The translations under genes were made by a program, and so were the position numbers. From a virus, in the IMG/VR virus record IMGVR_UViG_3300032288_004022, positions 1 to 64,000 of that record: 64,000 nt of DNA; one strand, 5' to 3'. Below are positions 1 to 64,000 of this stretch, piece by piece. Every line of letters starts with the position of its first letter. Position 1 is the stretch's first letter. The notes beneath the pieces are model-generated. The model saw only the letters and a list, made by a program, of their open reading frames with translations. It was not told the origin of the DNA and searched no databases.

Positions 1-1
1 G

Positions 2-460
2 AGCTACACTGAATCAGGAGTCACACTAACCGGTGCCACAGGCAGCACCATAATGTCCAAGTTCTTGATAGTGGTTCGAGGCACAGCAGGTGCCGCACGC
101 AGTGATTGGCAGAGTGTGCTGGGCGGAACTGGCAGCTCTACTTCAGTGCAATCCGCTGCCAGTTTTACCTATACACAAACTGGAACAGTAGGCATATCAA
201 CCACTACCACCACTATTGATGCTTATGCCATGGGCGTGCCTGTTTGTTTCTTGTTTTTTGGCAGTGGCACCGGATCTGATATCAATCCTGACACCGACAT
301 GACCATGACCGGTGCCACCACATTGCTTGGCCCTTCAGCCAAGACATGTATGAAAGTGTTGTGTTTTGATCAAAGCACCACGTCATTGAGCGTGACTGCC
401 AGCACTGCTGATTTGGGTAGCACCAACACTTCAAGTTTTTGGTTCCAACAGTTTTATTAA
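2..460 (+). CDS. 3' end of a probable tail-fibre/virion protein (truncated by window edge)
   Basis: Frame is open from position 2, upstream of the listed ATG at 53; S/T/G-rich; directly followed by a fibre chaperone. Confidence 0.55.
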   Translation, partial: SYTESGVTLTGATGSTIMSKFLIVVRGTAGAARSDWQSVLGGTGSSTSVQSAASFTYTQTGTVGISTTTTTIDAYAMGVPVCFLFFGSGTGSDINPDTDMTMTGATTLLGPSAKTCMKVLCFDQSTTSLSVTASTADLGSTNTSSFWFQQFY

Positions 461-461
461 A

Positions 462-914
462 ATGTACGCAAGAATATATTCAGATCGAATAGCATGGCCC
501 TACACCTTGGACAATCTAAGGCAAGATGAGTCCAGCACCAGCTTCCCCGCACGTATCATGCCCGAGCTGCTGGCTGAATTTGGTGTAGTATCGGTCGCTG
601 TTGACCCTGAGCCATTCACCGACCATGAAAATGATGCTGTGCGCAATGATCCTGTACAGGAAAATGGAGCATGGGTGCAGCATTGGCACCTGGTGCCACT
701 GGACGCAGAAAGATCCGCACAAAAACTGGCACAACAACAAGCTGTGATACGAGCCGAACGAGACCGTCTTGTAGCACAAACAGATTGGACACAAGGCAAA
801 GATATACCCGACTCAGTGAGTCAGTTGTGGGCTCCTTATCGACAGGATCTAAGAGATGTGCCTCAACAGGCTGGGTTTCCGTGGACGATATCTTGGCCCT
901 TACCGCCGGCATAA
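462..914 (+). CDS. Tail fibre assembly chaperone
   Basis: C-terminal RAERDRLVAQTDWTQ...WAPYRQDLRDVPQQAGFPWTISWP is typical of phage tail assembly chaperones. Confidence 0.8.
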   Translation: MYARIYSDRIAWPYTLDNLRQDESSTSFPARIMPELLAEFGVVSVAVDPEPFTDHENDAVRNDPVQENGAWVQHWHLVPLDAERSAQKLAQQQAVIRAERDRLVAQTDWTQGKDIPDSVSQLWAPYRQDLRDVPQQAGFPWTISWPLPPA

Positions 915-948
915 AACTGAGTAAATACGAAACAAGCAATTTGATATC

Positions 949-2376
949 ATGCCAATAACACAACTCCAGCCGTTTAACCTAGACACCACATCCGCTTACA
1001 CAATGAGTCAACTCACCGTGACCGGAAATATCACCAGTGGTAACATAAATCTTTCAGGTAACTTGGTTGACACCGGAGCATTGACCATTATTAGCGGCAG
1101 CAATGGTAACATTACTTTGGCTCCAAATGGTACAGGTATTGTATCGGTGTCAGCGGCATTGAGTGCCAGTGGTAACATAAATCTTTCAGGCACTGGTGCT
1201 CGCATCATTAGCGACTTTAGCAATGCGACTGTCGCTAGTCGTACAATGTTTCAAACATCTACAGCAAATTCATTCACCGCTGTAATGTCAATGCCAAGTG
1301 GTACTGGTGTTAGTTCTGGCTTTACTGCCTTCGGCGGCAGCGATCCAGGTAACGCTGGTCTTATCCAAATAGCTATGATTTCGGCCAGCGAGGCAAGATT
1401 ATCATCAGCTATTACAGGAACAGGAACCTATGCAAACTTGACTTTTTTCACTGGTGGCAGTGAGCGGATGAAGATTGATACCAACGGTAACGTTACTGCA
1501 AACGTACTATTGTCAGTGGCTGGCAACGTCACTGGTGGTAACTTACTCACAGGTGGTTTAATATCGGCTACCGGCAGAATCTTTGCTGCTAGTGGTGCTG
1601 CTGGCACACCTGGCATTACATTTTCAGCTGACACCGCACAAGACACTGGATTTTACTGGATCAGTGACGGCAACATTGGTGTATCTACTAACGGTACTCT
1701 TCGTGCAACTTTTTTGACCACTGGGTTAAGTGTAGTTGGTAACGTCACAGGTGGCAACATTATCACAGCAGGTTTGATCTCGGCAACTGCCAACGTACAA
1801 GCTGGTAACCTTAGAACTGCTGGGTTGATCTCGGCAACTGGTGCAATAACAGGTGCGGCAATCACTGGCTCTAGTTTGACTGTATCAACTGGCAACGTCA
1901 GTGCAGGAAATATTGTAAACACCAACGCCAACGGTGTAGGCAATATTGGTAATGCAACTGTTTACTTTAACACAGTATTTGGCAAAGCCACCACAGCACA
2001 GTACGCTGACTTGGCAGAAATGTATTCGGCGGACGCAGCGTACATGCCAGGCACGGTGTTGGATTTTGGGGGTAACCAAGAAGTCACACTGAGCGCCGCG
2101 GTGTCAAGCAACCGAGTAGCCGGAGTAGTTTCTACCAATCCAGCACACCTAATGAACTCGGTGCTGACCGGGGAATACCCAGTGGCAGTGGCCTTGACTG
2201 GGCGTGTGCCCACTTCGGTCACAGGCACAGTGTCAAAAGGTGACATGATGGTGTCTGGCGGCAACGGTGTAGCTGTGGCCTGTGCTAGACCCGAAATAGG
2301 AACTGTGATTGGCAAAGCTCTGGAAAACTTCAGTGGTGAATCTGGTGTGATTGAAATAGTTGTTGGTAGACTCTAA
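949..2376 (+). CDS. GN-repeat fibre protein with C-terminal intramolecular-chaperone/autocleavage-like domain
   Basis: GNVTGGN repeats; C-terminal ADLAEMY...AGVVSTNPA...ALTGRVP...KGD...GKALE; TAAATA at 922-927. Confidence 0.7.
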   Translation: MPITQLQPFNLDTTSAYTMSQLTVTGNITSGNINLSGNLVDTGALTIISGSNGNITLAPNGTGIVSVSAALSASGNINLSGTGARIISDFSNATVASRTMFQTSTANSFTAVMSMPSGTGVSSGFTAFGGSDPGNAGLIQIAMISASEARLSSAITGTGTYANLTFFTGGSERMKIDTNGNVTANVLLSVAGNVTGGNLLTGGLISATGRIFAASGAAGTPGITFSADTAQDTGFYWISDGNIGVSTNGTLRATFLTTGLSVVGNVTGGNIITAGLISATANVQAGNLRTAGLISATGAITGAAITGSSLTVSTGNVSAGNIVNTNANGVGNIGNATVYFNTVFGKATTAQYADLAEMYSADAAYMPGTVLDFGGNQEVTLSAAVSSNRVAGVVSTNPAHLMNSVLTGEYPVAVALTGRVPTSVTGTVSKGDMMVSGGNGVAVACARPEIGTVIGKALENFSGESGVIEIVVGRL

Positions 2377-2813
2377 GTCAACTGACTGAATTCTTGCTCC
2401 AACAGCGAAATTTTTTCTTGCACTGCATCTAAATTCACAGTGTTCCACAATCCAGGATGCATGGGCTTGGGCCATGTACCTGCATCAATCCAGGCATAGC
2501 CAATGTGCTCATGATTGAGTCTGGGTGTAAATTCTGAATCCACGACACACACCCAGGTATGATATTCAAATGCCGAGTCAGCAGAAGTAAATTTTTCCAG
2601 CGGTATCAATCTTAGATAGGTTGGAAAAAAACCCAGTTCTTCTATGCATTCACGCTCCATACCACCCAACAAGGTTTCGCCAGTTTCAAGTTTGCCACCG
2701 GGAAGTCCCCATGCACCCGGATGCTTGGTATCGTTGCGCAAGAGATAAAGATAACGTCCGGTGTCTCTACTGCGGAACCAAACTCCCACGGCTTTCAAAG
2801 CACCAGACTCCAT
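2373..2813 (-). CDS. NUDIX hydrolase
   Basis: Nudix box WGLPGGKLETGETLLGGMERECIEELG; real start probably ATG 2813 or TTG 2798 rather than 2963. Confidence 0.9.
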   Translation of the reverse strand: MESGALKAVGVWFRSRDTGRYLYLLRNDTKHPGAWGLPGGKLETGETLLGGMERECIEELGFFPTYLRLIPLEKFTSADSAFEYHTWVCVVDSEFTPRLNHEHIGYAWIDAGTWPKPMHPGLWNTVNLDAVQEKISLLEQEFSQLT

Positions 2814-4198
2814 GTTCCGCCGACATATACACCTTGGTAACTCTTGATCCAGTCTGTGCCGGTCCACTCGTATTGAACGCCAGTGGTTATGTTTGTGACG
2901 TATTGTGTGGTAGCAGCCTGAGACACACTGTTGAACACGATTCTCCAGTAGGTACCAGTCCACTCAATCACATCGTTTGCTGATGCAATCAAGGGCTGGC
3001 CCACAGCACTCAGCCAGGCCTCGGGAGGGTAGGTGTTGATTGCGTTGCCTGTGGGCTCAGTCAGCAAATATCTTTGTCCCACAGCCGGCGCCGGCAAGCC
3101 ATAGTTGGGACCACTGATCAAGGGATCAATAATGGCTGTGATGGGAGCCAAGGTATTTTGCGGTGCCGTGTCTTGGTCAATGTCATAAATCAACAGTCGA
3201 TCATCGTTGGGATTGATCACTATGGTGCCCACAATAACACTGCCATCTTCTTGATCCAGTCTGATTTGACTGATACCCGGACGTAGTACACCATAAGCAC
3301 TGATCACAGCTGGCCATAACAGGCTACTGCCAGCCACAATCTGTGTTGGAGTCAAATCATCATTGGCGCCGTTGGGCACAATGGTGCGTCCCTGCAGGCA
3401 CTGTATTTGATTGCCAATCACAACCAGTTCGTAGTTCCACGGAGTCACCACAACTCTGGTGCCCAACAACAAATCATTGTCTGCTATAGCGTTGTCGAGA
3501 TCACCCTGGGCATCATACATTGATGCAATAACACGTTCAACCACGCCCAATTTCTTAACTTTGGCTGGGCTACTCAACCAAACTGGCAAACTGAACTTGA
3601 TGGTGGCCATGTCAATGGGATTGTCAGTACCAATGGGCACAGTTCTGCTGGTCCAAGTCACGCTTTCTAAATCCACAACACTGAGACTGGTCCAGTCAAT
3701 AAAGTTATCAGTGCTTTGAACTTCAAGACTGGGGTTGAACAAGGTCAACAACTGCTCCAACAACTGCATTTTTTGATTGGTGTTTGACGTCCAAATGTCT
3801 AAAGTGATTCCCAACTTGTAGGGCACGGGCATCAGGCGTTCAATAGTAAATGCATTGCCTTGTGTGGTATCATAGCTGTCGGTTTCTGAGTCGTAAGTGC
3901 GTTGACGAACATTGAGTTTGCTGACATGATAGGGTTCTTGAATTCTACCACGATCATAGTCCAGGCTTGACACATAAAATGTCATCAGTGGTGAAGCTGG
4001 CATTGAGTTGCGGCTGTTCTCTTGAATGATAACTTGAGCATTGCGACTGGCATCACCGTAGCGAACCGGCACACGAATCAGGGCGGCATTGTTGACACCG
4101 TCGGTTTCGTTGCCATACTCAATTTGAAAGTTGCTGATGATCCTGGTAAACTGTAGCAGGAAACGTCGGATTTGGGCATCATAAAAAAATTGGGACAT
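2795..4198 (-). CDS. T4 gp15-like tail terminator/sheath stabiliser with C-terminal extension
   Basis: FFYDAQIRRFLLQF...VPVRYG...PVPYKL...QLLEQLLTLFNP pattern; next to the neck gene. Confidence 0.8.
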   Translation of the reverse strand: MSQFFYDAQIRRFLLQFTRIISNFQIEYGNETDGVNNAALIRVPVRYGDASRNAQVIIQENSRNSMPASPLMTFYVSSLDYDRGRIQEPYHVSKLNVRQRTYDSETDSYDTTQGNAFTIERLMPVPYKLGITLDIWTSNTNQKMQLLEQLLTLFNPSLEVQSTDNFIDWTSLSVVDLESVTWTSRTVPIGTDNPIDMATIKFSLPVWLSSPAKVKKLGVVERVIASMYDAQGDLDNAIADNDLLLGTRVVVTPWNYELVVIGNQIQCLQGRTIVPNGANDDLTPTQIVAGSSLLWPAVISAYGVLRPGISQIRLDQEDGSVIVGTIVINPNDDRLLIYDIDQDTAPQNTLAPITAIIDPLISGPNYGLPAPAVGQRYLLTEPTGNAINTYPPEAWLSAVGQPLIASANDVIEWTGTYWRIVFNSVSQAATTQYVTNITTGVQYEWTGTDWIKSYQGVYVGGTWSLVL

Positions 4199-4793
4199 AC
4201 TCATAGTTTTTTCTCTGTATAAACTCTTTTGCCTTCAATGATTGTCCATGTTTTACCGCGTGTACCATTCAAGATATTCATTCGATCACTTTGTGCTTTT
4301 CTTTGCTCTTCGCTATAGTGCCAAAGTCCTTTGGTGCCTTTTCTTGGGTGTGCTTTCCCCTTCATAGCACCTCCGTCACTGCGGGTCCAAGTATCAGTAC
4401 CATTAGCACGACGTCTAGCATGAGCTTGGCGCTGTGATTCTTTCATTTTTTCTTTGGATTCTTTGCTATGAATTTTATTATTTCCTGCTTCTCTAAGATT
4501 ATAAACTTCCGTAGTTTTTCTATATTCGTCTAGCCAATACTGTTCTTTTGAGTTTAGCTCTTCAAGAGTAGAAGCACAATCAATTATTTCCCAAACAAAA
4601 TTTTCTACCCCATACAATCTCATGCTGTTGTATAGATGATTGTTTTGACCATTCCTAGTTCTAGCACAATGATCATACCAGCGCATTTTGGGATTTTTCT
4701 GTATGGTCTGACCTATGTACATTTTGTTATTAATAATGTTAGTGATTCTGTATATATGCATACGTTTATTTATGGCTCACCATAAAAAAATTG
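4180..4793. repeat. 13-bp direct repeat CATAAAAAAATTG (4180-4192 and 4781-4793) flanking the endonuclease
   Basis: Exact match read from the sequence; on the minus strand both copies encode QFFY. Confidence 0.9.
4201..4761 (-). mobile_element. Free-standing GIY-YIG homing endonuclease with NUMOD3-like tail
   Basis: HIYRITNIINNKMYIGQT...R...E...YN; HSKESKEKM motif; AT-rich; flanked by a 13-bp direct repeat. Confidence 0.85.
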
Positions 4794-4802
4794 CTGCATT
4801 GC

Positions 4803-6176
4803 TTAACTCGATTTCTGACCCGGTTGTGTATCAGGATATGGTTTGGCGTCCTTGTTTCCGCTTTGGTCTCCGTTGTCGGCTCTTGGTCGCAGTATTTGGC
4901 TGAGACTCTGACGACTTGGAATATTGCCCATGTCCGTTGTGGGTACAGTGTATGTATTGTTCACAAAGCCCGAGCGTAAAGTATCGTTGCCCACGCCGTT
5001 GTTGAGATTGGTACGTACTTTGTCTTCGATCTTGATCCAGCGTTTGCCATCATATCGGAACAAGCGATTGGGGAAATAATCCAATCTCAAGGCGTAGTCT
5101 CCTGCCACAGCGCCCAACGGGAATGTGACACCGGCACTGACCGGCAATCCGTTTGGTGGCACACCGTCTCCGGTCAAGTAACCCACGGTGTAACCGTCGG
5201 CTTTGGGGGTAACGTTCATACCGCCCTGTGTTCCGTCCACGGTATCTCCGCTTTGAATCGTGAGTGACTCTGGATTAGCAGGCTGGCCGTTGTCCAAAGT
5301 GGCCACAACATACAAAGGCTTGACATCGTAACCAGATGCAGGTACTTCTACATCGGCTTGTGTGAGTATGGCATCGTTGATCTGGTTGTCTTTGGGACGA
5401 GTACTGAACAAATCGCTCTGTGTTGGGGGTGTGTACACTCGCCAGTAGTCGGTGTTGGTGATGTCTGTGCCTGCTGGAACGTTTTGCAGAGCCTGATAAT
5501 ACACATCGCCATAATTTGTGACCCAGCCTGTGGGATAAAAATTGCCATTGTCCCAGATATTTTCTGATGCAACCGGTTTCTTGAGTATGTCTTTGAACTC
5601 TTGGTTGTTGGTCATTGGCGTGGCTTTCACACGCCAAGTGTGTGGCAACCAAGTTTGGCTCATGCCTTCTGTGGCATAGTCAGCGTCTTGCACCACATAG
5701 TATCTGGGCAAAGGCTGCGGAATCGCCTGATTCAGCGGATAGTAATCTTTTAAATTAGGCACTTCAAGAACATCACCGTTCATGATCTTGCGACCCAGAT
5801 TATCAATCATGTCATTGAAGTGGAACGTGATAAACAGTGTATCGTTGTTTAAAAACAATCCAAATTGGGTGAGATCAAAGTCAACATCTTGGTGAGTGTA
5901 AACACCTCGTAACACATAGATATCTTGGTCATAAATTCTGTCGCGGTTTTCCAGCAACAGCAAGTCTTGAATATTCAAAGGATTCAAGGTATCATATATG
6001 GGTTGAGTTGCGTCATAGTTACCTGACAGTGTAGAATCCTCGCCACCAGTTTGCGGGCCCATATACTTGTGCAGGAAAATATCCATACCTCCAACGGTGT
6101 ACATTTCAGAGATAGTGCGATCCAGAAACTGGTAATCGCGGGTTCTATTGGGGCGGTAAAGTGACAGGCGTGGCAT
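4803..6176 (-). CDS. T4 gp14-like neck protein with an inserted CBM5/12-like module
   Basis: MPRLSLY...DRTISEMYTVGG...LLLENRDR...FGLFL pattern; lies between gp13-like and gp15-like genes. Confidence 0.7.
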   Translation of the reverse strand: MPRLSLYRPNRTRDYQFLDRTISEMYTVGGMDIFLHKYMGPQTGGEDSTLSGNYDATQPIYDTLNPLNIQDLLLLENRDRIYDQDIYVLRGVYTHQDVDFDLTQFGLFLNNDTLFITFHFNDMIDNLGRKIMNGDVLEVPNLKDYYPLNQAIPQPLPRYYVVQDADYATEGMSQTWLPHTWRVKATPMTNNQEFKDILKKPVASENIWDNGNFYPTGWVTNYGDVYYQALQNVPAGTDITNTDYWRVYTPPTQSDLFSTRPKDNQINDAILTQADVEVPASGYDVKPLYVVATLDNGQPANPESLTIQSGDTVDGTQGGMNVTPKADGYTVGYLTGDGVPPNGLPVSAGVTFPLGAVAGDYALRLDYFPNRLFRYDGKRWIKIEDKVRTNLNNGVGNDTLRSGFVNNTYTVPTTDMGNIPSRQSLSQILRPRADNGDQSGNKDAKPYPDTQPGQKSS

Positions 6177-6251
6177 AGTGTACTATTTATGGGCAGTTTG
6201 CCCAAACACTTGAACCCTGCGGTTGTTTGAAAATTACTACTTTTTACTGAC

Positions 6252-6280
6252 TTGACCAAAAACACAAGATTTGTTATAAT
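6252..6280 (+). promoter_or_regulatory. Early sigma70-type promoter
   Basis: TTGACC-17-TATAAT with TG extension; AAAGGAGCC RBS downstream. Confidence 0.85.
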
Positions 6281-6299
6281 TACAGTCAAAGGAGCCCAA

Positions 6300-7433
6300 A
6301 TGAAAACCCTTGCACTCAAACCCTTGAATCCCCGCAGTCCCGATACCAAGTACGTGGGCGAAGAGCCCCTGTGGCGCGATCAACCCACCGAACATCGATT
6401 CACTGTCTTGAGTCGTGCTTTTAATTGGTACAATTACTTTTACGGCAAAAAAGATGCCAAGGACATGATTGCTTCGTATCTGGAGCGTCATGAACGTGCC
6501 CGAGACGCAAAAAAGATCCGTGCCCTGGGCGACAGCCAAATTCGCTTGACCACAGGTTGGCTATGCCGCATGAGTGACATGGGGTTGCAACTGAACGAAC
6601 ACGAGCAAATCAAACTGGACAACATGATTTCCGAACTGTTGGCCATCAAAGATGAGCCCAAACAAGAAGTTGTGGCAGATGAGCCCAGTGTTCCCAAAAC
6701 AACAATTCAGGATCGCTTGCGTGACAAAGTGTCTGAGTGCCTGGGCGAGCTGGACGGACAGTTTGACGAGTTCGTTGCAGCAGGTGCAAAACTGTCAGCA
6801 GACTACAAACCCGTGAGCCTCATGCGAAGCATGAATATTGCACCGCAAATGGTGTCCATGATCCGGGACACATGGACTCGCAAGCTCGGTGAGTTTGAAG
6901 AAGTTGTGGCAGGCAAAGACGCTGATCTCGTCAAAGCCTATGATTACATGACCAAAACACAGCTCAAAAACTGTGTGAAGTTCTGTGAACTTGTGATCTC
7001 AGACTGCGGTAGCTATGTGCAGATCAAGAAGGTGGAACGCAAGCCTCGTAAAGTCAAGGCAGTGCCCCCGGAAAAACGAGCATCCAAGTTCAAGATCTGT
7101 GCAGAGTTTGCTGAACTCAAACTCAAGAGTTTGCTGGCTGCACAGTTGGTGGACAAAAGCGAAGCCTGGCTGTATGACACCAAAAAGCGCAAACTGATTC
7201 ATGTTGTAGCCGACGAGTACGCCAAGGTGTTTACCATCAAGAACAACAGTGTGATTGGGTTTAGCACTGTGGAAACACTGCAAAAAACAGTTCGAAAACC
7301 TGCAGAAGTTGTACGGGCCATGCAAGCCGCAGGCAAGCCAGCGGCACGTAAGATCTACAAAGAGCTTACTACCACAGAAACTCCGTGGAACGCTCGCGGT
7401 ACTGAGAACTTGATCATACTCAAAGCCTGGTAA
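6300..7433 (+). CDS. Hypothetical early protein
   Basis: Long basic ORF; ATG 6300 follows GGAG at 6291; the listed TTG 6252 is the -35 box. Confidence 0.75.
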   Translation: MKTLALKPLNPRSPDTKYVGEEPLWRDQPTEHRFTVLSRAFNWYNYFYGKKDAKDMIASYLERHERARDAKKIRALGDSQIRLTTGWLCRMSDMGLQLNEHEQIKLDNMISELLAIKDEPKQEVVADEPSVPKTTIQDRLRDKVSECLGELDGQFDEFVAAGAKLSADYKPVSLMRSMNIAPQMVSMIRDTWTRKLGEFEEVVAGKDADLVKAYDYMTKTQLKNCVKFCELVISDCGSYVQIKKVERKPRKVKAVPPEKRASKFKICAEFAELKLKSLLAAQLVDKSEAWLYDTKKRKLIHVVADEYAKVFTIKNNSVIGFSTVETLQKTVRKPAEVVRAMQAAGKPAARKIYKELTTTETPWNARGTENLIILKAW

Positions 7434-7455
7434 ATAAGGGGGAACGGAGTTCCCC
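7431..7455 (+). promoter_or_regulatory. Late promoter TAAATA plus SD-sequestering hairpin
   Basis: TAAATA 7431-7436; GGGGAAC-GGA-GTTCCCC 7439-7455 covers GGAG just before ATG 7457. Confidence 0.7.
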
Positions 7456-7456
7456 A

Positions 7457-8221
7457 ATGGCTGAACAAAACCTGCTACCTGAGTTAAAGCAAAACCTTAT
7501 TGAGTATTGCAAATTAACCATGGGTGATCAAATCATTGATCTTGAATTAGACCCTGCACACTACGAAGCGGCATATCAACGCACAATTGGTACCTATCGC
7601 CAACGTGCGCAAAATGCCTATGAAGAAGCATACATCTTCATGGAACTGATCAAGGATGTGAACATCTACACCCTGCCACAAGAAGTATACAGTGTTAGAC
7701 AGATATTCCGCAGAACGTTTGGCGATTCAACAGGTCCGTTTGCATCAAACTTTGATCCGTTTGCTCAGGCGTCGATCAACGTTTATCTCATGAACTTCAA
7801 CGTGGCCGGCGGCTTGGCCACATATGATTTCTACAGTCAGTATGTTGAACTGGCTGGTCGCATGTTCGGTGCGTACATGAACTACACCTGGAACCCTGTG
7901 ACAAAGAAACTGCAACTGATTCGTGATCCCAAAGGCACAGGCGAAAACGTCCTGCTTTGGGTATATCAAACCAAACCTGAAATTCAACTGCTGAGTGACT
8001 ACCAAATTCAACAGTGGATCCGGGACTACATGGTTGGTGCCTGCAAAATGATCATTGGCGAAGCTCGTGAAAAGTTCTCAACCATTGCTGGTCCACAAGG
8101 CGGCGGCCAACTAAACGGTGCTCAAATGAAGACCGAAGGACAAGCCATTATGGATGCCAAAATTGAAGAACTCAAGATGTACGTGGATGCTTCGCAACCA
8201 CTGACTTGGGTAATTGGCTAA
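7457..8221 (+). CDS. T4 gp13-like neck protein
   Basis: LIEYCKLTMGDQIIDLELD...WIRDY...IIGEAREKF...PQGGGQLNG pattern. Confidence 0.85.
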   Translation: MAEQNLLPELKQNLIEYCKLTMGDQIIDLELDPAHYEAAYQRTIGTYRQRAQNAYEEAYIFMELIKDVNIYTLPQEVYSVRQIFRRTFGDSTGPFASNFDPFAQASINVYLMNFNVAGGLATYDFYSQYVELAGRMFGAYMNYTWNPVTKKLQLIRDPKGTGENVLLWVYQTKPEIQLLSDYQIQQWIRDYMVGACKMIIGEAREKFSTIAGPQGGGQLNGAQMKTEGQAIMDAKIEELKMYVDASQPLTWVIG

Positions 8222-8250
8222 TTGACATTGATTGCCAGTCTTGCTATAAT
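8222..8250 (+). promoter_or_regulatory. sigma70-type promoter, leaderless geometry
   Basis: TTGACA-17-TATAAT; ATG 5 nt after -10; no SD. Confidence 0.8.
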
Positions 8251-8255
8251 ATAGC

Positions 8256-8777
8256 ATGGACTTGATGATTGACATGGAGGGCCTTGCTACCGGCCCCGAA
8301 ACTTGCATTCTTACTATAGCTGCCCAGGGCTTTGATCCCTTTGGTGACGGTTACTATCCCGACAAGTTTTACTATGCCCGCGTTGATCTTGACAGTCAAC
8401 CCAATCGCAAAATTGAACAAGGCACCATAGAGTGGTGGGCCACTCAAAAAGAAGCACAGGTAGAAGCATTTGCCGAAGACGGTCGTATACCCTTGGACCA
8501 AGCACTAGACGAACTGGGCCGCTTGATTTGGCACTCCCGGCGTATCTGGGCTCAAGGCCCCACTTATGACATGACCATCTTGGAGCATGCCTACAAAAGC
8601 TACAATAAGCCTTTGCCCTGGCAGTATTATGCAGTGCGAGATTCAAGAACGGTGTTTAGCCTATGGCCTGAACAACCCATTCCCGCCACCAGTCATCATG
8701 CGTTGGAAGACTGTCGCAGACAAATTGGCATGCTACAAAATACACTTAAATATCTCAAAGTTAAGGAACTCAAATGA
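8256..8777 (+). CDS. DEDDh 3'-5' exonuclease (DexA/Rv2179c-like)
   Basis: MIDMEGL, WAQGPTYD, RDSRT, HHALEDC motifs. Confidence 0.85.
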   Translation: MDLMIDMEGLATGPETCILTIAAQGFDPFGDGYYPDKFYYARVDLDSQPNRKIEQGTIEWWATQKEAQVEAFAEDGRIPLDQALDELGRLIWHSRRIWAQGPTYDMTILEHAYKSYNKPLPWQYYAVRDSRTVFSLWPEQPIPATSHHALEDCRRQIGMLQNTLKYLKVKELK

Positions 8778-9430
8778 TCATTGGCATCTGTGGTTTTATT
8801 GGAGCCGGCAAAGATACTGTAGCCGACTATCTTGTGAATTTGCATCATTTTCGCAAGGAAAGTTTTGCCAACAGCCTTAAAGATGCAGTAGCACAGGTGT
8901 TTGGTTGGGACAGAACCATGCTTGAAGGACGTACCAAACAAGCCCGCGAATGGCGCGAAAAACGTGATGAGTGGTGGAGCAATCGTTTGGGCAAAAACAT
9001 TACTCCGCGTTGGGTACTACAATATTGGGGCACAGAAGTATGCCGCAGAGGATTCCATGATGATATTTGGATTGCCAGCTTGGAAAACAAACTGCGCAAC
9101 AGCCAAGATCATGTGGTAATTTCAGATTGTAGATTTCCCAACGAAATTCGTGCTATCAAAAGTGCCGGCGGAAGAGTGATAAGAGTTGTGCGTGGGCCCG
9201 AGCCAGACTGGTATCAAGACGCTGTAAATGTAAATGCAGGCCGGGGAAACATGCAGTGGTTGCTGAGCACAGAGCGCCTAAAAACTCTGGGAATTCATGC
9301 CAGCGAAACCAGTTGGGTAGGCACCGACTTTGATGCAGTCCTAGACAACAACGACACCTTGGACAATTTGTATCAACAAGTCAAAATCCTGGTTACAAGT
9401 CCGGTTCAAGATCGCCGCGACGCCAAGTAA
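8774..9430 (+). CDS. Deoxynucleoside monophosphate kinase (T4 gp1-like)
   Basis: GFIGAGKDT P-loop, FANSLKD, PRWVLQYWGTE, ISDCRFPNE, HASE. Confidence 0.9.
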   Translation: MIIGICGFIGAGKDTVADYLVNLHHFRKESFANSLKDAVAQVFGWDRTMLEGRTKQAREWREKRDEWWSNRLGKNITPRWVLQYWGTEVCRRGFHDDIWIASLENKLRNSQDHVVISDCRFPNEIRAIKSAGGRVIRVVRGPEPDWYQDAVNVNAGRGNMQWLLSTERLKTLGIHASETSWVGTDFDAVLDNNDTLDNLYQQVKILVTSPVQDRRDAK

Positions 9431-9737
9431 TGTCACCGCGTTTTACTTCAACGCTACAGTTCAAACACACAGTTCTCAAATTACGTTGACTGCTGTTGGT
9501 CAAATCACCATCAATGTGAAACACAAATAACTGAGTGGTATAACGAGCCTTGAACCCGCATTTGTCACATGCGGGTTTTTTCTTGTACCCATCCAATTGC
9601 CATCGAGGCACAGGCGCCTTGTGTTTCCTCCCCCGTCGCTGACAAGCAGTACACATTGATCTGTAGTACACACGGTCATATTTGTGATAAGCCACAGCCC
9701 GGGGTTGTGTCCCGCACACTTTACAAAACGGTCTCAT
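9393..9737 (-). CDS. Zn-finger HNH-like nuclease
   Basis: Four CxxC pairs; HIDGDLTNSSQRNLRTVCLNC; TAAATA 4 nt before ATG 9737. Confidence 0.7.
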   Translation of the reverse strand: MRPFCKVCGTQPRAVAYHKYDRVYYRSMCTACQRRGRKHKAPVPRWQLDGYKKKPACDKCGFKARYTTQLFVFHIDGDLTNSSQRNLRTVCLNCSVEVKRGDITWRRGDLEPDL

Positions 9738-9831
9738 ACGGTATTTAGCACACGGACCTACATATAGGTTGTTCAAACCAGGCGTTTTTGGCATTCGTCA
9801 ATAAATATTAGAACTTGAAAAGGAATCCATT

Positions 9832-12800
9832 ATGGCTCTAACATCACCTGGCGTAGAAGTAACAGTAATTGACGAAAGTCAATACGTACCTTCAGCTGTC
9901 AACACAGTACCTTACTTTTTGGTTGCCACGGCACAAAACAAAGTATCCAGTGACGGTATCACTGTGGCAGCAGGTACTCTGGCTGCCAATGCAAACAAAA
10001 CTTATTTGATTACCAGTCAGCGCGACTTGGCTGCTACTTTTGGTGTGCCATTCTTCTATAACACCACAACTGGTACTCCTATCAATGGATATGAACTCAA
10101 CGAATACGGTTTGCTGGCAGCGTACAGCGCTCTTGGTGTTACTAACCGCTGCTATGTACAGCGTGCAGACATTGATTTGACTGCGCTCACAGCTAGTTTG
10201 ACACGCCCCCTGGGAACACCTCCCAACGGCTCTTATTGGGTGGATTCAGGACTGTCAACCTGGGGTCTTTTTGAGTGGAATGCAACCACTGCAAGTTTTG
10301 AACTGCAAACTCCAATTGTGATTACTGATGCAACTGATGTGGTCAATGCTGACGATACTGATCAAATTGCTGGTTGTACACCATTGGAAACCATTGGTAG
10401 CATTGGTGATTATGCTGTGACCATTGTGAACGAACATGCTTTTGTGTACTACAAAAAGTACGACAATACTTGGAACCAAGTTGGCAGCGATGGTTGGAAA
10501 ACTTCATGGCCATCAGTGTCTGGTACCAATGCTGTAGTTGGTGCAGGATTGACCGTTGGTGCAAACATGATCATCAATGGCACAACTGTAACAGTGGGTG
10601 CTACAAACACCGTGGCAGGATTTGCTACTGCAATTAACAATGCTACCATCACTGGGGTCACAGCCAGAGCAGTAAACAATCGCTTGTACATTTATGCTAA
10701 CAGTACCGCAGGCACAGACGGCTCTACATTGAACAGCGACGGTTTTATTGAAATTGTTGCTGGTCCTAACTTGGGCACTGCACTGTTGACTACACTGGGT
10801 ATTTCTGCAAGTCAATATCCTGCACCACAGTATTTCCCGGGGTACAGCTATCAACAACCCAAGTGGATTTCTGGTGCCAATATTGACCCATTGAATGCTA
10901 GACCCACAGGTTCTATATGGCAAAACATGAGTACTGCCAACAATGGTTTGAACATTTCAGTCAAAAAATACAGTGCTGCATTGGGAGCATGGGTCACACA
11001 AACTTGCCCAGCTTATGTGGGCGATTCAACTGCAATTTACGGTCTTGACCCCACCGGCGGCGGCAAGAATATTCCTGTAGGCACGCTGTATGTTTCATAC
11101 ACTTCGTTCAACTGGGAAACCACCATCAGCACAGCAGCCTTTACTATTTTTGAACGATATGCATTTGGCCCAACTGTAATTGCCGGTACAACCACTCCAA
11201 CAGGAAATGCATTTGGGGTAGGCGACGAGTTTACCATGAACTCTACACAACCTGGCACTGCCAGCAACATCTTTGCCACAGTGACCATAGGTGGAACTGG
11301 ATCAGTGGCCGACTTTATTACTGCTGTATCGGCAGCTGGAAATCCTTATGTCACCGCCAGCGTAAACAGCGCCGGTAACATTGTGTTCACACACAGCGCA
11401 GGCGGCAGTATATTCCTTGAGGATCTAACTGGAGACGCAGTGGCCACAGCTGGTTTTGCTATTGGTGCACCAGATCAAGTTGGTCATGCTCAAACTGGTG
11501 ACTCGTTAAGACTCAGTAACTTTGTGTCAACACCACTGTTTACCTACACAGCCAGCAACACTGCACCTGATTCAGATCCTGCAGACGGTCGTTTGTGGTA
11601 TTACAGTGCGGTCGATCAGGCTGATATCATGATTCAAGATGATGGAAATTGGAAAGGTTATCAAAACGTTGTCAGCGATGTGCGCGGCTACGATTTGACC
11701 TTGACCAATGCGACCGGCCCAATTATTTCGGCCACAGCGCCCACCACACAAACTGATTTGGCAGAATCACCACTGCAATTTGGTGACTTGTGGATTGACA
11801 CAAGTGATTTAGAAAATTATCCCAAGCTGTATCGCTGGCAACCACTTGGCAACTTGGATCAGTGGGTTGAAATTGATACTTCAGATCAAACCACTCAAAA
11901 CGGTATCTTGTTTGCTGATGCTCGTTGGGCCACAAACGGCACAACCGACCCAGTCGCTGATCCCTTGCCAAGCATTGTGAGTTTGTTAACCAGCAATTAT
12001 CTTGACCCTGACGCCCCCAACCCAGCCCTGTACCCACAAGGCACACTGCTGTTTAACACACGTCGTTCAGGATACAATGTGAAGTCTTTCCAAACCAATT
12101 ACTTCACAAGTTCTGCTACAGACTACAGCATTGACACTTGGTCGTCTGGTTTAACATACGCAGTCAACGACTTTGTTACCTATGATTTTGGTATCTATGT
12201 GTGTGTACAGGCCACCACAGCCGGTATAGCACCAACCAATACTGCTTATTGGGATCTAATCAATCTCAATACATGGCTCAGCGCCAGCGGCAATAGAGCC
12301 AACGGAGCAATGTGGTCAGGCCGCCTGGCCCAACGTCAAATCATTGTGCAGGCACTGAAGTCAGGACTTGACACCAGTGTGACAGCACGCGAAGAGCAGA
12401 CACAATACAACATTATTGCTACACCTGCTTATCCAGAGTTGACACCAAACATGATTGCACTCAGCAACGAGCGCAACAACACATTGTTTGTTGTGGGCGA
12501 TACACCAATGCGTTTGGGACCAGATGGTACCAGCCTGGTGGCGTTTGCCACAAACAACAATGGATTGGGCCAACCCAACGAAGATGGCAACATCCTGACC
12601 AGCAATTATTGCGGCGTGTTCTATCCAAGTTGCACCACAACAGATCTAAGCGGCAACACAGTTGTACAACCCCCAAGCCACATGATGGTTCGCACAATCC
12701 TGCGCAGCGATGCTGCAAGCTATCCATGGTTGGCACCAGCTGGTACACGTCGTGGTGTTGTGGACAACGCAACAGCAATTGGTTATATTGATGCAGCCAC

Positions 12801-13263
12801 AGGCGAATTCAATCAGATTGGTGTGAGCCAAGCTGTGCGTGACATTCTGTATGAGCGCAATATCAACCCAATTACGTTTATTCCTGGAATTGGTATCACC
12901 AACTTCGGTAACAAGACTAGTACCACAACAACCTCGGCCCTGGATCGCATCAACGTGGCACGACTGGTTGCGTTCTTGCGTGGTCGCCTGGAAGAAATTG
13001 GCAAACAATATCTGTTTGAACCCAATGATACAATTACACGTAATCAGATCACCAATAGTGTAAACAGTTTGATGATTGACTTGGTGGCCAAGCGAGCCTT
13101 GTACGATTACCTAGTTGTTTGTGACTTGAGCAACAACACTCCTGCACGTATTGACCGCAATGAATTGTGGGTAGACATTGCAATTGAACCAGTGAAAGCA
13201 GTGGAATTCATCTACATTCCGTTGCGTATCAAGAATACTGGAGCTATTGCTGCCGGACAATAA
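9832..13263 (+). CDS. Tail sheath protein (gp18-like), enlarged
   Basis: LTSPGVEVTVIDES start; PWLAPAGTRRG, RINVARL, FEPND, EPVKAVEFIYIP; TAAATA 9802 and AAAGGA SD. Confidence 0.95.
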   Translation: MALTSPGVEVTVIDESQYVPSAVNTVPYFLVATAQNKVSSDGITVAAGTLAANANKTYLITSQRDLAATFGVPFFYNTTTGTPINGYELNEYGLLAAYSALGVTNRCYVQRADIDLTALTASLTRPLGTPPNGSYWVDSGLSTWGLFEWNATTASFELQTPIVITDATDVVNADDTDQIAGCTPLETIGSIGDYAVTIVNEHAFVYYKKYDNTWNQVGSDGWKTSWPSVSGTNAVVGAGLTVGANMIINGTTVTVGATNTVAGFATAINNATITGVTARAVNNRLYIYANSTAGTDGSTLNSDGFIEIVAGPNLGTALLTTLGISASQYPAPQYFPGYSYQQPKWISGANIDPLNARPTGSIWQNMSTANNGLNISVKKYSAALGAWVTQTCPAYVGDSTAIYGLDPTGGGKNIPVGTLYVSYTSFNWETTISTAAFTIFERYAFGPTVIAGTTTPTGNAFGVGDEFTMNSTQPGTASNIFATVTIGGTGSVADFITAVSAAGNPYVTASVNSAGNIVFTHSAGGSIFLEDLTGDAVATAGFAIGAPDQVGHAQTGDSLRLSNFVSTPLFTYTASNTAPDSDPADGRLWYYSAVDQADIMIQDDGNWKGYQNVVSDVRGYDLTLTNATGPIISATAPTTQTDLAESPLQFGDLWIDTSDLENYPKLYRWQPLGNLDQWVEIDTSDQTTQNGILFADARWATNGTTDPVADPLPSIVSLLTSNYLDPDAPNPALYPQGTLLFNTRRSGYNVKSFQTNYFTSSATDYSIDTWSSGLTYAVNDFVTYDFGIYVCVQATTAGIAPTNTAYWDLINLNTWLSASGNRANGAMWSGRLAQRQIIVQALKSGLDTSVTAREEQTQYNIIATPAYPELTPNMIALSNERNNTLFVVGDTPMRLGPDGTSLVAFATNNNGLGQPNEDGNILTSNYCGVFYPSCTTTDLSGNTVVQPPSHMMVRTILRSDAASYPWLAPAGTRRGVVDNATAIGYIDAATGEFNQIGVSQAVRDILYERNINPITFIPGIGITNFGNKTSTTTTSALDRINVARLVAFLRGRLEEIGKQYLFEPNDTITRNQITNSVNSLMIDLVAKRALYDYLVVCDLSNNTPARIDRNELWVDIAIEPVKAVEFIYIPLRIKNTGAIAAGQ

Positions 13264-13270
13264 CGAACAA

Positions 13271-13292
13271 GGGGGCCGATTTTTCGGTCTCC
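13271..13292 (+). terminator. Stem-loop between sheath and tube genes
   Basis: GGGGGCCGA-TTTT-TCGGTCTCC; no U tail, so may be a stabiliser or processing site; TAAATA at 13301. Confidence 0.45.
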
Positions 13293-13327
13293 AGTTCAGG
13301 TAAATAAACATATAGGAGAAAAGACAA

Positions 13328-13978
13328 ATGGCAAGCGCATCACTAAACAGAATGACAGTACCCTTAGCAAGCGATCAATCCGCTAGTGCTCAGGGCCTGT
13401 TGATGCCCAAACTCAAATATAGATTTAGAGTTTTGTTTGAAAATTTTGGAGTAAGTAACACCACAACAGAATTAACCAAACAAGTTGTCAGCGTGGCTAG
13501 ACCAAATCTAACATTTGAAGAAATCGCATTACCAATTTACAACTCAACATTGAAACTGGCTGGACGTCACACATGGGCAGACATTGCTTGCTCAGTTCGT
13601 GATGATGCCTCAGGCAGCGTGATGACTCTAGTTGGCGAACAATTACAGAAGCAATTGGACTTCTTGGAACAAGCCAGTGCCGCAGCTGGTATTGACTACA
13701 AGTTTCTGACCACCATTCAAATTCTTGACGGCGGCAACGGCGCAGACACTCCTACTGTGCTTGAGCAGTGGGAATTGTATGGTTGCTACCTCAAAGGTGC
13801 TGACTATGGTGAATTGAATTATGGCACCAACGAAGGTGTCACAATCAACATGACCATTGCTTATGATAATGCTGCACAAACCAGGACTTCAGTTAACGAG
13901 GGTGGTGTTGGTAGCATTGCCAGCGGACTCGGACGCACAGTTGGTGGCGCAGTAACAGGTGTTGGCACAGGCGCCTAA
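13328..13978 (+). CDS. Tail tube protein (gp19-like)
   Basis: PKLKYRFRV...RPNLTFEEI...AGRHTW...WELYGC...YDNA; follows the sheath gene. Confidence 0.85.
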   Translation: MASASLNRMTVPLASDQSASAQGLLMPKLKYRFRVLFENFGVSNTTTELTKQVVSVARPNLTFEEIALPIYNSTLKLAGRHTWADIACSVRDDASGSVMTLVGEQLQKQLDFLEQASAAAGIDYKFLTTIQILDGGNGADTPTVLEQWELYGCYLKGADYGELNYGTNEGVTINMTIAYDNAAQTRTSVNEGGVGSIASGLGRTVGGAVTGVGTGA

Positions 13979-13988
13979 GGGCTAGGCA

Positions 13989-15122
13989 ATGCCAACATTT
14001 GGTCAGCAATTCTGGCAAGGATTTACTAACGTCAATGCTTTGCGTGACTACACTCACGCAAGCAAAGTCTTTACCCCAAACTCATTTGAACTAAAACCCA
14101 GATACAAGTTTCTCTTTCATGTGAGTTTTACAATCAACAATGAAATTCCAGGGTTGAGTGGGTATCTAGCTGCCAACAATCAAACACAATTGAGCTACGT
14201 GGTCAAGACTGTGGACTTGCCCAAGTTTACCATCAACAACGAAACTCTAAATCAATACAATCGCAAACGTGTGGTTCAAACCAAGATCAACTATGATCCT
14301 GTAGTATTGACATTTCACGATGACGGTGGCGACAATGTGCGTAAAATGTGGTATGCCTACTACAATTACTACTACAAGGATGCCGCACAACAATATCTGC
14401 AACCCAGTCCCACCAACGGCAGTCTTGGTGAAAGTGCCAACAAAGTCACTGGATTTGGTTACAATGCCAAGGACATCTACAGCAATCAACGCATAGGCGA
14501 TGTCAACGACTGGGGCTACATCGGCGAATCCTACAATGATGGCACCAGCAGTGCATCAGGCAAACCTCCGTTTTTCCGAGACATTCAAATCACCGGGTTT
14601 GACCAACACAAGACAGCTACCTATGTGTTGATCAACCCCTTGATCACCAACTGGAGTCATGATCAGTATTCCTATTCAGAAGGCTCGGGCATAATGCAAA
14701 ACACCATGACCATTGCCTACGAAACTGTGAAGTACTATGCAGGTGCAGTGGGTCAACCAAGACCAGATCAAAACGTCAGAGGCTTTGCTGATCCAAGTCA
14801 CTATGATCAAACCCTGAGTCCAATTTCAAGACCTGGCAGTCGTGCCAACTTCATGGGACAAGGTGGCTTGCTGGATGCAGCCGGAGGTATCATAGAAGAT
14901 TTGACCGCTGGTGGGCCAATGGGTCTGATCGGTGCTGCGCAAAAAGCCGGCACAGCCTACAATACTTTCAAGGGCAAAAATTTAAAGAGCATTGCTGTGA
15001 ACGAAGCAGTGTCTCTGGGCAATCAAGTAATCAAAGGTGCCGTGCCTGCGGCCATGCGCCAAGTTCCAGGTCGCGCCAGTGGTATGTATTATCCCACCCC
15101 ACAGAACCCCCCAACTAACTAA
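13989..15122 (+). CDS. Tube-fold baseplate/tube initiator (gp19/gp48/gp54-like)
   Basis: VKTVDLPKF...NQYNRKR...YDPV.LTFHDD...MTIAYE. Confidence 0.65.
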   Translation: MPTFGQQFWQGFTNVNALRDYTHASKVFTPNSFELKPRYKFLFHVSFTINNEIPGLSGYLAANNQTQLSYVVKTVDLPKFTINNETLNQYNRKRVVQTKINYDPVVLTFHDDGGDNVRKMWYAYYNYYYKDAAQQYLQPSPTNGSLGESANKVTGFGYNAKDIYSNQRIGDVNDWGYIGESYNDGTSSASGKPPFFRDIQITGFDQHKTATYVLINPLITNWSHDQYSYSEGSGIMQNTMTIAYETVKYYAGAVGQPRPDQNVRGFADPSHYDQTLSPISRPGSRANFMGQGGLLDAAGGIIEDLTAGGPMGLIGAAQKAGTAYNTFKGKNLKSIAVNEAVSLGNQVIKGAVPAAMRQVPGRASGMYYPTPQNPPTN

Positions 15123-15128
15123 TTGATT

Positions 15129-15491
15129 ATGAGCAGTATAAATTACACCAACTACAACATTGATCAAACAGTTCGGGTTTTTGACACGTTCTATGACTAC
15201 GACGTTGACATTCCTGTGGGCGACTATGACGTAGTCAACAGCTATTTCAAGTCAGTGATGACCACAAAACAAGCCGCTGACAACTTCACGGTGAGCCTGT
15301 TCAAGGTTGCGCAAGACACAAAAATACCACCCTTGGAATTGCTCAAAGTGTTTCAAGCCAGTGGTGAACAACTGGACTTGAACATCAACATGGCCTATTA
15401 TCTCAACAGCATTAGAAGCCGCGCTACACTGTTGGGCGTGGGCATTCCTGTTGTGCCAAACTTTTATCCGGCTAGAAACGTTGTGCAATAA
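15129..15491 (+). CDS. Hypothetical virion-module protein
   Basis: ORF packed between structural genes; TAATG overlap with the next gene. Confidence 0.6.
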   Translation: MSSINYTNYNIDQTVRVFDTFYDYDVDIPVGDYDVVNSYFKSVMTTKQAADNFTVSLFKVAQDTKIPPLELLKVFQASGEQLDLNINMAYYLNSIRSRATLLGVGIPVVPNFYPARNVVQ

Positions 15492-15922
15492 TGGCCAAGT
15501 GGGCACAGGGCACATACACCGTGGTCAATCGCGCCAAGTATGTGGGCAAGGGAGACCCAAGATATCGGTCGGGCTGGGAGTTCAGTTTCATGAAGTTCTG
15601 CGACAGCAACGACAATGTGTTGCAGTGGGCCAGTGAAGCTGTACAGATACCCTACAGACATCCATTAACTGGCAAGCAAACAATATACGTGCCAGATTTT
15701 TTGATAACTTATCGCACCAGAAACAACCAGGTGCGAGCTGAATTGATCGAAATCAAACCCAAAAAACAAAGTGTAGTGGAAAGCAAAATGAGCAGTCGAG
15801 ACCGTGCTGTGGTTGCTATCAATTACGCCAAGTGGGACGCAGCAACCCGGTGGTGCAAACGCCAAGGCCTGATGTTCAGAGTAATCACCGAACAAGACAT
15901 GTTTCACAACGGTCGAGCATGA
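15491..15922 (+). CDS. Head completion nuclease (T4 gp4-like, TnsA fold)
   Basis: KYVG...YRSGWE...WASE...YVPDF...IEIKPKKQ...NYAKW. Confidence 0.9.
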   Translation: MAKWAQGTYTVVNRAKYVGKGDPRYRSGWEFSFMKFCDSNDNVLQWASEAVQIPYRHPLTGKQTIYVPDFLITYRTRNNQVRAELIEIKPKKQSVVESKMSSRDRAVVAINYAKWDAATRWCKRQGLMFRVITEQDMFHNGRA

Positions 15923-15937
15923 GCCACTAAATATGGC

Positions 15938-16444
15938 ATGACCAAAAAATTAGAAGAGCTTTTCGATCTTCCCATCACTGCTGAACAAGTAGATTCCAGC
16001 ATACCCGCGCTACCCACCAACAGACAAACCCTGCAAGCCATTGACGAGGCCATTGACAAAGTTGATGGCGCATTGCCTGCTGTGCGTGGTCTTGAAGCGT
16101 CAGACACAGAAATGGACGAATTAAGCGATCTAGCAAAAAACAGTTACCGAGATCTCATGGACCTGGGCATGCAAGTCGACAGCAGATTTGCCAGTGAAAT
16201 TTTTAGTGTGGCCAGTAATATGTTGGGCCATGCCATCACAGCTAAAACAGCCAAACTGGACAAGAAACTCAAAATGATCGATCTGCAAATGAAGAAAATG
16301 CGCCTGGATCAACAACAACAAGCACTAGATGCCAAGGATCCCGATGCCGCAATAGCAGCAGAGACAGCACACGGAGTGGTGTTGAGTCGCAATGACTTGC
16401 TGGAACGCATTATTGGTAAAAGCCAAAACACGCAAAAAGAATAA
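15938..16444 (+). CDS. Probable terminase small subunit (gp16-like)
   Basis: Helical DLMDLGM...RFASEIFSVA...AKLDKKLKMIDLQ and C-terminal SRNDLL resemble T4-like TerS. Confidence 0.5.
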   Translation: MTKKLEELFDLPITAEQVDSSIPALPTNRQTLQAIDEAIDKVDGALPAVRGLEASDTEMDELSDLAKNSYRDLMDLGMQVDSRFASEIFSVASNMLGHAITAKTAKLDKKLKMIDLQMKKMRLDQQQQALDAKDPDAAIAAETAHGVVLSRNDLLERIIGKSQNTQKE

Positions 16445-16465
16445 ATAGTTAACAGGATATCAAAC

Positions 16466-17071
16466 ATGAAACCATTTGCAAAATACCTAGCCGAAAGCGA
16501 ACGTACATACAACTATCGTATCAAAGTAGTTGGCGATGTGCCTGAGGGCTTTTTCAAGGAACTCAAGGAAAAGTGTGCGCAATTTGACGTTGTCAAAATG
16601 AGTGACCCCAAGAGCACCCCGGTGCGCAAAGTGATCCCGGACTTCCCAGCATTTCCCAATCAGCCCATGAAGATTGTGGATGTGGAATTCAAGTATCCGG
16701 CCATTGAGCCACAAATCAAACAACTGGCACAGTTGTTGAAACTGGATCCAAATCGCATTGTGATGATGGCCACACCATATGAAGAAAGTCTTGATATTGA
16801 AAACAACAAGATTGAAGATGAGAACAAAGACTTGTTGGACTCACCTTATCCTGCGCCAGACGCTCAACAAAAAGCCTTGAGCAAAGACTATGCTACCGGT
16901 CCTTATGATCATGCTGTGCTGAAGAACGCATATCGTACCAATTTCACCATTGCAGGAGAGAAAACACCTCCTGCCAAGACCACAAACGAATTGCCACAGG
17001 GCGACACAAGCCCCATGACCAACGTCAAGCGTCCACCCAAGCCAGCTACTGGCCGTAACCCAAGAGGATAA
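16466..17071 (+). CDS. Probable head-internal protein
   Basis: Late promoter at 16442; N-terminus MKPFAKYLAE resembles a capsid-targeting peptide. Confidence 0.55.
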   Translation: MKPFAKYLAESERTYNYRIKVVGDVPEGFFKELKEKCAQFDVVKMSDPKSTPVRKVIPDFPAFPNQPMKIVDVEFKYPAIEPQIKQLAQLLKLDPNRIVMMATPYEESLDIENNKIEDENKDLLDSPYPAPDAQQKALSKDYATGPYDHAVLKNAYRTNFTIAGEKTPPAKTTNELPQGDTSPMTNVKRPPKPATGRNPRG

Positions 17072-17076
17072 TTCAA

Positions 17077-20000
17077 ATGACATTTTTTTACGACTTAAAC
17101 AAAAAGCTGGACAGTATTCGCGAGAAGCCAGAGACCACACACAAGCAGTTGAATGAGCGTGACGAAGGCAAGCCAGGCAAGAACTTTGCCAAGATTGCCA
17201 ATGATGCAGGCGAGCGTTATGGCAGCAAGGCCGCCGGCGAACGTGTGGCTGGTGCAGTACGCAACAAACTCAAGGCTCAAGGCAAGTTAGAAGAAGGCGA
17301 CATGGACGAATCAGCATTCCAAGCTGCTATTGGCAAAAAGAAATACGGCGCTGACGGTATGAAAGCGTTGCAAAAGGCCGGACGTGAAGGTGCCAGCAAG
17401 GCAACCATGGCTCGTATTCGTGACAAGCATGATCAGTATGACGAAGGCATTGAAGATCGAATTGGCGATCTAGATATGACCAACCCAGTTAATCAACCAG
17501 CATATCAACGCAAAGCCGCTGCTCAAGGCGGAAACAAAGTCAGCAAACCACCAATTATTGGAAACAGACGCGAAGGTTATCCTCGAATGTCAGGTGGCGG
17601 GGAAGTAGCCCCAATGCCAAAGAGCAGGGAAGGTTATCCTCGATTCTCTGGCGGCGGTGGCTACACTGGCAAAGGAGTCAAAGAAGAAGATTCTGCCGTA
17701 ATGACTCCTAAGCAAAAATCATTCGCTAAACTTGCACCTCCTGTAGACAAGATCACTTTTGCTGACAAAATTGCCGGCGCCAAAAAAGAAGTTGACGAAA
17801 TGCTGGGCGACGTTGCTGCTGAAGCAATGAAGTCAGCGCTGAAAGGCGGTCAGAAGAAGCTTGACAAAAACGACAACGGCCGACTAGACGCCAATGATTT
17901 TGCTATGTTGCGTGCTGGCAAAAAGCACTCAGTGAAAGAAGACGACAGCAGCATCAGAGACGATTTGGCGCATGAAATTCAAATGATTTTGGATAGTGCA
18001 TTAGGTGGTCTAGACCAAACAGATCATATCATTGATGAGTTGGGAGACATACAACAAGCTGTTGAACAGTCAGGCGATTCAGTAGCTATGCAAGCCCTTC
18101 AGATCATGAGTAGTGGAATTGATGAAGGCGCGAAAAAACAAATCAGGCTTGCTCGCAAAGCATTGAGTCTGCTCAAGGGCAAGCAAGAAACCGACGAAGG
18201 TTGGGACGACATGCTCAAAGCTGGTGAGGAGCGTAGACACTCAGGCATGAAGCCTGGTGAAAAAACTCAAGGCCACAAAGGCGAAATTGAAAGAACAGCC
18301 ACTGGCATCCGTCACACACGTCGTTACGATCCCAAGACAGGCGAAACTGATGCTGGAGATGATGTTCCAGCTCAGGGCGAAAAGCGCGGCCGTGGACGAC
18401 CAAAAGGCAGCAAAGCAGCCATTGGCGCCAAAGGCCCCAGCGGTAAGAGCAAGTTAATGACTCGCGAAAGCAGTCAACAAGAGTTGGATGAAGCCATTGC
18501 CAGGCTAGAAGCTGCTGGCTACACTGTTGAGAAAGCACCCCCAGGTGCCAAGGCAGAACGCATGGTAAAACACATCAAGGCAGGATATGCTGATGATGGC
18601 AAAATTACAGATCGTGAAAGAGGCATTGCCTATGCCACTGCTTGGAAAGCCAAGAAAGCCGGCAAGGTTGAAGAAGAAAGCGACGAACAGCGTGACGAAA
18701 AAGCTGAAAAAGCTGGACGCCGTGTAGCCAAAGACATCGAGTACGATGAAAAAGTCAAAGACAAAATCCATGGCAAAAAGCGTGGCAGCGAAGATGACAC
18801 AGCTGAAAAAGCCGGCAAGAAAGTCACCAAAGACATCGAGTACGACGAAAAGAAAAAGAAAGTCAAAGAACAAGGCGGCGCAGAAACCCCCACGGCGTCA
18901 AGTGGCTTCAGCTTTGGCAAAGGCATTTATGACTCAATGAATCGTGAACTAGAAAGCATGATTGCTGAGAGCATGAACATTAGCATGAACATGAACACAG
19001 ATGCCAATGGTGGCCCGAGCCGGAGCCTGACAGTTACAGCCACCGATGACGATGCATTGAAACTGGGCGCATTGTTGAAAAACGCAGGCCTAGGCGGACA
19101 TGACATGGGCGGTGCTGCAGAAGTAGAAGTACACGGTGCAGAAGACATTGCTGATCGAATTCGTCAAGCCTTGGGCAGCGAGCATGGCTCAGAAGAAGTG
19201 TGCGCAGATTGCGGACATGCTGACTGTGAATGCGATCATGAAGAGATGAGCGAAGCCTACGGCGACACAGCCGTGGATGAAAACAACCCTGACTTCCCTT
19301 CCAATACCGAGTACAACACCGATGCATTGCAATATGCAGGCGGCCTAAACAAGCCCAAGACTGATGTTGCTGGTGACGGTCAAACAACCATCCCCAACAC
19401 AGCAGTACACACTCAATCTGAGGACGACTTGCGTCGCTTGCGCGAGATGGCTGGTGTGAATCGCAGCAACAGACTTGACGAAGGTCTCATTAATAAACTT
19501 AAAGATTTTCTGGTGCCAAAACTAATGAAGTTGTTGGGTCCAGACGCAGAAAGTGTTGCTAATGCAGTTAGACAAGCCACCGGTGGCGATCTTACTCCCA
19601 GCAAAGAAAATGCCATGAAGGTAGTACAAGCCCTGGGGATCAACAAAGCAGCCGGCCAAGATCAATCACAAATGGCCGAAGGCATTGCTGGTAACTGGCA
19701 AGGTAAACTGATTCAATCCTTGTACACATTGGGTCTACTTGGTTCAGCAGGTGCTGCAATGTCCCTGGGTGGCACAGTAGGCGGCAATTTTGCGGGTGTT
19801 ATAGGCATATTGCTGTTGATGTTTGCTAACACATTCTTTGGCGAAGCACCTGGACAAGTTGGAGCTATGGGTAAGTTTGGTAACAAAGGAACCAGTGCCC
19901 CACAAGGCTTAGACATTCACGGCATGCCTGTTAGAAACATGAACGTGGACGAAAGCGATGATCTTGCTCGCATGATGGAAATGGCCGGCGTCAAGAAAAA

Positions 20001-20184
20001 AGCTGTTGATGAAGAAAAAACTGACGAAGGCAACAAGTTAACTGGCGGCCTAGCTGATGACGATATCAAAGTTGGTGAAAAGATTCCAGGTACCAATGTT
20101 ATTAAGAAAAAAGACATTGACGAAGGCATTCTTGCTTCTACTGCCAATCTCTGGAAAGAATACAAAGGCCAATACGGAGTTTAA
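17077..20184 (+). CDS. Large charged modular protein, probable prohead-core/internal polyprotein
   Basis: 1035 aa, K/E-rich, modules separated by hydrophobic-x-E sites; EF-hand-like DKNDNGRLDANDF; internal duplications; one hydrophobic hairpin. Confidence 0.6.
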   Translation: MTFFYDLNKKLDSIREKPETTHKQLNERDEGKPGKNFAKIANDAGERYGSKAAGERVAGAVRNKLKAQGKLEEGDMDESAFQAAIGKKKYGADGMKALQKAGREGASKATMARIRDKHDQYDEGIEDRIGDLDMTNPVNQPAYQRKAAAQGGNKVSKPPIIGNRREGYPRMSGGGEVAPMPKSREGYPRFSGGGGYTGKGVKEEDSAVMTPKQKSFAKLAPPVDKITFADKIAGAKKEVDEMLGDVAAEAMKSALKGGQKKLDKNDNGRLDANDFAMLRAGKKHSVKEDDSSIRDDLAHEIQMILDSALGGLDQTDHIIDELGDIQQAVEQSGDSVAMQALQIMSSGIDEGAKKQIRLARKALSLLKGKQETDEGWDDMLKAGEERRHSGMKPGEKTQGHKGEIERTATGIRHTRRYDPKTGETDAGDDVPAQGEKRGRGRPKGSKAAIGAKGPSGKSKLMTRESSQQELDEAIARLEAAGYTVEKAPPGAKAERMVKHIKAGYADDGKITDRERGIAYATAWKAKKAGKVEEESDEQRDEKAEKAGRRVAKDIEYDEKVKDKIHGKKRGSEDDTAEKAGKKVTKDIEYDEKKKKVKEQGGAETPTASSGFSFGKGIYDSMNRELESMIAESMNISMNMNTDANGGPSRSLTVTATDDDALKLGALLKNAGLGGHDMGGAAEVEVHGAEDIADRIRQALGSEHGSEEVCADCGHADCECDHEEMSEAYGDTAVDENNPDFPSNTEYNTDALQYAGGLNKPKTDVAGDGQTTIPNTAVHTQSEDDLRRLREMAGVNRSNRLDEGLINKLKDFLVPKLMKLLGPDAESVANAVRQATGGDLTPSKENAMKVVQALGINKAAGQDQSQMAEGIAGNWQGKLIQSLYTLGLLGSAGAAMSLGGTVGGNFAGVIGILLLMFANTFFGEAPGQVGAMGKFGNKGTSAPQGLDIHGMPVRNMNVDESDDLARMMEMAGVKKKAVDEEKTDEGNKLTGGLADDDIKVGEKIPGTNVIKKKDIDEGILASTANLWKEYKGQYGV

Positions 20185-20185
20185 T

Positions 20186-20356
20186 ATGAGCTATCAACCT
20201 TACAATACTCCACTAACAACACCACCTGTGCAAAATCCGCACAGCCCTGCCACCAACGGATACAAACAGCAACCTGTTGATATCCCTGGGGTACTACATC
20301 AATCACGCCAACTGTATCAACCTGTGGTGAGTGAAACGCCCAAGGAGAGCAAGTAA
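20186..20356 (+). CDS. Small Pro-rich hypothetical protein (56 aa)
   Basis: ATG 20186 after GGAG; fills the gap; TAATG overlap with the next gene. Confidence 0.55.
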   Translation: MSYQPYNTPLTTPPVQNPHSPATNGYKQQPVDIPGVLHQSRQLYQPVVSETPKESK

Positions 20357-20685
20357 TGCCTGCCGTTCAAGTTGTAAATTCCACAGGCAACGTTGCATGG
20401 ACCACAGACAAAGTGGAAATTGCAACCACAGCCGCCACAGTTACATTTCAAGTTAGTTTGACACAAACTCAATACATACAGGCCAATGGTGTTCCTGTAA
20501 ATACCAGTATGCCAACTGGCAACTTGTATGCCAACGCTATTGTAGTACCAGGTAACACTGTACAACAGTACTATGTTGGTGCAGGAAACTACTTGAATAT
20601 CGTGTCTGGATCTGGATTTAGTGCCACGGCTCTGGGCACAGCAAGTTCAGCCACTGCTGGCGTCTACGGTTCGACTTCAAGCTGA
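20356..20685 (+). CDS. Small beta-rich virion protein
   Basis: AAGGAG SD; T/V/A-rich composition. Confidence 0.6.
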   Translation: MPAVQVVNSTGNVAWTTDKVEIATTAATVTFQVSLTQTQYIQANGVPVNTSMPTGNLYANAIVVPGNTVQQYYVGAGNYLNIVSGSGFSATALGTASSATAGVYGSTSS

Positions 20686-20686
20686 T

Positions 20687-21067
20687 ATGCGAGCACACGA
20701 ATTCATTGCTGAAGGCAGCCGACCCGGTCGCCGCGCTGAAGCCAGCCACGAATTTGATGTTGCTCACCCTGGTTTGGTTGGTCCTCCAGCTGCTGGTGAC
20801 ACTTATTGGGGACGGTACTATGATTTTTATCGCGTGTCCAGCTTGGCAGGCATGGACCTTGAGCAACTTGAAAGCGCCGACGACATCAGCTTCTTTGGCA
20901 ACCTACCGGTGTTTAGTGCATACACCGAATACGATCGTCGCAAACTCATTGCCATAATGAAAAAGCTGGGCATGAAACCGCAAGAGCATGTCAAGCCTGG
21001 CAGTCACGAGCCAGATTATGTAAACAAAGCAAGCCCACTGCCGGCATTCAAAGGTTACAAAAAGTAA
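20687..21067 (+). CDS. Internal-protein-like paralogue 1 (MRAHEFIAE)
   Basis: Start 20687; shares N- and C-terminal motifs with 21942 and 22334. Confidence 0.7.
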   Translation: MRAHEFIAEGSRPGRRAEASHEFDVAHPGLVGPPAAGDTYWGRYYDFYRVSSLAGMDLEQLESADDISFFGNLPVFSAYTEYDRRKLIAIMKKLGMKPQEHVKPGSHEPDYVNKASPLPAFKGYKK

Positions 21068-21069
21068 TC

Positions 21070-21945
21070 ATGTGTGTAATACTTGCCAAATACTTTGACG
21101 GTATTGGCTGGGCCGGTGCCAAAAATCGAGACCGGAACTACACACCAGCCCTGGACTTCATTGAAGATACTGCCCACGGTGTGGATCGCATGATGATGCA
21201 TGATCAAGTCACTGGTTATCGAGAAGGCATCAACAGTCGCGGCATCAGTATACTGAACACCAGCCTGGACGTGGGCGATGACGAAAGCGAAGTTGAAGCC
21301 GGAACTGCTAACACCAGTCCTGATGGCAAAATCATTGCCGAAGCATTGAGTCACGGCTCGATTCAAGATGCTGTCAAAGTCTTGATCAAACACAAACTGG
21401 GCGGCTGTACCATGGTATTTGATCAGGACGATCTTTACTTGATCGAAGCCAGCGACTGGGACGGCACCCGGCCCTTCAAGTACGTGGTCAAACAGATACC
21501 AAAAAACAAAATGATTGCCAGAACCAACCATGGCATGTGGTTGCAGGATGCAGGCTATCAACGTGATCCCTCAAACAAAAGTCACACACTCAGCAGAATC
21601 AGCAGCGAATCCAGATTGGCCTTGGCCGAAGCTGTGGTAAAAACTGCGCAAAAACCCGAAGATTTGGTAGACGGCATGTGTCAAGTCTACATCAACGATC
21701 CTCAGCTAAATATAATGAGAACCAGTACAGAGCGTAAAAAAATGCGCACCACCAGTCAGCAACTGTGTGTGCCCCAAGAACGAACACTGTACTGTAGACC
21801 GGTCAGCAGCCATTTAGAGTTTGATTTCTGGAACTTGAACAAGCCAGAAAACAATGTTTGGGTAGAGATACTGAGCAATCGAGCACTGTGGCAAAACACC
21901 CGGGGAAATCCCCCGTTTGGTCACATGAATATGAGGGATGTATGA
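21070..21945 (+). CDS. N-terminal-cysteine Ntn hydrolase (NRDE/TANGO2 or C45-like)
   Basis: M-C-V-I start, KNRDR, EGINSRG, RTNHG, SSESR, RTTSQ. Confidence 0.7.
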   Translation: MCVILAKYFDGIGWAGAKNRDRNYTPALDFIEDTAHGVDRMMMHDQVTGYREGINSRGISILNTSLDVGDDESEVEAGTANTSPDGKIIAEALSHGSIQDAVKVLIKHKLGGCTMVFDQDDLYLIEASDWDGTRPFKYVVKQIPKNKMIARTNHGMWLQDAGYQRDPSNKSHTLSRISSESRLALAEAVVKTAQKPEDLVDGMCQVYINDPQLNIMRTSTERKKMRTTSQQLCVPQERTLYCRPVSSHLEFDFWNLNKPENNVWVEILSNRALWQNTRGNPPFGHMNMRDV

Positions 21946-22337
21946 GAGCACGTGAGTTTGTGATGGAAGTCAAGTATGGTGCAGCCGAGGATGTTCCTGC
22001 GGATGCCAAGAAGCTGCCTAAATCTCACGCCAGCGCCATCAAGGGAGCCATCAGCATGCCCGATATCAGCCAAACCAAACAAGGCGGCAGTCCCTATACC
22101 CAATGGCGCTTTGGTATTGCCATGGCCGGTGCACCTGACTACCCCACACCAGCTGCCGGAGCATTTGCCGGTGACCCGCTGTTGGCAACCTACAGCGATG
22201 CTGATTTAAAAATTATCAACAGCGCAGCAAAATCAGTAGGCGCCGGCGAAGTTAAAAAATTAACTGACAACCGCAGTACCGAGGCTGAACATGTACACAA
22301 AGCAAGTCCAGTGAAAGCATTTGGAGGATACAAGTGA
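21942..22337 (+). CDS. Internal-protein-like paralogue 2 (MRAREFVME)
   Basis: ATGA overlap at 21942; WRFGIAMAG; ends HKASPVKAFGGYK. Confidence 0.7.
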   Translation: MRAREFVMEVKYGAAEDVPADAKKLPKSHASAIKGAISMPDISQTKQGGSPYTQWRFGIAMAGAPDYPTPAAGAFAGDPLLATYSDADLKIINSAAKSVGAGEVKKLTDNRSTEAEHVHKASPVKAFGGYK

Positions 22338-22714
22338 GAGCCCGAGAATTTATTACTGAACAAAGAGAGCTGCCGCCTGAGTCTCGAGATCCCATGCGTG
22401 ATACTTATATCCTGCCAGGTCTGAGTTCATCTGACCCTTATCGCAGCTATAGATTTGGCGTGGCCATGGCCCGAGCCCGAAGTGAATATCGCAAGGACAA
22501 TGTTAACCCGCATATATTGCCTTGGTCAGCAGAAACTGCATTTGGTGAACATGCAATTGTTGCTGGTTTTAATCATGGGGTGGCTGACATTATTGATGCG
22601 GCCCTGGAAATGACCGACACCCCGGGTGGCAAACAGGCGGTATCCAGTTTGCCCAGTGCAGAACCTGATTTTGTTGAGACACAAAGCCCGCTAAATAGTT
22701 TCAAAGGATATTAA
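22334..22714 (+). CDS. Internal-protein-like paralogue 3 (MRAREFITE)
   Basis: GTGA overlap, GGAGG SD; YRFGVAMA; ends QSPLNSFKGY. Confidence 0.7.
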   Translation: MRAREFITEQRELPPESRDPMRDTYILPGLSSSDPYRSYRFGVAMARARSEYRKDNVNPHILPWSAETAFGEHAIVAGFNHGVADIIDAALEMTDTPGGKQAVSSLPSAEPDFVETQSPLNSFKGY

Positions 22715-22715
22715 A

Positions 22716-23078
22716 ATGAGAGCCTCCGAAATACTACGCAAACTTGCTGATGTGATTGATGCAAAGTCTGCCCCCGCGCCCACACAACAATCCAGTCAAG
22801 AACCAGCCGCTGGAGGAGATGAGTTGATTCCCACTCCGTATGGTACATTTCTACCACCACTACAAGGCAAGTTTGAATTGCTGAAAAAGGCAGTTGGTGT
22901 AGATAACGTGTACGATGAAAACGTAGGCAACGTGTCTGACGATCCTGAAGCATCAAATCACAAAGTCACACCTATGAGCCCTGAAGAGTCTGAAGCATTG
23001 GCTCGCATGAAAAAAGCCGCGGGCGTGAATGCATTAATCACTAGCGAACTCAGCGACGACGAACCGTTTGACGGTTAA
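22716..23078 (+). CDS. Hypothetical late protein (MRASEIL)
   Basis: TAAATA 22692 plus AAAGGA; contains LARMKKAAG. Confidence 0.65.
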   Translation: MRASEILRKLADVIDAKSAPAPTQQSSQEPAAGGDELIPTPYGTFLPPLQGKFELLKKAVGVDNVYDENVGNVSDDPEASNHKVTPMSPEESEALARMKKAAGVNALITSELSDDEPFDG

Positions 23079-23088
23079 GGAGTCTGCG

Positions 23089-26000
23089 ATGAGTTTTATC
23101 CAGAATCTTTTTACCAGTAGAGACAACAACGCCCAAGGCAATACCTTTGTGGGCCAACAGGATCGTATCTGGTGGAATCCGGATACCAATGCGTTTTATT
23201 ACAGTGACGGCAACACCGCTGGTGGTATTTTAATCACAGGTGGCTCATCAGGCAATGGCACTGTGGGTGGAACAAACACACAGGTTCAGTTCAACAATGC
23301 CGGCAATTTTGCTGGCGACCCAAACTTTACATTCAATTCAGCAAACTCCACACTGAGCATCACCAATATTGTTACCACCAACCCCATTGTGGGCGGTGCT
23401 GGCGGCTCAAACACACAAGTGTTGTTCAACGATGGTGGCAATATTGCTGGTAATGCTCAGTTCACATTCAACAAGGCTTCAAACACACTAACACTAACAG
23501 GATCGGCTCAGCTGGGCAATATATATCCTGTGGCCAACAACACAGCAAACATTGGCAGTGCCACCCAGCGTTTTTATGACTTGTGGCTGGGTTCCGGCAA
23601 CATCAACCTAATTGATGACACACTCAACATCAATCAAGAGATCAATGCAGTCAACGGCAATCTTGTGATCTCTGGGGGCAACGGGCTGGTGTTTGGCCAG
23701 TTTGCCATGTACGGCAACACCATCAAAACAATCAACCCCGCGGCCAACATCAACCTTGGTGTTCCTGGGGACACTGGCTATGTGGACATTGAACGGCCAA
23801 TAGCCATTAACTCCACTGGAGGCGGAGCACCTGCGTTTGTGGTTGAACAAAATGGCACGGTGGAAATTTTCAACGCCAATGCCGCTGCCAATACTTCTGG
23901 TGCCTTGAACATAGTGGGGTCACTTGATCGATCTTATCAAAACGTAACCAATTCGGGTGGTATGATACATATTACCGGTCCTGACAATTCAGCAGCCCGC
24001 ATCACAGTGGATGCCTATGGCACTCAGGGTGGTGTTGGCTCACCAGCTGTGTTGGTGTTTAGATCAGCCAGAGGCAACTCCAATACTCCCACTGCCACAC
24101 AGGCCAACGATACCTTGGCCCGTATATCCGCAGTAGGCTGGGGCAATACACCTGGATTTGGAGCTGGTGCTGGCCTGGCAGCCACAGCCGTAGAATTTGT
24201 AGCGTTAGAAACATTTACACCCACAGCACAAGGCACCAAGATCACATTCAACACAGCCAACATAGGAGCCAATGTTCGCAGTGTCAGTGCCACCATACAG
24301 GCCAATGGCGTCAGCTTTCTTAACAATTCCATAGCCAACTCAGGCATAACCTTCCGCGATGGCACATTCCAAAACACAGCTTATTTGTCAACCAATGTGG
24401 TCAACAGTCTCACAGCCGGCGCAGGCATTGGCCTAAGTGCTTCAACTGGTAACATTACCATACAAAACACCGGTGTACTTGGGGTAAACGGAACCACAAA
24501 TCAAATCAACGTGGGCAACGTGGGCAACGTGCTCACACTGAGTTTGCCGCAGAATTTGAATACCACAGCCAACGTGCAATTGTATTCGTTGACAGTACAA
24601 GACCTTATAGTATTGGGCAATATATCCAACGTTATTCCTTCGGTTGTGGGCGGCAACATCATATATGTGGCCAACACAGCCACCAATATTTCAAGTCTCA
24701 ACAACAGTGGTCTGGTCACAGGTAACATTGGTAACTCGGCCTATGCCGGCATCTTGTACAACAGCACCAGCAACACCTGGGTCATGGACATTGGTAATTC
24801 AGTAGGTATCACCAGCGACACTATCTACACTGGCAATGTTTTTGCCAACGGCAACATACACTTGGGCAACACTGCTGCAGGCGGATACGATTTCCCCAAT
24901 GCACTATTGCAAGGCGATACCAACATAGATGGCTATGGCCAAATGGTGCTGAAAAATCACTCACAAACTGCCAACTCCAGTGCAGACATTGTGGCAGTGG
25001 CCAACAACGGTGATGACAGCAGTTACTACATTGACATGGGCATCAACTCCAACGTATACGCCAATGCCGACTATGCTGTAACAGGATTCAACGATGGTTA
25101 TTTGTATGTGAATGGCGGCAATCTTGTAATCGGTACACAAACTGCTGCCAAAGTCATCAACTTCTTCACCGGAGGCACAGATGACATAAACAACATTCGT
25201 GGTACCATAAACGACACAGGCTTGAGCATGGTAGGCAACGTCACTGCCAACAACATGATCAGTGTAAACGCCACCATAGGCGGCATTGTGAGTGCTATAG
25301 GTAATATCACAGGTGGCAATTTAAATATTCCTGCTGGCATAATCAGTGCCAGCGGCAACCTTACCGCTCTCAATGTCAATACCACTATTGTGAGTGCCAC
25401 AGGCAACATTGTTGGTGGCAATATCAGAACCGCAGGCAGTGTAACTGCCACTGGTAACATCACAGGTGGTAATCTAGTAACCACAGGATTTGCCAATGTT
25501 GGCAATATCACCACTGCCAACATCACAGCTGGTAACATTACATCAGGTATTATTTCTACCACAGGCAACATCAGTGGTCCCAACATCACAGCAACCATAT
25601 TGAGTGTGAGTGCAGCCCTGAACGTGACCGGCAACATCAATGGCGGTAACTTGTTGACAGCAGGTTTGATTTCAACCACCGGAAATGTTACTGCTAATTA
25701 TTTCTTTGGCAACGGATCGCAGCTGACTGGTATTACTACTGCCAGAATTGCCAATGGCACAAGCGAAGTCAACTTGCCTATATCCTCGGGCAATGCCAAC
25801 ATTACCATTGGCGGAACTTCAAACGTAGCTGTGTTCTCAACCACAGGCGAATACATTACGGGTTTACTCAGTGCCACAGGCAATATCACCGGCAACTACT
25901 TTATAGGCAATGGATCAGCACTAACTGGAATTAATGCCTTTGGCAATATATTTGCCAACGGTACAGCAGTGTTGGCCACTACTGGATCATCCGCGCTCAC

Positions 26001-26796
26001 AGTGACTCCAGGCAACAATCAAGTGATCACTGGCAACAACACCAGCAAGACCTTGACCATTGCCGTGAATGATAATCCTTTGTTTGGTAATGTCAGTGTC
26101 ACTGGAAACATCACAGTCAACGGTAACATTCTTACTGCCAATACCACTTATTTGGCCAACGTAGGCAACATCTTGTTCTCAAACATAGCACCATTACCTA
26201 CTGCACAACCGGGTGTGATGGAGTATGATGGTCGCGTGTTATATTTTACTCCACAAGATCAAGAACGCGGTGTAGTTCCCAATCAACAATGGTATGTGCT
26301 CAACACAGATCGCGGACTGACCTATGCATCAACCACGCCACAGAGCTTGTTTGGGGTGGGCGCTCATGTCAGTAACAGCACTAGATATTGGTTCCGTATC
26401 AAAGCCACTGTGAGTCGTGCCACAGGCACAAACAACACAGCCTTTACCTTGGGCTGGCGCGGCACAGCAACACCTGGCACAATAACTTATCTAGTAGACA
26501 GTAGCATTGGTACAGTATCCACCGTCAAAGCCGCTTCTCAGTATGAAGCTGAACTGGTGGCAAACTTTACCAATCAAATAGCCGTGACCGCCACCAGTAA
26601 CCCACCTGACAGTACCACAGTGGTCATAACTGGCATAATTGACGTAGGGGCCGCCGGCGTTGGTTATCTTGATCCCTACATTTCCTGGACCGGTGCTGCC
26701 GCACCTGGATCAGTAACAGTTGAGTCCCTTAGCAGTTTCCAGATCTACCCCATAGGAGTAACAGGTGCCAACACCAGTGTAGGAAACTGGGCATAA
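23089..26796 (+). CDS. Large GN-repeat tail fibre/virion appendage protein
   Basis: GGxNTQVxFNxxG repeats then many GNITGGN repeats; AAGGAG before ATG 23089. Confidence 0.75.
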   Translation: MSFIQNLFTSRDNNAQGNTFVGQQDRIWWNPDTNAFYYSDGNTAGGILITGGSSGNGTVGGTNTQVQFNNAGNFAGDPNFTFNSANSTLSITNIVTTNPIVGGAGGSNTQVLFNDGGNIAGNAQFTFNKASNTLTLTGSAQLGNIYPVANNTANIGSATQRFYDLWLGSGNINLIDDTLNINQEINAVNGNLVISGGNGLVFGQFAMYGNTIKTINPAANINLGVPGDTGYVDIERPIAINSTGGGAPAFVVEQNGTVEIFNANAAANTSGALNIVGSLDRSYQNVTNSGGMIHITGPDNSAARITVDAYGTQGGVGSPAVLVFRSARGNSNTPTATQANDTLARISAVGWGNTPGFGAGAGLAATAVEFVALETFTPTAQGTKITFNTANIGANVRSVSATIQANGVSFLNNSIANSGITFRDGTFQNTAYLSTNVVNSLTAGAGIGLSASTGNITIQNTGVLGVNGTTNQINVGNVGNVLTLSLPQNLNTTANVQLYSLTVQDLIVLGNISNVIPSVVGGNIIYVANTATNISSLNNSGLVTGNIGNSAYAGILYNSTSNTWVMDIGNSVGITSDTIYTGNVFANGNIHLGNTAAGGYDFPNALLQGDTNIDGYGQMVLKNHSQTANSSADIVAVANNGDDSSYYIDMGINSNVYANADYAVTGFNDGYLYVNGGNLVIGTQTAAKVINFFTGGTDDINNIRGTINDTGLSMVGNVTANNMISVNATIGGIVSAIGNITGGNLNIPAGIISASGNLTALNVNTTIVSATGNIVGGNIRTAGSVTATGNITGGNLVTTGFANVGNITTANITAGNITSGIISTTGNISGPNITATILSVSAALNVTGNINGGNLLTAGLISTTGNVTANYFFGNGSQLTGITTARIANGTSEVNLPISSGNANITIGGTSNVAVFSTTGEYITGLLSATGNITGNYFIGNGSALTGINAFGNIFANGTAVLATTGSSALTVTPGNNQVITGNNTSKTLTIAVNDNPLFGNVSVTGNITVNGNILTANTTYLANVGNILFSNIAPLPTAQPGVMEYDGRVLYFTPQDQERGVVPNQQWYVLNTDRGLTYASTTPQSLFGVGAHVSNSTRYWFRIKATVSRATGTNNTAFTLGWRGTATPGTITYLVDSSIGTVSTVKAASQYEAELVANFTNQIAVTATSNPPDSTTVVITGIIDVGAAGVGYLDPYISWTGAAAPGSVTVESLSSFQIYPIGVTGANTSVGNWA

Positions 26797-26816
26797 TAAT
26801 TTTACAGAAAAACAAA

Positions 26817-27251
26817 ATGAAACAACTACTCATAATTTTACTATTCACACCGTTACTGGCCTGGGCACAAAAAACACCGCAAGGGGCAACCTATGACGCA
26901 CAGATTGTTCGCATCAATGACGGCGACACTGTGGTCATAGCAGCACCGTTTTTACCTGCTCCGCTCAAGCCAGAACTGGCCGTTAGAATCTTTGGCGTGG
27001 ACACACCTGAAAAAGGACACAGAGCACAGTGCCCTCAAGAGGACGCTAGAGGCCGAGCCGCCACCGAGTTCACTAAGGGTGCAATTGCAGCCAGCCAAAA
27101 ACGACAGGTCACGCTTTATGCCTGGGACAAGTTCGGTGGTCGTGTCTTGGGTGATATCATTCTAGACGGACGTAGTTTGCGTCAAGGACTCATTGCCAAT
27201 GGATTTGCACGCGAATACTATGGCGACGCCAAAACATCCTGGTGTAATTAA
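26817..27251 (+). CDS. Thermonuclease (SNase-like) with signal peptide
   Basis: INDGDTV, RIFGVDTPE, DKFGGRVLG, GFAREY; N-terminal MKQLLIILLFTPLLAWA. Confidence 0.88.
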   Translation: MKQLLIILLFTPLLAWAQKTPQGATYDAQIVRINDGDTVVIAAPFLPAPLKPELAVRIFGVDTPEKGHRAQCPQEDARGRAATEFTKGAIAASQKRQVTLYAWDKFGGRVLGDIILDGRSLRQGLIANGFAREYYGDAKTSWCN

Positions 27252-27269
27252 AACACCCGTAAATACGGG

Positions 27270-28400
27270 ATGACGAATTTTTACTGTGCGGCCCCATGGC
27301 GTGGGCTGCATATCAATCCACAAGGCAATGTCAAAACATGTTGTGCTGGCAACCCCGACATGCTGGGAAATCTCAATTCAAACGACATTGAAGAAATATT
27401 GAATTGTGACGCCATGAAGGAAATACGCCACAGCATAGCACAAGGCGTGGCACCCAAATATTGCTCAAACTGTGTAAAAGCCGAACGTTTTGGCGCTGAC
27501 TCAGAACGTGCCTGGCACAATAGTGTGAACCCCAACTTTGATTATACCACCGCAGGAGATCAGTATCATTATCCCGTGATCTTTGATGTACGATGGAACA
27601 CCACTTGTAATCTCAGTTGTAATTACTGTGGGCCCAGTTGTTCCAGTAAATGGGCCAGTATCAAAAATCTACAGTTCCGATCAGGTACAAAACCTTACTA
27701 CGAACAAGTGTGTGACTTTCTTGATCAACACCGTGAACACATACACGAAGTTGCCATGGTGGGCGGCGAGCCATTGCTGTTACCCGAAAACGAACGATTG
27801 TTGGACGTCATACCTGAATCTGCTGTTGTTACTTTGATCACAAACATGTCAGTAGATTTACAAAAAAATCGTGTATTTCAAAAACTTGCCCGTCGCCGCA
27901 ATGTAGGCTGGTCAATGAGTTTTGATAATATCGGCGATAGATTTGAATATGTGCGTCACGGTGCTGATTGGCAGTTGTTACAGGACAACTTGCAGACAGT
28001 TAAATATCTCATGCAAAACAACGGACATTGGGGAGGTATACACGCAGTGTACAACATTTACAGTGCCACACGTGTCTGTGAGTTTAGGCAGTTTGCTCAT
28101 GATACTGGCACCACAGTGTTGTGGCAAAATTTATTTCAGCCTAATTATCTTGACCCGTTTTTGCTTGGTACCCAAGTGGCCAAACTAGCCAGTGATGAAA
28201 TTAATCAATTTTATGAAATGGGTATTGCTACACCCATGGAGCGGCAATTTTTTGATCATGCATTAGAAAAATACAAACAAGTAAAAGACAATAATTGGGC
28301 ATCAATACAATTTCAAAAACACATACAAGATAACGAAACAATATTCCATCCCAGCAAGGCCGGGGAGTTTGCACGTTTGTGGCCGGAGTTGGCAGCATGA
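27270..28400 (+). CDS. Radical SAM protein with N-terminal SPASM/twitch-like domain
   Basis: CAAPW...CC...CSNC; CNLSCNYC; GGEPLL. Confidence 0.88.
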   Translation: MTNFYCAAPWRGLHINPQGNVKTCCAGNPDMLGNLNSNDIEEILNCDAMKEIRHSIAQGVAPKYCSNCVKAERFGADSERAWHNSVNPNFDYTTAGDQYHYPVIFDVRWNTTCNLSCNYCGPSCSSKWASIKNLQFRSGTKPYYEQVCDFLDQHREHIHEVAMVGGEPLLLPENERLLDVIPESAVVTLITNMSVDLQKNRVFQKLARRRNVGWSMSFDNIGDRFEYVRHGADWQLLQDNLQTVKYLMQNNGHWGGIHAVYNIYSATRVCEFRQFAHDTGTTVLWQNLFQPNYLDPFLLGTQVAKLASDEINQFYEMGIATPMERQFFDHALEKYKQVKDNNWASIQFQKHIQDNETIFHPSKAGEFARLWPELAA

Positions 28401-29986
28401 TTGGATCCAAAGGAACACTAGACACTGTGCTGGTCAAGGCACCGCACCGTAAGGAAACCTTCACTGAACAAGAACTAGAAGAATTTGCCCGTTGCGCTGA
28501 TCCTGTCAACGGTCCTATGTACTTCTTGGACAATTTTTTCTACATTCAGCATCCCACACGTGGCAAGATGCTGTACCATCCTTTTGAATATCAAAAACGC
28601 CTGATTGAAAATTACCACAACAATCGGTTTAGTATTTCTTTGATGCCACGACAAACAGGCAAGTCAACTTCGGCAGCCGGTTACCTGTTGTGGTATGCCA
28701 TGTTTGTTCCAGACTCAACAATTCTTATTGCTGCACACAAGTATCTTGGCGCACAAGAAATCATGCAGCGCATTCGCTATGCGTATGAGTTGTGTCCCAA
28801 TCATATCAGAGCCGGTGCCACCAGCTACAACAAAGGCAGTTTGGAATTTGACAACGGATCACGTATTGTATCGCAGACCACAACTGAAAACACTGGTCGT
28901 GGTATGAGTATTACCTTGTTGTATCTGGACGAATTTGCGTTTGTACGGCCCACGATTGCCAAAGAGTTCTGGACTTCTATTACACCCACACTGAGCACTG
29001 GTGGTAAGGCAATTATTACCAGTACTCCAAACAGTGATGAGGATCAATTTGCCTATATCTGGAAGGGCGCCAACAAGATTGAAGATGAATATGGGAACCT
29101 TAGACCCAACGGACTTGGCATCAATGGGTTCAAGGCATTCCGTGCATTTTGGCGAGAACATCCCGAACGCGATGAACAGTGGGCTGATGAGCAACGAGCA
29201 CAGCTTGGTGATGAACGTTTTCGCAGAGAAATGGACTGCGAGTTTGTTATCAATGATGAAACCTTGATCTCACCAATAAAATTACTGGAGCTTGAAGGCA
29301 TAGAGCCTATGCGCAAAACTGGGCAAGTTCGCTGGTACAAAGCAATTGACCCAGAAAAAATGTATATTGTTGCTCTAGATCCCAGCCTGGGCACCGGTGG
29401 CGATCCCTCGGCTCTACAAGTGTTTGAAGCTGAAACCACACAGCAGGTAGCTGAGTGGCGCCACAACAGAACCGACATTCCCACGCAGGTAAAAATACTA
29501 GCCGACGTGGTCAAAGAAATACACTCAGTTATCAAAGACAACAAGCGCATTTACTATTCTGTTGAAAACAATACCCTGGGCGAAGCAGCATTGATTTCCA
29601 TTGCAGAGTACGGCGAGGAAAATATTCCAGGATATTTTCTCAGCGACAACTCGGTGGTGGGCACAACTGGGCGCAGATTTCGCAAGGGATTCAACACCAC
29701 AAACAAAGCCAAATTAACCGCTTGCAACAAGTTCAAAATTTTAGTGGAATCGGGCCGCATGAAAATCCACTCAAAACCCTTGCTCAGCGAACTCAAAACT
29801 TTTGTGGCCAACGGAGCCAGTTACGCTGCAAAGATTGGGGAAACTGATGACTTGGTCATGGCCAGCTTGTTGGTAACTAGAATGCTGATTTTGTTGCAAA
29901 GTTATCACACTGAACTAGATGTGCACCTCAAAGATCACTCGGACAACATCATTGAGCCTCTTCCGTTCATTTCAATAATGCGCTAA
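28397..29986 (+). CDS. Terminase large subunit (gp17-like)
   Basis: PRQTGKST, LYLDEFAF, ITSTPN, ALDPSLG, DDLVMA. Confidence 0.95.
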   Translation: MIGSKGTLDTVLVKAPHRKETFTEQELEEFARCADPVNGPMYFLDNFFYIQHPTRGKMLYHPFEYQKRLIENYHNNRFSISLMPRQTGKSTSAAGYLLWYAMFVPDSTILIAAHKYLGAQEIMQRIRYAYELCPNHIRAGATSYNKGSLEFDNGSRIVSQTTTENTGRGMSITLLYLDEFAFVRPTIAKEFWTSITPTLSTGGKAIITSTPNSDEDQFAYIWKGANKIEDEYGNLRPNGLGINGFKAFRAFWREHPERDEQWADEQRAQLGDERFRREMDCEFVINDETLISPIKLLELEGIEPMRKTGQVRWYKAIDPEKMYIVALDPSLGTGGDPSALQVFEAETTQQVAEWRHNRTDIPTQVKILADVVKEIHSVIKDNKRIYYSVENNTLGEAALISIAEYGEENIPGYFLSDNSVVGTTGRRFRKGFNTTNKAKLTACNKFKILVESGRMKIHSKPLLSELKTFVANGASYAAKIGETDDLVMASLLVTRMLILLQSYHTELDVHLKDHSDNIIEPLPFISIMR

Positions 29987-29996
29987 ATATACTACC

Positions 29997-31898
29997 ATGG
30001 CTACAATCAATTCTTTATCCCAACAACTGCTTGACATGTTGGTTACACGCAATTTTCATCCTGAAATGCTGGATCGCACCGGAAAACCTGCAGATGTAGA
30101 AGATGCAAAAACTTTCACATTCGACTATGTTTCCAACACAGGCAAAAACTACGGAACCATGGTCATTGTGCTGGCCCCCGACGACGAACTAAAAATCATG
30201 TACGGCGACAATCTTGGACGTACCATGGAAGGCGATGACAAAGACGAGTTTTTTGATTTTATACAACACATAAATCACAAAGCCACACAAAACCGCTGGA
30301 CACACAGCACAGCAGATATCAGTCAACTCAAATACACCATGCAAGGCATGGCAGCCATACAAGAAGGCCTGTTTGAAGGCTACTACGGTACTCGCAAAGT
30401 CAGCTATGCTGGCGAACCCACTCAAGCACGACTGCGCATAGTTCATAGCCAGCCCCTGGGCGAAAATGACGCACGTTATCGTCACATTGATCGGATGTTT
30501 ATCGAAACTGCCGAGGGTGAGTGTTTCAAATTGGGATTCAAAAGTTTATCAGGCGCTCGGGCCATGCTGGAACATGTGCGCCAAGGCGGCAAGCCCTACG
30601 ACATTCGCGGCTGTCACATCACAGAAACAGTAAATGAAATTGCTGTACTCAGTCGCTTCAACCGTGCCAGCGCCAGCCGTATTCTAGAAGGCGTCACGCA
30701 GCAATTGGTAACCGAAGCACAACAATACTACCAAAGCCTGCGCGAGAATCTCAAGTACCTAGCCACAGCTCGTGGGTATACCAAATACTTTGAGTCTTGG
30801 CATCCAGCCACAATCACAGAACAAGAAGGTGTTGTAGACAACATCAAAACTCTGTTTATCGAGCAGAGTATCGACAGTCGCATTGAAGCGGCACTACCAC
30901 TGCTGGCCAAGATACAGCAAAAAGGACAAGAAATGAAAGAAGTAGAAATTTTTGAAAACTGGATCAACAACCTCAGTGAAGGCACCTGGTCATTACCCGA
31001 AACTCCTGAACAGTTAGACAAACTAAAAACACTCATGACCAAGGAGTTGATTGTTGGGCCCGACGCTACCAATGCCACCGAACAACTTTATGACCTAATT
31101 GGCGACGATGAGCTGTTTGATCGACTGCAAGAACTGGCTTCTCGTGATCCCAGAGCCAATGCCTGGAACGACACAGAAGTCATGGCCCGCATCAAGGAAC
31201 TGGGCATCGAAATGCCAGAGCCCACAGCACCTGGTAACCCAGCTGAACCCGAAACCGGTGCAACAGCACCTGTGGCAGCCCAGGTTCCTCCCAACCCTGC
31301 TCCACAACAGCCGGTGGCAGAAGAAATCAATGCCATGCGTCGAGCCGCAGGCCTGCCTGTGGTCGAAGGCCGTATGCTAGATGAAAGTGGCGAAGCACTT
31401 GAGCATGTTTTGGATCGGTTCAAACACGAAGTTAGAAATTTTGAACAATCCGGCGAGCTAGACGACAATCTGTATGATGCCTTGTTTGATTATTATTCCA
31501 GCACAGGTGAAATGCCCTATGGTGTAGCAAAAGCCCGCACAGGCGACCCACACAATTGGATTAGTGACCGATTGGGACAAAAACTTGGTGTCACAGAAAA
31601 TCTTATTGCTCCCATGGCCATGCCAGTAACTACCGAAAGTGGCTCATGCAACATGACCATGGAAGGCGAGTATTGCCCCGAACACGGGCTTGCTGAATGT
31701 GGTTACATGGAAACAGCAGGTGACATGGGCTCTGGAGACATAGCACCAGTCATGGGAGAAGAAAAGCAAGAAGCGTTTGTTAACAAACATCATGATGACC
31801 CAATGAACTACAATGCCGCAATCACTGGCAGTTACTACGAATCCCGGGAAGGCGATGCCACTTTGGCAAGAATAAAATCACTAGCTCTGCTCAGATAA
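29997..31898 (+). CDS. Probable head/virion protein
   Basis: TAAATA 29984; hydrophobic-x-E sites; INAMRRAAGL and LARIKSLA motifs. Confidence 0.6.
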   Translation: MATINSLSQQLLDMLVTRNFHPEMLDRTGKPADVEDAKTFTFDYVSNTGKNYGTMVIVLAPDDELKIMYGDNLGRTMEGDDKDEFFDFIQHINHKATQNRWTHSTADISQLKYTMQGMAAIQEGLFEGYYGTRKVSYAGEPTQARLRIVHSQPLGENDARYRHIDRMFIETAEGECFKLGFKSLSGARAMLEHVRQGGKPYDIRGCHITETVNEIAVLSRFNRASASRILEGVTQQLVTEAQQYYQSLRENLKYLATARGYTKYFESWHPATITEQEGVVDNIKTLFIEQSIDSRIEAALPLLAKIQQKGQEMKEVEIFENWINNLSEGTWSLPETPEQLDKLKTLMTKELIVGPDATNATEQLYDLIGDDELFDRLQELASRDPRANAWNDTEVMARIKELGIEMPEPTAPGNPAEPETGATAPVAAQVPPNPAPQQPVAEEINAMRRAAGLPVVEGRMLDESGEALEHVLDRFKHEVRNFEQSGELDDNLYDALFDYYSSTGEMPYGVAKARTGDPHNWISDRLGQKLGVTENLIAPMAMPVTTESGSCNMTMEGEYCPEHGLAECGYMETAGDMGSGDIAPVMGEEKQEAFVNKHHDDPMNYNAAITGSYYESREGDATLARIKSLALLR

Positions 31899-31903
31899 TA
31901 TCC

Positions 31904-32473
31904 TTGAAGGCACAACAAATACTAGAAACAGTTTGGGAAGTGGACAACTTCTTCCCAGACTTCCAACATGTAAAAAGTCTATATAGAACCAGCCACACTC
32001 CTTGGCACAGTGAGTACCCCAATAGGCTGCTTACTCCCTACAGCAATACCCCCGATCTGCAAACTCAACTGGACAAATTTCTGCCAGATATACAAAACAT
32101 TGTTGGGCAAGAGTTGACAACACAAGTGGCGTATGCCAGTTTGGATCTGTCGGGCAGTCGTATCATGATGCATCGATTACATCCAGATATAAGATGTTTT
32201 GTGCAGGTGTGCATGAGCGACGCCGAGTGTGTTGAACTGGCAACACATTTTTGTATTGATGACGAGTTCAACGCCAACCACAATCAAGATTACGAAGCCA
32301 TTGAAAAATTTAAATCTGGAAAACTGCAGGCAGTGAATTACCGGCCAAACACAGCCTATATTTTGCTGAATCACCCAAGAATATTCATGGGCACCAGAAA
32401 CACAGTGCCACCAAACATGGCAAGAGAAACTGTGAATTTACATTTTGGCTTGCCATTGAAAACAAATACTTGA
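31904..32473 (+). CDS. 2OG-Fe(II) oxygenase-like protein (degenerate motif)
   Basis: IMMHRLHPD...YRPNTAYI...RETV; resembles the convergent gene. Confidence 0.5.
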   Translation: MKAQQILETVWEVDNFFPDFQHVKSLYRTSHTPWHSEYPNRLLTPYSNTPDLQTQLDKFLPDIQNIVGQELTTQVAYASLDLSGSRIMMHRLHPDIRCFVQVCMSDAECVELATHFCIDDEFNANHNQDYEAIEKFKSGKLQAVNYRPNTAYILLNHPRIFMGTRNTVPPNMARETVNLHFGLPLKTNT

Positions 32474-32965
32474 TCTCCCCCCACCTGAACGAGGCAGAGC
32501 AAAGTGTATTTTTCTGTCTGTGTTCAAATTGATGTATCCGGTATTGGGCTCAAACGGAACAACAACATGTGGATACACGTGAGTAAAGGTAGTTCCAGGA
32601 ACCGTATCCCCGTGTCGCCAAAGATACACTTGATATGTGATCAATAACAATTCAGCATCAACATGCCTGGGACAATGAAAATCCGGTAAATCCAGCCACA
32701 CTTTTGTATCCACAGTTGTTAAGGGCTGACCAACTATTTTCTCTATAGACTCAGTCAAATTATTGTGAAGATTTTGAATTGCACCGTGTGATTTGCTTTC
32801 CGAAGACAACTCCAGACGGTACTCCAAACAATCCTGTGGCCGGGACCATATTTCATTGTGTGCTAGGTGCAATTGACTCAGCCAATCCAATGTTGATTGA
32901 TCGAAGCAGTTGGACACTGTCCAGAGATTGGGAGCTACGGGCTCACAGATTGAATGATCGTGCAT
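32438..32965 (-). CDS. 2OG-Fe(II) oxygenase
   Basis: HVD...YQVYL...GT.F...PNTGYI...H...RSS. Confidence 0.75.
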   Translation of the reverse strand: MHDHSICEPVAPNLWTVSNCFDQSTLDWLSQLHLAHNEIWSRPQDCLEYRLELSSESKSHGAIQNLHNNLTESIEKIVGQPLTTVDTKVWLDLPDFHCPRHVDAELLLITYQVYLWRHGDTVPGTTFTHVYPHVVVPFEPNTGYINLNTDRKIHFALPRSGGGRSSICFQWQAKM

Positions 32966-33006
32966 GCCAATATTTAACAGTATGGCAAAAAAATTTTAAA
33001 TTTTGC

Positions 33007-33116
33007 TTGTGTTGCTAAATAGACTAGTATACAATACAACTTGTATGCACAGGCAACAAACATCTAAATTTTTAGATAGGCATATAACATAGGCAACTTT
33101 TTAAGGAGAATATACT
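33007..33116 (+). promoter_or_regulatory. gp32 promoter(s) and AT-rich leader
   Basis: TTGTGT-17-TACAAT with nested TAAATA 33016; three AGGCA repeats; AAGGAG SD. Confidence 0.6.
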
Positions 33117-34106
33117 ATGGCATCTTTAGCAGAAATTCGAGCACGACTACAGGCAGCAGAATCAAAAGGTGGGCAATCCACCGAACGCGGCGATAATTCA
33201 ATTTATCCGCACTGGAACATGGAAGAAGGCCAATCGGCTACACTGCGCTTCCTCCCTGATGGTAACTCTAAAAACACTTTCTTTTGGCAAGAACGAGCAA
33301 TGATTCGTTTGCCTTTCAACGGTATCAAAGGAGAGATGGAATCCAAACAAGTTATGGTACAAGTACCTTGCGTGGAAATGTGGGGTGAGGCATGTCCCAT
33401 TCTAGCAGAAGTACGCACTTGGTTCAAGGACAAGAGCCTTGAAGAAATGGGTCGTAAGTACTGGAAGAAACGCAGTTACATTTTCCAAGGCTTTGTTCGC
33501 GAAAACCCCTTGAGCGATGACAAAACACCCGACAATCCAATCCGTCGCTTTATCATTGGTCCTCAGATCTTTACCACCATCAAAGGTGCCTTGATGGATC
33601 CTGAACTGGAAGAATTGCCAACTGACTACCTGCGTGGTCTAGACTTCCGTATCAGCAAAGGTGCCAAAGGCGGTTTTGCTGACTACAATGGAAGCAAATG
33701 GGCACGTAAAGAGTCCGCATTGACCGAAGCAGAACAAGCCGCAGTTGATGCACATGGTTTGTTTGATTTGAGCACATTTTTGCCCAAAAAACCCACAGAT
33801 GTTGAGTTGAAAGTTATCAAAGAGATGTTTGAAGCAAGTGTTGATGGCCAGCCATACGACACAGAGCGTTGGGGTCAATACTTCCGTCCTGCTGGCGTAC
33901 AAGCACCTGCCGGTGCTACTTCGGCACCAGCCGCAGATGAAAATATTTCCGCTCCAGCAGCAAAACCAGCACTCAAAGTAACTGCACCTGCAAGTGATTT
34001 TGATGATGAAGAAGTGCCAGCTGCTTCGGCACCAGTTGCGGCCGCAAAGCCAGCACAAAAGGCTGAAGATATCTTGGCAATGATTCGCGCTAGACAACAA
34101 AAATAA
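33117..34106 (+). CDS. ssDNA-binding protein (T4 gp32-like)
   Basis: LRFLPD, CVEMWGEACP, YWKKRSY, GLDF, FADY, acidic tail. Confidence 0.9.
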   Translation: MASLAEIRARLQAAESKGGQSTERGDNSIYPHWNMEEGQSATLRFLPDGNSKNTFFWQERAMIRLPFNGIKGEMESKQVMVQVPCVEMWGEACPILAEVRTWFKDKSLEEMGRKYWKKRSYIFQGFVRENPLSDDKTPDNPIRRFIIGPQIFTTIKGALMDPELEELPTDYLRGLDFRISKGAKGGFADYNGSKWARKESALTEAEQAAVDAHGLFDLSTFLPKKPTDVELKVIKEMFEASVDGQPYDTERWGQYFRPAGVQAPAGATSAPAADENISAPAAKPALKVTAPASDFDDEEVPAASAPVAAAKPAQKAEDILAMIRARQQK

Positions 34107-34115
34107 TCTAGTGTT

Positions 34116-34156
34116 ACGCACAGTGGGTCGAGCTCACTGTGCGTTCATATCTTTTC
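34116..34156 (+). terminator. 13-bp stem-loop after gp32
   Basis: ACGCACAGTGGGT-CGA-GCTCACTGTGCGT then TCATATCTTTT. Confidence 0.6.
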
Positions 34157-34172
34157 TATACATAGGTGATCT

Positions 34173-35228
34173 GTGGGCAAACCATTCGACGTAAGCAAAT
34201 TTCGTAAAGAAATTACAAAAAGTATTGATGGCCTTTCAATAGGCTTTAACGATCCAACTGACTGGATCAGCACTGGCAATTATGCCTTGAACTATTTGAT
34301 CAGCGGCGACTTTAATCGTGGCATTCCTTTGGGCAAGGTCACTGTGTTTGCTGGTGACTCGGGCGCCGGCAAAAGCTACATCTGTAGTGGCAACATCATC
34401 AAACATGCACAAGAGCAAGGCATCTTTGTGGTGCTGATTGATTCAGAAAACGCATTAGACGAAGACTGGCTCAAGGCCTTGGGGGTGGACACCAGTGATG
34501 GCAAACTGCTCAAACTCAGTATGGCCATGATCGATGACGTAGCCAAGACTATCTCAACATTCATGAGTGACTACAAAGGCCTAGCTGATGGCGAGCGCCC
34601 CAAGGTGTTGTTTGTTATTGACTCACTGGGCATGTTGCTGACCCCAACTGATATCAACCAGTTTGATTCGGGCGACCTCAAAGGTGATCTGGGTCGCAAG
34701 CCCAAGGCGCTGACTGCACTGGTTCGTAACTGTGTCAACATGTTTGGTAGCTACAATGTGGGCTTGGTGTGCACCAACCACACATACGCAAGTCAAGACA
34801 TGTTTGACCCCGATGACAAGATTTCAGGCGGGCAGGGCTTCATTTATGCCAGCTCAATTGTGGTGGCCATGAAGAAGCTCAAACTCAAAGAAGACGAAGA
34901 CGGCAACAAGATTTCCGATGTCATGGGCATTCGTGCTGCCTGCAAGGTCATGAAAACACGCTATGCCAAACCCTTTGAAGGTGTGCAGGTCAAGATTCCT
35001 TACGAAACAGGCATGAGTCCTTATTCGGGTCTTGTAGACTTGATTGAGAAAAAAGGCATGCTCAAACGCGAAGGCAACAGCCTGGTGTTTACCACAAGCG
35101 ATGGTGAGATCATCAAGAAGTTCCGCAAAGCCTGGGAAAAGAACGATGACAACTGCCTTGACACTGTAATGAAAGACTTTGCAAATCACAAAGACGAGGT
35201 AACTACAGTCGAGGAGGAAACCGAATGA
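34173..35228 (+). CDS. uvsX: RecA-like recombinase UvsX
   Basis: GDSGAGKS, IDSENA, VIDSLG, TNHTY, SGGQG. Confidence 0.92.
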   Translation: MGKPFDVSKFRKEITKSIDGLSIGFNDPTDWISTGNYALNYLISGDFNRGIPLGKVTVFAGDSGAGKSYICSGNIIKHAQEQGIFVVLIDSENALDEDWLKALGVDTSDGKLLKLSMAMIDDVAKTISTFMSDYKGLADGERPKVLFVIDSLGMLLTPTDINQFDSGDLKGDLGRKPKALTALVRNCVNMFGSYNVGLVCTNHTYASQDMFDPDDKISGGQGFIYASSIVVAMKKLKLKEDEDGNKISDVMGIRAACKVMKTRYAKPFEGVQVKIPYETGMSPYSGLVDLIEKKGMLKREGNSLVFTTSDGEIIKKFRKAWEKNDDNCLDTVMKDFANHKDEVTTVEEETE

Positions 35229-35488
35229 GTGAAACTATCGCAGCAGAAATTTGGGGCGAGCTCAAGCGTTACATAAACACTGTGGATCGCAATGAGGCTG
35301 CTGAAACTGTGGTTCAAATTTTAATGGACAACGACTCGGATGTTGACGATATTCGTGATGCCTTCAAGGGCGATTCGGATATCAAACGTGCATTGACTGC
35401 ATACCTTGACAACGACAAGGACTATGCGGAAGAGGACGACGAAGAAGACGAAGACGAAGAGTACGAAGACGAAGACTGGGAAAACTAA
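35225..35488 (+). CDS. Small acidic hypothetical protein
   Basis: ATGA overlap; D/E-rich tail. Confidence 0.7.
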   Translation: MSETIAAEIWGELKRYINTVDRNEAAETVVQILMDNDSDVDDIRDAFKGDSDIKRALTAYLDNDKDYAEEDDEEDEDEEYEDEDWEN

Positions 35489-35940
35489 TGTGGTATAGTC
35501 GCGTGGTCGCTGACCTCGGCAATATTCCAGATTTTATAGCACACTACGAGCGCGAGCTTGAGGACGCTAAAAAAGAATGTAAAATTAGCGGCTTAATTGA
35601 GCGCCATTTGAAAGAGTTGCCCGGCGCAACCGAGCAACGATTTTATCAGTTGCAGGAAATTGAAGCAGTGTTGAATTACCTCAATATTCAATTGCGTAAA
35701 ATTCGCCGCCGCCATTTTCAAAAATATCTTGAAGCATATGCACGAGCTCTTACTAGTCGTGATGCTGAAAAATATGTTGACGGTGAAGACGAAGTTGTTG
35801 ACTTTGAAACAATCATCAACGAAGTGGCTCTGTTGCGCAATCGTTGGTTGGGCATTATGAAAGGCCTTGAAGCCAAGCAGTGGCAAATGGGGCACATTGT
35901 TCGACTGCGCACAGCCGGCATGGAAGATATTACAGTTTAA
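35488..35940 (+). CDS. uvsY: Recombination mediator UvsY-like
   Basis: Helical; AEKYVDGEDEV...KGLEAKQWQM; downstream of UvsX. Confidence 0.75.
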   Translation: MWYSRVVADLGNIPDFIAHYERELEDAKKECKISGLIERHLKELPGATEQRFYQLQEIEAVLNYLNIQLRKIRRRHFQKYLEAYARALTSRDAEKYVDGEDEVVDFETIINEVALLRNRWLGIMKGLEAKQWQMGHIVRLRTAGMEDITV

Positions 35941-35947
35941 GGAAAAT

Positions 35948-37048
35948 ATGAGTTATTTGTTTACAAGTGAGTCGGTGAGTGAAGGACATCCCGACAAAGT
36001 GGCTGATGCCATCAGTGATGCTGTTCTTGATATCATCATGGAAAAGCAAGATCCTGCACTGCGTTGTGCATGCGAAACCTTGGTTACCACCAATCGTGTT
36101 GTGATTGCTGGTGAATACAAAGGTGTTTTGCATGACCAAGAAGTTGAAAGTGCTGTGCGCAGAACCATTAAAAATATTGGCTATCAACAATCAGGATTTG
36201 ATTGGAGCACAGTAGAGATAACCAATTTATTGCACGGACAATCAGCAGACATTGCCTTGGGCACAGACACATTTGGTGCCGGCGATCAGGGCTTGATGTT
36301 TGGTTATGCCTGCGATGAAACTGAAAATCACATGCCCAGTGCAATTTACTGGAGTCATAGAATTGTAGAGACTCTGACTCGAGTGCGGAAAAGCATGGCG
36401 CTGCCTTGGCTGGGGCCCGATGCCAAAAGCCAAGTAACATTTGAGTATGATGACAAAAATCGCCCAGTTCGAATTGCCAAAGTGGTTTGTAGCACACAGC
36501 ATCACGAAGACACTGACATTGAAAGGGTTAGACAGTCAGTTGAATCTGTGATTCGCGGCATATTGCCTGAAAAATATGTTGATAATCGCACTGAGTTTTT
36601 TATCAATCCCACTGGTCGCTTTGTTATTGGCGGCCCTGATGGCGATACTGGGTTGACTGGTCGCAAGATCATTGTTGACACCTATGGTGGATACAGCCCC
36701 CACGGCGGTGGCGCATTCTCGGGCAAAGATCCCACCAAGGTGGACAGATCGGCTGCTTATATGATGCGTTATATCGCCAAGAATATTGTGGCTTCGGGTC
36801 AAGCGCCCCGGGCGACCTGTCAAATCAGTTACGCCATTGGTATGAAGGATCCCATGAGTTTCTATGTTGAAACACCAGATCAAGACTTGAGTCGCCGACT
36901 CACGTTGAAAATTCAAGACCTGATTGACTTGACACCCATGGGCATTATTCGACATTTTGATCTATTCCGACCCATCTACAGTTCTACAACTAACTATGGA
37001 CATTTTGGTAAAGCAGATTTGCCCTGGGAAAAGATAGACCTGTTCTGA
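35948..37048 (+). CDS. metK: S-adenosylmethionine synthetase
   Basis: FTSESVSEGHPDK, GAGDQG, GGGAFSGKD, YGHFG; start 35948 after AAGGA. Confidence 0.97.
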   Translation: MSYLFTSESVSEGHPDKVADAISDAVLDIIMEKQDPALRCACETLVTTNRVVIAGEYKGVLHDQEVESAVRRTIKNIGYQQSGFDWSTVEITNLLHGQSADIALGTDTFGAGDQGLMFGYACDETENHMPSAIYWSHRIVETLTRVRKSMALPWLGPDAKSQVTFEYDDKNRPVRIAKVVCSTQHHEDTDIERVRQSVESVIRGILPEKYVDNRTEFFINPTGRFVIGGPDGDTGLTGRKIIVDTYGGYSPHGGGAFSGKDPTKVDRSAAYMMRYIAKNIVASGQAPRATCQISYAIGMKDPMSFYVETPDQDLSRRLTLKIQDLIDLTPMGIIRHFDLFRPIYSSTTNYGHFGKADLPWEKIDLF

Positions 37049-37067
37049 ACCGCTTGTAAATACAGGT

Positions 37068-37826
37068 ATGAAAATCGTACTTGTTACAGGTGGATTTGAT
37101 CCACTACACTCTGGACACATCTCTTATCTCAATCATGCGGATCATTTAGGTGATCACTTGATCGTGGGTCTAAATTCAGATGAGTGGCTCTCACGTAAAA
37201 AAGGTCGTCCGTTCATGACTTGGCGTGAACGCATGGTTGTTCTAGACAACTTACACATGGTCGGCGAGGTAATTGAGTTTGACGACAGAGATGGCACAGC
37301 CTGTGATGCCATACGCCGAGTTCGGGAAAAGTACCCCAACGATGAAATCATCTTTGCCAACGGAGGTGATCGTACAGCAAACAACATTCCAGAAATGGTG
37401 TTCAATGATGTGGAATTTGTGTTTGGTGTAGGTGGCGAAGATAAGAAAAACAGTAGTAGCTGGATTCTTGAAGATTGGAAAAAGCCCAAGACCGAACGTA
37501 GTTGGGGTTACTACCGTGTGTTACACGAAGTGGGTGCCAACACCAAACTCAAAGAGCTCACAGTACAGCCTAAGACTTGTTTGAGCATGCAACGACATGA
37601 TCAACGTGCAGAGTTTTGGTTTGTGGCCGAAGGCACAGCCACAGTATACACCTTGGACCAAGCCAGCACAGACATCGATGTCAAATGTCAGCTGGAAATG
37701 CATCAACATACTTTTATTAGTTGCAAGGAGTGGCACCAACTGTGTAACGAAACTGATCAGCCCTTGAAACTGATCGAAATTCAGTACGGTGAAAACTGTG
37801 TTGAGGAAGATATAGAACGCCGATGA
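37068..37826 (+). CDS. Cytidylyltransferase (HIGH) fused to mannose-6-P-isomerase-type cupin
   Basis: GGFDPLHSGH, GLNSD, ANGGDR; RSWGYY...LSMQRH..RAEFW. Confidence 0.85.
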   Translation: MKIVLVTGGFDPLHSGHISYLNHADHLGDHLIVGLNSDEWLSRKKGRPFMTWRERMVVLDNLHMVGEVIEFDDRDGTACDAIRRVREKYPNDEIIFANGGDRTANNIPEMVFNDVEFVFGVGGEDKKNSSSWILEDWKKPKTERSWGYYRVLHEVGANTKLKELTVQPKTCLSMQRHDQRAEFWFVAEGTATVYTLDQASTDIDVKCQLEMHQHTFISCKEWHQLCNETDQPLKLIEIQYGENCVEEDIERR

Positions 37827-38509
37827 AAGCCATACCAGTTTATATTGGCTACGATCCTCGTGAGGCCATTGCCTATCATACCTGTGTCAACAGCATCATA
37901 AGAAACGCCAGTCAGCCAGTGGCCATCATACCTGTGGCCTTGAATTTGTTTGGCGACTACAGCGAAACTCACACCGATGGCAGCAACCACTTTATCTACA
38001 CTAGATTTCTAGTTCCCTATCTTCAAGAATACACAGGTCATGCCATATTCATTGACGGCGACATGATTGTGCGTGGTGATATTGCAGAACTTTGGAACTT
38101 GCGCGACTTATACAAGGATGTTCAAGTGGTCAAACATGACTACAAAACTCGAATGCCTGTGAAATATCTTGGTTCAAGGAACGAAGACTACCCTAGGAAA
38201 AATTGGAGCAGTGTGATATTATGGAACTGCAACAGTTACCCTAATCGAAAACTCACTCCAGAATTTGTTCAACGAGCCACAGGTGCTGAACTTCATCGCT
38301 TCTCGTGGCTGGATGATGATCGCATAGGCGAGTTACCACCTGAATGGAATTGGTTGCCCGATGAATACGGGTCAAACCCCGCGGCCAAGCTCTTGCACTA
38401 TACCTTGGGCACTCCATGCTTTCATGAGTTCGCCGACACCCCCATGGCGGATGAGTGGCACCGTGAGCGCATGCTTACTGAGTATTGTTTGCAACACAAC
38501 TCTCAATGA
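37823..38509 (+). CDS. Glycosyltransferase (GT8/CDI-like)
   Basis: IGYDPRE, RFLVP, FIDGD, YPRKNWSS, HYTLGTP. Confidence 0.85.
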   Translation: MKAIPVYIGYDPREAIAYHTCVNSIIRNASQPVAIIPVALNLFGDYSETHTDGSNHFIYTRFLVPYLQEYTGHAIFIDGDMIVRGDIAELWNLRDLYKDVQVVKHDYKTRMPVKYLGSRNEDYPRKNWSSVILWNCNSYPNRKLTPEFVQRATGAELHRFSWLDDDRIGELPPEWNWLPDEYGSNPAAKLLHYTLGTPCFHEFADTPMADEWHRERMLTEYCLQHNSQ

Positions 38510-39300
38510 CCGACTGGATTTTTCTCAGTAAAAATTCCGAGGACGAATATATCAACATGTTTGCCCGTGGCTGCGGTGCAGAACCAGTTGCAGATTTTGA
38601 TTATAATTCAACCAATCAGCCCATAGTTCTACGAGGCATACTCAAACACAAAATAATGAAACAGTGTTGGGTTGATTGTAGAGATTTCTATTACATTGAT
38701 TCAGGGTATTTTGGTAACAATCCCAATCCGTTGAATCCCCAAGGATGGAAAGTGTGGCATAGAATTGTAAAAAACAATCTACAACATGGAGATATTGTTT
38801 TGCGTCCTGATGATAGGTGGAAACGGTTCAACATTGATCTACAGAAAAAACGCACAGGCTCAAAAATCATTGTGGCTGCACCTGATGAAAAACCCTGCAA
38901 GTTCTACGGCATAGATCAACAACAGTGGGTCACTGATACTGTAAACACCATTAAAAAATACACAGATCGTCCCGTGGTGGTCAGACAACGATCACCCAAC
39001 AGAATAGATCGAATACAAAGTGATCCACTCAGCAAAGTGTTGCTGGATGATACACATGCCTTGGTCACTTTCAACAGCGTGGCCGCTGTTGAAAGTATAT
39101 TACTGGGTGTGCCGGCATTTGCACTATCGCCCAGCCATGCTGCTGCACCGGTGGCCAATCAGGACCTAAGTCTAATAGAAACTCCGTATTGGCCAGATCA
39201 AGATAAATTATATGCATGGGCTTGTCATTTGGCCTATGGACAGTTTCATGTTTCGGAACTACAAAATGGCACTGCTTATAGGATATTAAATGCTGGTTAA
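38506..39300 (+). CDS. KpsS/KpsC-like GT-B protein 1
   Basis: IDSGYF...TDRPVVVR...LVTFNSVAAVESILLGVP...HLAYGQF. Confidence 0.6.
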   Translation: MTDWIFLSKNSEDEYINMFARGCGAEPVADFDYNSTNQPIVLRGILKHKIMKQCWVDCRDFYYIDSGYFGNNPNPLNPQGWKVWHRIVKNNLQHGDIVLRPDDRWKRFNIDLQKKRTGSKIIVAAPDEKPCKFYGIDQQQWVTDTVNTIKKYTDRPVVVRQRSPNRIDRIQSDPLSKVLLDDTHALVTFNSVAAVESILLGVPAFALSPSHAAAPVANQDLSLIETPYWPDQDKLYAWACHLAYGQFHVSELQNGTAYRILNAG

Positions 39301-40231
39301 AGTCTTTTTGGAAACCGCTGGAAATTTTGAAGAACGAGAAATTCTCACCAAGTTCTACAACGGCATTGTCAACGCTGCCAATAACAATACACAAGCCGCA
39401 CTGGGTCTGTATAATTCATACAGCCCATGCGACGTAGGAGTTATACTGGGTAGTTGGAAACCTCGAGATAAAAATCATCACAATGTACGCAACGATATTG
39501 TGGAAAATGTCTCAACGTTTATTGTGATTGAAACTCCGTTGCTTGGCAGAGTGGTCAATCAACAAAACACTCAACATAGAATTGGTATCAACGGGTTTCT
39601 GAATCAAAGCGGAATATTCAATCACGGCAATCACAATGACAGCAGAGTAAAAAAACTTGGAATCGAGTGGAACGGATGGAAGCATGATCCCAACGGACAT
39701 ATTCTTCTCATGTTACAGTTGCCTGGTGATGCAAGTCTACGCGGAATCAACTTGTATGAATGGGTTGATTATGCAATTAAAAAAATTAGATCAGTGACCG
39801 ATCGCCCCATTGTGATTAGAACTCATCCGGCACATGGTATTAAAAATTCAGACGAATTTCATAATCTTGTGTCGTCGGTCGCGCTGTCAAGTCTTAAATC
39901 TAATATATCTTTTAGCATAGGCAGACACAAATCGTTTGAGGATGATGTGTTGGGGGCGTATTGTTCAGTGGCCTACTCCAGCGGCAGTAGTATCGACAGT
40001 GTATTGCATGGCATACCCACAGTGGCTGTTGATCCGGGAAATTTTGCATGGGACATATCAACCAACTATCTTGATGAAATTGAAACTGTCAAACTGGCCA
40101 CACAAGATGAAATCAATCAGTGGTTAAACAATTTGAGCTACAGTCAATGGTCTCCTGAGGAAATGTACAACGGAACAGCATGGAAGCATCTAGCATCAAT
40201 GATAAGACGAATTGCCAATAATAAAAAATGA
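39290..40231 (+). CDS. KpsS/KpsC-like GT-B protein 2
   Basis: LQLPGDASL, IRTHP, YSSGSSIDSVLHGIP, LSYSQW. Confidence 0.65.
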   Translation: MLVKVFLETAGNFEEREILTKFYNGIVNAANNNTQAALGLYNSYSPCDVGVILGSWKPRDKNHHNVRNDIVENVSTFIVIETPLLGRVVNQQNTQHRIGINGFLNQSGIFNHGNHNDSRVKKLGIEWNGWKHDPNGHILLMLQLPGDASLRGINLYEWVDYAIKKIRSVTDRPIVIRTHPAHGIKNSDEFHNLVSSVALSSLKSNISFSIGRHKSFEDDVLGAYCSVAYSSGSSIDSVLHGIPTVAVDPGNFAWDISTNYLDEIETVKLATQDEINQWLNNLSYSQWSPEEMYNGTAWKHLASMIRRIANNKK

Positions 40232-41139
40232 AAGTGGCAGTTTATCATCGCAGTGTGCCCAATGCAAAAAATCAGGAAAAGATCGATGTGTTACGATATT
40301 TTGCACAAGGAGTTCAATGCACTGGAGACCAACTGATTGATGTGCAAGATTACAGTTATCAGGCATCGCAGGTGGGAGTCATACAGGGTTGGATTGGACC
40401 TGCAAAAGTCACCAGTCAACATCAGCAATTGAGAAACACTGTTATAAACAACCAGATACAATTCAACAAGTATGTGGTGGCTATTGACAGTAATTTGTTC
40501 TTGTATGCCACACCCGGAAACCCTGACCACTATCTTCGATACAGTTTCAATGGTGTATTCCCTAACACCGGCATCTACTGTGACACCACAGTGGATCCTG
40601 TAAGATGGCAAAAAATCAGTGCAACATTAAATATCAGATTAAAAGATTATAGAACACAAGGCAATCATATCTTGTTGTGTCTTCAACGCAATGGTGGGTG
40701 GAGCATGGGAAATTATGACGTGATTGCTTGGTCACACAATACCATTGCTGAACTTAGAAAGCACACCAACAGGCCCATTGTGATCCGTGCGCATCCAGGA
40801 GACAAAGCAGCCAGAGTGTATGTGAACAGTATCACAGGGCCCGGTGTAACAATCAGTGGAAATGCCAATCTTGCAGATGATTTAAAAAATTGTTGGGCAG
40901 TGGTCAATCACAATTCCAGCCCAGTAGTGGGCGCAGCCATTGAAGGTTACCCAATTTTTGTGACTGACACTGCTCGTAGTCAATGCAGAGAGATTGCCAA
41001 TACTGATTTATCCATGATTGAAAATCCACAGTTGCCGGATAGACAATCTTGGATCAATCGAATTTCGATGTTTCATTGGAATTTTGAAGAACTAAAATCT
41101 GGCCAGTGTTGGCAACACATGCGAAGATATATAATGTGA
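40228..41139 (+). CDS. KpsS/KpsC-like GT-B protein 3
   Basis: ILLCLQR, IRAHP, HNSSPVVGAAIEGYP. Confidence 0.6.
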   Translation: MKVAVYHRSVPNAKNQEKIDVLRYFAQGVQCTGDQLIDVQDYSYQASQVGVIQGWIGPAKVTSQHQQLRNTVINNQIQFNKYVVAIDSNLFLYATPGNPDHYLRYSFNGVFPNTGIYCDTTVDPVRWQKISATLNIRLKDYRTQGNHILLCLQRNGGWSMGNYDVIAWSHNTIAELRKHTNRPIVIRAHPGDKAARVYVNSITGPGVTISGNANLADDLKNCWAVVNHNSSPVVGAAIEGYPIFVTDTARSQCREIANTDLSMIENPQLPDRQSWINRISMFHWNFEELKSGQCWQHMRRYIM

Positions 41140-41960
41140 TGCAACAACTACAAGTACTCACAGAAGAATTCAAAGACCATCCATGGATCCCAGGATGGAT
41201 TGAGGCTGGGTACGATATTAAATTTGTTACCAATCACACTGATGTTGTTGACTCTATTCCAGTGGTGTGCGGATCTGATTTATCTCACAACTATGTGTGT
41301 CGCTGGTTGAATATGAAACAACCAGCAGTGTACATTGGCCGAGGATACGTGGGCAATCACACTTCAAAAAAGCGGCGGCTTTGGAGAGCCAGTGTGAATG
41401 GGTGGGCAAATACAAAATTAATGCCGGTTCCGCACAGTAGATGGAACACAATGATGTTGTCCAGACATCCATGGAAAGTCAAACAAGTTCAAAAAGTATT
41501 GATTGCCCCAAGCAAGATGGTCAGCAACGTTTGGAGTCAAGTGGGAGCACGTACCTGGGCTGAGAATATGTTGGACAAATTTCCTGGAGCCGAAGTCAAA
41601 ATTAGATACAAAGCCAGCACTCCTTGGGAACGATGGGCCACATTGTGGGAAGATTTAGACTGGTGCGACTTAGTGGTAACACAGAGTTCGGCAATAACTT
41701 GCGAAGCACTTTGGTACGGTAAAAAAGTCATCAGCATAGAACCTTGCCCCACTTGGGCCGCTGAACACACCACGTTAGAAGATTGGCAAAATCCGCACGA
41801 ACCTGAACTAAGAGATGCCTGGCACGAACACCTGGCCTGGAGCCAATTTACTGTGGATGAATGGACGTCGGGCGAAGCATTGAGTTTGATCGAACAGTAC
41901 ATGGGACCTGTACTGGATTATGATGCCCAACACCAGTACAATTTACCAATTTTGTATTAG
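41139..41960 (+). CDS. KpsS/KpsC-like GT-B protein 4
   Basis: IGRGY, VLIAPS, VTQSSAITCEALWYG, HLAWSQF. Confidence 0.55.
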   Translation: MQQLQVLTEEFKDHPWIPGWIEAGYDIKFVTNHTDVVDSIPVVCGSDLSHNYVCRWLNMKQPAVYIGRGYVGNHTSKKRRLWRASVNGWANTKLMPVPHSRWNTMMLSRHPWKVKQVQKVLIAPSKMVSNVWSQVGARTWAENMLDKFPGAEVKIRYKASTPWERWATLWEDLDWCDLVVTQSSAITCEALWYGKKVISIEPCPTWAAEHTTLEDWQNPHEPELRDAWHEHLAWSQFTVDEWTSGEALSLIEQYMGPVLDYDAQHQYNLPILY

Positions 41961-42751
41961 TAATTTTTAAGTTCAAGCAACATGGTATCGTAATCGGGGA
42001 TACCAAAGTCAATTTCTTTGCGAGTGTCAACCAGCACTTTGTTCACTGCCTTGGGACCTTGTGTCTGCACAATGTGTTTGCCCAGTGCATACACATCATT
42101 GATCTTGCACAGCAAATCAAATTTGTTGATTTGATTGTGATTACTGACCAGATGATACACTCCGGCAACAGTGGGATCGTTGATGTACTGATTGACACAC
42201 TTGGCCAACTGCAACGTGGTGATGCCATTCCACCAGGCATTTGACCAACCGGGCAGTTCAGAATCCGGGTTGGTCAACACCCAATTAAGCAATCCAGTAC
42301 CGTTCTTTAGTTCGGGACCAATTATGCTCATTCTAAAGGTAATGTCTTTGGCATTGTTGACTTCACCAAAACTCTTGCTACGTCCATAAGCATTGGTTTC
42401 TGTGTGGTAGTCGCTTTCGACGTAGTTGCCACGAGCACCGTCAAACACACAATCAGTTGACAGATGTATCAGGCGTGTGTTGGTATTTTTTAACCGATGA
42501 GCACAATACTGTGGCCACCAGGCATTGACAACAGCGGCTCGATCGGGCCGATCCGTGCAATCTTTTACCAACAAACCAACCGCATTGACTAAAAAATCTG
42601 CGTCTAGTGAATCAAAAAAACTGTCAACTGATTGCTGTTCAATATCAAGCTGTGTTCTATCCACCATGGTCACAGCATGTCCGCAACGTTGAAGATAATC
42701 CGCGATCATGTGCCCAGCCATGCCGCGACTGCCAACCACAGTTACTTTCAT
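41957..42751 (-). CDS. RmlD-like NDP-4-keto-6-deoxysugar reductase
   Basis: GSRGMAG, HLSTDCVF, YGRSK; start 42751. Confidence 0.88.
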   Translation of the reverse strand: MKVTVVGSRGMAGHMIADYLQRCGHAVTMVDRTQLDIEQQSVDSFFDSLDADFLVNAVGLLVKDCTDRPDRAAVVNAWWPQYCAHRLKNTNTRLIHLSTDCVFDGARGNYVESDYHTETNAYGRSKSFGEVNNAKDITFRMSIIGPELKNGTGLLNWVLTNPDSELPGWSNAWWNGITTLQLAKCVNQYINDPTVAGVYHLVSNHNQINKFDLLCKINDVYALGKHIVQTQGPKAVNKVLVDTRKEIDFGIPDYDTMLLELKNY

Positions 42752-43728
42752 ATGAAATTGCCTTTCTTCAACATTTCTTTGATTTCTTTCTTGTTCATAA
42801 TTTTGGTCTTTGACGAAAATTCCTTGTGTGGGAAAGATTTGCAATCTTGATAACGCACCGCTAGAGCTTGATTGTAATTGCTGGGCAGTGTCAAAAAGTA
42901 GTTGTCATCGTAGCAGTAGGACAATTTAGATTCATGATGCGAGATCAACATTTCATCTAGCTTTTCGCCAGGCCGCATGCCAGTTTCTTTGATTTCAACT
43001 TGTCCATAAACATCCATCAGCACTTGGGCTAGATCCTTGATGTAACAAGCAGGCATGTTCATCACAAATGTTTCCCCACCAATGCTGTCAATGCTGGCCT
43101 TGAACAACAACTGTATGGCTTCTTCTAGGGTCAAGAAGAATCTGGTCATGTCATGGTCAGTCAACGTGATAGGGCCGCCTGATTTGATTTGTTCAATAAA
43201 AAACGGAATAACTGACCCACTTGATCCCATGACATTGCCGCCTCGAATGCACACAAATTTGGTGTAGTCAGTTAGGTCGTTGGCTTGTACAATGATCTTT
43301 TCACCCACAGCCTTGGTCATGCCGTACAAGTTGATTGGCTCCACGGCCTTGTCGCTGGACACGTCAATGACCTTGCGCACACGATTTTCAATGGCAGCAT
43401 TCACAATGTTTGTTGTGCCGTCAATGTTGGTTTTGATAGTTTCTTGCACATTCTCTTCGCACACAGGCACATGCTTGAGAGCTGCCAGGTGAAAAATGTA
43501 ATCCACGTTTCGAGTTGCCAATTTGACAGCATCATAGTCTCTGACATCACCAATGACAAATTTAAGTCTAGGGTCGTTGAACCGTCGCTTCATTAGTACC
43601 TGTTGCAACTCACCTCGACTGAAGCATATAATTTCTTTCACATTGTATTTTTTCAACAACATGGTGATCAAGGTTTGTCCCCATGATCCAGTTGCACCGC
43701 TGACAAAAATTCTTGTTCCGTTAAACAT
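42748..43728 (-). CDS. UDP-GlcNAc 4,6-dehydratase (FnlA/PseB/CapD family)
   Basis: GATGSWG, FHLAALKHVP, SSDKAVEPINLYGMTK, MTRF, GMRPGEKL. Confidence 0.92.
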   Translation of the reverse strand: MFNGTRIFVSGATGSWGQTLITMLLKKYNVKEIICFSRGELQQVLMKRRFNDPRLKFVIGDVRDYDAVKLATRNVDYIFHLAALKHVPVCEENVQETIKTNIDGTTNIVNAAIENRVRKVIDVSSDKAVEPINLYGMTKAVGEKIIVQANDLTDYTKFVCIRGGNVMGSSGSVIPFFIEQIKSGGPITLTDHDMTRFFLTLEEAIQLLFKASIDSIGGETFVMNMPACYIKDLAQVLMDVYGQVEIKETGMRPGEKLDEMLISHHESKLSYCYDDNYFLTLPSNYNQALAVRYQDCKSFPHKEFSSKTKIMNKKEIKEMLKKGNFI

Positions 43729-43729
43729 T

Positions 43730-44281
43730 TTAACCCTTTAGCAAGTTGATTATTTCTTGATCTGAATACAGTTTTACAGTGGCAATGAATTCTGAAAACT
43801 CTGCATATGATGTGTTGGCATAGGATTCGTCAGGATAAATTTTGTTGGCCGGCATGCGTATCAGAGTAAATCCAAAATTGTTGTTCATTGGATAGAGTTC
43901 AAAATTCTGCTCTTTGAGCATGTAATATAGAATTTTGTAAGAGTCAGAACAAAATTTAGGCGAAGTGTGTTTCAACGATGGCGGCACCATGTCGTGCATC
44001 AAGATCCAGTCTGTGGCGCGATCAACTGAATTATTGAAATCTCGCAACACATATTCGTAGTCATGACAAGCGTCAATGAATATGATATTGAATTTTGTGT
44101 CAGGAGTCAAACTGGCAAAGTACTCGTCGGTGGTGCCGTTGAACATGGCAGCACCATTGATATCCACTGACACCTTGGACTTGGCATTGATTTTGTCAAA
44201 GTTGATGTTGTCTCTTACCCCTAGTTCCAGGTAAGAACATTCGTGTATGTTTTTTAAATTGTTGATTATTTCACTGCTCAT
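43730..44281 (-). CDS. SAM-dependent methyltransferase (Methyltransf_24-like)
   Basis: YLELGV, FIDACHDYE, MHD. Confidence 0.75.
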   Translation of the reverse strand: MSSEIINNLKNIHECSYLELGVRDNINFDKINAKSKVSVDINGAAMFNGTTDEYFASLTPDTKFNIIFIDACHDYEYVLRDFNNSVDRATDWILMHDMVPPSLKHTSPKFCSDSYKILYYMLKEQNFELYPMNNNFGFTLIRMPANKIYPDESYANTSYAEFSEFIATVKLYSDQEIINLLKG

Positions 44282-44296
44282 GATATTCCTTTGATG

Positions 44297-44926
44297 TTAC
44301 TCGGTCACTAGATATTGTGTGTATTTTTTTACCTTGGTTGTTAACAGCACACTTTTGTCCCATGGCAAAAACTCCGCGGGCACCGATGGTCCCAGGTCGT
44401 ATTGATATTGTTCTTCTTCTAATGTTCTTTTTATTTGGCCTGTTTGTGCAACGTCGCCCCACTTGTTGACAAAATGCCCCCGTGCAAGACTGTAATTCCA
44501 CCCCGAACCGCTCTTGGCATAGGGAATTTCGTGCGAAATATACACGCCCAGGTCAGCTTCTTTGAGTCTAATGTAAAAGTCATCGTCTTCAAATCCGCCG
44601 CCCACAAAACGTTCGTCAAACATGCCTATGTTTCTCAACAGTTGTTTTTTAAATCCAAAAAATGCCAAACGATAAAATGCCACCATGGCGTACCCTTGAT
44701 CCAACAGCTCAAGCAATCGTGTCACATCAGCGTTGCTGGGCATGACTTTGTCCGACATCAAAATCACTGTTTCGGTATCAGCCGACGCAACACATGAGTT
44801 TACCAATTTGGAAAAACTGGGATATCCAGTGCCATCAAAATATTGAACTGGTTCTGGAGCAATGCTTTTTTGAATTGGTTCAAACAAGTGAGGGCGGTTT
44901 GATATCACAAAACTGCTATGATTCAT
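44297..44926 (-). CDS. GT2-like glycosyltransferase
   Basis: IGMFDERFVGGGFEDDDFYIR. Confidence 0.8.
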   Translation of the reverse strand: MNHSSFVISNRPHLFEPIQKSIAPEPVQYFDGTGYPSFSKLVNSCVASADTETVILMSDKVMPSNADVTRLLELLDQGYAMVAFYRLAFFGFKKQLLRNIGMFDERFVGGGFEDDDFYIRLKEADLGVYISHEIPYAKSGSGWNYSLARGHFVNKWGDVAQTGQIKRTLEEEQYQYDLGPSVPAEFLPWDKSVLLTTKVKKYTQYLVTE

Positions 44927-45605
44927 TGAGCCGGTCCCAGTAACTTGTTCTTGTTAGACTTTTCTTTATGCCTTTACCAACCAATGCTGTGCCCATGATA
45001 TAGTTGTGTATTTCAATTGTGACATGATACTGATTGATGGCATTGTCAGCTGGCAAATAGGTATTGGCATACGTTGCCACCAGTTTTCGGGCTGCGTGTG
45101 GTTTCAACGCATAGCCACAACAGCCGGGCATGCTGGAATTCCTATATGGCATGGCCTTTGGTTCTCCAGTGGGGTCAGTAAGATAATCCAAGTAACGATC
45201 ACTTTTCTTGGGATGACCCAGCGCCACCACCAGCACATCTTGCCAGTCAACTGGTATGTAGGGCCTAGATAGAACAATGTCGTCCTCCCAGATAATAATA
45301 GGTTCGTCAAGCTCGGCGCATTTTTGCCACAGTCTATAGTGACTCAAAAAACATCCTTTGATGCCGGGTGCTGAAATTTTGCCATGCTCCTGTACAGGGT
45401 CATCACTTTTGACAGCATCTGGGCCTTTGATTCCAAAAGGATGTACTGTGCGGCCCGATTCAGCCATGATGCCAACTGCATCGTTGCCGTAGGTGCCTTC
45501 AAACAATTCAGCTGTCATACCAAATTCTTCAAGACGTTGCTTTAGGTTGGTGGCTGTGGTCAATGATGCTTCAATTTTTGAAAGACAAATGATATAACTT
45601 TTCAT
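44916..45605 (-). CDS. GT25-like glycosyltransferase
   Basis: YIICL, GCFLSHYRLW, IWEDD, GYALKP.AARKL, PAD. Confidence 0.85.
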   Translation of the reverse strand: MKSYIICLSKIEASLTTATNLKQRLEEFGMTAELFEGTYGNDAVGIMAESGRTVHPFGIKGPDAVKSDDPVQEHGKISAPGIKGCFLSHYRLWQKCAELDEPIIIWEDDIVLSRPYIPVDWQDVLVVALGHPKKSDRYLDYLTDPTGEPKAMPYRNSSMPGCCGYALKPHAARKLVATYANTYLPADNAINQYHVTIEIHNYIMGTALVGKGIKKSLTRTSYWDRLNES

Positions 45606-46402
45606 TGCCAGTATGCCTCTGTTCGTGATACCAATAAGTCCTTGGCCGGGCTTCGACCAGCTTGTTTGCGTTTGCCTTTGAGATGGTCTAGATAAGCACC
45701 CCAGTCGCTGTTGATCAAGGGATGCCCTTCGCCAGTTACCAGACCCCGGCTCCAGTCTAGCTCATTCAACACACACTGTTTTCTCACAGCATCAAACACA
45801 AACGAATCGTGCCACTCTTCTAACGTGAATATTCCGTTCTCGGCATCATCATACCAGCGTTGAAACTTTTGTAAAAAGGTTTTTGTGTTGGTGTTGTTGA
45901 GATTCATAGCATACAGGCCACATTCTGAGTACTTGCCCTGACGTCCCAGATAACACAAGTCTCGGCCCGGGGGACACAAACGATCTAGATCTGGCAACGT
46001 TATCGCACTGTGGCACACAGTGTCTGCGTCCATCCATATCAACCAGTCGGTGCTGATAGATCTAGCACAGTGAAATATACTGTAAACCTTGTGCGCGAAT
46101 CTCACAGCATTCCATTTGAATCCTTTGCCGGCATCGCGTCGGCGTGATCTCACAGGATCGGTACTGACATCTCCATTGGCACGGGGCACATCTTTCCACA
46201 CAGATTTGAATGTTGTGAGCGCATCTACAACAGTGATATCATGTACTATGAGATTGCTAGCGGATTCTGCAACAGCACAATCTTCTGCATATACCACAAG
46301 GGCAACTTCAGCAGGCCAGTTTTTCAAAAAGGTTTGAATCATGCGCTGGCCGTATTGTTTATAGCCAGATTCGTTAAACGTGGTACATACAGTGTATTTC
46401 AT
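45602..46402 (-). CDS. GT-A glycosyltransferase
   Basis: AVRFAHKV, WMDAD, EWHDS, DHLKG. Confidence 0.75.
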   Translation of the reverse strand: MKYTVCTTFNESGYKQYGQRMIQTFLKNWPAEVALVVYAEDCAVAESASNLIVHDITVVDALTTFKSVWKDVPRANGDVSTDPVRSRRRDAGKGFKWNAVRFAHKVYSIFHCARSISTDWLIWMDADTVCHSAITLPDLDRLCPPGRDLCYLGRQGKYSECGLYAMNLNNTNTKTFLQKFQRWYDDAENGIFTLEEWHDSFVFDAVRKQCVLNELDWSRGLVTGEGHPLINSDWGAYLDHLKGKRKQAGRSPAKDLLVSRTEAYWQ

Positions 46403-46413
46403 GAAAAATACTT

Positions 46414-47271
46414 ATGATAGAAAACATAGCCTATTTTCCTTTGCAGTGTGCCAAGAACTCCCAACCTGTGATGAGTGCAGTGCTGGGGTGTTTGCAGTCA
46501 CGCGGCATTCAAACACAAGCAAATTCTTGGACCGCAGATGCAGCCATAATCTGGAGTGTGCTTTGGAACGGGCGCATGGCTGCTAATCAGCAGGTATACC
46601 AGCACTATCGTGCTCAAGGTCTCCCAGTGATTGTGATTGAAATAGGCACACTACATCGCGGCGTCACCTGGAAAGTGGCAGTAAACAACATCACAGCAGA
46701 TGGCTATTATGGGCATCAGGATCAGCTGGACTGGGATCGTCCCAGCAAACTAAAAGTCAATCTGGTCACACAGTCAGTTTCCCGACCCAATATTGTGGTT
46801 GCATTGCAACACACTCGCAGTTTACAGCTACAAGGTATAGACATCAATAACTGGTTGATTGATACTGTGCAACACATAAGAACCCACAGTGACCGTCCCA
46901 TTACCGTGCGACCGCACCCACGTTGTAAATTTGCACCGCCCAGTTTGCCCAAAGACGTTGTAATTGAAAACCCCAAACCGCTGGCACAAACCTACGACAG
47001 TTTTGACCTGCACTACGACTGCCATGCTGTGGTGAATTTTAACTCGGGGCCCGGGACCCAAGCAGCCCTGGCTGGAGTACGTCCCTTGGTAGATGCCAGC
47101 AGTTTGGCAGCACCTGTGGGCATTGATTTTGCACAAATTGAACGCCCGTATCAAAAAGACCGCGAATCATGGCTGGTGCAAATTTGCCACACAGAATACA
47201 CTGTGGAGGAACTGGCACAAGGCACCTGGTTAGATAGAATAGCCCCGGCTTTGGCCAGCATGGCCAATTAA
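46414..47271 (+). CDS. KpsS/KpsC-like GT-B protein 5
   Basis: IEIG, ALQH, VRPHPR, NFNSGPGTQAALAGV, HTEY. Confidence 0.6.
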   Translation: MIENIAYFPLQCAKNSQPVMSAVLGCLQSRGIQTQANSWTADAAIIWSVLWNGRMAANQQVYQHYRAQGLPVIVIEIGTLHRGVTWKVAVNNITADGYYGHQDQLDWDRPSKLKVNLVTQSVSRPNIVVALQHTRSLQLQGIDINNWLIDTVQHIRTHSDRPITVRPHPRCKFAPPSLPKDVVIENPKPLAQTYDSFDLHYDCHAVVNFNSGPGTQAALAGVRPLVDASSLAAPVGIDFAQIERPYQKDRESWLVQICHTEYTVEELAQGTWLDRIAPALASMAN

Positions 47272-47307
47272 TCACACTTGTGGCCCAGAGCCAGGTATAT
47301 AATTGTT

Positions 47308-47946
47308 ATGAACGCATGGCTTGATCATTATCGTAGAATCTACTATCCCTTGCTGAACATTCAGTTTACTCAAGCTCAAGGCATCCTGGCCGACGGCATC
47401 TACAACAGAGCTGTGGGCTTTGATGTTATTTTTAGACTGCTGTTGAGCCACAAGCAAACTGATTTCAGCATTGTAGAAACTGGTACGTTGAGAACACCGG
47501 GCAACTGGATGGACGGGCAAAGTGCTAGGCTGTTTACAGAATTTGTTGATGTATACAATGGACGAGTTCGCAGTGTGGACATAGACTCCACAGCCTGTGA
47601 AGCCGCTAGAAACAGTATTGCAAGCTTGAACTTTTCGGTTGATCTAAGCGACAGTGTGGCCTGGTTGGCAGCTCAAAAGGACCTGGACACAGTTGACTTG
47701 TTTTATCTTGACAGCTACGATGTGGATTGGAACGATGACACAGCATCGGCTCAGCATCATTTGGAAGAGTTCAAGATTATTGAACCATATCTGCGTACCG
47801 GGACAGTGGTAGCAATAGATGACAATTCTCGCTGGATCAACAACTCTCGACGAACTGGCAAAGGTCGAGCCATTGTGGAATATCTTGAGCTGACTCGAAA
47901 CAAACTGCCCATCTACGACGAATATCAAATTATTTTTCAGTTCTAA
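47308..47946 (+). CDS. SAM-dependent methyltransferase-like protein
   Basis: IVETGT, SVDID, DSV, YLDSYD, IDDN, GKG; ATG 47308. Confidence 0.7.
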   Translation: MNAWLDHYRRIYYPLLNIQFTQAQGILADGIYNRAVGFDVIFRLLLSHKQTDFSIVETGTLRTPGNWMDGQSARLFTEFVDVYNGRVRSVDIDSTACEAARNSIASLNFSVDLSDSVAWLAAQKDLDTVDLFYLDSYDVDWNDDTASAQHHLEEFKIIEPYLRTGTVVAIDDNSRWINNSRRTGKGRAIVEYLELTRNKLPIYDEYQIIFQF

Positions 47947-48671
47947 TGGCAAAGAAATTGGTCAAGCATATCGACTGTGCATGTGTGATTCACGGAAAAG
48001 CCTACGATTGGCAGTACGTGGAACGACTGTACAACATGTTGAGCCGAAATCTTGGCGCAGAAGTTCGCATGCATGTGTACACCGAACATGATAGAAGTGT
48101 GCCACCGCACATGGTCAAACACATACTTGATGATTGGGGTATAAGTGGTCCCAAACAAGGTTGGTGGTACAAGATGCAGTTGTTCAACTCTCAACACTTT
48201 GATGGCAATTTGTTGTACTTTGACTTGGACGTGGTGATTGCCAATCACCTGGACTGGGTACTTGGCCACCCCACTGACCTCTTTTGGACCATACGCGATT
48301 TCAAGTACCTACAGCGTCGTGACTCAGTGTCAATAAACTCCAGCATGATGTGGTTCAACGTTGAAAAATTCAACTGGATATGGCAGCAGTTTGGTCAGCA
48401 AGATCTCAATACTGTTGTAAAAACTTACCCAGGTGACCAAGACTACTTGAATGCAGTGCTGAATGTGAATCAACGGCGATTTTTTGATGATGGGTTTTTT
48501 GAAAGTTTTCGTTGGCAGTGCTTGGATGGCGGGTTTGACTTTGCACGCCGGAAACACCGCTGCCCGGGCACAGGAGTCAAAATTGAACCTGGCACCAGTG
48601 TAGTGGTGTTCCACGGCCGTCCCAAGCCAGCTGAAGTACATGATCCCATCATACAAAAACTCTGGCAATAA
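47946..48671 (+). CDS. GT8-like glycosyltransferase
   Basis: WWYKMQLF, YFDLDVVI, NSSMM, GDQDY, FHGRPKP. Confidence 0.8.
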   Translation: MAKKLVKHIDCACVIHGKAYDWQYVERLYNMLSRNLGAEVRMHVYTEHDRSVPPHMVKHILDDWGISGPKQGWWYKMQLFNSQHFDGNLLYFDLDVVIANHLDWVLGHPTDLFWTIRDFKYLQRRDSVSINSSMMWFNVEKFNWIWQQFGQQDLNTVVKTYPGDQDYLNAVLNVNQRRFFDDGFFESFRWQCLDGGFDFARRKHRCPGTGVKIEPGTSVVVFHGRPKPAEVHDPIIQKLWQ

Positions 48672-48691
48672 AACTAGTACTTTGCTGCTAC

Positions 48692-48720
48692 TTGACCAAA
48701 AATAAGCCTTTTGCTATAAT
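48692..48720 (+). promoter_or_regulatory. Early sigma70-type promoter
   Basis: TTGACC-17-TATAAT, TG extension. Confidence 0.85.
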
Positions 48721-48745
48721 TGGGACTTAACAACAAGGAGCCCCG

Positions 48746-48955
48746 ATGGGATATCGCGTTTTGGATACTGTGGACAACATGCGTCAAAAATACGGTGCCC
48801 GTGCTGGGCTTGAAGGCCCGTTCAATTTCTCAGGCCGAGTGTTGTATTATGACAACAAAGAAGGTGCATACTACGATCCCACTACAGATTTCTACGTCAG
48901 CCGCGAAGAAATGGACGCGATCAACGCTGATTTCTACAAAATCCTCAAAAAGTAA
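48746..48955 (+). CDS. Small early protein
   Basis: AAGGAGCC RBS; LEGPF...LYYD.KEG.YYDP. Confidence 0.8.
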   Translation: MGYRVLDTVDNMRQKYGARAGLEGPFNFSGRVLYYDNKEGAYYDPTTDFYVSREEMDAINADFYKILKK

Positions 48956-48978
48956 TACTTTTTAGTACTACTTTTTGG

Positions 48979-49007
48979 TTGACCAATATTTCCCGATCTG
49001 CTATACT
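48979..49007 (+). promoter_or_regulatory. Early sigma70-type promoter
   Basis: TTGACC-17-TATACT, TG extension. Confidence 0.8.
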
Positions 49008-49036
49008 GTAGTCATAGTGAGCAAAAAGGAGCCGAA

Positions 49037-49261
49037 ATGATTCGCAGTGAGTACGAAGCACGAATTCCCGCAACTGAGATCTACAGCTACAGTGGTGTGA
49101 TCACTGTGGAAGACAGCGGCGGCGAGTTGGTGCGTTTCACAATCCAACGCGAAACTGCATGCGATCGTCGCTGGGATGTGGTCAGTGACGCCATGATCCC
49201 CCGCGCAATGGCTGCTGGTCTCTTGGTCGATAAGCCCCTGTTGAGCCAAGAATTGGCTTGA
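49037..49261 (+). CDS. Small early protein
   Basis: AAGGAGCC RBS; own promoter. Confidence 0.7.
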   Translation: MIRSEYEARIPATEIYSYSGVITVEDSGGELVRFTIQRETACDRRWDVVSDAMIPRAMAAGLLVDKPLLSQELA

Positions 49262-49286
49262 CCAAAAATTCCCATTTTGCTATAAT
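49258..49286 (+). promoter_or_regulatory. Early sigma70-type promoter
   Basis: TTGACC-17-TATAAT. Confidence 0.85.
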
Positions 49287-49316
49287 AGAAGCATAGACAG
49301 TAACAAGGAGCCAGAA

Positions 49317-49493
49317 ATGAACTTTGAACAAGCCATTGAAATCGTCCAAGAATACAAACAAGATTGGGCCTTGCCCGGATTGCTGGAGACCCTGCAGCAG
49401 ATGCAGGATTGCTACGACGATCTCAGCGGCCAGGAAGCCCGTGCATATCGTGTGGTTTTTCGTGAAATGGGCCGACTGTTTGCCCCGGCCTAA
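49317..49493 (+). CDS. Small early protein (58 aa, MNFEQAIEIVQEY...), absent from the ORF track
   Basis: AAGGAGCC RBS, ATG 49317, TAA 49491-49493; translated by hand. Confidence 0.8.
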   Translation: MNFEQAIEIVQEYKQDWALPGLLETLQQMQDCYDDLSGQEARAYRVVFREMGRLFAPA

Positions 49494-49497
49494 ACGG

Positions 49498-49526
49498 TTG
49501 ACCAATAAATCCCCTTCTGCTATAAT
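49498..49526 (+). promoter_or_regulatory. Early sigma70-type promoter
   Basis: TTGACC-17-TATAAT. Confidence 0.85.
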
Positions 49527-49556
49527 ATGTTTTTAACGCACAAAAAGGAGCCAACT

Positions 49557-50579
49557 ATGAGTGCAATTCGTGTTTTGCGTGGTGTGTATCGCAATCAGCC
49601 TGTGCAAGATGTTTCGTTTACTCTTGTCAAAGGGTTTCAGACTGGTGCCAAAGGCGGGTTTGTTACGGTAAAAAATGAGGGACAGTTCCCCGGTTTTGCA
49701 CCCACCATCCGTATTACCATTGACAACATCGCTGACATCGAGTATACTAACGGCATGACACAAGACAATACCGTACATTTTGAGAAGCCCGCCCCTGTTG
49801 CGGAGTCCGATGAAGAAGCAATGACTCGTATCCGCGAGCGTTTTGAAATCCTGACTGAAATGACCAAGGCCACTGTGAGCGGCGACATCCGTGCCATGAT
49901 TGTGTCGGGGCCCCCTGGCGTTGGCAAGAGCTTTGGCGTTGAAACCGAAATTGAAAAGGCTTGCCTTTTTGACAAACTGGCCGGCAAGCGACTGCGTGCC
50001 GAAGTTGTCAAAGGCTCGGCTACCCCGATTGGCTTGTTCCAAACCCTGTACAAATACTCGGATGAGAATTGTGTTATTGTGTTTGACGACTGTGATAGCA
50101 TTTTGCTGGACGACGTGGCTCTTAACTTACTGAAGGGTGCTCTTGACTCCGGCAAAAAGCGTACCATTTCGTGGTTGAGTGAGAGCAGTGCTCTGCGCCG
50201 CGAAGGTATCCCGGATCGTTTTGAATTCAAAGGCTCGGTGATCTTTATCACCAACTTGAAGTTTGACAAAATGAAATCGCAGAAATTGCGTGATCACTTG
50301 GACGCACTGCAATCGCGCTGTCATTATCTGGACCTGACCTTGGACACCATGCGTGACAAACTGTTGCGCATCAAGCAGATTGCCAAGGACGGTGTGCTGT
50401 TTGCAGACTATGACTTTGAAGAAGCTGTGCAAGACGACATCATTGACTTCATGCATGTCAACAAGGATCGACTGCGTGAAGTGAGCCTGCGCATGGCGCT
50501 GAAGATTGCAGACTTGCGTAAGCTGTCTGTGCTGAACTGGAAGCGCCTGGCAGAAACCACTTGCATGAAGACTGCCTAA
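49557..50579 (+). CDS. AAA+ ATPase
   Basis: GPPGVGKS, IVFDDCD, FITN, LQSRC; start 49557 after AAGGAGCC. Confidence 0.85.
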   Translation: MSAIRVLRGVYRNQPVQDVSFTLVKGFQTGAKGGFVTVKNEGQFPGFAPTIRITIDNIADIEYTNGMTQDNTVHFEKPAPVAESDEEAMTRIRERFEILTEMTKATVSGDIRAMIVSGPPGVGKSFGVETEIEKACLFDKLAGKRLRAEVVKGSATPIGLFQTLYKYSDENCVIVFDDCDSILLDDVALNLLKGALDSGKKRTISWLSESSALRREGIPDRFEFKGSVIFITNLKFDKMKSQKLRDHLDALQSRCHYLDLTLDTMRDKLLRIKQIAKDGVLFADYDFEEAVQDDIIDFMHVNKDRLREVSLRMALKIADLRKLSVLNWKRLAETTCMKTA

Positions 50580-50594
50580 ACACGATAGAGTTAT

Positions 50595-50658
50595 ACTGGG
50601 CATTGGTTGGCTCCGGCCCAGTTTTAACAGGTACCCCTAAAAAGGTACCTGTTTTTTT
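50595..50658 (+). ncRNA. Candidate anti-RBS small RNA (hairpin with antisense loop plus terminator)
   Basis: Stem ACTGGGC/GCCCAGT, loop ATTGGTTGGCTCCG complementary to GGAGCC..ATG starts; terminator follows. Confidence 0.6.
50626..50658 (+). terminator. Intrinsic terminator
   Basis: AACAGGTACC...GGTACCTGTT followed by a T run. Confidence 0.85.
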
Positions 50659-50685
50659 GACTTTGTCCAGCAATAAGTATATAAT
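50657..50685 (+). promoter_or_regulatory. sigma70-type promoter, leaderless geometry
   Basis: TTGACT-17-TATAAT, ATG 6 nt downstream. Confidence 0.7.
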
Positions 50686-50691
50686 AATAAC

Positions 50692-51231
50692 ATGTCTGAA
50701 CAAATACTAGGAAAATCTGTAACCGTGATTGCCCCAACCAATCTTTACAAGTGGGCAAGAGTCTGGGGAAGAATCCAAAAAGGATATTATCAAGATACTG
50801 TTTATCTTCGTAGAGAAAAACAGATAGAAGATTTTGTGATCCTTAATCAGTTTGCAAATCTCTACATCGAAAAAGACACTGACATTTTAGAAAATTTAAC
50901 CTCGGTAGCACAGCCCAACCAAGCCGATTTGATCATAATCACCGATCAAAAGTTCAGCAGATTGCCATGTCCTGCATTAATTGACAAGATTGAATCCTTG
51001 CTTGATCAGTGCCCGAGAATGTTTGTTTGCCTGAACAGGCACTACATCAACATTGACAGTAGTTTTGTTGATCCAACAGTTGATGATCATTACCCATTGG
51101 CAATTACTCAATGGCTTGTTAAAAATCTACCCACAGCTAGAGTATTAGATTTAAGCTTGGATTATTTAGACTGTGGCGATTGGTTCACTTGGGTAGTGCC
51201 TGACAGAATGTATTTTATAGAACGCACATGA
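50692..51231 (+). CDS. Hypothetical protein
   Basis: ORF with promoter; AT-rich. Confidence 0.6.
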   Translation: MSEQILGKSVTVIAPTNLYKWARVWGRIQKGYYQDTVYLRREKQIEDFVILNQFANLYIEKDTDILENLTSVAQPNQADLIIITDQKFSRLPCPALIDKIESLLDQCPRMFVCLNRHYINIDSSFVDPTVDDHYPLAITQWLVKNLPTARVLDLSLDYLDCGDWFTWVVPDRMYFIERT

Positions 51232-51911
51232 GATTGGTTGAACAAATATATTCGTCGGAGCACAAAGAAAATTTTCAAACACGATATATCAAGTATCGTG
51301 CTGGAAGATTAAAGCATCAGTATTGGTTATGGAATCGAAAAAGATCCAACAAAGTAATTGATCAATATGATGCTAAAATTTTAAAAAATTGCAAACCGGG
51401 AACCATTGCATTTTTTGCAAGCGCCGGATACTACCTCAAAGAAATTTGGCCGCATATAGACTCGTTAGAAACACACCCAGTAGTCAAAGAGTTTTGTCCC
51501 AATGTAATCTTGATCAAATCAAGGCAAAAACTTTTACTAGATACGCCAAACAAATATGATAATTTTGCTGTGGTAAACAATCGCGGTGATCATTGGGTCA
51601 ATATTGATGGTCTTACACAGCATCTGTTGGCTTATACACAGATTCTCAATCCTGGTGCCAGAGTATTTTACAGTTTTAGAGACACACAAATACAATACAA
51701 TAGATTAAAAGTAGACAGTGTTGAATACTTTATGTCTTGGGCCAAGAGTCTTGACAAGATTGGATTAACTCTGGCCCGGTCTGACATTGCTTTTAAAAAG
51801 AAAGTCAAGGACGGGGCCGGGAATTATGATGCCTTCGAAAATCCCGATACTGTCAACGGCAATTTGAAATTCTGGTTTGTGTATAAGGGACAGCCGTGGA
51901 ACATCCAGTAA
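51228..51911 (+). CDS. Hypothetical protein, possibly methyltransferase-fold
   Basis: FFASAGYY...ILNPGARVFY. Confidence 0.45.
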   Translation: MRLVEQIYSSEHKENFQTRYIKYRAGRLKHQYWLWNRKRSNKVIDQYDAKILKNCKPGTIAFFASAGYYLKEIWPHIDSLETHPVVKEFCPNVILIKSRQKLLLDTPNKYDNFAVVNNRGDHWVNIDGLTQHLLAYTQILNPGARVFYSFRDTQIQYNRLKVDSVEYFMSWAKSLDKIGLTLARSDIAFKKKVKDGAGNYDAFENPDTVNGNLKFWFVYKGQPWNIQ

Positions 51912-52414
51912 TAGTTTGTTTTGTTGGTGGCACTGCTGGTGATATAGTTACCCAAATTTTAGATCCAGCCGAATTATGTTTGTCCAGACAAAAATTAAAA
52001 AAACCTCATTTGTTTGTGAATGACCAAGACAAAGATTTGTTTCTTAACACAGCAAAATGGAACAGTGTCCCTAGTCATGATTTTGATTATCACCGAACAC
52101 ACAATCACAATGTGCTGGGCATAGTATGCCGATACATGCCTGACGCTGTATGGGCGGCAACAAGATTCAAAAAACTACACAGGCCTCATGTGTGGAAAGA
52201 AATGACTGTATTTTGCGGAGCAGACACAGTGGAAGCGTATGCTCAAGCAATCTTGGATTTTGGTAACATGCTTGCAGACTACACCAGTAATGTGTTATAT
52301 TTAGATGATGTCATCAACGGCAACGCAGTGCATCGCATTCAAGAATTGGGATATCAAACTCCAGGTCAAGATTGCTACGACGAATGGATCAACAAAATCA
52401 AAAATCTTTGTTAA
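51896..52414 (+). CDS. Hypothetical protein, possibly sulfotransferase/P-loop-like
   Basis: VCFVGGTAGD, PSHD. Confidence 0.4.
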   Translation: MEHPVIVCFVGGTAGDIVTQILDPAELCLSRQKLKKPHLFVNDQDKDLFLNTAKWNSVPSHDFDYHRTHNHNVLGIVCRYMPDAVWAATRFKKLHRPHVWKEMTVFCGADTVEAYAQAILDFGNMLADYTSNVLYLDDVINGNAVHRIQELGYQTPGQDCYDEWINKIKNLC

Positions 52415-52432
52415 AGTTACAAGAAGCAACTC

Positions 52433-53902
52433 ATGAAAACGTGTACCATAATATTAAAAGATGAAGTAAATATCCGACTGGAAGGACTAGATCTAGATGC
52501 TCGCAAGGCCTTGGTCACGGCTTTTAAATATGATGTACCTTATGCTAGATATCTTCCGGCAGTGAGACTGGGACGCTGGGACGGAAAGGTCTCGTACTTC
52601 CAACTTGGTGGTAGCAGTTATACAAACTTGCTGCCCGAGATTGTTCCCATACTTGAGAAGTTCAATTACGACATTGAACTGGATGATCAAAGAGATTACT
52701 CCACCACATTTGAGTTTGAACAGGTGCGTGAAGACTCATTTGCACATGTGAAATGGCCCAAAGGACATCCTGCCGCTGGTGAACCCATCATGATGCGCGA
52801 CTATCAAGTTGAGATTGTCAACAACTTCTTGGCCAATCCGCAATGCCTGCAGGAAGTGGCCACAGGTGCAGGTAAAACCATAATGACAGCGGCCTTGAGC
52901 AATGCTGTTGCGCCGTATGGACGCTCAATCGTTATTGTGCCCAACAAGAGTCTTGTGACACAGACAGAAAAAGACTACATCAACATGGAGCAGGATGTGG
53001 GTGTGTTCTTTGGCGACAGAAAAGAGTGGGGTCGTACACATACTATTTGTACTTGGCAGAGTTTGAATGTGCTGTTGAAGAATACCAAGGCCGGGGTTGG
53101 TGATTGTACCATTGACGAGTTCCTAGAAGGGGTGGTGTGCGTTATTGTAGACGAAGTACACATGGCCAAGGCAGATGCGCTGAAAACCTTGTTGACTGGG
53201 GTGATGTCTAGAGTGCCAATTCGCTGGGGTTTGACTGGAACCATACCCAAAGAGAAGTTTGAAAGCCAGGCCCTGTTGGTGGGCCTAGGTCCTGTGATTG
53301 GGCGCCTTAGCGCCAACGAATTGCAACAACAAGGTGTTTTGGCCAACTGTCACGTGAATATTGTGCAGTTGGTGGATCACGTGGAGTACAAAGAGTACCA
53401 ATCAGAACTCAAATACTTGCTGGAAGAGTCGGGCCGATTGGATACCATGGCTGACCTCATACGCCGAGTAAATGAAACAGGTAATACTTTGGTGCTCGTG
53501 GACCGAGTGGCCGCAGGACACGCATTAGTAGAACGCCTGGGTGATCGCGCTGTGTTTGTATCGGGCGCAACCAAAGCAAAAGACAGACAAGATGAATATG
53601 ATGAAGTTGCAGACAGCACTGACAAGATTATTGTGGCTACCTATGGTGTTGCCGCTGTGGGTATTAATATCCCTAGGATTTTTAATCTGGTTCTTATTGA
53701 GCCCGGAAAAAGTTTTGTCCGTGTTATCCAGAGCATTGGCCGCGGCATAAGAAAAGCAGAAGACAAAGATCATGTTCAAATTTGGGACATTACTAGCACC
53801 TGTAAGTTTGCCAAACGACATCTGACCAAACGCAAGCAGTTCTACCGAGAAGCCAACTATCCATTCTCAGCAGAAAAGTTGGAGTGGATGAAAATTGCTT
53901 GA
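52433..53902 (+). CDS. uvsW: SF2 helicase UvsW
   Basis: RDYQ, ATGAGKT, VDEVH, GLTGT, QSIGRGIR. Confidence 0.92.
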   Translation: MKTCTIILKDEVNIRLEGLDLDARKALVTAFKYDVPYARYLPAVRLGRWDGKVSYFQLGGSSYTNLLPEIVPILEKFNYDIELDDQRDYSTTFEFEQVREDSFAHVKWPKGHPAAGEPIMMRDYQVEIVNNFLANPQCLQEVATGAGKTIMTAALSNAVAPYGRSIVIVPNKSLVTQTEKDYINMEQDVGVFFGDRKEWGRTHTICTWQSLNVLLKNTKAGVGDCTIDEFLEGVVCVIVDEVHMAKADALKTLLTGVMSRVPIRWGLTGTIPKEKFESQALLVGLGPVIGRLSANELQQQGVLANCHVNIVQLVDHVEYKEYQSELKYLLEESGRLDTMADLIRRVNETGNTLVLVDRVAAGHALVERLGDRAVFVSGATKAKDRQDEYDEVADSTDKIIVATYGVAAVGINIPRIFNLVLIEPGKSFVRVIQSIGRGIRKAEDKDHVQIWDITSTCKFAKRHLTKRKQFYREANYPFSAEKLEWMKIA

Positions 53903-53927
53903 CTTTCCAAGATCAAAACTGTAAAAT
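53899..53927 (+). promoter_or_regulatory. sigma70-type promoter, leaderless geometry
   Basis: TTGACT-17-TAAAAT, ATG 6 nt downstream. Confidence 0.7.
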
Positions 53928-53933
53928 ACAACA

Positions 53934-54434
53934 ATGAGAATACTTACTCTTGACAACGTCTATTATGATTTAAATCAACTGCCCGAAGAAGTTGATGACA
54001 TGCGTTTTGCTATCTTGGACAACAGCAATCCACTGGACCCCGACTATCATTTCATCCCACTGATTTTTCTGGAATCGTTCAATGCTCCGGCCCTGGTACT
54101 GCGCATAGGATCAGACACAATCAAAATGCCCATGGATTGGCAAATCTTGATTGGTGAGCCCGACATTGGTGATCTAGAAGTGCTGCCACTGACTTCAATA
54201 AACGATCGCGGCTTCAAGGTATTTCAATTCAATCCACTCAGCAGCTACAGACCCAGTTTCCCCAGTATTGAAATCTTGGATGTGTACCATGAAGTCAACT
54301 GGTACGCACCCAAACTAAAGAACGGGCAGATGTTGGCAGTGCCGCTCAATGATGATCCCGAACCTGACTGTGTGTACTTTGTGAAAGATGTGAGTCGCAA
54401 TTGTGAAATAGTCAACTACAACAAGGCTTGGTAA
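53934..54434 (+). CDS. Hypothetical beta-rich protein
   Basis: Clean ORF with promoter. Confidence 0.7.
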   Translation: MRILTLDNVYYDLNQLPEEVDDMRFAILDNSNPLDPDYHFIPLIFLESFNAPALVLRIGSDTIKMPMDWQILIGEPDIGDLEVLPLTSINDRGFKVFQFNPLSSYRPSFPSIEILDVYHEVNWYAPKLKNGQMLAVPLNDDPEPDCVYFVKDVSRNCEIVNYNKAW

Positions 54435-54435
54435 C

Positions 54436-54783
54436 ATGGAAAACCTAATAGTCAACACAAACGACGTTGGCGGAGTCGTGGTCAAGGACAACGACACCTA
54501 CATGCTCAAAGACAACACCACTTTGAAACATCTTGTGCTCAGTAGTACCAAGCTTTATCGTGGGCAGCAGACTCGGGGGCACAGACATCAGGGTCAAGAA
54601 GAAGTGTATTTCTTTGTTCAAGGACACGGACGCATGATTGTGGGCAACGAAGATAGTGAGCCGTTTCAGGTAATGCCAGGAGCAATTGTGCTGATTCCCG
54701 ATGGTGCATTTCACAGAGTGATCAACGACGGTGACATCAACATGATCTTTAACTGTGTGTTTCAAGGCACAAGGAATCACTAA
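54436..54783 (+). CDS. Cupin domain protein
   Basis: TRGHRHQGQEEVYFF...IPDGAFHRV. Confidence 0.85.
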   Translation: MENLIVNTNDVGGVVVKDNDTYMLKDNTTLKHLVLSSTKLYRGQQTRGHRHQGQEEVYFFVQGHGRMIVGNEDSEPFQVMPGAIVLIPDGAFHRVINDGDINMIFNCVFQGTRNH

Positions 54784-55055
54784 TGGGCAGTCTCCGGCCT
54801 GGCGCCACATACATCTATGAGCGAGCAGATGGTGTTGTGTATGCTCGAGAGTCAGGTGCAGACCCCAGCACAAGACAGGTAATTGGAATGGATTACGATC
54901 CAAGAACCCCTGACCGACGTCCTTTGCATGATCACATCTCTGAAGACAAATTGTGGGGAGAAATACGGCGAGCTGCCCGCACCAATCCCACTTTACAGGA
55001 TGCACTGAACCGCGCTATAATGATTTACCAACTGAGTAAAACCAATGATGCCTGA
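54783..55055 (+). CDS. Hypothetical protein
   Basis: YIYERADGVVYARE; TAATG coupling. Confidence 0.7.
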   Translation: MGSLRPGATYIYERADGVVYARESGADPSTRQVIGMDYDPRTPDRRPLHDHISEDKLWGEIRRAARTNPTLQDALNRAIMIYQLSKTNDA

Positions 55056-55287
55056 AGAACAGGAAGCACACAATGAGTGGAACGATGGCCGCACAAGGTG
55101 GAAATACAAGACCTTGACTTTGCACGAGGGTGAGCTGACTGACCAACTCACCACACATGGAGTGTTTGGATGGGAACTGGCAGCAATGCACCCTGACAAA
55201 AGAAACAATTCTTCTGTAAATTGTTTTATTGTGGTAATGAAACGCCCTTTTTGGTTCGAACAGCCGCCGGAGCCATCCAATGAGTGA
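55045..55287 (+). CDS. Small DUF4177-like protein
   Basis: WKYKTL...GWEL...MKR pattern. Confidence 0.5.
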   Translation: MMPEEQEAHNEWNDGRTRWKYKTLTLHEGELTDQLTTHGVFGWELAAMHPDKRNNSSVNCFIVVMKRPFWFEQPPEPSNE

Positions 55288-55726
55288 TCGACTAAGCATT
55301 GCCAATGAAATGCGACAGTTTGACCGCAAGGCAAGATCATTCTATGACGACTTGACTCCAGAAGAGCGCAAAAAGTTTTCAAACTACTTGATGATACGTT
55401 GGGGATCATCTGTGGAAGGATCACGTGAACTACAAGAGTTCTATGTGATTGCCACCAACGAGCGACTGAACAAATACTTCTTTGATGTCAGCCGGCATCC
55501 CAAACTACAATGGCTCATGGCCACTAGTGTGAGTCCTGGTATGGGCACGCCAAGACATCCGTGGATTGCGCCAAAGAAAAAAGAAGCAGGACTCAGCGCC
55601 AAACGCAAGGCCTTGATGGCCATGTATCCCACCTACAAAGATGATGAGATTGATGTCATGGCGCAAATAACAACTCAAAAAGAAATTGACGCATACAACC
55701 GAGCTGCGGGCAACGACAAGAAATGA
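55280..55726 (+). CDS. Clamp-loader small subunit (gp62)-like protein
   Basis: FSNYLMIRWGS...NE.LN...HPKLQW...HPWI pattern and size. Confidence 0.55.
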   Translation: MSDRLSIANEMRQFDRKARSFYDDLTPEERKKFSNYLMIRWGSSVEGSRELQEFYVIATNERLNKYFFDVSRHPKLQWLMATSVSPGMGTPRHPWIAPKKKEAGLSAKRKALMAMYPTYKDDEIDVMAQITTQKEIDAYNRAAGNDKK

Positions 55727-56397
55727 CATTCACGTGCGAGTTTTGCAAAAAAGAATTTGCTAGAGAAACGTCAATAGCAGTTCACATGTGTGAGCCCAAA
55801 CGCAGACGCTTGGCTCGAGATGAACCCGGAGTGCGCATGGGTTTCCAAGCCTACATTCGATTCTATGAGACCATGCAAGGCAGTGCAAAAAACAAAACAC
55901 ACGATGATTTTTGTGAAAGTTCATACTACCGGGCATTTGTGAAATTTGGAAACTATTGTGTAAACACCAATGTTGTTGCACCTCAACGTTTCATGACCTG
56001 GCTGCTGAAAGCACAAAAGAAAATTGATCACTGGTGCAGTGACAAAGTTTACACAGAATACTTGATTGAATACCTGCGTGTGGAAGCAGTGGACGATGCC
56101 CTGGCCCGTGCAATAGAACACAGCATGCGTTGGGCAGAAGAAACAGGTAACCCTGCACATGACTGGATGCGGTATGGCAACACCAATAGTCTATGTTATG
56201 CTGTCACAGCCGGACGCATAAGTCCCTGGGTGATTTACAATTCAGAATCAGGACAAAAGTTTCTAAGCGAACTCAGCACAGAACAAGTAGCCATGGTATG
56301 GCCCTACATTGATAGTGACGCCTGGCAAAAAAAGTTTGTTAACTACCCAGCAGATCAAGAGTACGTGAAAGATATATTAAACAAGGCAGGATGGTAA
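55723..56397 (+). CDS. Zn-finger protein of the replication module
   Basis: CEFC...H.C at N-terminus; GRISPW. Confidence 0.65.
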   Translation: MTFTCEFCKKEFARETSIAVHMCEPKRRRLARDEPGVRMGFQAYIRFYETMQGSAKNKTHDDFCESSYYRAFVKFGNYCVNTNVVAPQRFMTWLLKAQKKIDHWCSDKVYTEYLIEYLRVEAVDDALARAIEHSMRWAEETGNPAHDWMRYGNTNSLCYAVTAGRISPWVIYNSESGQKFLSELSTEQVAMVWPYIDSDAWQKKFVNYPADQEYVKDILNKAGW

Positions 56398-56398
56398 C

Positions 56399-56746
56399 AT
56401 GATTAGAAACATCACAGCAGGCCTGGGCATTCACATTTCAGGCAATAATTACAGCACACCTTACGTTGACATGGCTCGACCCAGTGCGGGCATGGTTCGA
56501 TGCAACGGATCAAGTATTGAAGTATACGATGGATCAACCTGGTTAATGCTGAGTTCAAATATTCCACAGATTGAACTAGACGGAGTGACACAGGAAGCTA
56601 TTCAGTGGGTTCGGCGTAAAATGGAAGAAGAAAAACGAATGTTGGAGTTGGCAAAAAAACATCCAAGTGTAGCAGATGCATTGGCAGCGGTGACTCATGC
56701 TGAAGAACAAGTTCGAATTGTGGCGGCATTGGTAGACACAGCATGA
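56399..56746 (+). CDS. Hypothetical protein
   Basis: IEVYDGSTW; coiled C-terminus. Confidence 0.65.
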   Translation: MIRNITAGLGIHISGNNYSTPYVDMARPSAGMVRCNGSSIEVYDGSTWLMLSSNIPQIELDGVTQEAIQWVRRKMEEEKRMLELAKKHPSVADALAAVTHAEEQVRIVAALVDTA

Positions 56747-57294
56747 GTGCAGACATTGACATTGACTTTGCCAACAGAGAAACTGTGTTGAAATTGATTC
56801 AGCATGTTCCTGCACGACAAAGCAACGGAAGACGTCACAATTCTGGTGTGTATGTCACAGATATTCCTGTAGACCCTGTAAATGGCTGTGCAGCCATAGA
56901 CTATGAATCAGCCGAACAGCGCGGCTACTTCAAACTGGACTTTTTGAACATGAGTGTGTATCAGTTGATTCGTGATCAACAGCACTATGACGAAATGTTA
57001 AACACAACACCTCCATGGTCAAGACTGTGGACAGATGGACCTTGGGCCTCTCAACTGGTACACGTGGGCAATTATACAGACTTGCTACGAATGATGAAAC
57101 CAGATTCGATACCCAGGATGGCTGCTTTTATCTCAATCATTCGCCCGGGCAAAGCACATCTACAAATGAAACCCTGGGCCGAAGTATTTGCCACGGTATG
57201 GGACGGCGATGACTCACAGGGCTACACATTTAAGAAAAGCCACGCAGTTTCCTACGCGGCTCTTGTGGCCTTGCACATGAATCTCACCAACTGA
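56743..57294 (+). CDS. Miniature DNA polymerase III alpha (family C) catalytic protein
   Basis: ADIDIDF, HNSGVYV, FKLDFLN, IRPG, FKKSHAVSYA. Confidence 0.8.
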   Translation: MSADIDIDFANRETVLKLIQHVPARQSNGRRHNSGVYVTDIPVDPVNGCAAIDYESAEQRGYFKLDFLNMSVYQLIRDQQHYDEMLNTTPPWSRLWTDGPWASQLVHVGNYTDLLRMMKPDSIPRMAAFISIIRPGKAHLQMKPWAEVFATVWDGDDSQGYTFKKSHAVSYAALVALHMNLTN

Positions 57295-57295
57295 T

Positions 57296-57673
57296 TCAGT
57301 CCATTCTTCGCACCAGCGTGATTGATTTGCGTTTGGATTTTTTTCGCACAATGTCCAGCAAACTGCATGCCGGACCGTGCAGGATTTCTAGATCTTTGTT
57401 GACAAAAGTGCGTAAGGTGTAGCGGAACTGTTCCCAGTCATTGCGCAGGAATATGTTGATGGGGATTGAGCGATTGCTCTCCCACCACCATGTGCTGGCC
57501 AGTTCTAAAAACAGAATCTTGGAATTCTGATCCACCACAGTCCCAAAATCGTAGATCGTGGTCACAATGTCATCTCTGTTTTGCACAATGCCCACGTATT
57601 CTGTGTTGGCGTACACACAGAGTGTGATAAAGGGATATTTTTCTGTCAATTTTTCAAATATATTGTTACCCAT
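57296..57673 (-). CDS. Hypothetical protein
   Basis: YPFIT...EYVGIVQN...WWWESNRSIPINIFL. Confidence 0.7.
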   Translation of the reverse strand: MGNNIFEKLTEKYPFITLCVYANTEYVGIVQNRDDIVTTIYDFGTVVDQNSKILFLELASTWWWESNRSIPINIFLRNDWEQFRYTLRTFVNKDLEILHGPACSLLDIVRKKSKRKSITLVRRMD

Positions 57674-57762
57674 GCCGCGTCTATTTTAATTCTTACTAAA
57701 TATAGGTGTAGTTCGCGATACTGGAAATATCCAACTACTCTATGATTGAAAGGAATCACAGC

Positions 57763-58281
57763 ATGACTACTTATACCAGAAACAGTCCGCCGGTTGGATA
57801 CTATGTATACGCTTACCTGAGAGAAGATGCCACGCCTTACTACATTGGAAAAGGCACAGGATCACGTGCATGGGCAGATCATAATTTAATCGCTGTTCCA
57901 CCAAACAACAGAATAGTAATAGTTGAACAAAATCTAACAGATCTTGGTGCCCTAGCGATTGAAAGACGACTAATACGCTGGTACGGCAGAAAAAATATTA
58001 AGACAGGAATTTTACGAAATTTCACAGACGGAGGAGATGGATCTGAAGGAAGAATAACGTCGGACACCACAAAACAAAAAATCACTAGTGCAAAATCTGG
58101 CAAGAAACGAACAGATACTGTTTGGAACAAAGGTGTTAAGTATGGCCTCGAAATTAAGCGTAAACTTGATATTTCAGGATTGGCAAAAGGACAGGGGTGG
58201 AACAAGGGAAAATCACTAAGCGAAGAGCATAAAGCAAACCTCAAGAAGGCATGGGAACGACGCAAGGCAACCGCTAAATAA
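57763..58281 (+). mobile_element. Free-standing GIY-YIG-like homing endonuclease with NUMOD3-like repeats
   Basis: [17 protein letters not shown]...R...E..LI..YGR...LRN.TDGG; WNKG repeats; structured leader. Confidence 0.8.
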
Positions 58282-58284
58282 TAG

Positions 58285-59355
58285 ATGTATTCAACTACAG
58301 TATATCTATACCAACAAATTGTCCGGGTGCTCTTGATAGACACCAGCGGCGGTTATTTTACAAAAAGGTACGACCCAGTGTACGCAAAACAACTAACTAT
58401 CAACAAGGGAGTAGACAACGTCATACTCTTTGAATTTATCAATCAAGACCAAAAGCCTGTGAACATTGCAGGTTCAAGTTTTGTTTTTCGTGTGGTAAAT
58501 CAAGCCGGAGACGAACTCTTGATCACCAAGCCCATGGAAATATTGAGTTCGACCCTGGGCAGAGTCAAGGTGGTTCTCAACAACGAAGACACCATCAATA
58601 TCCAAGCACAGCCTGCCAGTTACAGCATACAACGCACAGCCGGCAACTATGTGCAGGCAGCATATACCGATGCCAACTCGCAAGCACGAGCAGATTGTAA
58701 CATTGTGGATTCGGTGTTGCCGCAACATATACCGGCCGCGGAATGCACGGTGCCTGACATGTATGGAAAAAACAATTACTTTGGAGTGGGCCCAACACAA
58801 TGGCCAGATTGGGCATTGACTCCACAGCCACAAAACGCCATTCAAATGACCGAATTCTACTCCAGTTACATGCCCACCAACGGTGCAAGTTTGACCACAG
58901 TCAAGTATGATCTTGTGACCTATACTGGTACTGTAAAAGTACAGGCCGCACAAAACTACGAATCAGTTTGGTATGATGTAACAGAGTCAAGACAGTATCT
59001 CAGTGAGACTGTGAGCGATTATTTCAATGTTGTGGGATTCCATCCCTTGTTACGCCTGGCGTTCAACAACTCCATTGGTTACGGTGCTCAAGCCAATGTT
59101 GTGGTTTCTAACGGAGTGGTGACTTCGATCAACATAACCAATGCTGGTGTGCAATATGTTGCACCACCATTTATCCAAATCTTGGGCAACGGTGCGGGAG
59201 CCCGAGCAACCTGTACAATTGATCCCAACGGTGGTGTGGCATCGGTAACAATCACCAATGGTGGTTCCGGATATTTGCCAATTCAATTTCAAAGCAACAT
59301 ATCTGCCACCGCACTTTTTACCAATGGTTTGGTCCAAAACGTTCAATATCGTTGA
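58285..59355 (+). CDS. Probable baseplate/virion protein
   Basis: KGVDN...NQDQKPV at N-terminus; two V.S..ITN.G..Y repeats; TAAATA 58275. Confidence 0.6.
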   Translation: MYSTTVYLYQQIVRVLLIDTSGGYFTKRYDPVYAKQLTINKGVDNVILFEFINQDQKPVNIAGSSFVFRVVNQAGDELLITKPMEILSSTLGRVKVVLNNEDTINIQAQPASYSIQRTAGNYVQAAYTDANSQARADCNIVDSVLPQHIPAAECTVPDMYGKNNYFGVGPTQWPDWALTPQPQNAIQMTEFYSSYMPTNGASLTTVKYDLVTYTGTVKVQAAQNYESVWYDVTESRQYLSETVSDYFNVVGFHPLLRLAFNNSIGYGAQANVVVSNGVVTSINITNAGVQYVAPPFIQILGNGAGARATCTIDPNGGVASVTITNGGSGYLPIQFQSNISATALFTNGLVQNVQYR

Positions 59356-59380
59356 TTTAGTGTAGCTGATCTGTTACACT
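59352..59380 (+). promoter_or_regulatory. sigma70-type promoter, leaderless geometry
   Basis: TTGATT-17-TACACT, ATG 6 nt downstream. Confidence 0.6.
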
Positions 59381-59386
59381 AACAAG

Positions 59387-60376
59387 ATGCTTGACATCCT
59401 TGCTTATCTGCCTGCCAAAAGAAAACCCAGCCCTCAAGGCTGGCTGAGTTTCAATGCAGTTTGTTGTCAGCACAATGGACAAAGTCCAGACCGCCGCGGA
59501 CGTGGTGGCATCAAGGTCACAGAATCGGGTTGGAGCTATCACTGCTTCAACTGCTCTTATACTGCCAGTTTCACACTCGGACGAACACTCAGCTTCAAGG
59601 CACGCAGACTTCTTGGGTGGATGGGTGTGCCAGACAATGAGATTGAAATGCTCAATCTTGAAAGCCTACGTCATCGCAACATGCACGGCATCCTGGAAGA
59701 TCGTCAACGTGTTGCCAACATAGTTTCAGGAATTGAGTTTGCGGAGTCAGATGACTTCCCGCCATACACAGAAGTGGTCACACCTGAATTTCCTTTGTAT
59801 TGGAATTATATTCGTCAGCGTCGAGTGCCCGAAGACTTTCCAGTGATGACATCGATCAAAACTGATGGTGCAAATTGGACTAGACCCTATGTGTTGATTC
59901 CGTTTACATATGACAATCAAGTAATAGGCTGGACTGCTAGATTTTTAGATAACAAGATTCCCAAGTATATCAATCACAGTCAACCCGGCTATGTGTTTGG
60001 CACAGATCTGCAACAGCCCGACTGGCGATATGTGATTGTCACAGAAGGCATTTTTGATGCACTCAGCATTGGTGGACTTGCACTGATGCACAACACCATC
60101 AGCGATGGCCAAGCAAAACTAATTCGCAGTCTGGGTCGAGAAGTCATTGTTGTGCCTGATCAGGACCTGCCCGGTACTGAATTGATTGATCGTGCAGTTG
60201 AACTAGGATACAGCGTGAGCATTCCGGCCTGGCCCGATCATGTCAAGGATGTCAACGATGCCGTGATAGAATATGGTCGACTTGGAGCCTTGCTAACTAT
60301 AATGGCAGCACGAGAAACCAGCCGAATTAAAATTGAAATAAGGAAGAAGCAACTTGTTAAAAGAATACGGACTTGA
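59387..60376 (+). CDS. DNA primase (gp61-like)
   Basis: CC/CFNC Zn site; TEGIFDALS, PDQD, KDVND Toprim motifs. Confidence 0.88.
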   Translation: MLDILAYLPAKRKPSPQGWLSFNAVCCQHNGQSPDRRGRGGIKVTESGWSYHCFNCSYTASFTLGRTLSFKARRLLGWMGVPDNEIEMLNLESLRHRNMHGILEDRQRVANIVSGIEFAESDDFPPYTEVVTPEFPLYWNYIRQRRVPEDFPVMTSIKTDGANWTRPYVLIPFTYDNQVIGWTARFLDNKIPKYINHSQPGYVFGTDLQQPDWRYVIVTEGIFDALSIGGLALMHNTISDGQAKLIRSLGREVIVVPDQDLPGTELIDRAVELGYSVSIPAWPDHVKDVNDAVIEYGRLGALLTIMAARETSRIKIEIRKKQLVKRIRT

Positions 60377-61823
60377 TGTCCAACGACTGTTTCTAGAAAT
60401 GATGTTGGAGGACGCACAAAGTTATGTGCGTGTTCAAAACATCTACAACCCGCAGAACTTTGATAGAAGTTTGAGACCTGCCGCTGAGTTTGTCAAAGAA
60501 CACAGCGACAAGTTCAAGACCATGCCGGATCGCGCACAGATTGCGGCTGCCACAGGCATCAAACTACAGTCTGTGCCGGACTTGAACGAGGGGCACTTTG
60601 ACTGGTTCATGAACGAATTTGAAGCATTTACCAAACGTCAAGAACTAGAACGTGCAATTTTGAAATCTGCAGACTTGCTGGAAAAAGGCGACTTTGAACC
60701 AGTTGAAAAACTCATCAAAGATGCAGTGCAAATATCACTCACCAAAGACATGGGCACAGACTACTTTGCTGACCCTGCAGCTCGCATCAACAAGTATTTC
60801 AACTCGGGCGGCCAAGTATCAACGGGCTGGCCGCAACTGGACAGATTGCTGTATGGTGGATTCAGTCGTGGTGAGCTCAACATCTTTGCAGGCGGATCGG
60901 GTTCAGGTAAATCCTTGGTCATGATGAACATTGCACTGAACTGGTTACAACAAGGATTGAGTGGGGTGTACATTACACTGGAACTGTCAGAAGAACTCAC
61001 AAGTTTACGAACAGATGCCATGTTGACCAATATGAGCACCAAGGACATTCGTCGAGACATTGACACAACAGAACTCAAGGTCAAACTTGTGGCCAAGAAG
61101 TCTGGACAGTATCGTGTGAAAGCACTGCCGGCACAAAGCAACATCAATGATATTCGCAGCTACATCAAGGAAGTACAGATTCAAACAGGAATCCGTGTGG
61201 ACTTTATCATGGTGGACTATCTGGACTTGTTGATGCCGGTGAGTGCCAAGGTTTCGCCCAATGACCTGTTTGTGAAAGACAAGTATGTTTCGGAAGAACT
61301 ACGTAACTTGGCCAAAGAGCTAGGGTTGTTGATGGTTACTGCGTCGCAGTTGAACCGTAGTGCAGTGGAAGAAATTGAATTTGACCACAGCCATATTTCA
61401 GGTGGTATCTCCAAGATTAACACAGCAGACAACGTGTTTGGTATTTTTACAAGTCGTGCCATGAAAGAGCGCGGCAAGTATCAGATCCAGTGCATGAAGA
61501 GTCGTAGTTCAACAGGTGTTGGGCAAAAGATTGACCTGGAATACAATATTGAAACCATGCGTATCACAGACGAAGGCGGCGATGAAGGGACAGGTTACCA
61601 GAAGCCACAAAGCAGCATCATGGATTCAATCAAGGCTCGGAGTCAGGTCAAGACTGCCGATACCACAGAAGATAGCACACCTACTCAGTGGGAAAAGCCG
61701 ATTGGTGGAACTCATGCATGGGACAAACCAATGGCCAAACTTGATGACAGCCCAAAAGTAACAGCAGATGTTCAAAGTGCAAAACTAAAACAATTGTTAG
61801 GACAAATTAGATCATCACAATGA
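60354..61823 (+). CDS. Replicative helicase (gp41/DnaB-like)
   Basis: GGSGSGKS, ITLELSE, VDYLDL, ASQLNR, MKSR. Confidence 0.92.
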   Translation: MLKEYGLDVQRLFLEMMLEDAQSYVRVQNIYNPQNFDRSLRPAAEFVKEHSDKFKTMPDRAQIAAATGIKLQSVPDLNEGHFDWFMNEFEAFTKRQELERAILKSADLLEKGDFEPVEKLIKDAVQISLTKDMGTDYFADPAARINKYFNSGGQVSTGWPQLDRLLYGGFSRGELNIFAGGSGSGKSLVMMNIALNWLQQGLSGVYITLELSEELTSLRTDAMLTNMSTKDIRRDIDTTELKVKLVAKKSGQYRVKALPAQSNINDIRSYIKEVQIQTGIRVDFIMVDYLDLLMPVSAKVSPNDLFVKDKYVSEELRNLAKELGLLMVTASQLNRSAVEEIEFDHSHISGGISKINTADNVFGIFTSRAMKERGKYQIQCMKSRSSTGVGQKIDLEYNIETMRITDEGGDEGTGYQKPQSSIMDSIKARSQVKTADTTEDSTPTQWEKPIGGTHAWDKPMAKLDDSPKVTADVQSAKLKQLLGQIRSSQ

Positions 61824-62791
61824 CATGTATTGATATTTTTAAAAATATAAACATTGTTGTTCAACAAAACAAATTAGCACTTTCGCCGTGTTGTATTTCG
61901 CCAGCTCGCCCAACAGAATTTATTGATTTTGCAAACAACAAATATCTTGTTGGGTTACGTGATGAAATGAACCGTGGGCAATTTCCAACAGCATGTAGCA
62001 GTTGTAAAAATGCTGAAGATTCTGGATTGGATAGTAGACGAAAAGGTAGTAATGCGTGGTACACTGCACAGGGTATTAACAACAATACAGTTGAGTTAGT
62101 CCGCATGGATTACTGGACTGGCGATACGTGCAATTTGGCTTGTGTGATATGCGGTCCAGACAACAGTAGTACTTGGAAACAAGAACTCGGTCTTCCTGTT
62201 GAGTTAAAAAAAGTAGTCAGCAATCAGTTTTGGAAAACTCTTGATCTCAGTAAGATAAAATTTATACATTTCAACGGTGGGGAACCGTTGTTGAGCAAAG
62301 AACATGTAAAATTTTTACATGCGGTTGAAAACAAAAATCAAGTACATCTAAATTACAACACCAATGGTACAATACTACCAAGCGAAGAGTTATTAAACTT
62401 ATGGGAACAATTCCGTTTAGTGCAGGTTGATTTTAGTATTGATGACATCGGAGAACGATTTGAATACCAACGATTTCCTGCAAAGTGGAATCAAGTAGCT
62501 TCTAATTTGCAATGGTACATTGATAACGCACCGCATAATTGTATGTTTGCAGTTAACACATCAGTTGGCATTTTAAATCACAGCAATTTGCAATTGTTAA
62601 CAGCATGGCTGCAAACTAACTTTCACACCACTAGGTTTACAGATCCTATAGAGCATAGACAGCAACTAACCATGGGAATATTTGCGTTACAAGATGCAGA
62701 TAAAAGAAAGTCCAGGATAGAAATTATCCTGGACCAGATTGATCAAAGACGTGGCACAAACTGGCGTGCTACATTTCCAGAATTAGTTTAA
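61820..62791 (+). CDS. Radical SAM protein with N-terminal twitch-like domain
   Basis: C...PCC...CSSC; CNLACVIC; GGEPLL. Confidence 0.85.
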   Translation: MTCIDIFKNINIVVQQNKLALSPCCISPARPTEFIDFANNKYLVGLRDEMNRGQFPTACSSCKNAEDSGLDSRRKGSNAWYTAQGINNNTVELVRMDYWTGDTCNLACVICGPDNSSTWKQELGLPVELKKVVSNQFWKTLDLSKIKFIHFNGGEPLLSKEHVKFLHAVENKNQVHLNYNTNGTILPSEELLNLWEQFRLVQVDFSIDDIGERFEYQRFPAKWNQVASNLQWYIDNAPHNCMFAVNTSVGILNHSNLQLLTAWLQTNFHTTRFTDPIEHRQQLTMGIFALQDADKRKSRIEIILDQIDQRRGTNWRATFPELV

Positions 62792-63705
62792 GCAGCTACA
62801 CCTTTGATCACAACAAAGTTGAACACAGGTGCGTCAGATGCTGTGCCGCTCACAGAAGAAAATGTGATTCTAAAACTTCCATCTGCTACAGCAGTCACAA
62901 ATGTCAGGTACGTGTTGGTACCTGATTTTTGATTCACAATCACAGTGTCAGTGGCAGCAACCAAGGTGTTGGTCACAGTAAAACTGGTGTATGCCGAAGT
63001 ACCAGCAGCAGTGAACAAGGTAATAGCACCTGAACGTTTGCTGAGTGTGACTCCTGTGGTGCGACTGGTACCTTGAGTTACTGTACCACCAGCACCGGCA
63101 GCGTAACCAACAGCAGTTCCTGCATCAGCCAACAACGGACGATTGAGATCATAAATGGTGATTGTGGTGCCACCGTCTACACTGCTGAAACCAAATCTAA
63201 ACGTTCCTGTGACGCCAAAGGTCAGTACATTGCTGCTCAAACCTTGTACGCCGGCAGTGCCCAGGCTCACTGCCGCAGGCAATGTCACGGTGTAGGCAGT
63301 GTTGGTAACAACAAAGTCAACGTATAGCATGCCAGCAGAACCTGTGGCCGGCCAGTTTGAAAAGCTCAAGCTCACATTGGCAGTTGGCGCAATCAACTGA
63401 TACTGTGCAGCACTGTAGTCCACTGTGATCGACCCCGCAGTGGTGGTTTGTTGTAGATATGTGCAACTTACATCATTTAATTTAACGGCGTATATTAAGT
63501 TATCCGCCATGTTGTTGTCCAGTGTGGTACCTGTAAGCGCAGCCTTGAAAACGCCTTTGTTTTCCAAGTCAGTGATTTCCGTAGCAGCAATTTGAAAGTT
63601 GGTTTTGGTGTTTGTAAAATTGTCTCTAAAACCTTGGGTGTTGTTCTGTTGGCCAGCCACGGGATATGTGCCGTCTATGTTGTTGGGGTTGATTTGACTT
63701 GTCAT
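62788..63705 (-). CDS. Virion structural protein
   Basis: YPVAGQQNNTQGFRDNF at N-terminus; T/S-rich; TAAATA on minus strand at 63726-63731 and AGGA SD. Confidence 0.7.
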   Translation of the reverse strand: MTSQINPNNIDGTYPVAGQQNNTQGFRDNFTNTKTNFQIAATEITDLENKGVFKAALTGTTLDNNMADNLIYAVKLNDVSCTYLQQTTTAGSITVDYSAAQYQLIAPTANVSLSFSNWPATGSAGMLYVDFVVTNTAYTVTLPAAVSLGTAGVQGLSSNVLTFGVTGTFRFGFSSVDGGTTITIYDLNRPLLADAGTAVGYAAGAGGTVTQGTSRTTGVTLSKRSGAITLFTAAGTSAYTSFTVTNTLVAATDTVIVNQKSGTNTYLTFVTAVADGSFRITFSSVSGTASDAPVFNFVVIKGVAA

Positions 63706-63774
63706 AGATATTCCTGTATAGTAGATATTTATTCTAGCCTGTTGTACACTAAATAATCCAAAGGCCCAGATCGA

Positions 63775-64000
63775 ATGCAGAAAAAGACCCGAAGTTTACT
63801 TGAAGAACTGGATTCAATGTATGTAGAGCGTGACCGACGCCTGATCATTGAAACCCGAGCTGACAGTGTGATTGCAAGTGCCATAAGACTAATTGAACAG
63901 ATAGAATCTGAATTTGGTCCCGAGCAAGCAGAGAACCTCACAAGAAAATTGCTCAATGCAATACGCACCAAAGATGCCGGTAAATTTTCACGATCTGTTA
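63775..64000 (+). CDS. Hypothetical late protein (MQKKTRSLLEELD...), truncated by window end
   Basis: TAAATA 63750-63755; frame open to the end. Confidence 0.7.
   Translation, partial: MQKKTRSLLEELDSMYVERDRRLIIETRADSVIASAIRLIEQIESEFGPEQAENLTRKLLNAIRTKDAGKFSRSV

Follow-up and report, generated by a model that had tools for sequence, protein, structure and literature searches.

In the icaR mRNA of Staphylococcus aureus, an anti-SD motif in the 3'UTR pairs with the SD of its own mRNA, blocks formation of the initiation complex and gives rise to an RNase III substrate (PMC3868564). Other bacterial regulators, such as the sRNAs SdhX, NarS and CpxQ, are derived from 3'UTRs and carry the terminator of their parent mRNA (PMC6393394, PMC7038943, PMC9438474). 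Pyrimidine-rich anti-SD-like sequences located hundreds of nucleotides away from an RBS can reach it by base pairing, which inhibits initiation and promotes decay, and long-range sequences of this kind are generally depleted by selection in bacterial genes (PMC12697547). Among phages, P1 and P7 encode the antisense RNA c4, which blocks translation (reviewed in PMC12197685). Overall, few bacterial or phage cases of RBS control by the 3' end of an mRNA have been dissected experimentally so far. The c4 RNA is located upstream of its targets, contains two loops and is processed out of its transcript. Translational repression by a protein is represented by RegA of phage T4, which has many targets and occludes the start regions of early genes.

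The locus described here was found in a window of 64 kb, the whole stretch of DNA analysed, which is the first part of a single 95,571-bp contig with a G+C content of 46%. The phage of this contig has the appearance of a virulent T4-type phage; no near relative of the window came up when the phage collection was searched at near identity. An AAA+ ATPase gene is followed, after its stop codon (TAA, 50577-50579), by a hairpin with a 7-bp stem (ACTGGGC/GCCCAGT) and a 14-nt loop (ATTGGTTGGCTCCG) and then by the hairpin of an intrinsic terminator (Table 1). Stem, loop and strong terminator are all present as described in the original prediction for this DNA. The 81-nt stretch comprising both hairpins folds with -29.1 kcal/mol (z = -3.4). 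The T7 tract of the terminator shares bases with the -35 box of the promoter that follows, and the succession of T-tract and GAC is kept in relatives. Since ATG 50692 lies only 6 nt past the -10 box of this promoter, the next unit is apparently leaderless. The two SD-less ATGs at 50692 and 53934 are each placed 6 nt after a TTGACT-17-TA(T/A)AAT promoter (50657-50694 and 53899-53936), and a leaderless-type layout also occurs 3' of the terminator in most relatives.

Compared with Rfam 15, the window has no family match at the gathering score, the best sub-threshold match being SAM_alpha with 13.8 bits against 36 (E = 0.5). A tRNA search of the window gave no hit, and no tRNA-like fold was seen. 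No description of the element or of its motifs was found in the literature, and it apparently represents a new RNA motif, absent from Rfam and without earlier description. The other good terminators of the genome (9576, 84171 and 62926) are accompanied by nothing like an anti-RBS element; as these few terminators lack it, an anti-RBS at the operon end is not a general design of this genome. A minus-strand ORF of 158 aa (50603-50127) that starts at the loop complement (GGAGCCaaccaATG) is best read as spurious, because the part of the loop providing its start codon is unconserved and the element shifts relative to the AAA+ gene in relatives; the ORF (50127-50603) is likewise not conserved there.

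The AAA+ protein affiliates with the Pfam family AAA (PF00004; 23.8 bits versus a cutoff of 21.2) and with PHROG 1250, labelled as function unknown. Homologues are present in 1308 phage records, and the Walker A motif GPPGVGKS is invariant in the AAA+ proteins of relatives. The AlphaFold model is poor (pLDDT 55.6). The start codon ATG 49557 is conserved as MSAIR and, in place of 49527, is the real start (MSAIR...). Upstream of the AAA+ gene, relatives have the same promoter cassette. This early cassette occurs in seven copies, five in the window and two at 84.8-85.3 kb (GGAGCC at 84870 and 85282), and consists of TTGACC, a 17-nt spacer, TAT(A/C)AT, an A-rich leader, GGAGCC, 3-4 nt and ATG. In agreement with the original prediction, each of the GGAGCC SDs at 6291, 48737, 49028, 49307 and 49547 is located behind a TTGACC-17-TAT(A/C)AT promoter. 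Transcripts from the nested promoters at 48692, 48979, 49258 and 49498 should end at one shared terminator.

Table 1 Features of the AAA+ locus in the window, and RBS/element sequence types of the AAA+ gene in related phages
Feature	Position	Strand	Remarks
Three upstream nested early cassettes	48692..49286	+	promoters 48692, 48979, 49258; GGAGCC SDs 48737, 49028, 49307
Early promoter of AAA+ gene	49498..49526	+	TTGACC, 17 nt with TG, TATAAT; predicted transcription start ~49533
Target SD and spacer of AAA+ gene, GGAGCCAACU	49547..49556	+	ends 1 nt before AUG 49557
AAA+ ATPase gene	49557..50579	+	340 aa, coordinates including stop codon; proposed regulated gene
Putative anti-RBS hairpin	50595..50622	+	stem 50595-50601/50616-50622, loop 50602-50615, core GGUUGGCUCC 50605-50614
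Intrinsic terminator	50626..50660	+	hairpin 50626-50653 with 10-bp stem and 8-nt loop, then U7 tract
Next promoter	50657..50694	+	TTGACT, 17 nt, TATAAT; overlaps terminator T tract; 3' boundary of element
16/17 loop complement	55266..55282	+	spans SD and AUG of 148-aa gene, within 3' end of DUF4177 gene
RBS/element type GGAGCCAAC(C/U) / GGUUGGCUCC			common form (type 1)
RBS/element type GGGCUAGUAA / UUACUAGCCC			element in loop of a different hairpin
RBS/element type GGGCUAGAAA / UUUCUAGCCC			element in loop of a different hairpin
RBS/element type GGAGUUGGC / GCCAACUCC			element in loop of a different hairpin
RBS/element type CAGGAGCUAA / UUAGCUCCUG			single-stranded, directly 5' of small hairpin
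RBS/element type GGAGCUAAC / GUUAGCUCC			single-stranded, directly 5' of small hairpin
RBS/element type GGAGCGAAA / UUUCGCUCC			single-stranded, directly 5' of small hairpin
RBS/element type GGAGCAA / UUGCUCC			single-stranded, directly 5' of small hairpin
RBS/element type CGGAGCCA / UGGCUCCG			
RBS/element type CAGGAGC / GCUCCUG			single-stranded, directly 5' of small hairpin
RBS/element type GGGAGUA / UGCUCCC			single-stranded, directly 5' of small hairpin

The core of the loop is complementary to the SD and spacer of the AAA+ gene, situated ~1 kb further upstream within the operon, with nine Watson-Crick pairs and one G-U pair, and the duplex of the window's own loop and RBS has an energy of -20.4 kcal/mol. 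As in icaR, the anti-SD resides in the 3'UTR, beyond the target gene, and is complementary to the SD region. Unlike in icaR, the transcription unit is a phage early operon of ~1.1-2.6 kb, and the duplex includes gene-specific spacer bases. Ranked by duplex energy across the genome, the AAA+ RBS is no outlier (about 12th), and the case therefore rests on covariation.

Three IMG/VR scans with AAA+ proteins retrieved between 420 and >598 relatives per scan, and 240 loci with amino-acid identities of 76-100% were examined. In 129 of the 145 distinct IMG/VR loci with enough downstream sequence, the own AAA+ RBS is matched by a perfect complement of 9 nt or more, where the RBS was taken as the 16 nt upstream of the AAA+ AUG and the match had to lie no more than 80 nt 5' of the downstream T-run. 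For the same 145 loci, the reversed RBS gave two matches, the shuffled RBS none and a same-sense copy one. Relatives with a differing AAA+ RBS have a matching pre-terminator element, so that at least 11 RBS/element types are distinguished (Table 1), with duplexes of 7-11 bp. On the tree of AAA+ proteins, the types require 11 changes, and at least 8. Own-type duplexes have energies of approximately -14 to -21 kcal/mol, with the exception of the weak GGGAGUA type at -8.2 kcal/mol, and for most types the own-type pair has the lowest energy in its row. Such repeated wholesale replacement of the pair, as well as the position of the anti-SD in a hairpin loop a few nucleotides before the terminator, separates this locus from icaR. 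It resembles the c4 system of P1 and P7, in which matched loop/RBS pairs also differ between related phages and confer lock-and-key specificity; further common traits are a phage-encoded RNA, its location in the same operon as the target and pairing of a loop around the RBS. In contrast to c4, a single element is present here, downstream of its target and fused to a terminator. The locus also contrasts with the anti-SD-like sequences depleted from bacterial genes in that the element is positively maintained and co-evolves with the RBS.

The limits of the pairing are defined by the register of the alignment. Across SD+0 to SD+8, the proportion paired is 81-98%, and most columns show several standard pair types; in the flanks, made up of the AUG region and the three bases before the SD, it is 19-45%. 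The original prediction had extended the pairing through the AUG. This extension did not hold, as the CAUU at the 5' side of the loop varies among relatives and pairing beyond SD+9 is at background level. Among the 50 distinct sequences of the common form (alignment A1), GGTTGGCTCC is invariant and its surroundings are variable, the 5' part of the loop reading CATT, CAACAAC, AAATC, AGTA, ACTATAC and others. In the AGUA variants (L044, L047, L052, L053 and L058), an upstream GGGAG can pair with the CUCC of the loop, and this alternative local structure would hide the anti-RBS. Tolerance of G-U pairs is confined to this strand: opposite an unchanged G, about 23 loci read AACU and the others AACC, which indicates that the sequences pair as RNA and not as DNA. 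The stems show the same type of evidence. Changes on both sides were found in 12 of the 17 pairs of the hairpin and terminator stems, with compensatory changes in six of seven hairpin-stem pairs and six of ten terminator pairs, and 98.8% of the cells are paired. These values were reached in 0 of 500 shuffles, and slid registers were 25-54% paired; hence, hairpin and terminator are real RNA structures under selection. The covariation between element and AAA+ RBS is, on comparative grounds, strong evidence that the two pair as RNA in an anti-RBS interaction.

The duplex takes in the SD and ends ~1-4 nt short of the AUG, and would exclude the 30S subunit. Repression of AAA+ translation would be the simplest consequence of this coverage. 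In our opinion, the hairpin loop 5' of the terminator is probably an anti-RBS RNA element that shuts off or caps the translation of the AAA+ gene, with shut-off as its most likely effect. We infer the sign of this effect, repression as opposed to protection, solely from the coverage of the SD, and its timing and its mode, in cis or in trans, have the same inferred status.

Several observations concern the origin of the RNA. None of 132 loci has a promoter of the early type 5' of the element, and motifs of the loose sigma-70 and late kinds occur there at background frequency. The hexamer TAAACA, which the original prediction had interpreted as a late-promoter variant, is present at 50577-50582; its role as a late promoter was abandoned, since it is unconserved and the sequence 5' of the element shows no enrichment of any promoter class. 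The distance between the AAA+ stop and the element ranges from 9 to 1731 nt, with various small ORFs in between, and the element always lies directly 5' of the terminator. The missing promoter and the variable distance identify the element as the 3' end of the operon transcript and not as a separate sRNA gene; it would constitute the last ~70 nt of each transcript that ends at the terminator. Similar to 3'UTR-derived sRNAs, the element has no promoter of its own and presents a conserved seed followed by a hairpin and a Rho-independent terminator; with the A/U-rich linker between the two, this layout resembles an sRNA 3' module. NarS, too, regulates within its own operon. In contrast to these sRNAs, the only target supported by covariation is here a gene of the same operon.

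In a cis mechanism, the 3' end would fold back after transcription of the operon is completed and close the 5'UTR against the 3'UTR, as in icaR; the RBS would then work during operon transcription and close thereafter. In a trans mechanism, the terminator-protected 3' end or a fragment from mRNA decay would accumulate and close the RBS later, in a delayed negative feedback. In the predicted fold of the 1128-nt transcript, positions 49547-49557 pair with 50604-50614 with a probability of at least 0.98, and pairing of the SD with the 3' end is part of the MFE folds of all eight other type representatives folded (9/9 with the window). These folds are consistent with the model only and are not specific evidence, as the control with swapped 3' ends was noisy (off-diagonal values 0 to 11), owing to the A-rich leader, which also pairs with the U tract. 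Most of the 105 distinct intervals between AAA+ gene and element have no strong intervening terminator. In six loci (L018, L019, L035, L036, L042 and L043), a difference from icaR, gene and element are separated by a terminator-like hairpin, its U-run and a promoter, and the match is kept. This argues against a strictly cis mechanism, not against the pairing. The inserts (L018:2941-2990, L019:7036-7085, L035:4631-4685, L042:5967-6020), with hairpins of -14 to -19 kcal/mol and a U-run, carry a TTGACT/TAAACT promoter and an extra gene (MSYTSVDGW...), and target and regulator form two transcription units. Trans action of the element is suggested by this split arrangement in six loci only. A fast-diversifying lock-and-key mechanism in trans, in which abundant, terminator-protected 3' fragments from the early operon of a resident phage would silence the AAA+ gene of any co-infecting relative with the same key and perhaps dampen other GGAGCC(A) early starts, is an unlikely extension. 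If true, it would drive the repeated wholesale replacement of both sequences and would give virulent T4-type phages an RNA-based heteroimmunity or exclusion system similar to c4 of P1 and P7.

The original prediction had envisaged a wider function: a 3'UTR-derived or late sRNA acting in trans on a regulon of GGAGCC-tagged early genes, as an RNA analogue of T4 RegA. Several traits of the genome speak for this reading, which we nevertheless consider doubtful. All seven TTGACC-class early SDs of the genome are GGAGCC, and in lineages whose loop reads GGCUCC this tag is found in 70 of 150 other early leaders, an enrichment that is real. The following base is an A in 51 of these 70, resulting in a 7-nt complement to UGGCUCC. 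Duplex energies at GGAGCC sites (-13 to -16.3 kcal/mol) are roughly within the top 1-5% of genome windows, the terminator and promoter between AAA+ gene and element in some loci favour trans action, and the sRNA-like 3' module would fit as well. However, in lineages in which the loop has switched to AGCUCCUG, UUACUAGCCC or UUUCUAGCCC, the orthologous early genes keep GGAGCC or other SDs and none has acquired the new tag; the MNFEQA gene, for instance, retains GGAGCC in L083 and L111 despite a switched loop. The contrast of 70/150 with 3/17 derives from few, phylogenetically non-independent loci, the element has neither its own nor a late promoter, and the anti-AUG part of the loop is unconserved. 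The covariation of loop and RBS tags thus extends to the AAA+ RBS and not to the tags of other early genes, and it supports one target only. What stands of the original prediction is an anti-RBS RNA at the 3' end of an early operon that pairs with an SD-containing start region in at least 11 covarying types, its conserved partner being just the AAA+ RBS of the same operon. The upstream cassettes are possible weak secondary targets; their SDs form duplexes of -14.8 to -16.3 kcal/mol with the loop and show no co-switching in relatives. The element would share with RegA the shut-off of early-gene translation by occlusion of the start region, and differs from it in that the effector is an RNA with one supported target. 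As a separate observation, GGAGCC(A) occurs in 70 of the 119 GGAG-containing early leaders scored (window 6291, 48737, 49028, 49307; genome 84870, 85282; L001-L160); the MNFE and MQNW gene families have GGAGCC almost always, and the CC gives no help in 16S pairing. Another target put forward in the original prediction, the 16/17 loop match at the start of the 148-aa gene, is present and is the best plus-strand site in the genome (-28.2 kcal/mol versus a window mean of -8.8, sd 3.0). It is specific to this genome, being absent from all relatives with a readable orthologous start, and about 55 relatives have an orthologue of the 148-aa gene with its own promoter and without GGAGCC. The match may be coincidental or may mark a second target particular to this lineage. 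The label 'gp62-like' for this gene obtained no support from Pfam, NCBIfam or PHROGs. The DUF4177-like gene (80 aa, 55045-55287) overlaps the start of the next gene; a search of the ~160 related loci then fetched did not recover it, which points to a recent insertion in this genome.

With the pairing itself established, two further readings concern its purpose. The same duplex could protect or stabilise the mRNA, either by keeping an endonuclease, for example RNase E or a RegB-like GGAG cutter, away from the SD or the 5' end, or by coupling stability to translation. The duplex does include GGAG, which is the cleavage motif of T4 RegB. A precedent exists in hbs of B. subtilis, where an interaction of 5'- and 3'-UTR controls the access of a ribonuclease (PMC5737220). 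We regard a protective role as quite improbable, given that a duplex over the whole SD and spacer should exclude the ribosome and that long-range anti-SD sequences were inhibitory in a systematic study of B. subtilis (PMC12697547) and in icaR (PMC3868564). Far less probable still is a function at the level of DNA, with inverted repeats around the AAA+ cassette that are recognised by a DNA-binding protein or a recombinase. Formally, the two motifs constitute an inverted repeat of 7-11 bp that brackets the AAA+ gene, and both sides change together. Yet the strand-specific G-U tolerance would be senseless for DNA repeats, and one of the two repeats invariably coincides with the SD and spacer of a gene, the other being located on the transcribed strand directly 5' of a terminator, in a covarying loop or single-stranded by a hairpin. 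The constant genomic context, moreover, is hard to reconcile with a mobile cassette. The reading that we prefer is translational repression of the AAA+ gene by the 3' end of its operon transcript.

The AAA+ cassette with the element also occurs on contigs of 209-349 kb (L060, L076, L099, L103 and L243). The phage family consequently has jumbo-sized members, and the contig of 95.6 kb is possibly incomplete. The homologue loci of Vibrio phage D506 and Cronobacter phage LPCS28 have plain terminators only. Pseudomonas phage PA5oct (L161, MK797984.1 248735-249960) encodes an AAA+ homologue of 41% identity, annotated as 'thioredoxin', with the RBS AGGAGUAGCAUuuAUG. A hairpin 20 nt after its stop codon has a 3' arm (AUGCUACU) that is complementary to 8 nt of the RBS; with a chance of roughly 1-2% for such a match at that position, it is a weak lead, and PA5oct is a possible cultured-phage handle for the element.

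The natural variation over more than 140 uncultured phage contigs is the equivalent of a large compensatory-mutation experiment, and it defines an RNA element absent from Rfam whose partner is known at nucleotide resolution. It indicates that selection, which normally acts against anti-SD sequences within mRNAs, can also maintain one as a regulator. Synthetic translational control could draw on the orthogonal RBS/anti-RBS pairs as parts. For the phages themselves, the element offers a testable model of how a T4-type phage may limit an early AAA+ ATPase, a protein widespread among phages and without assigned function.
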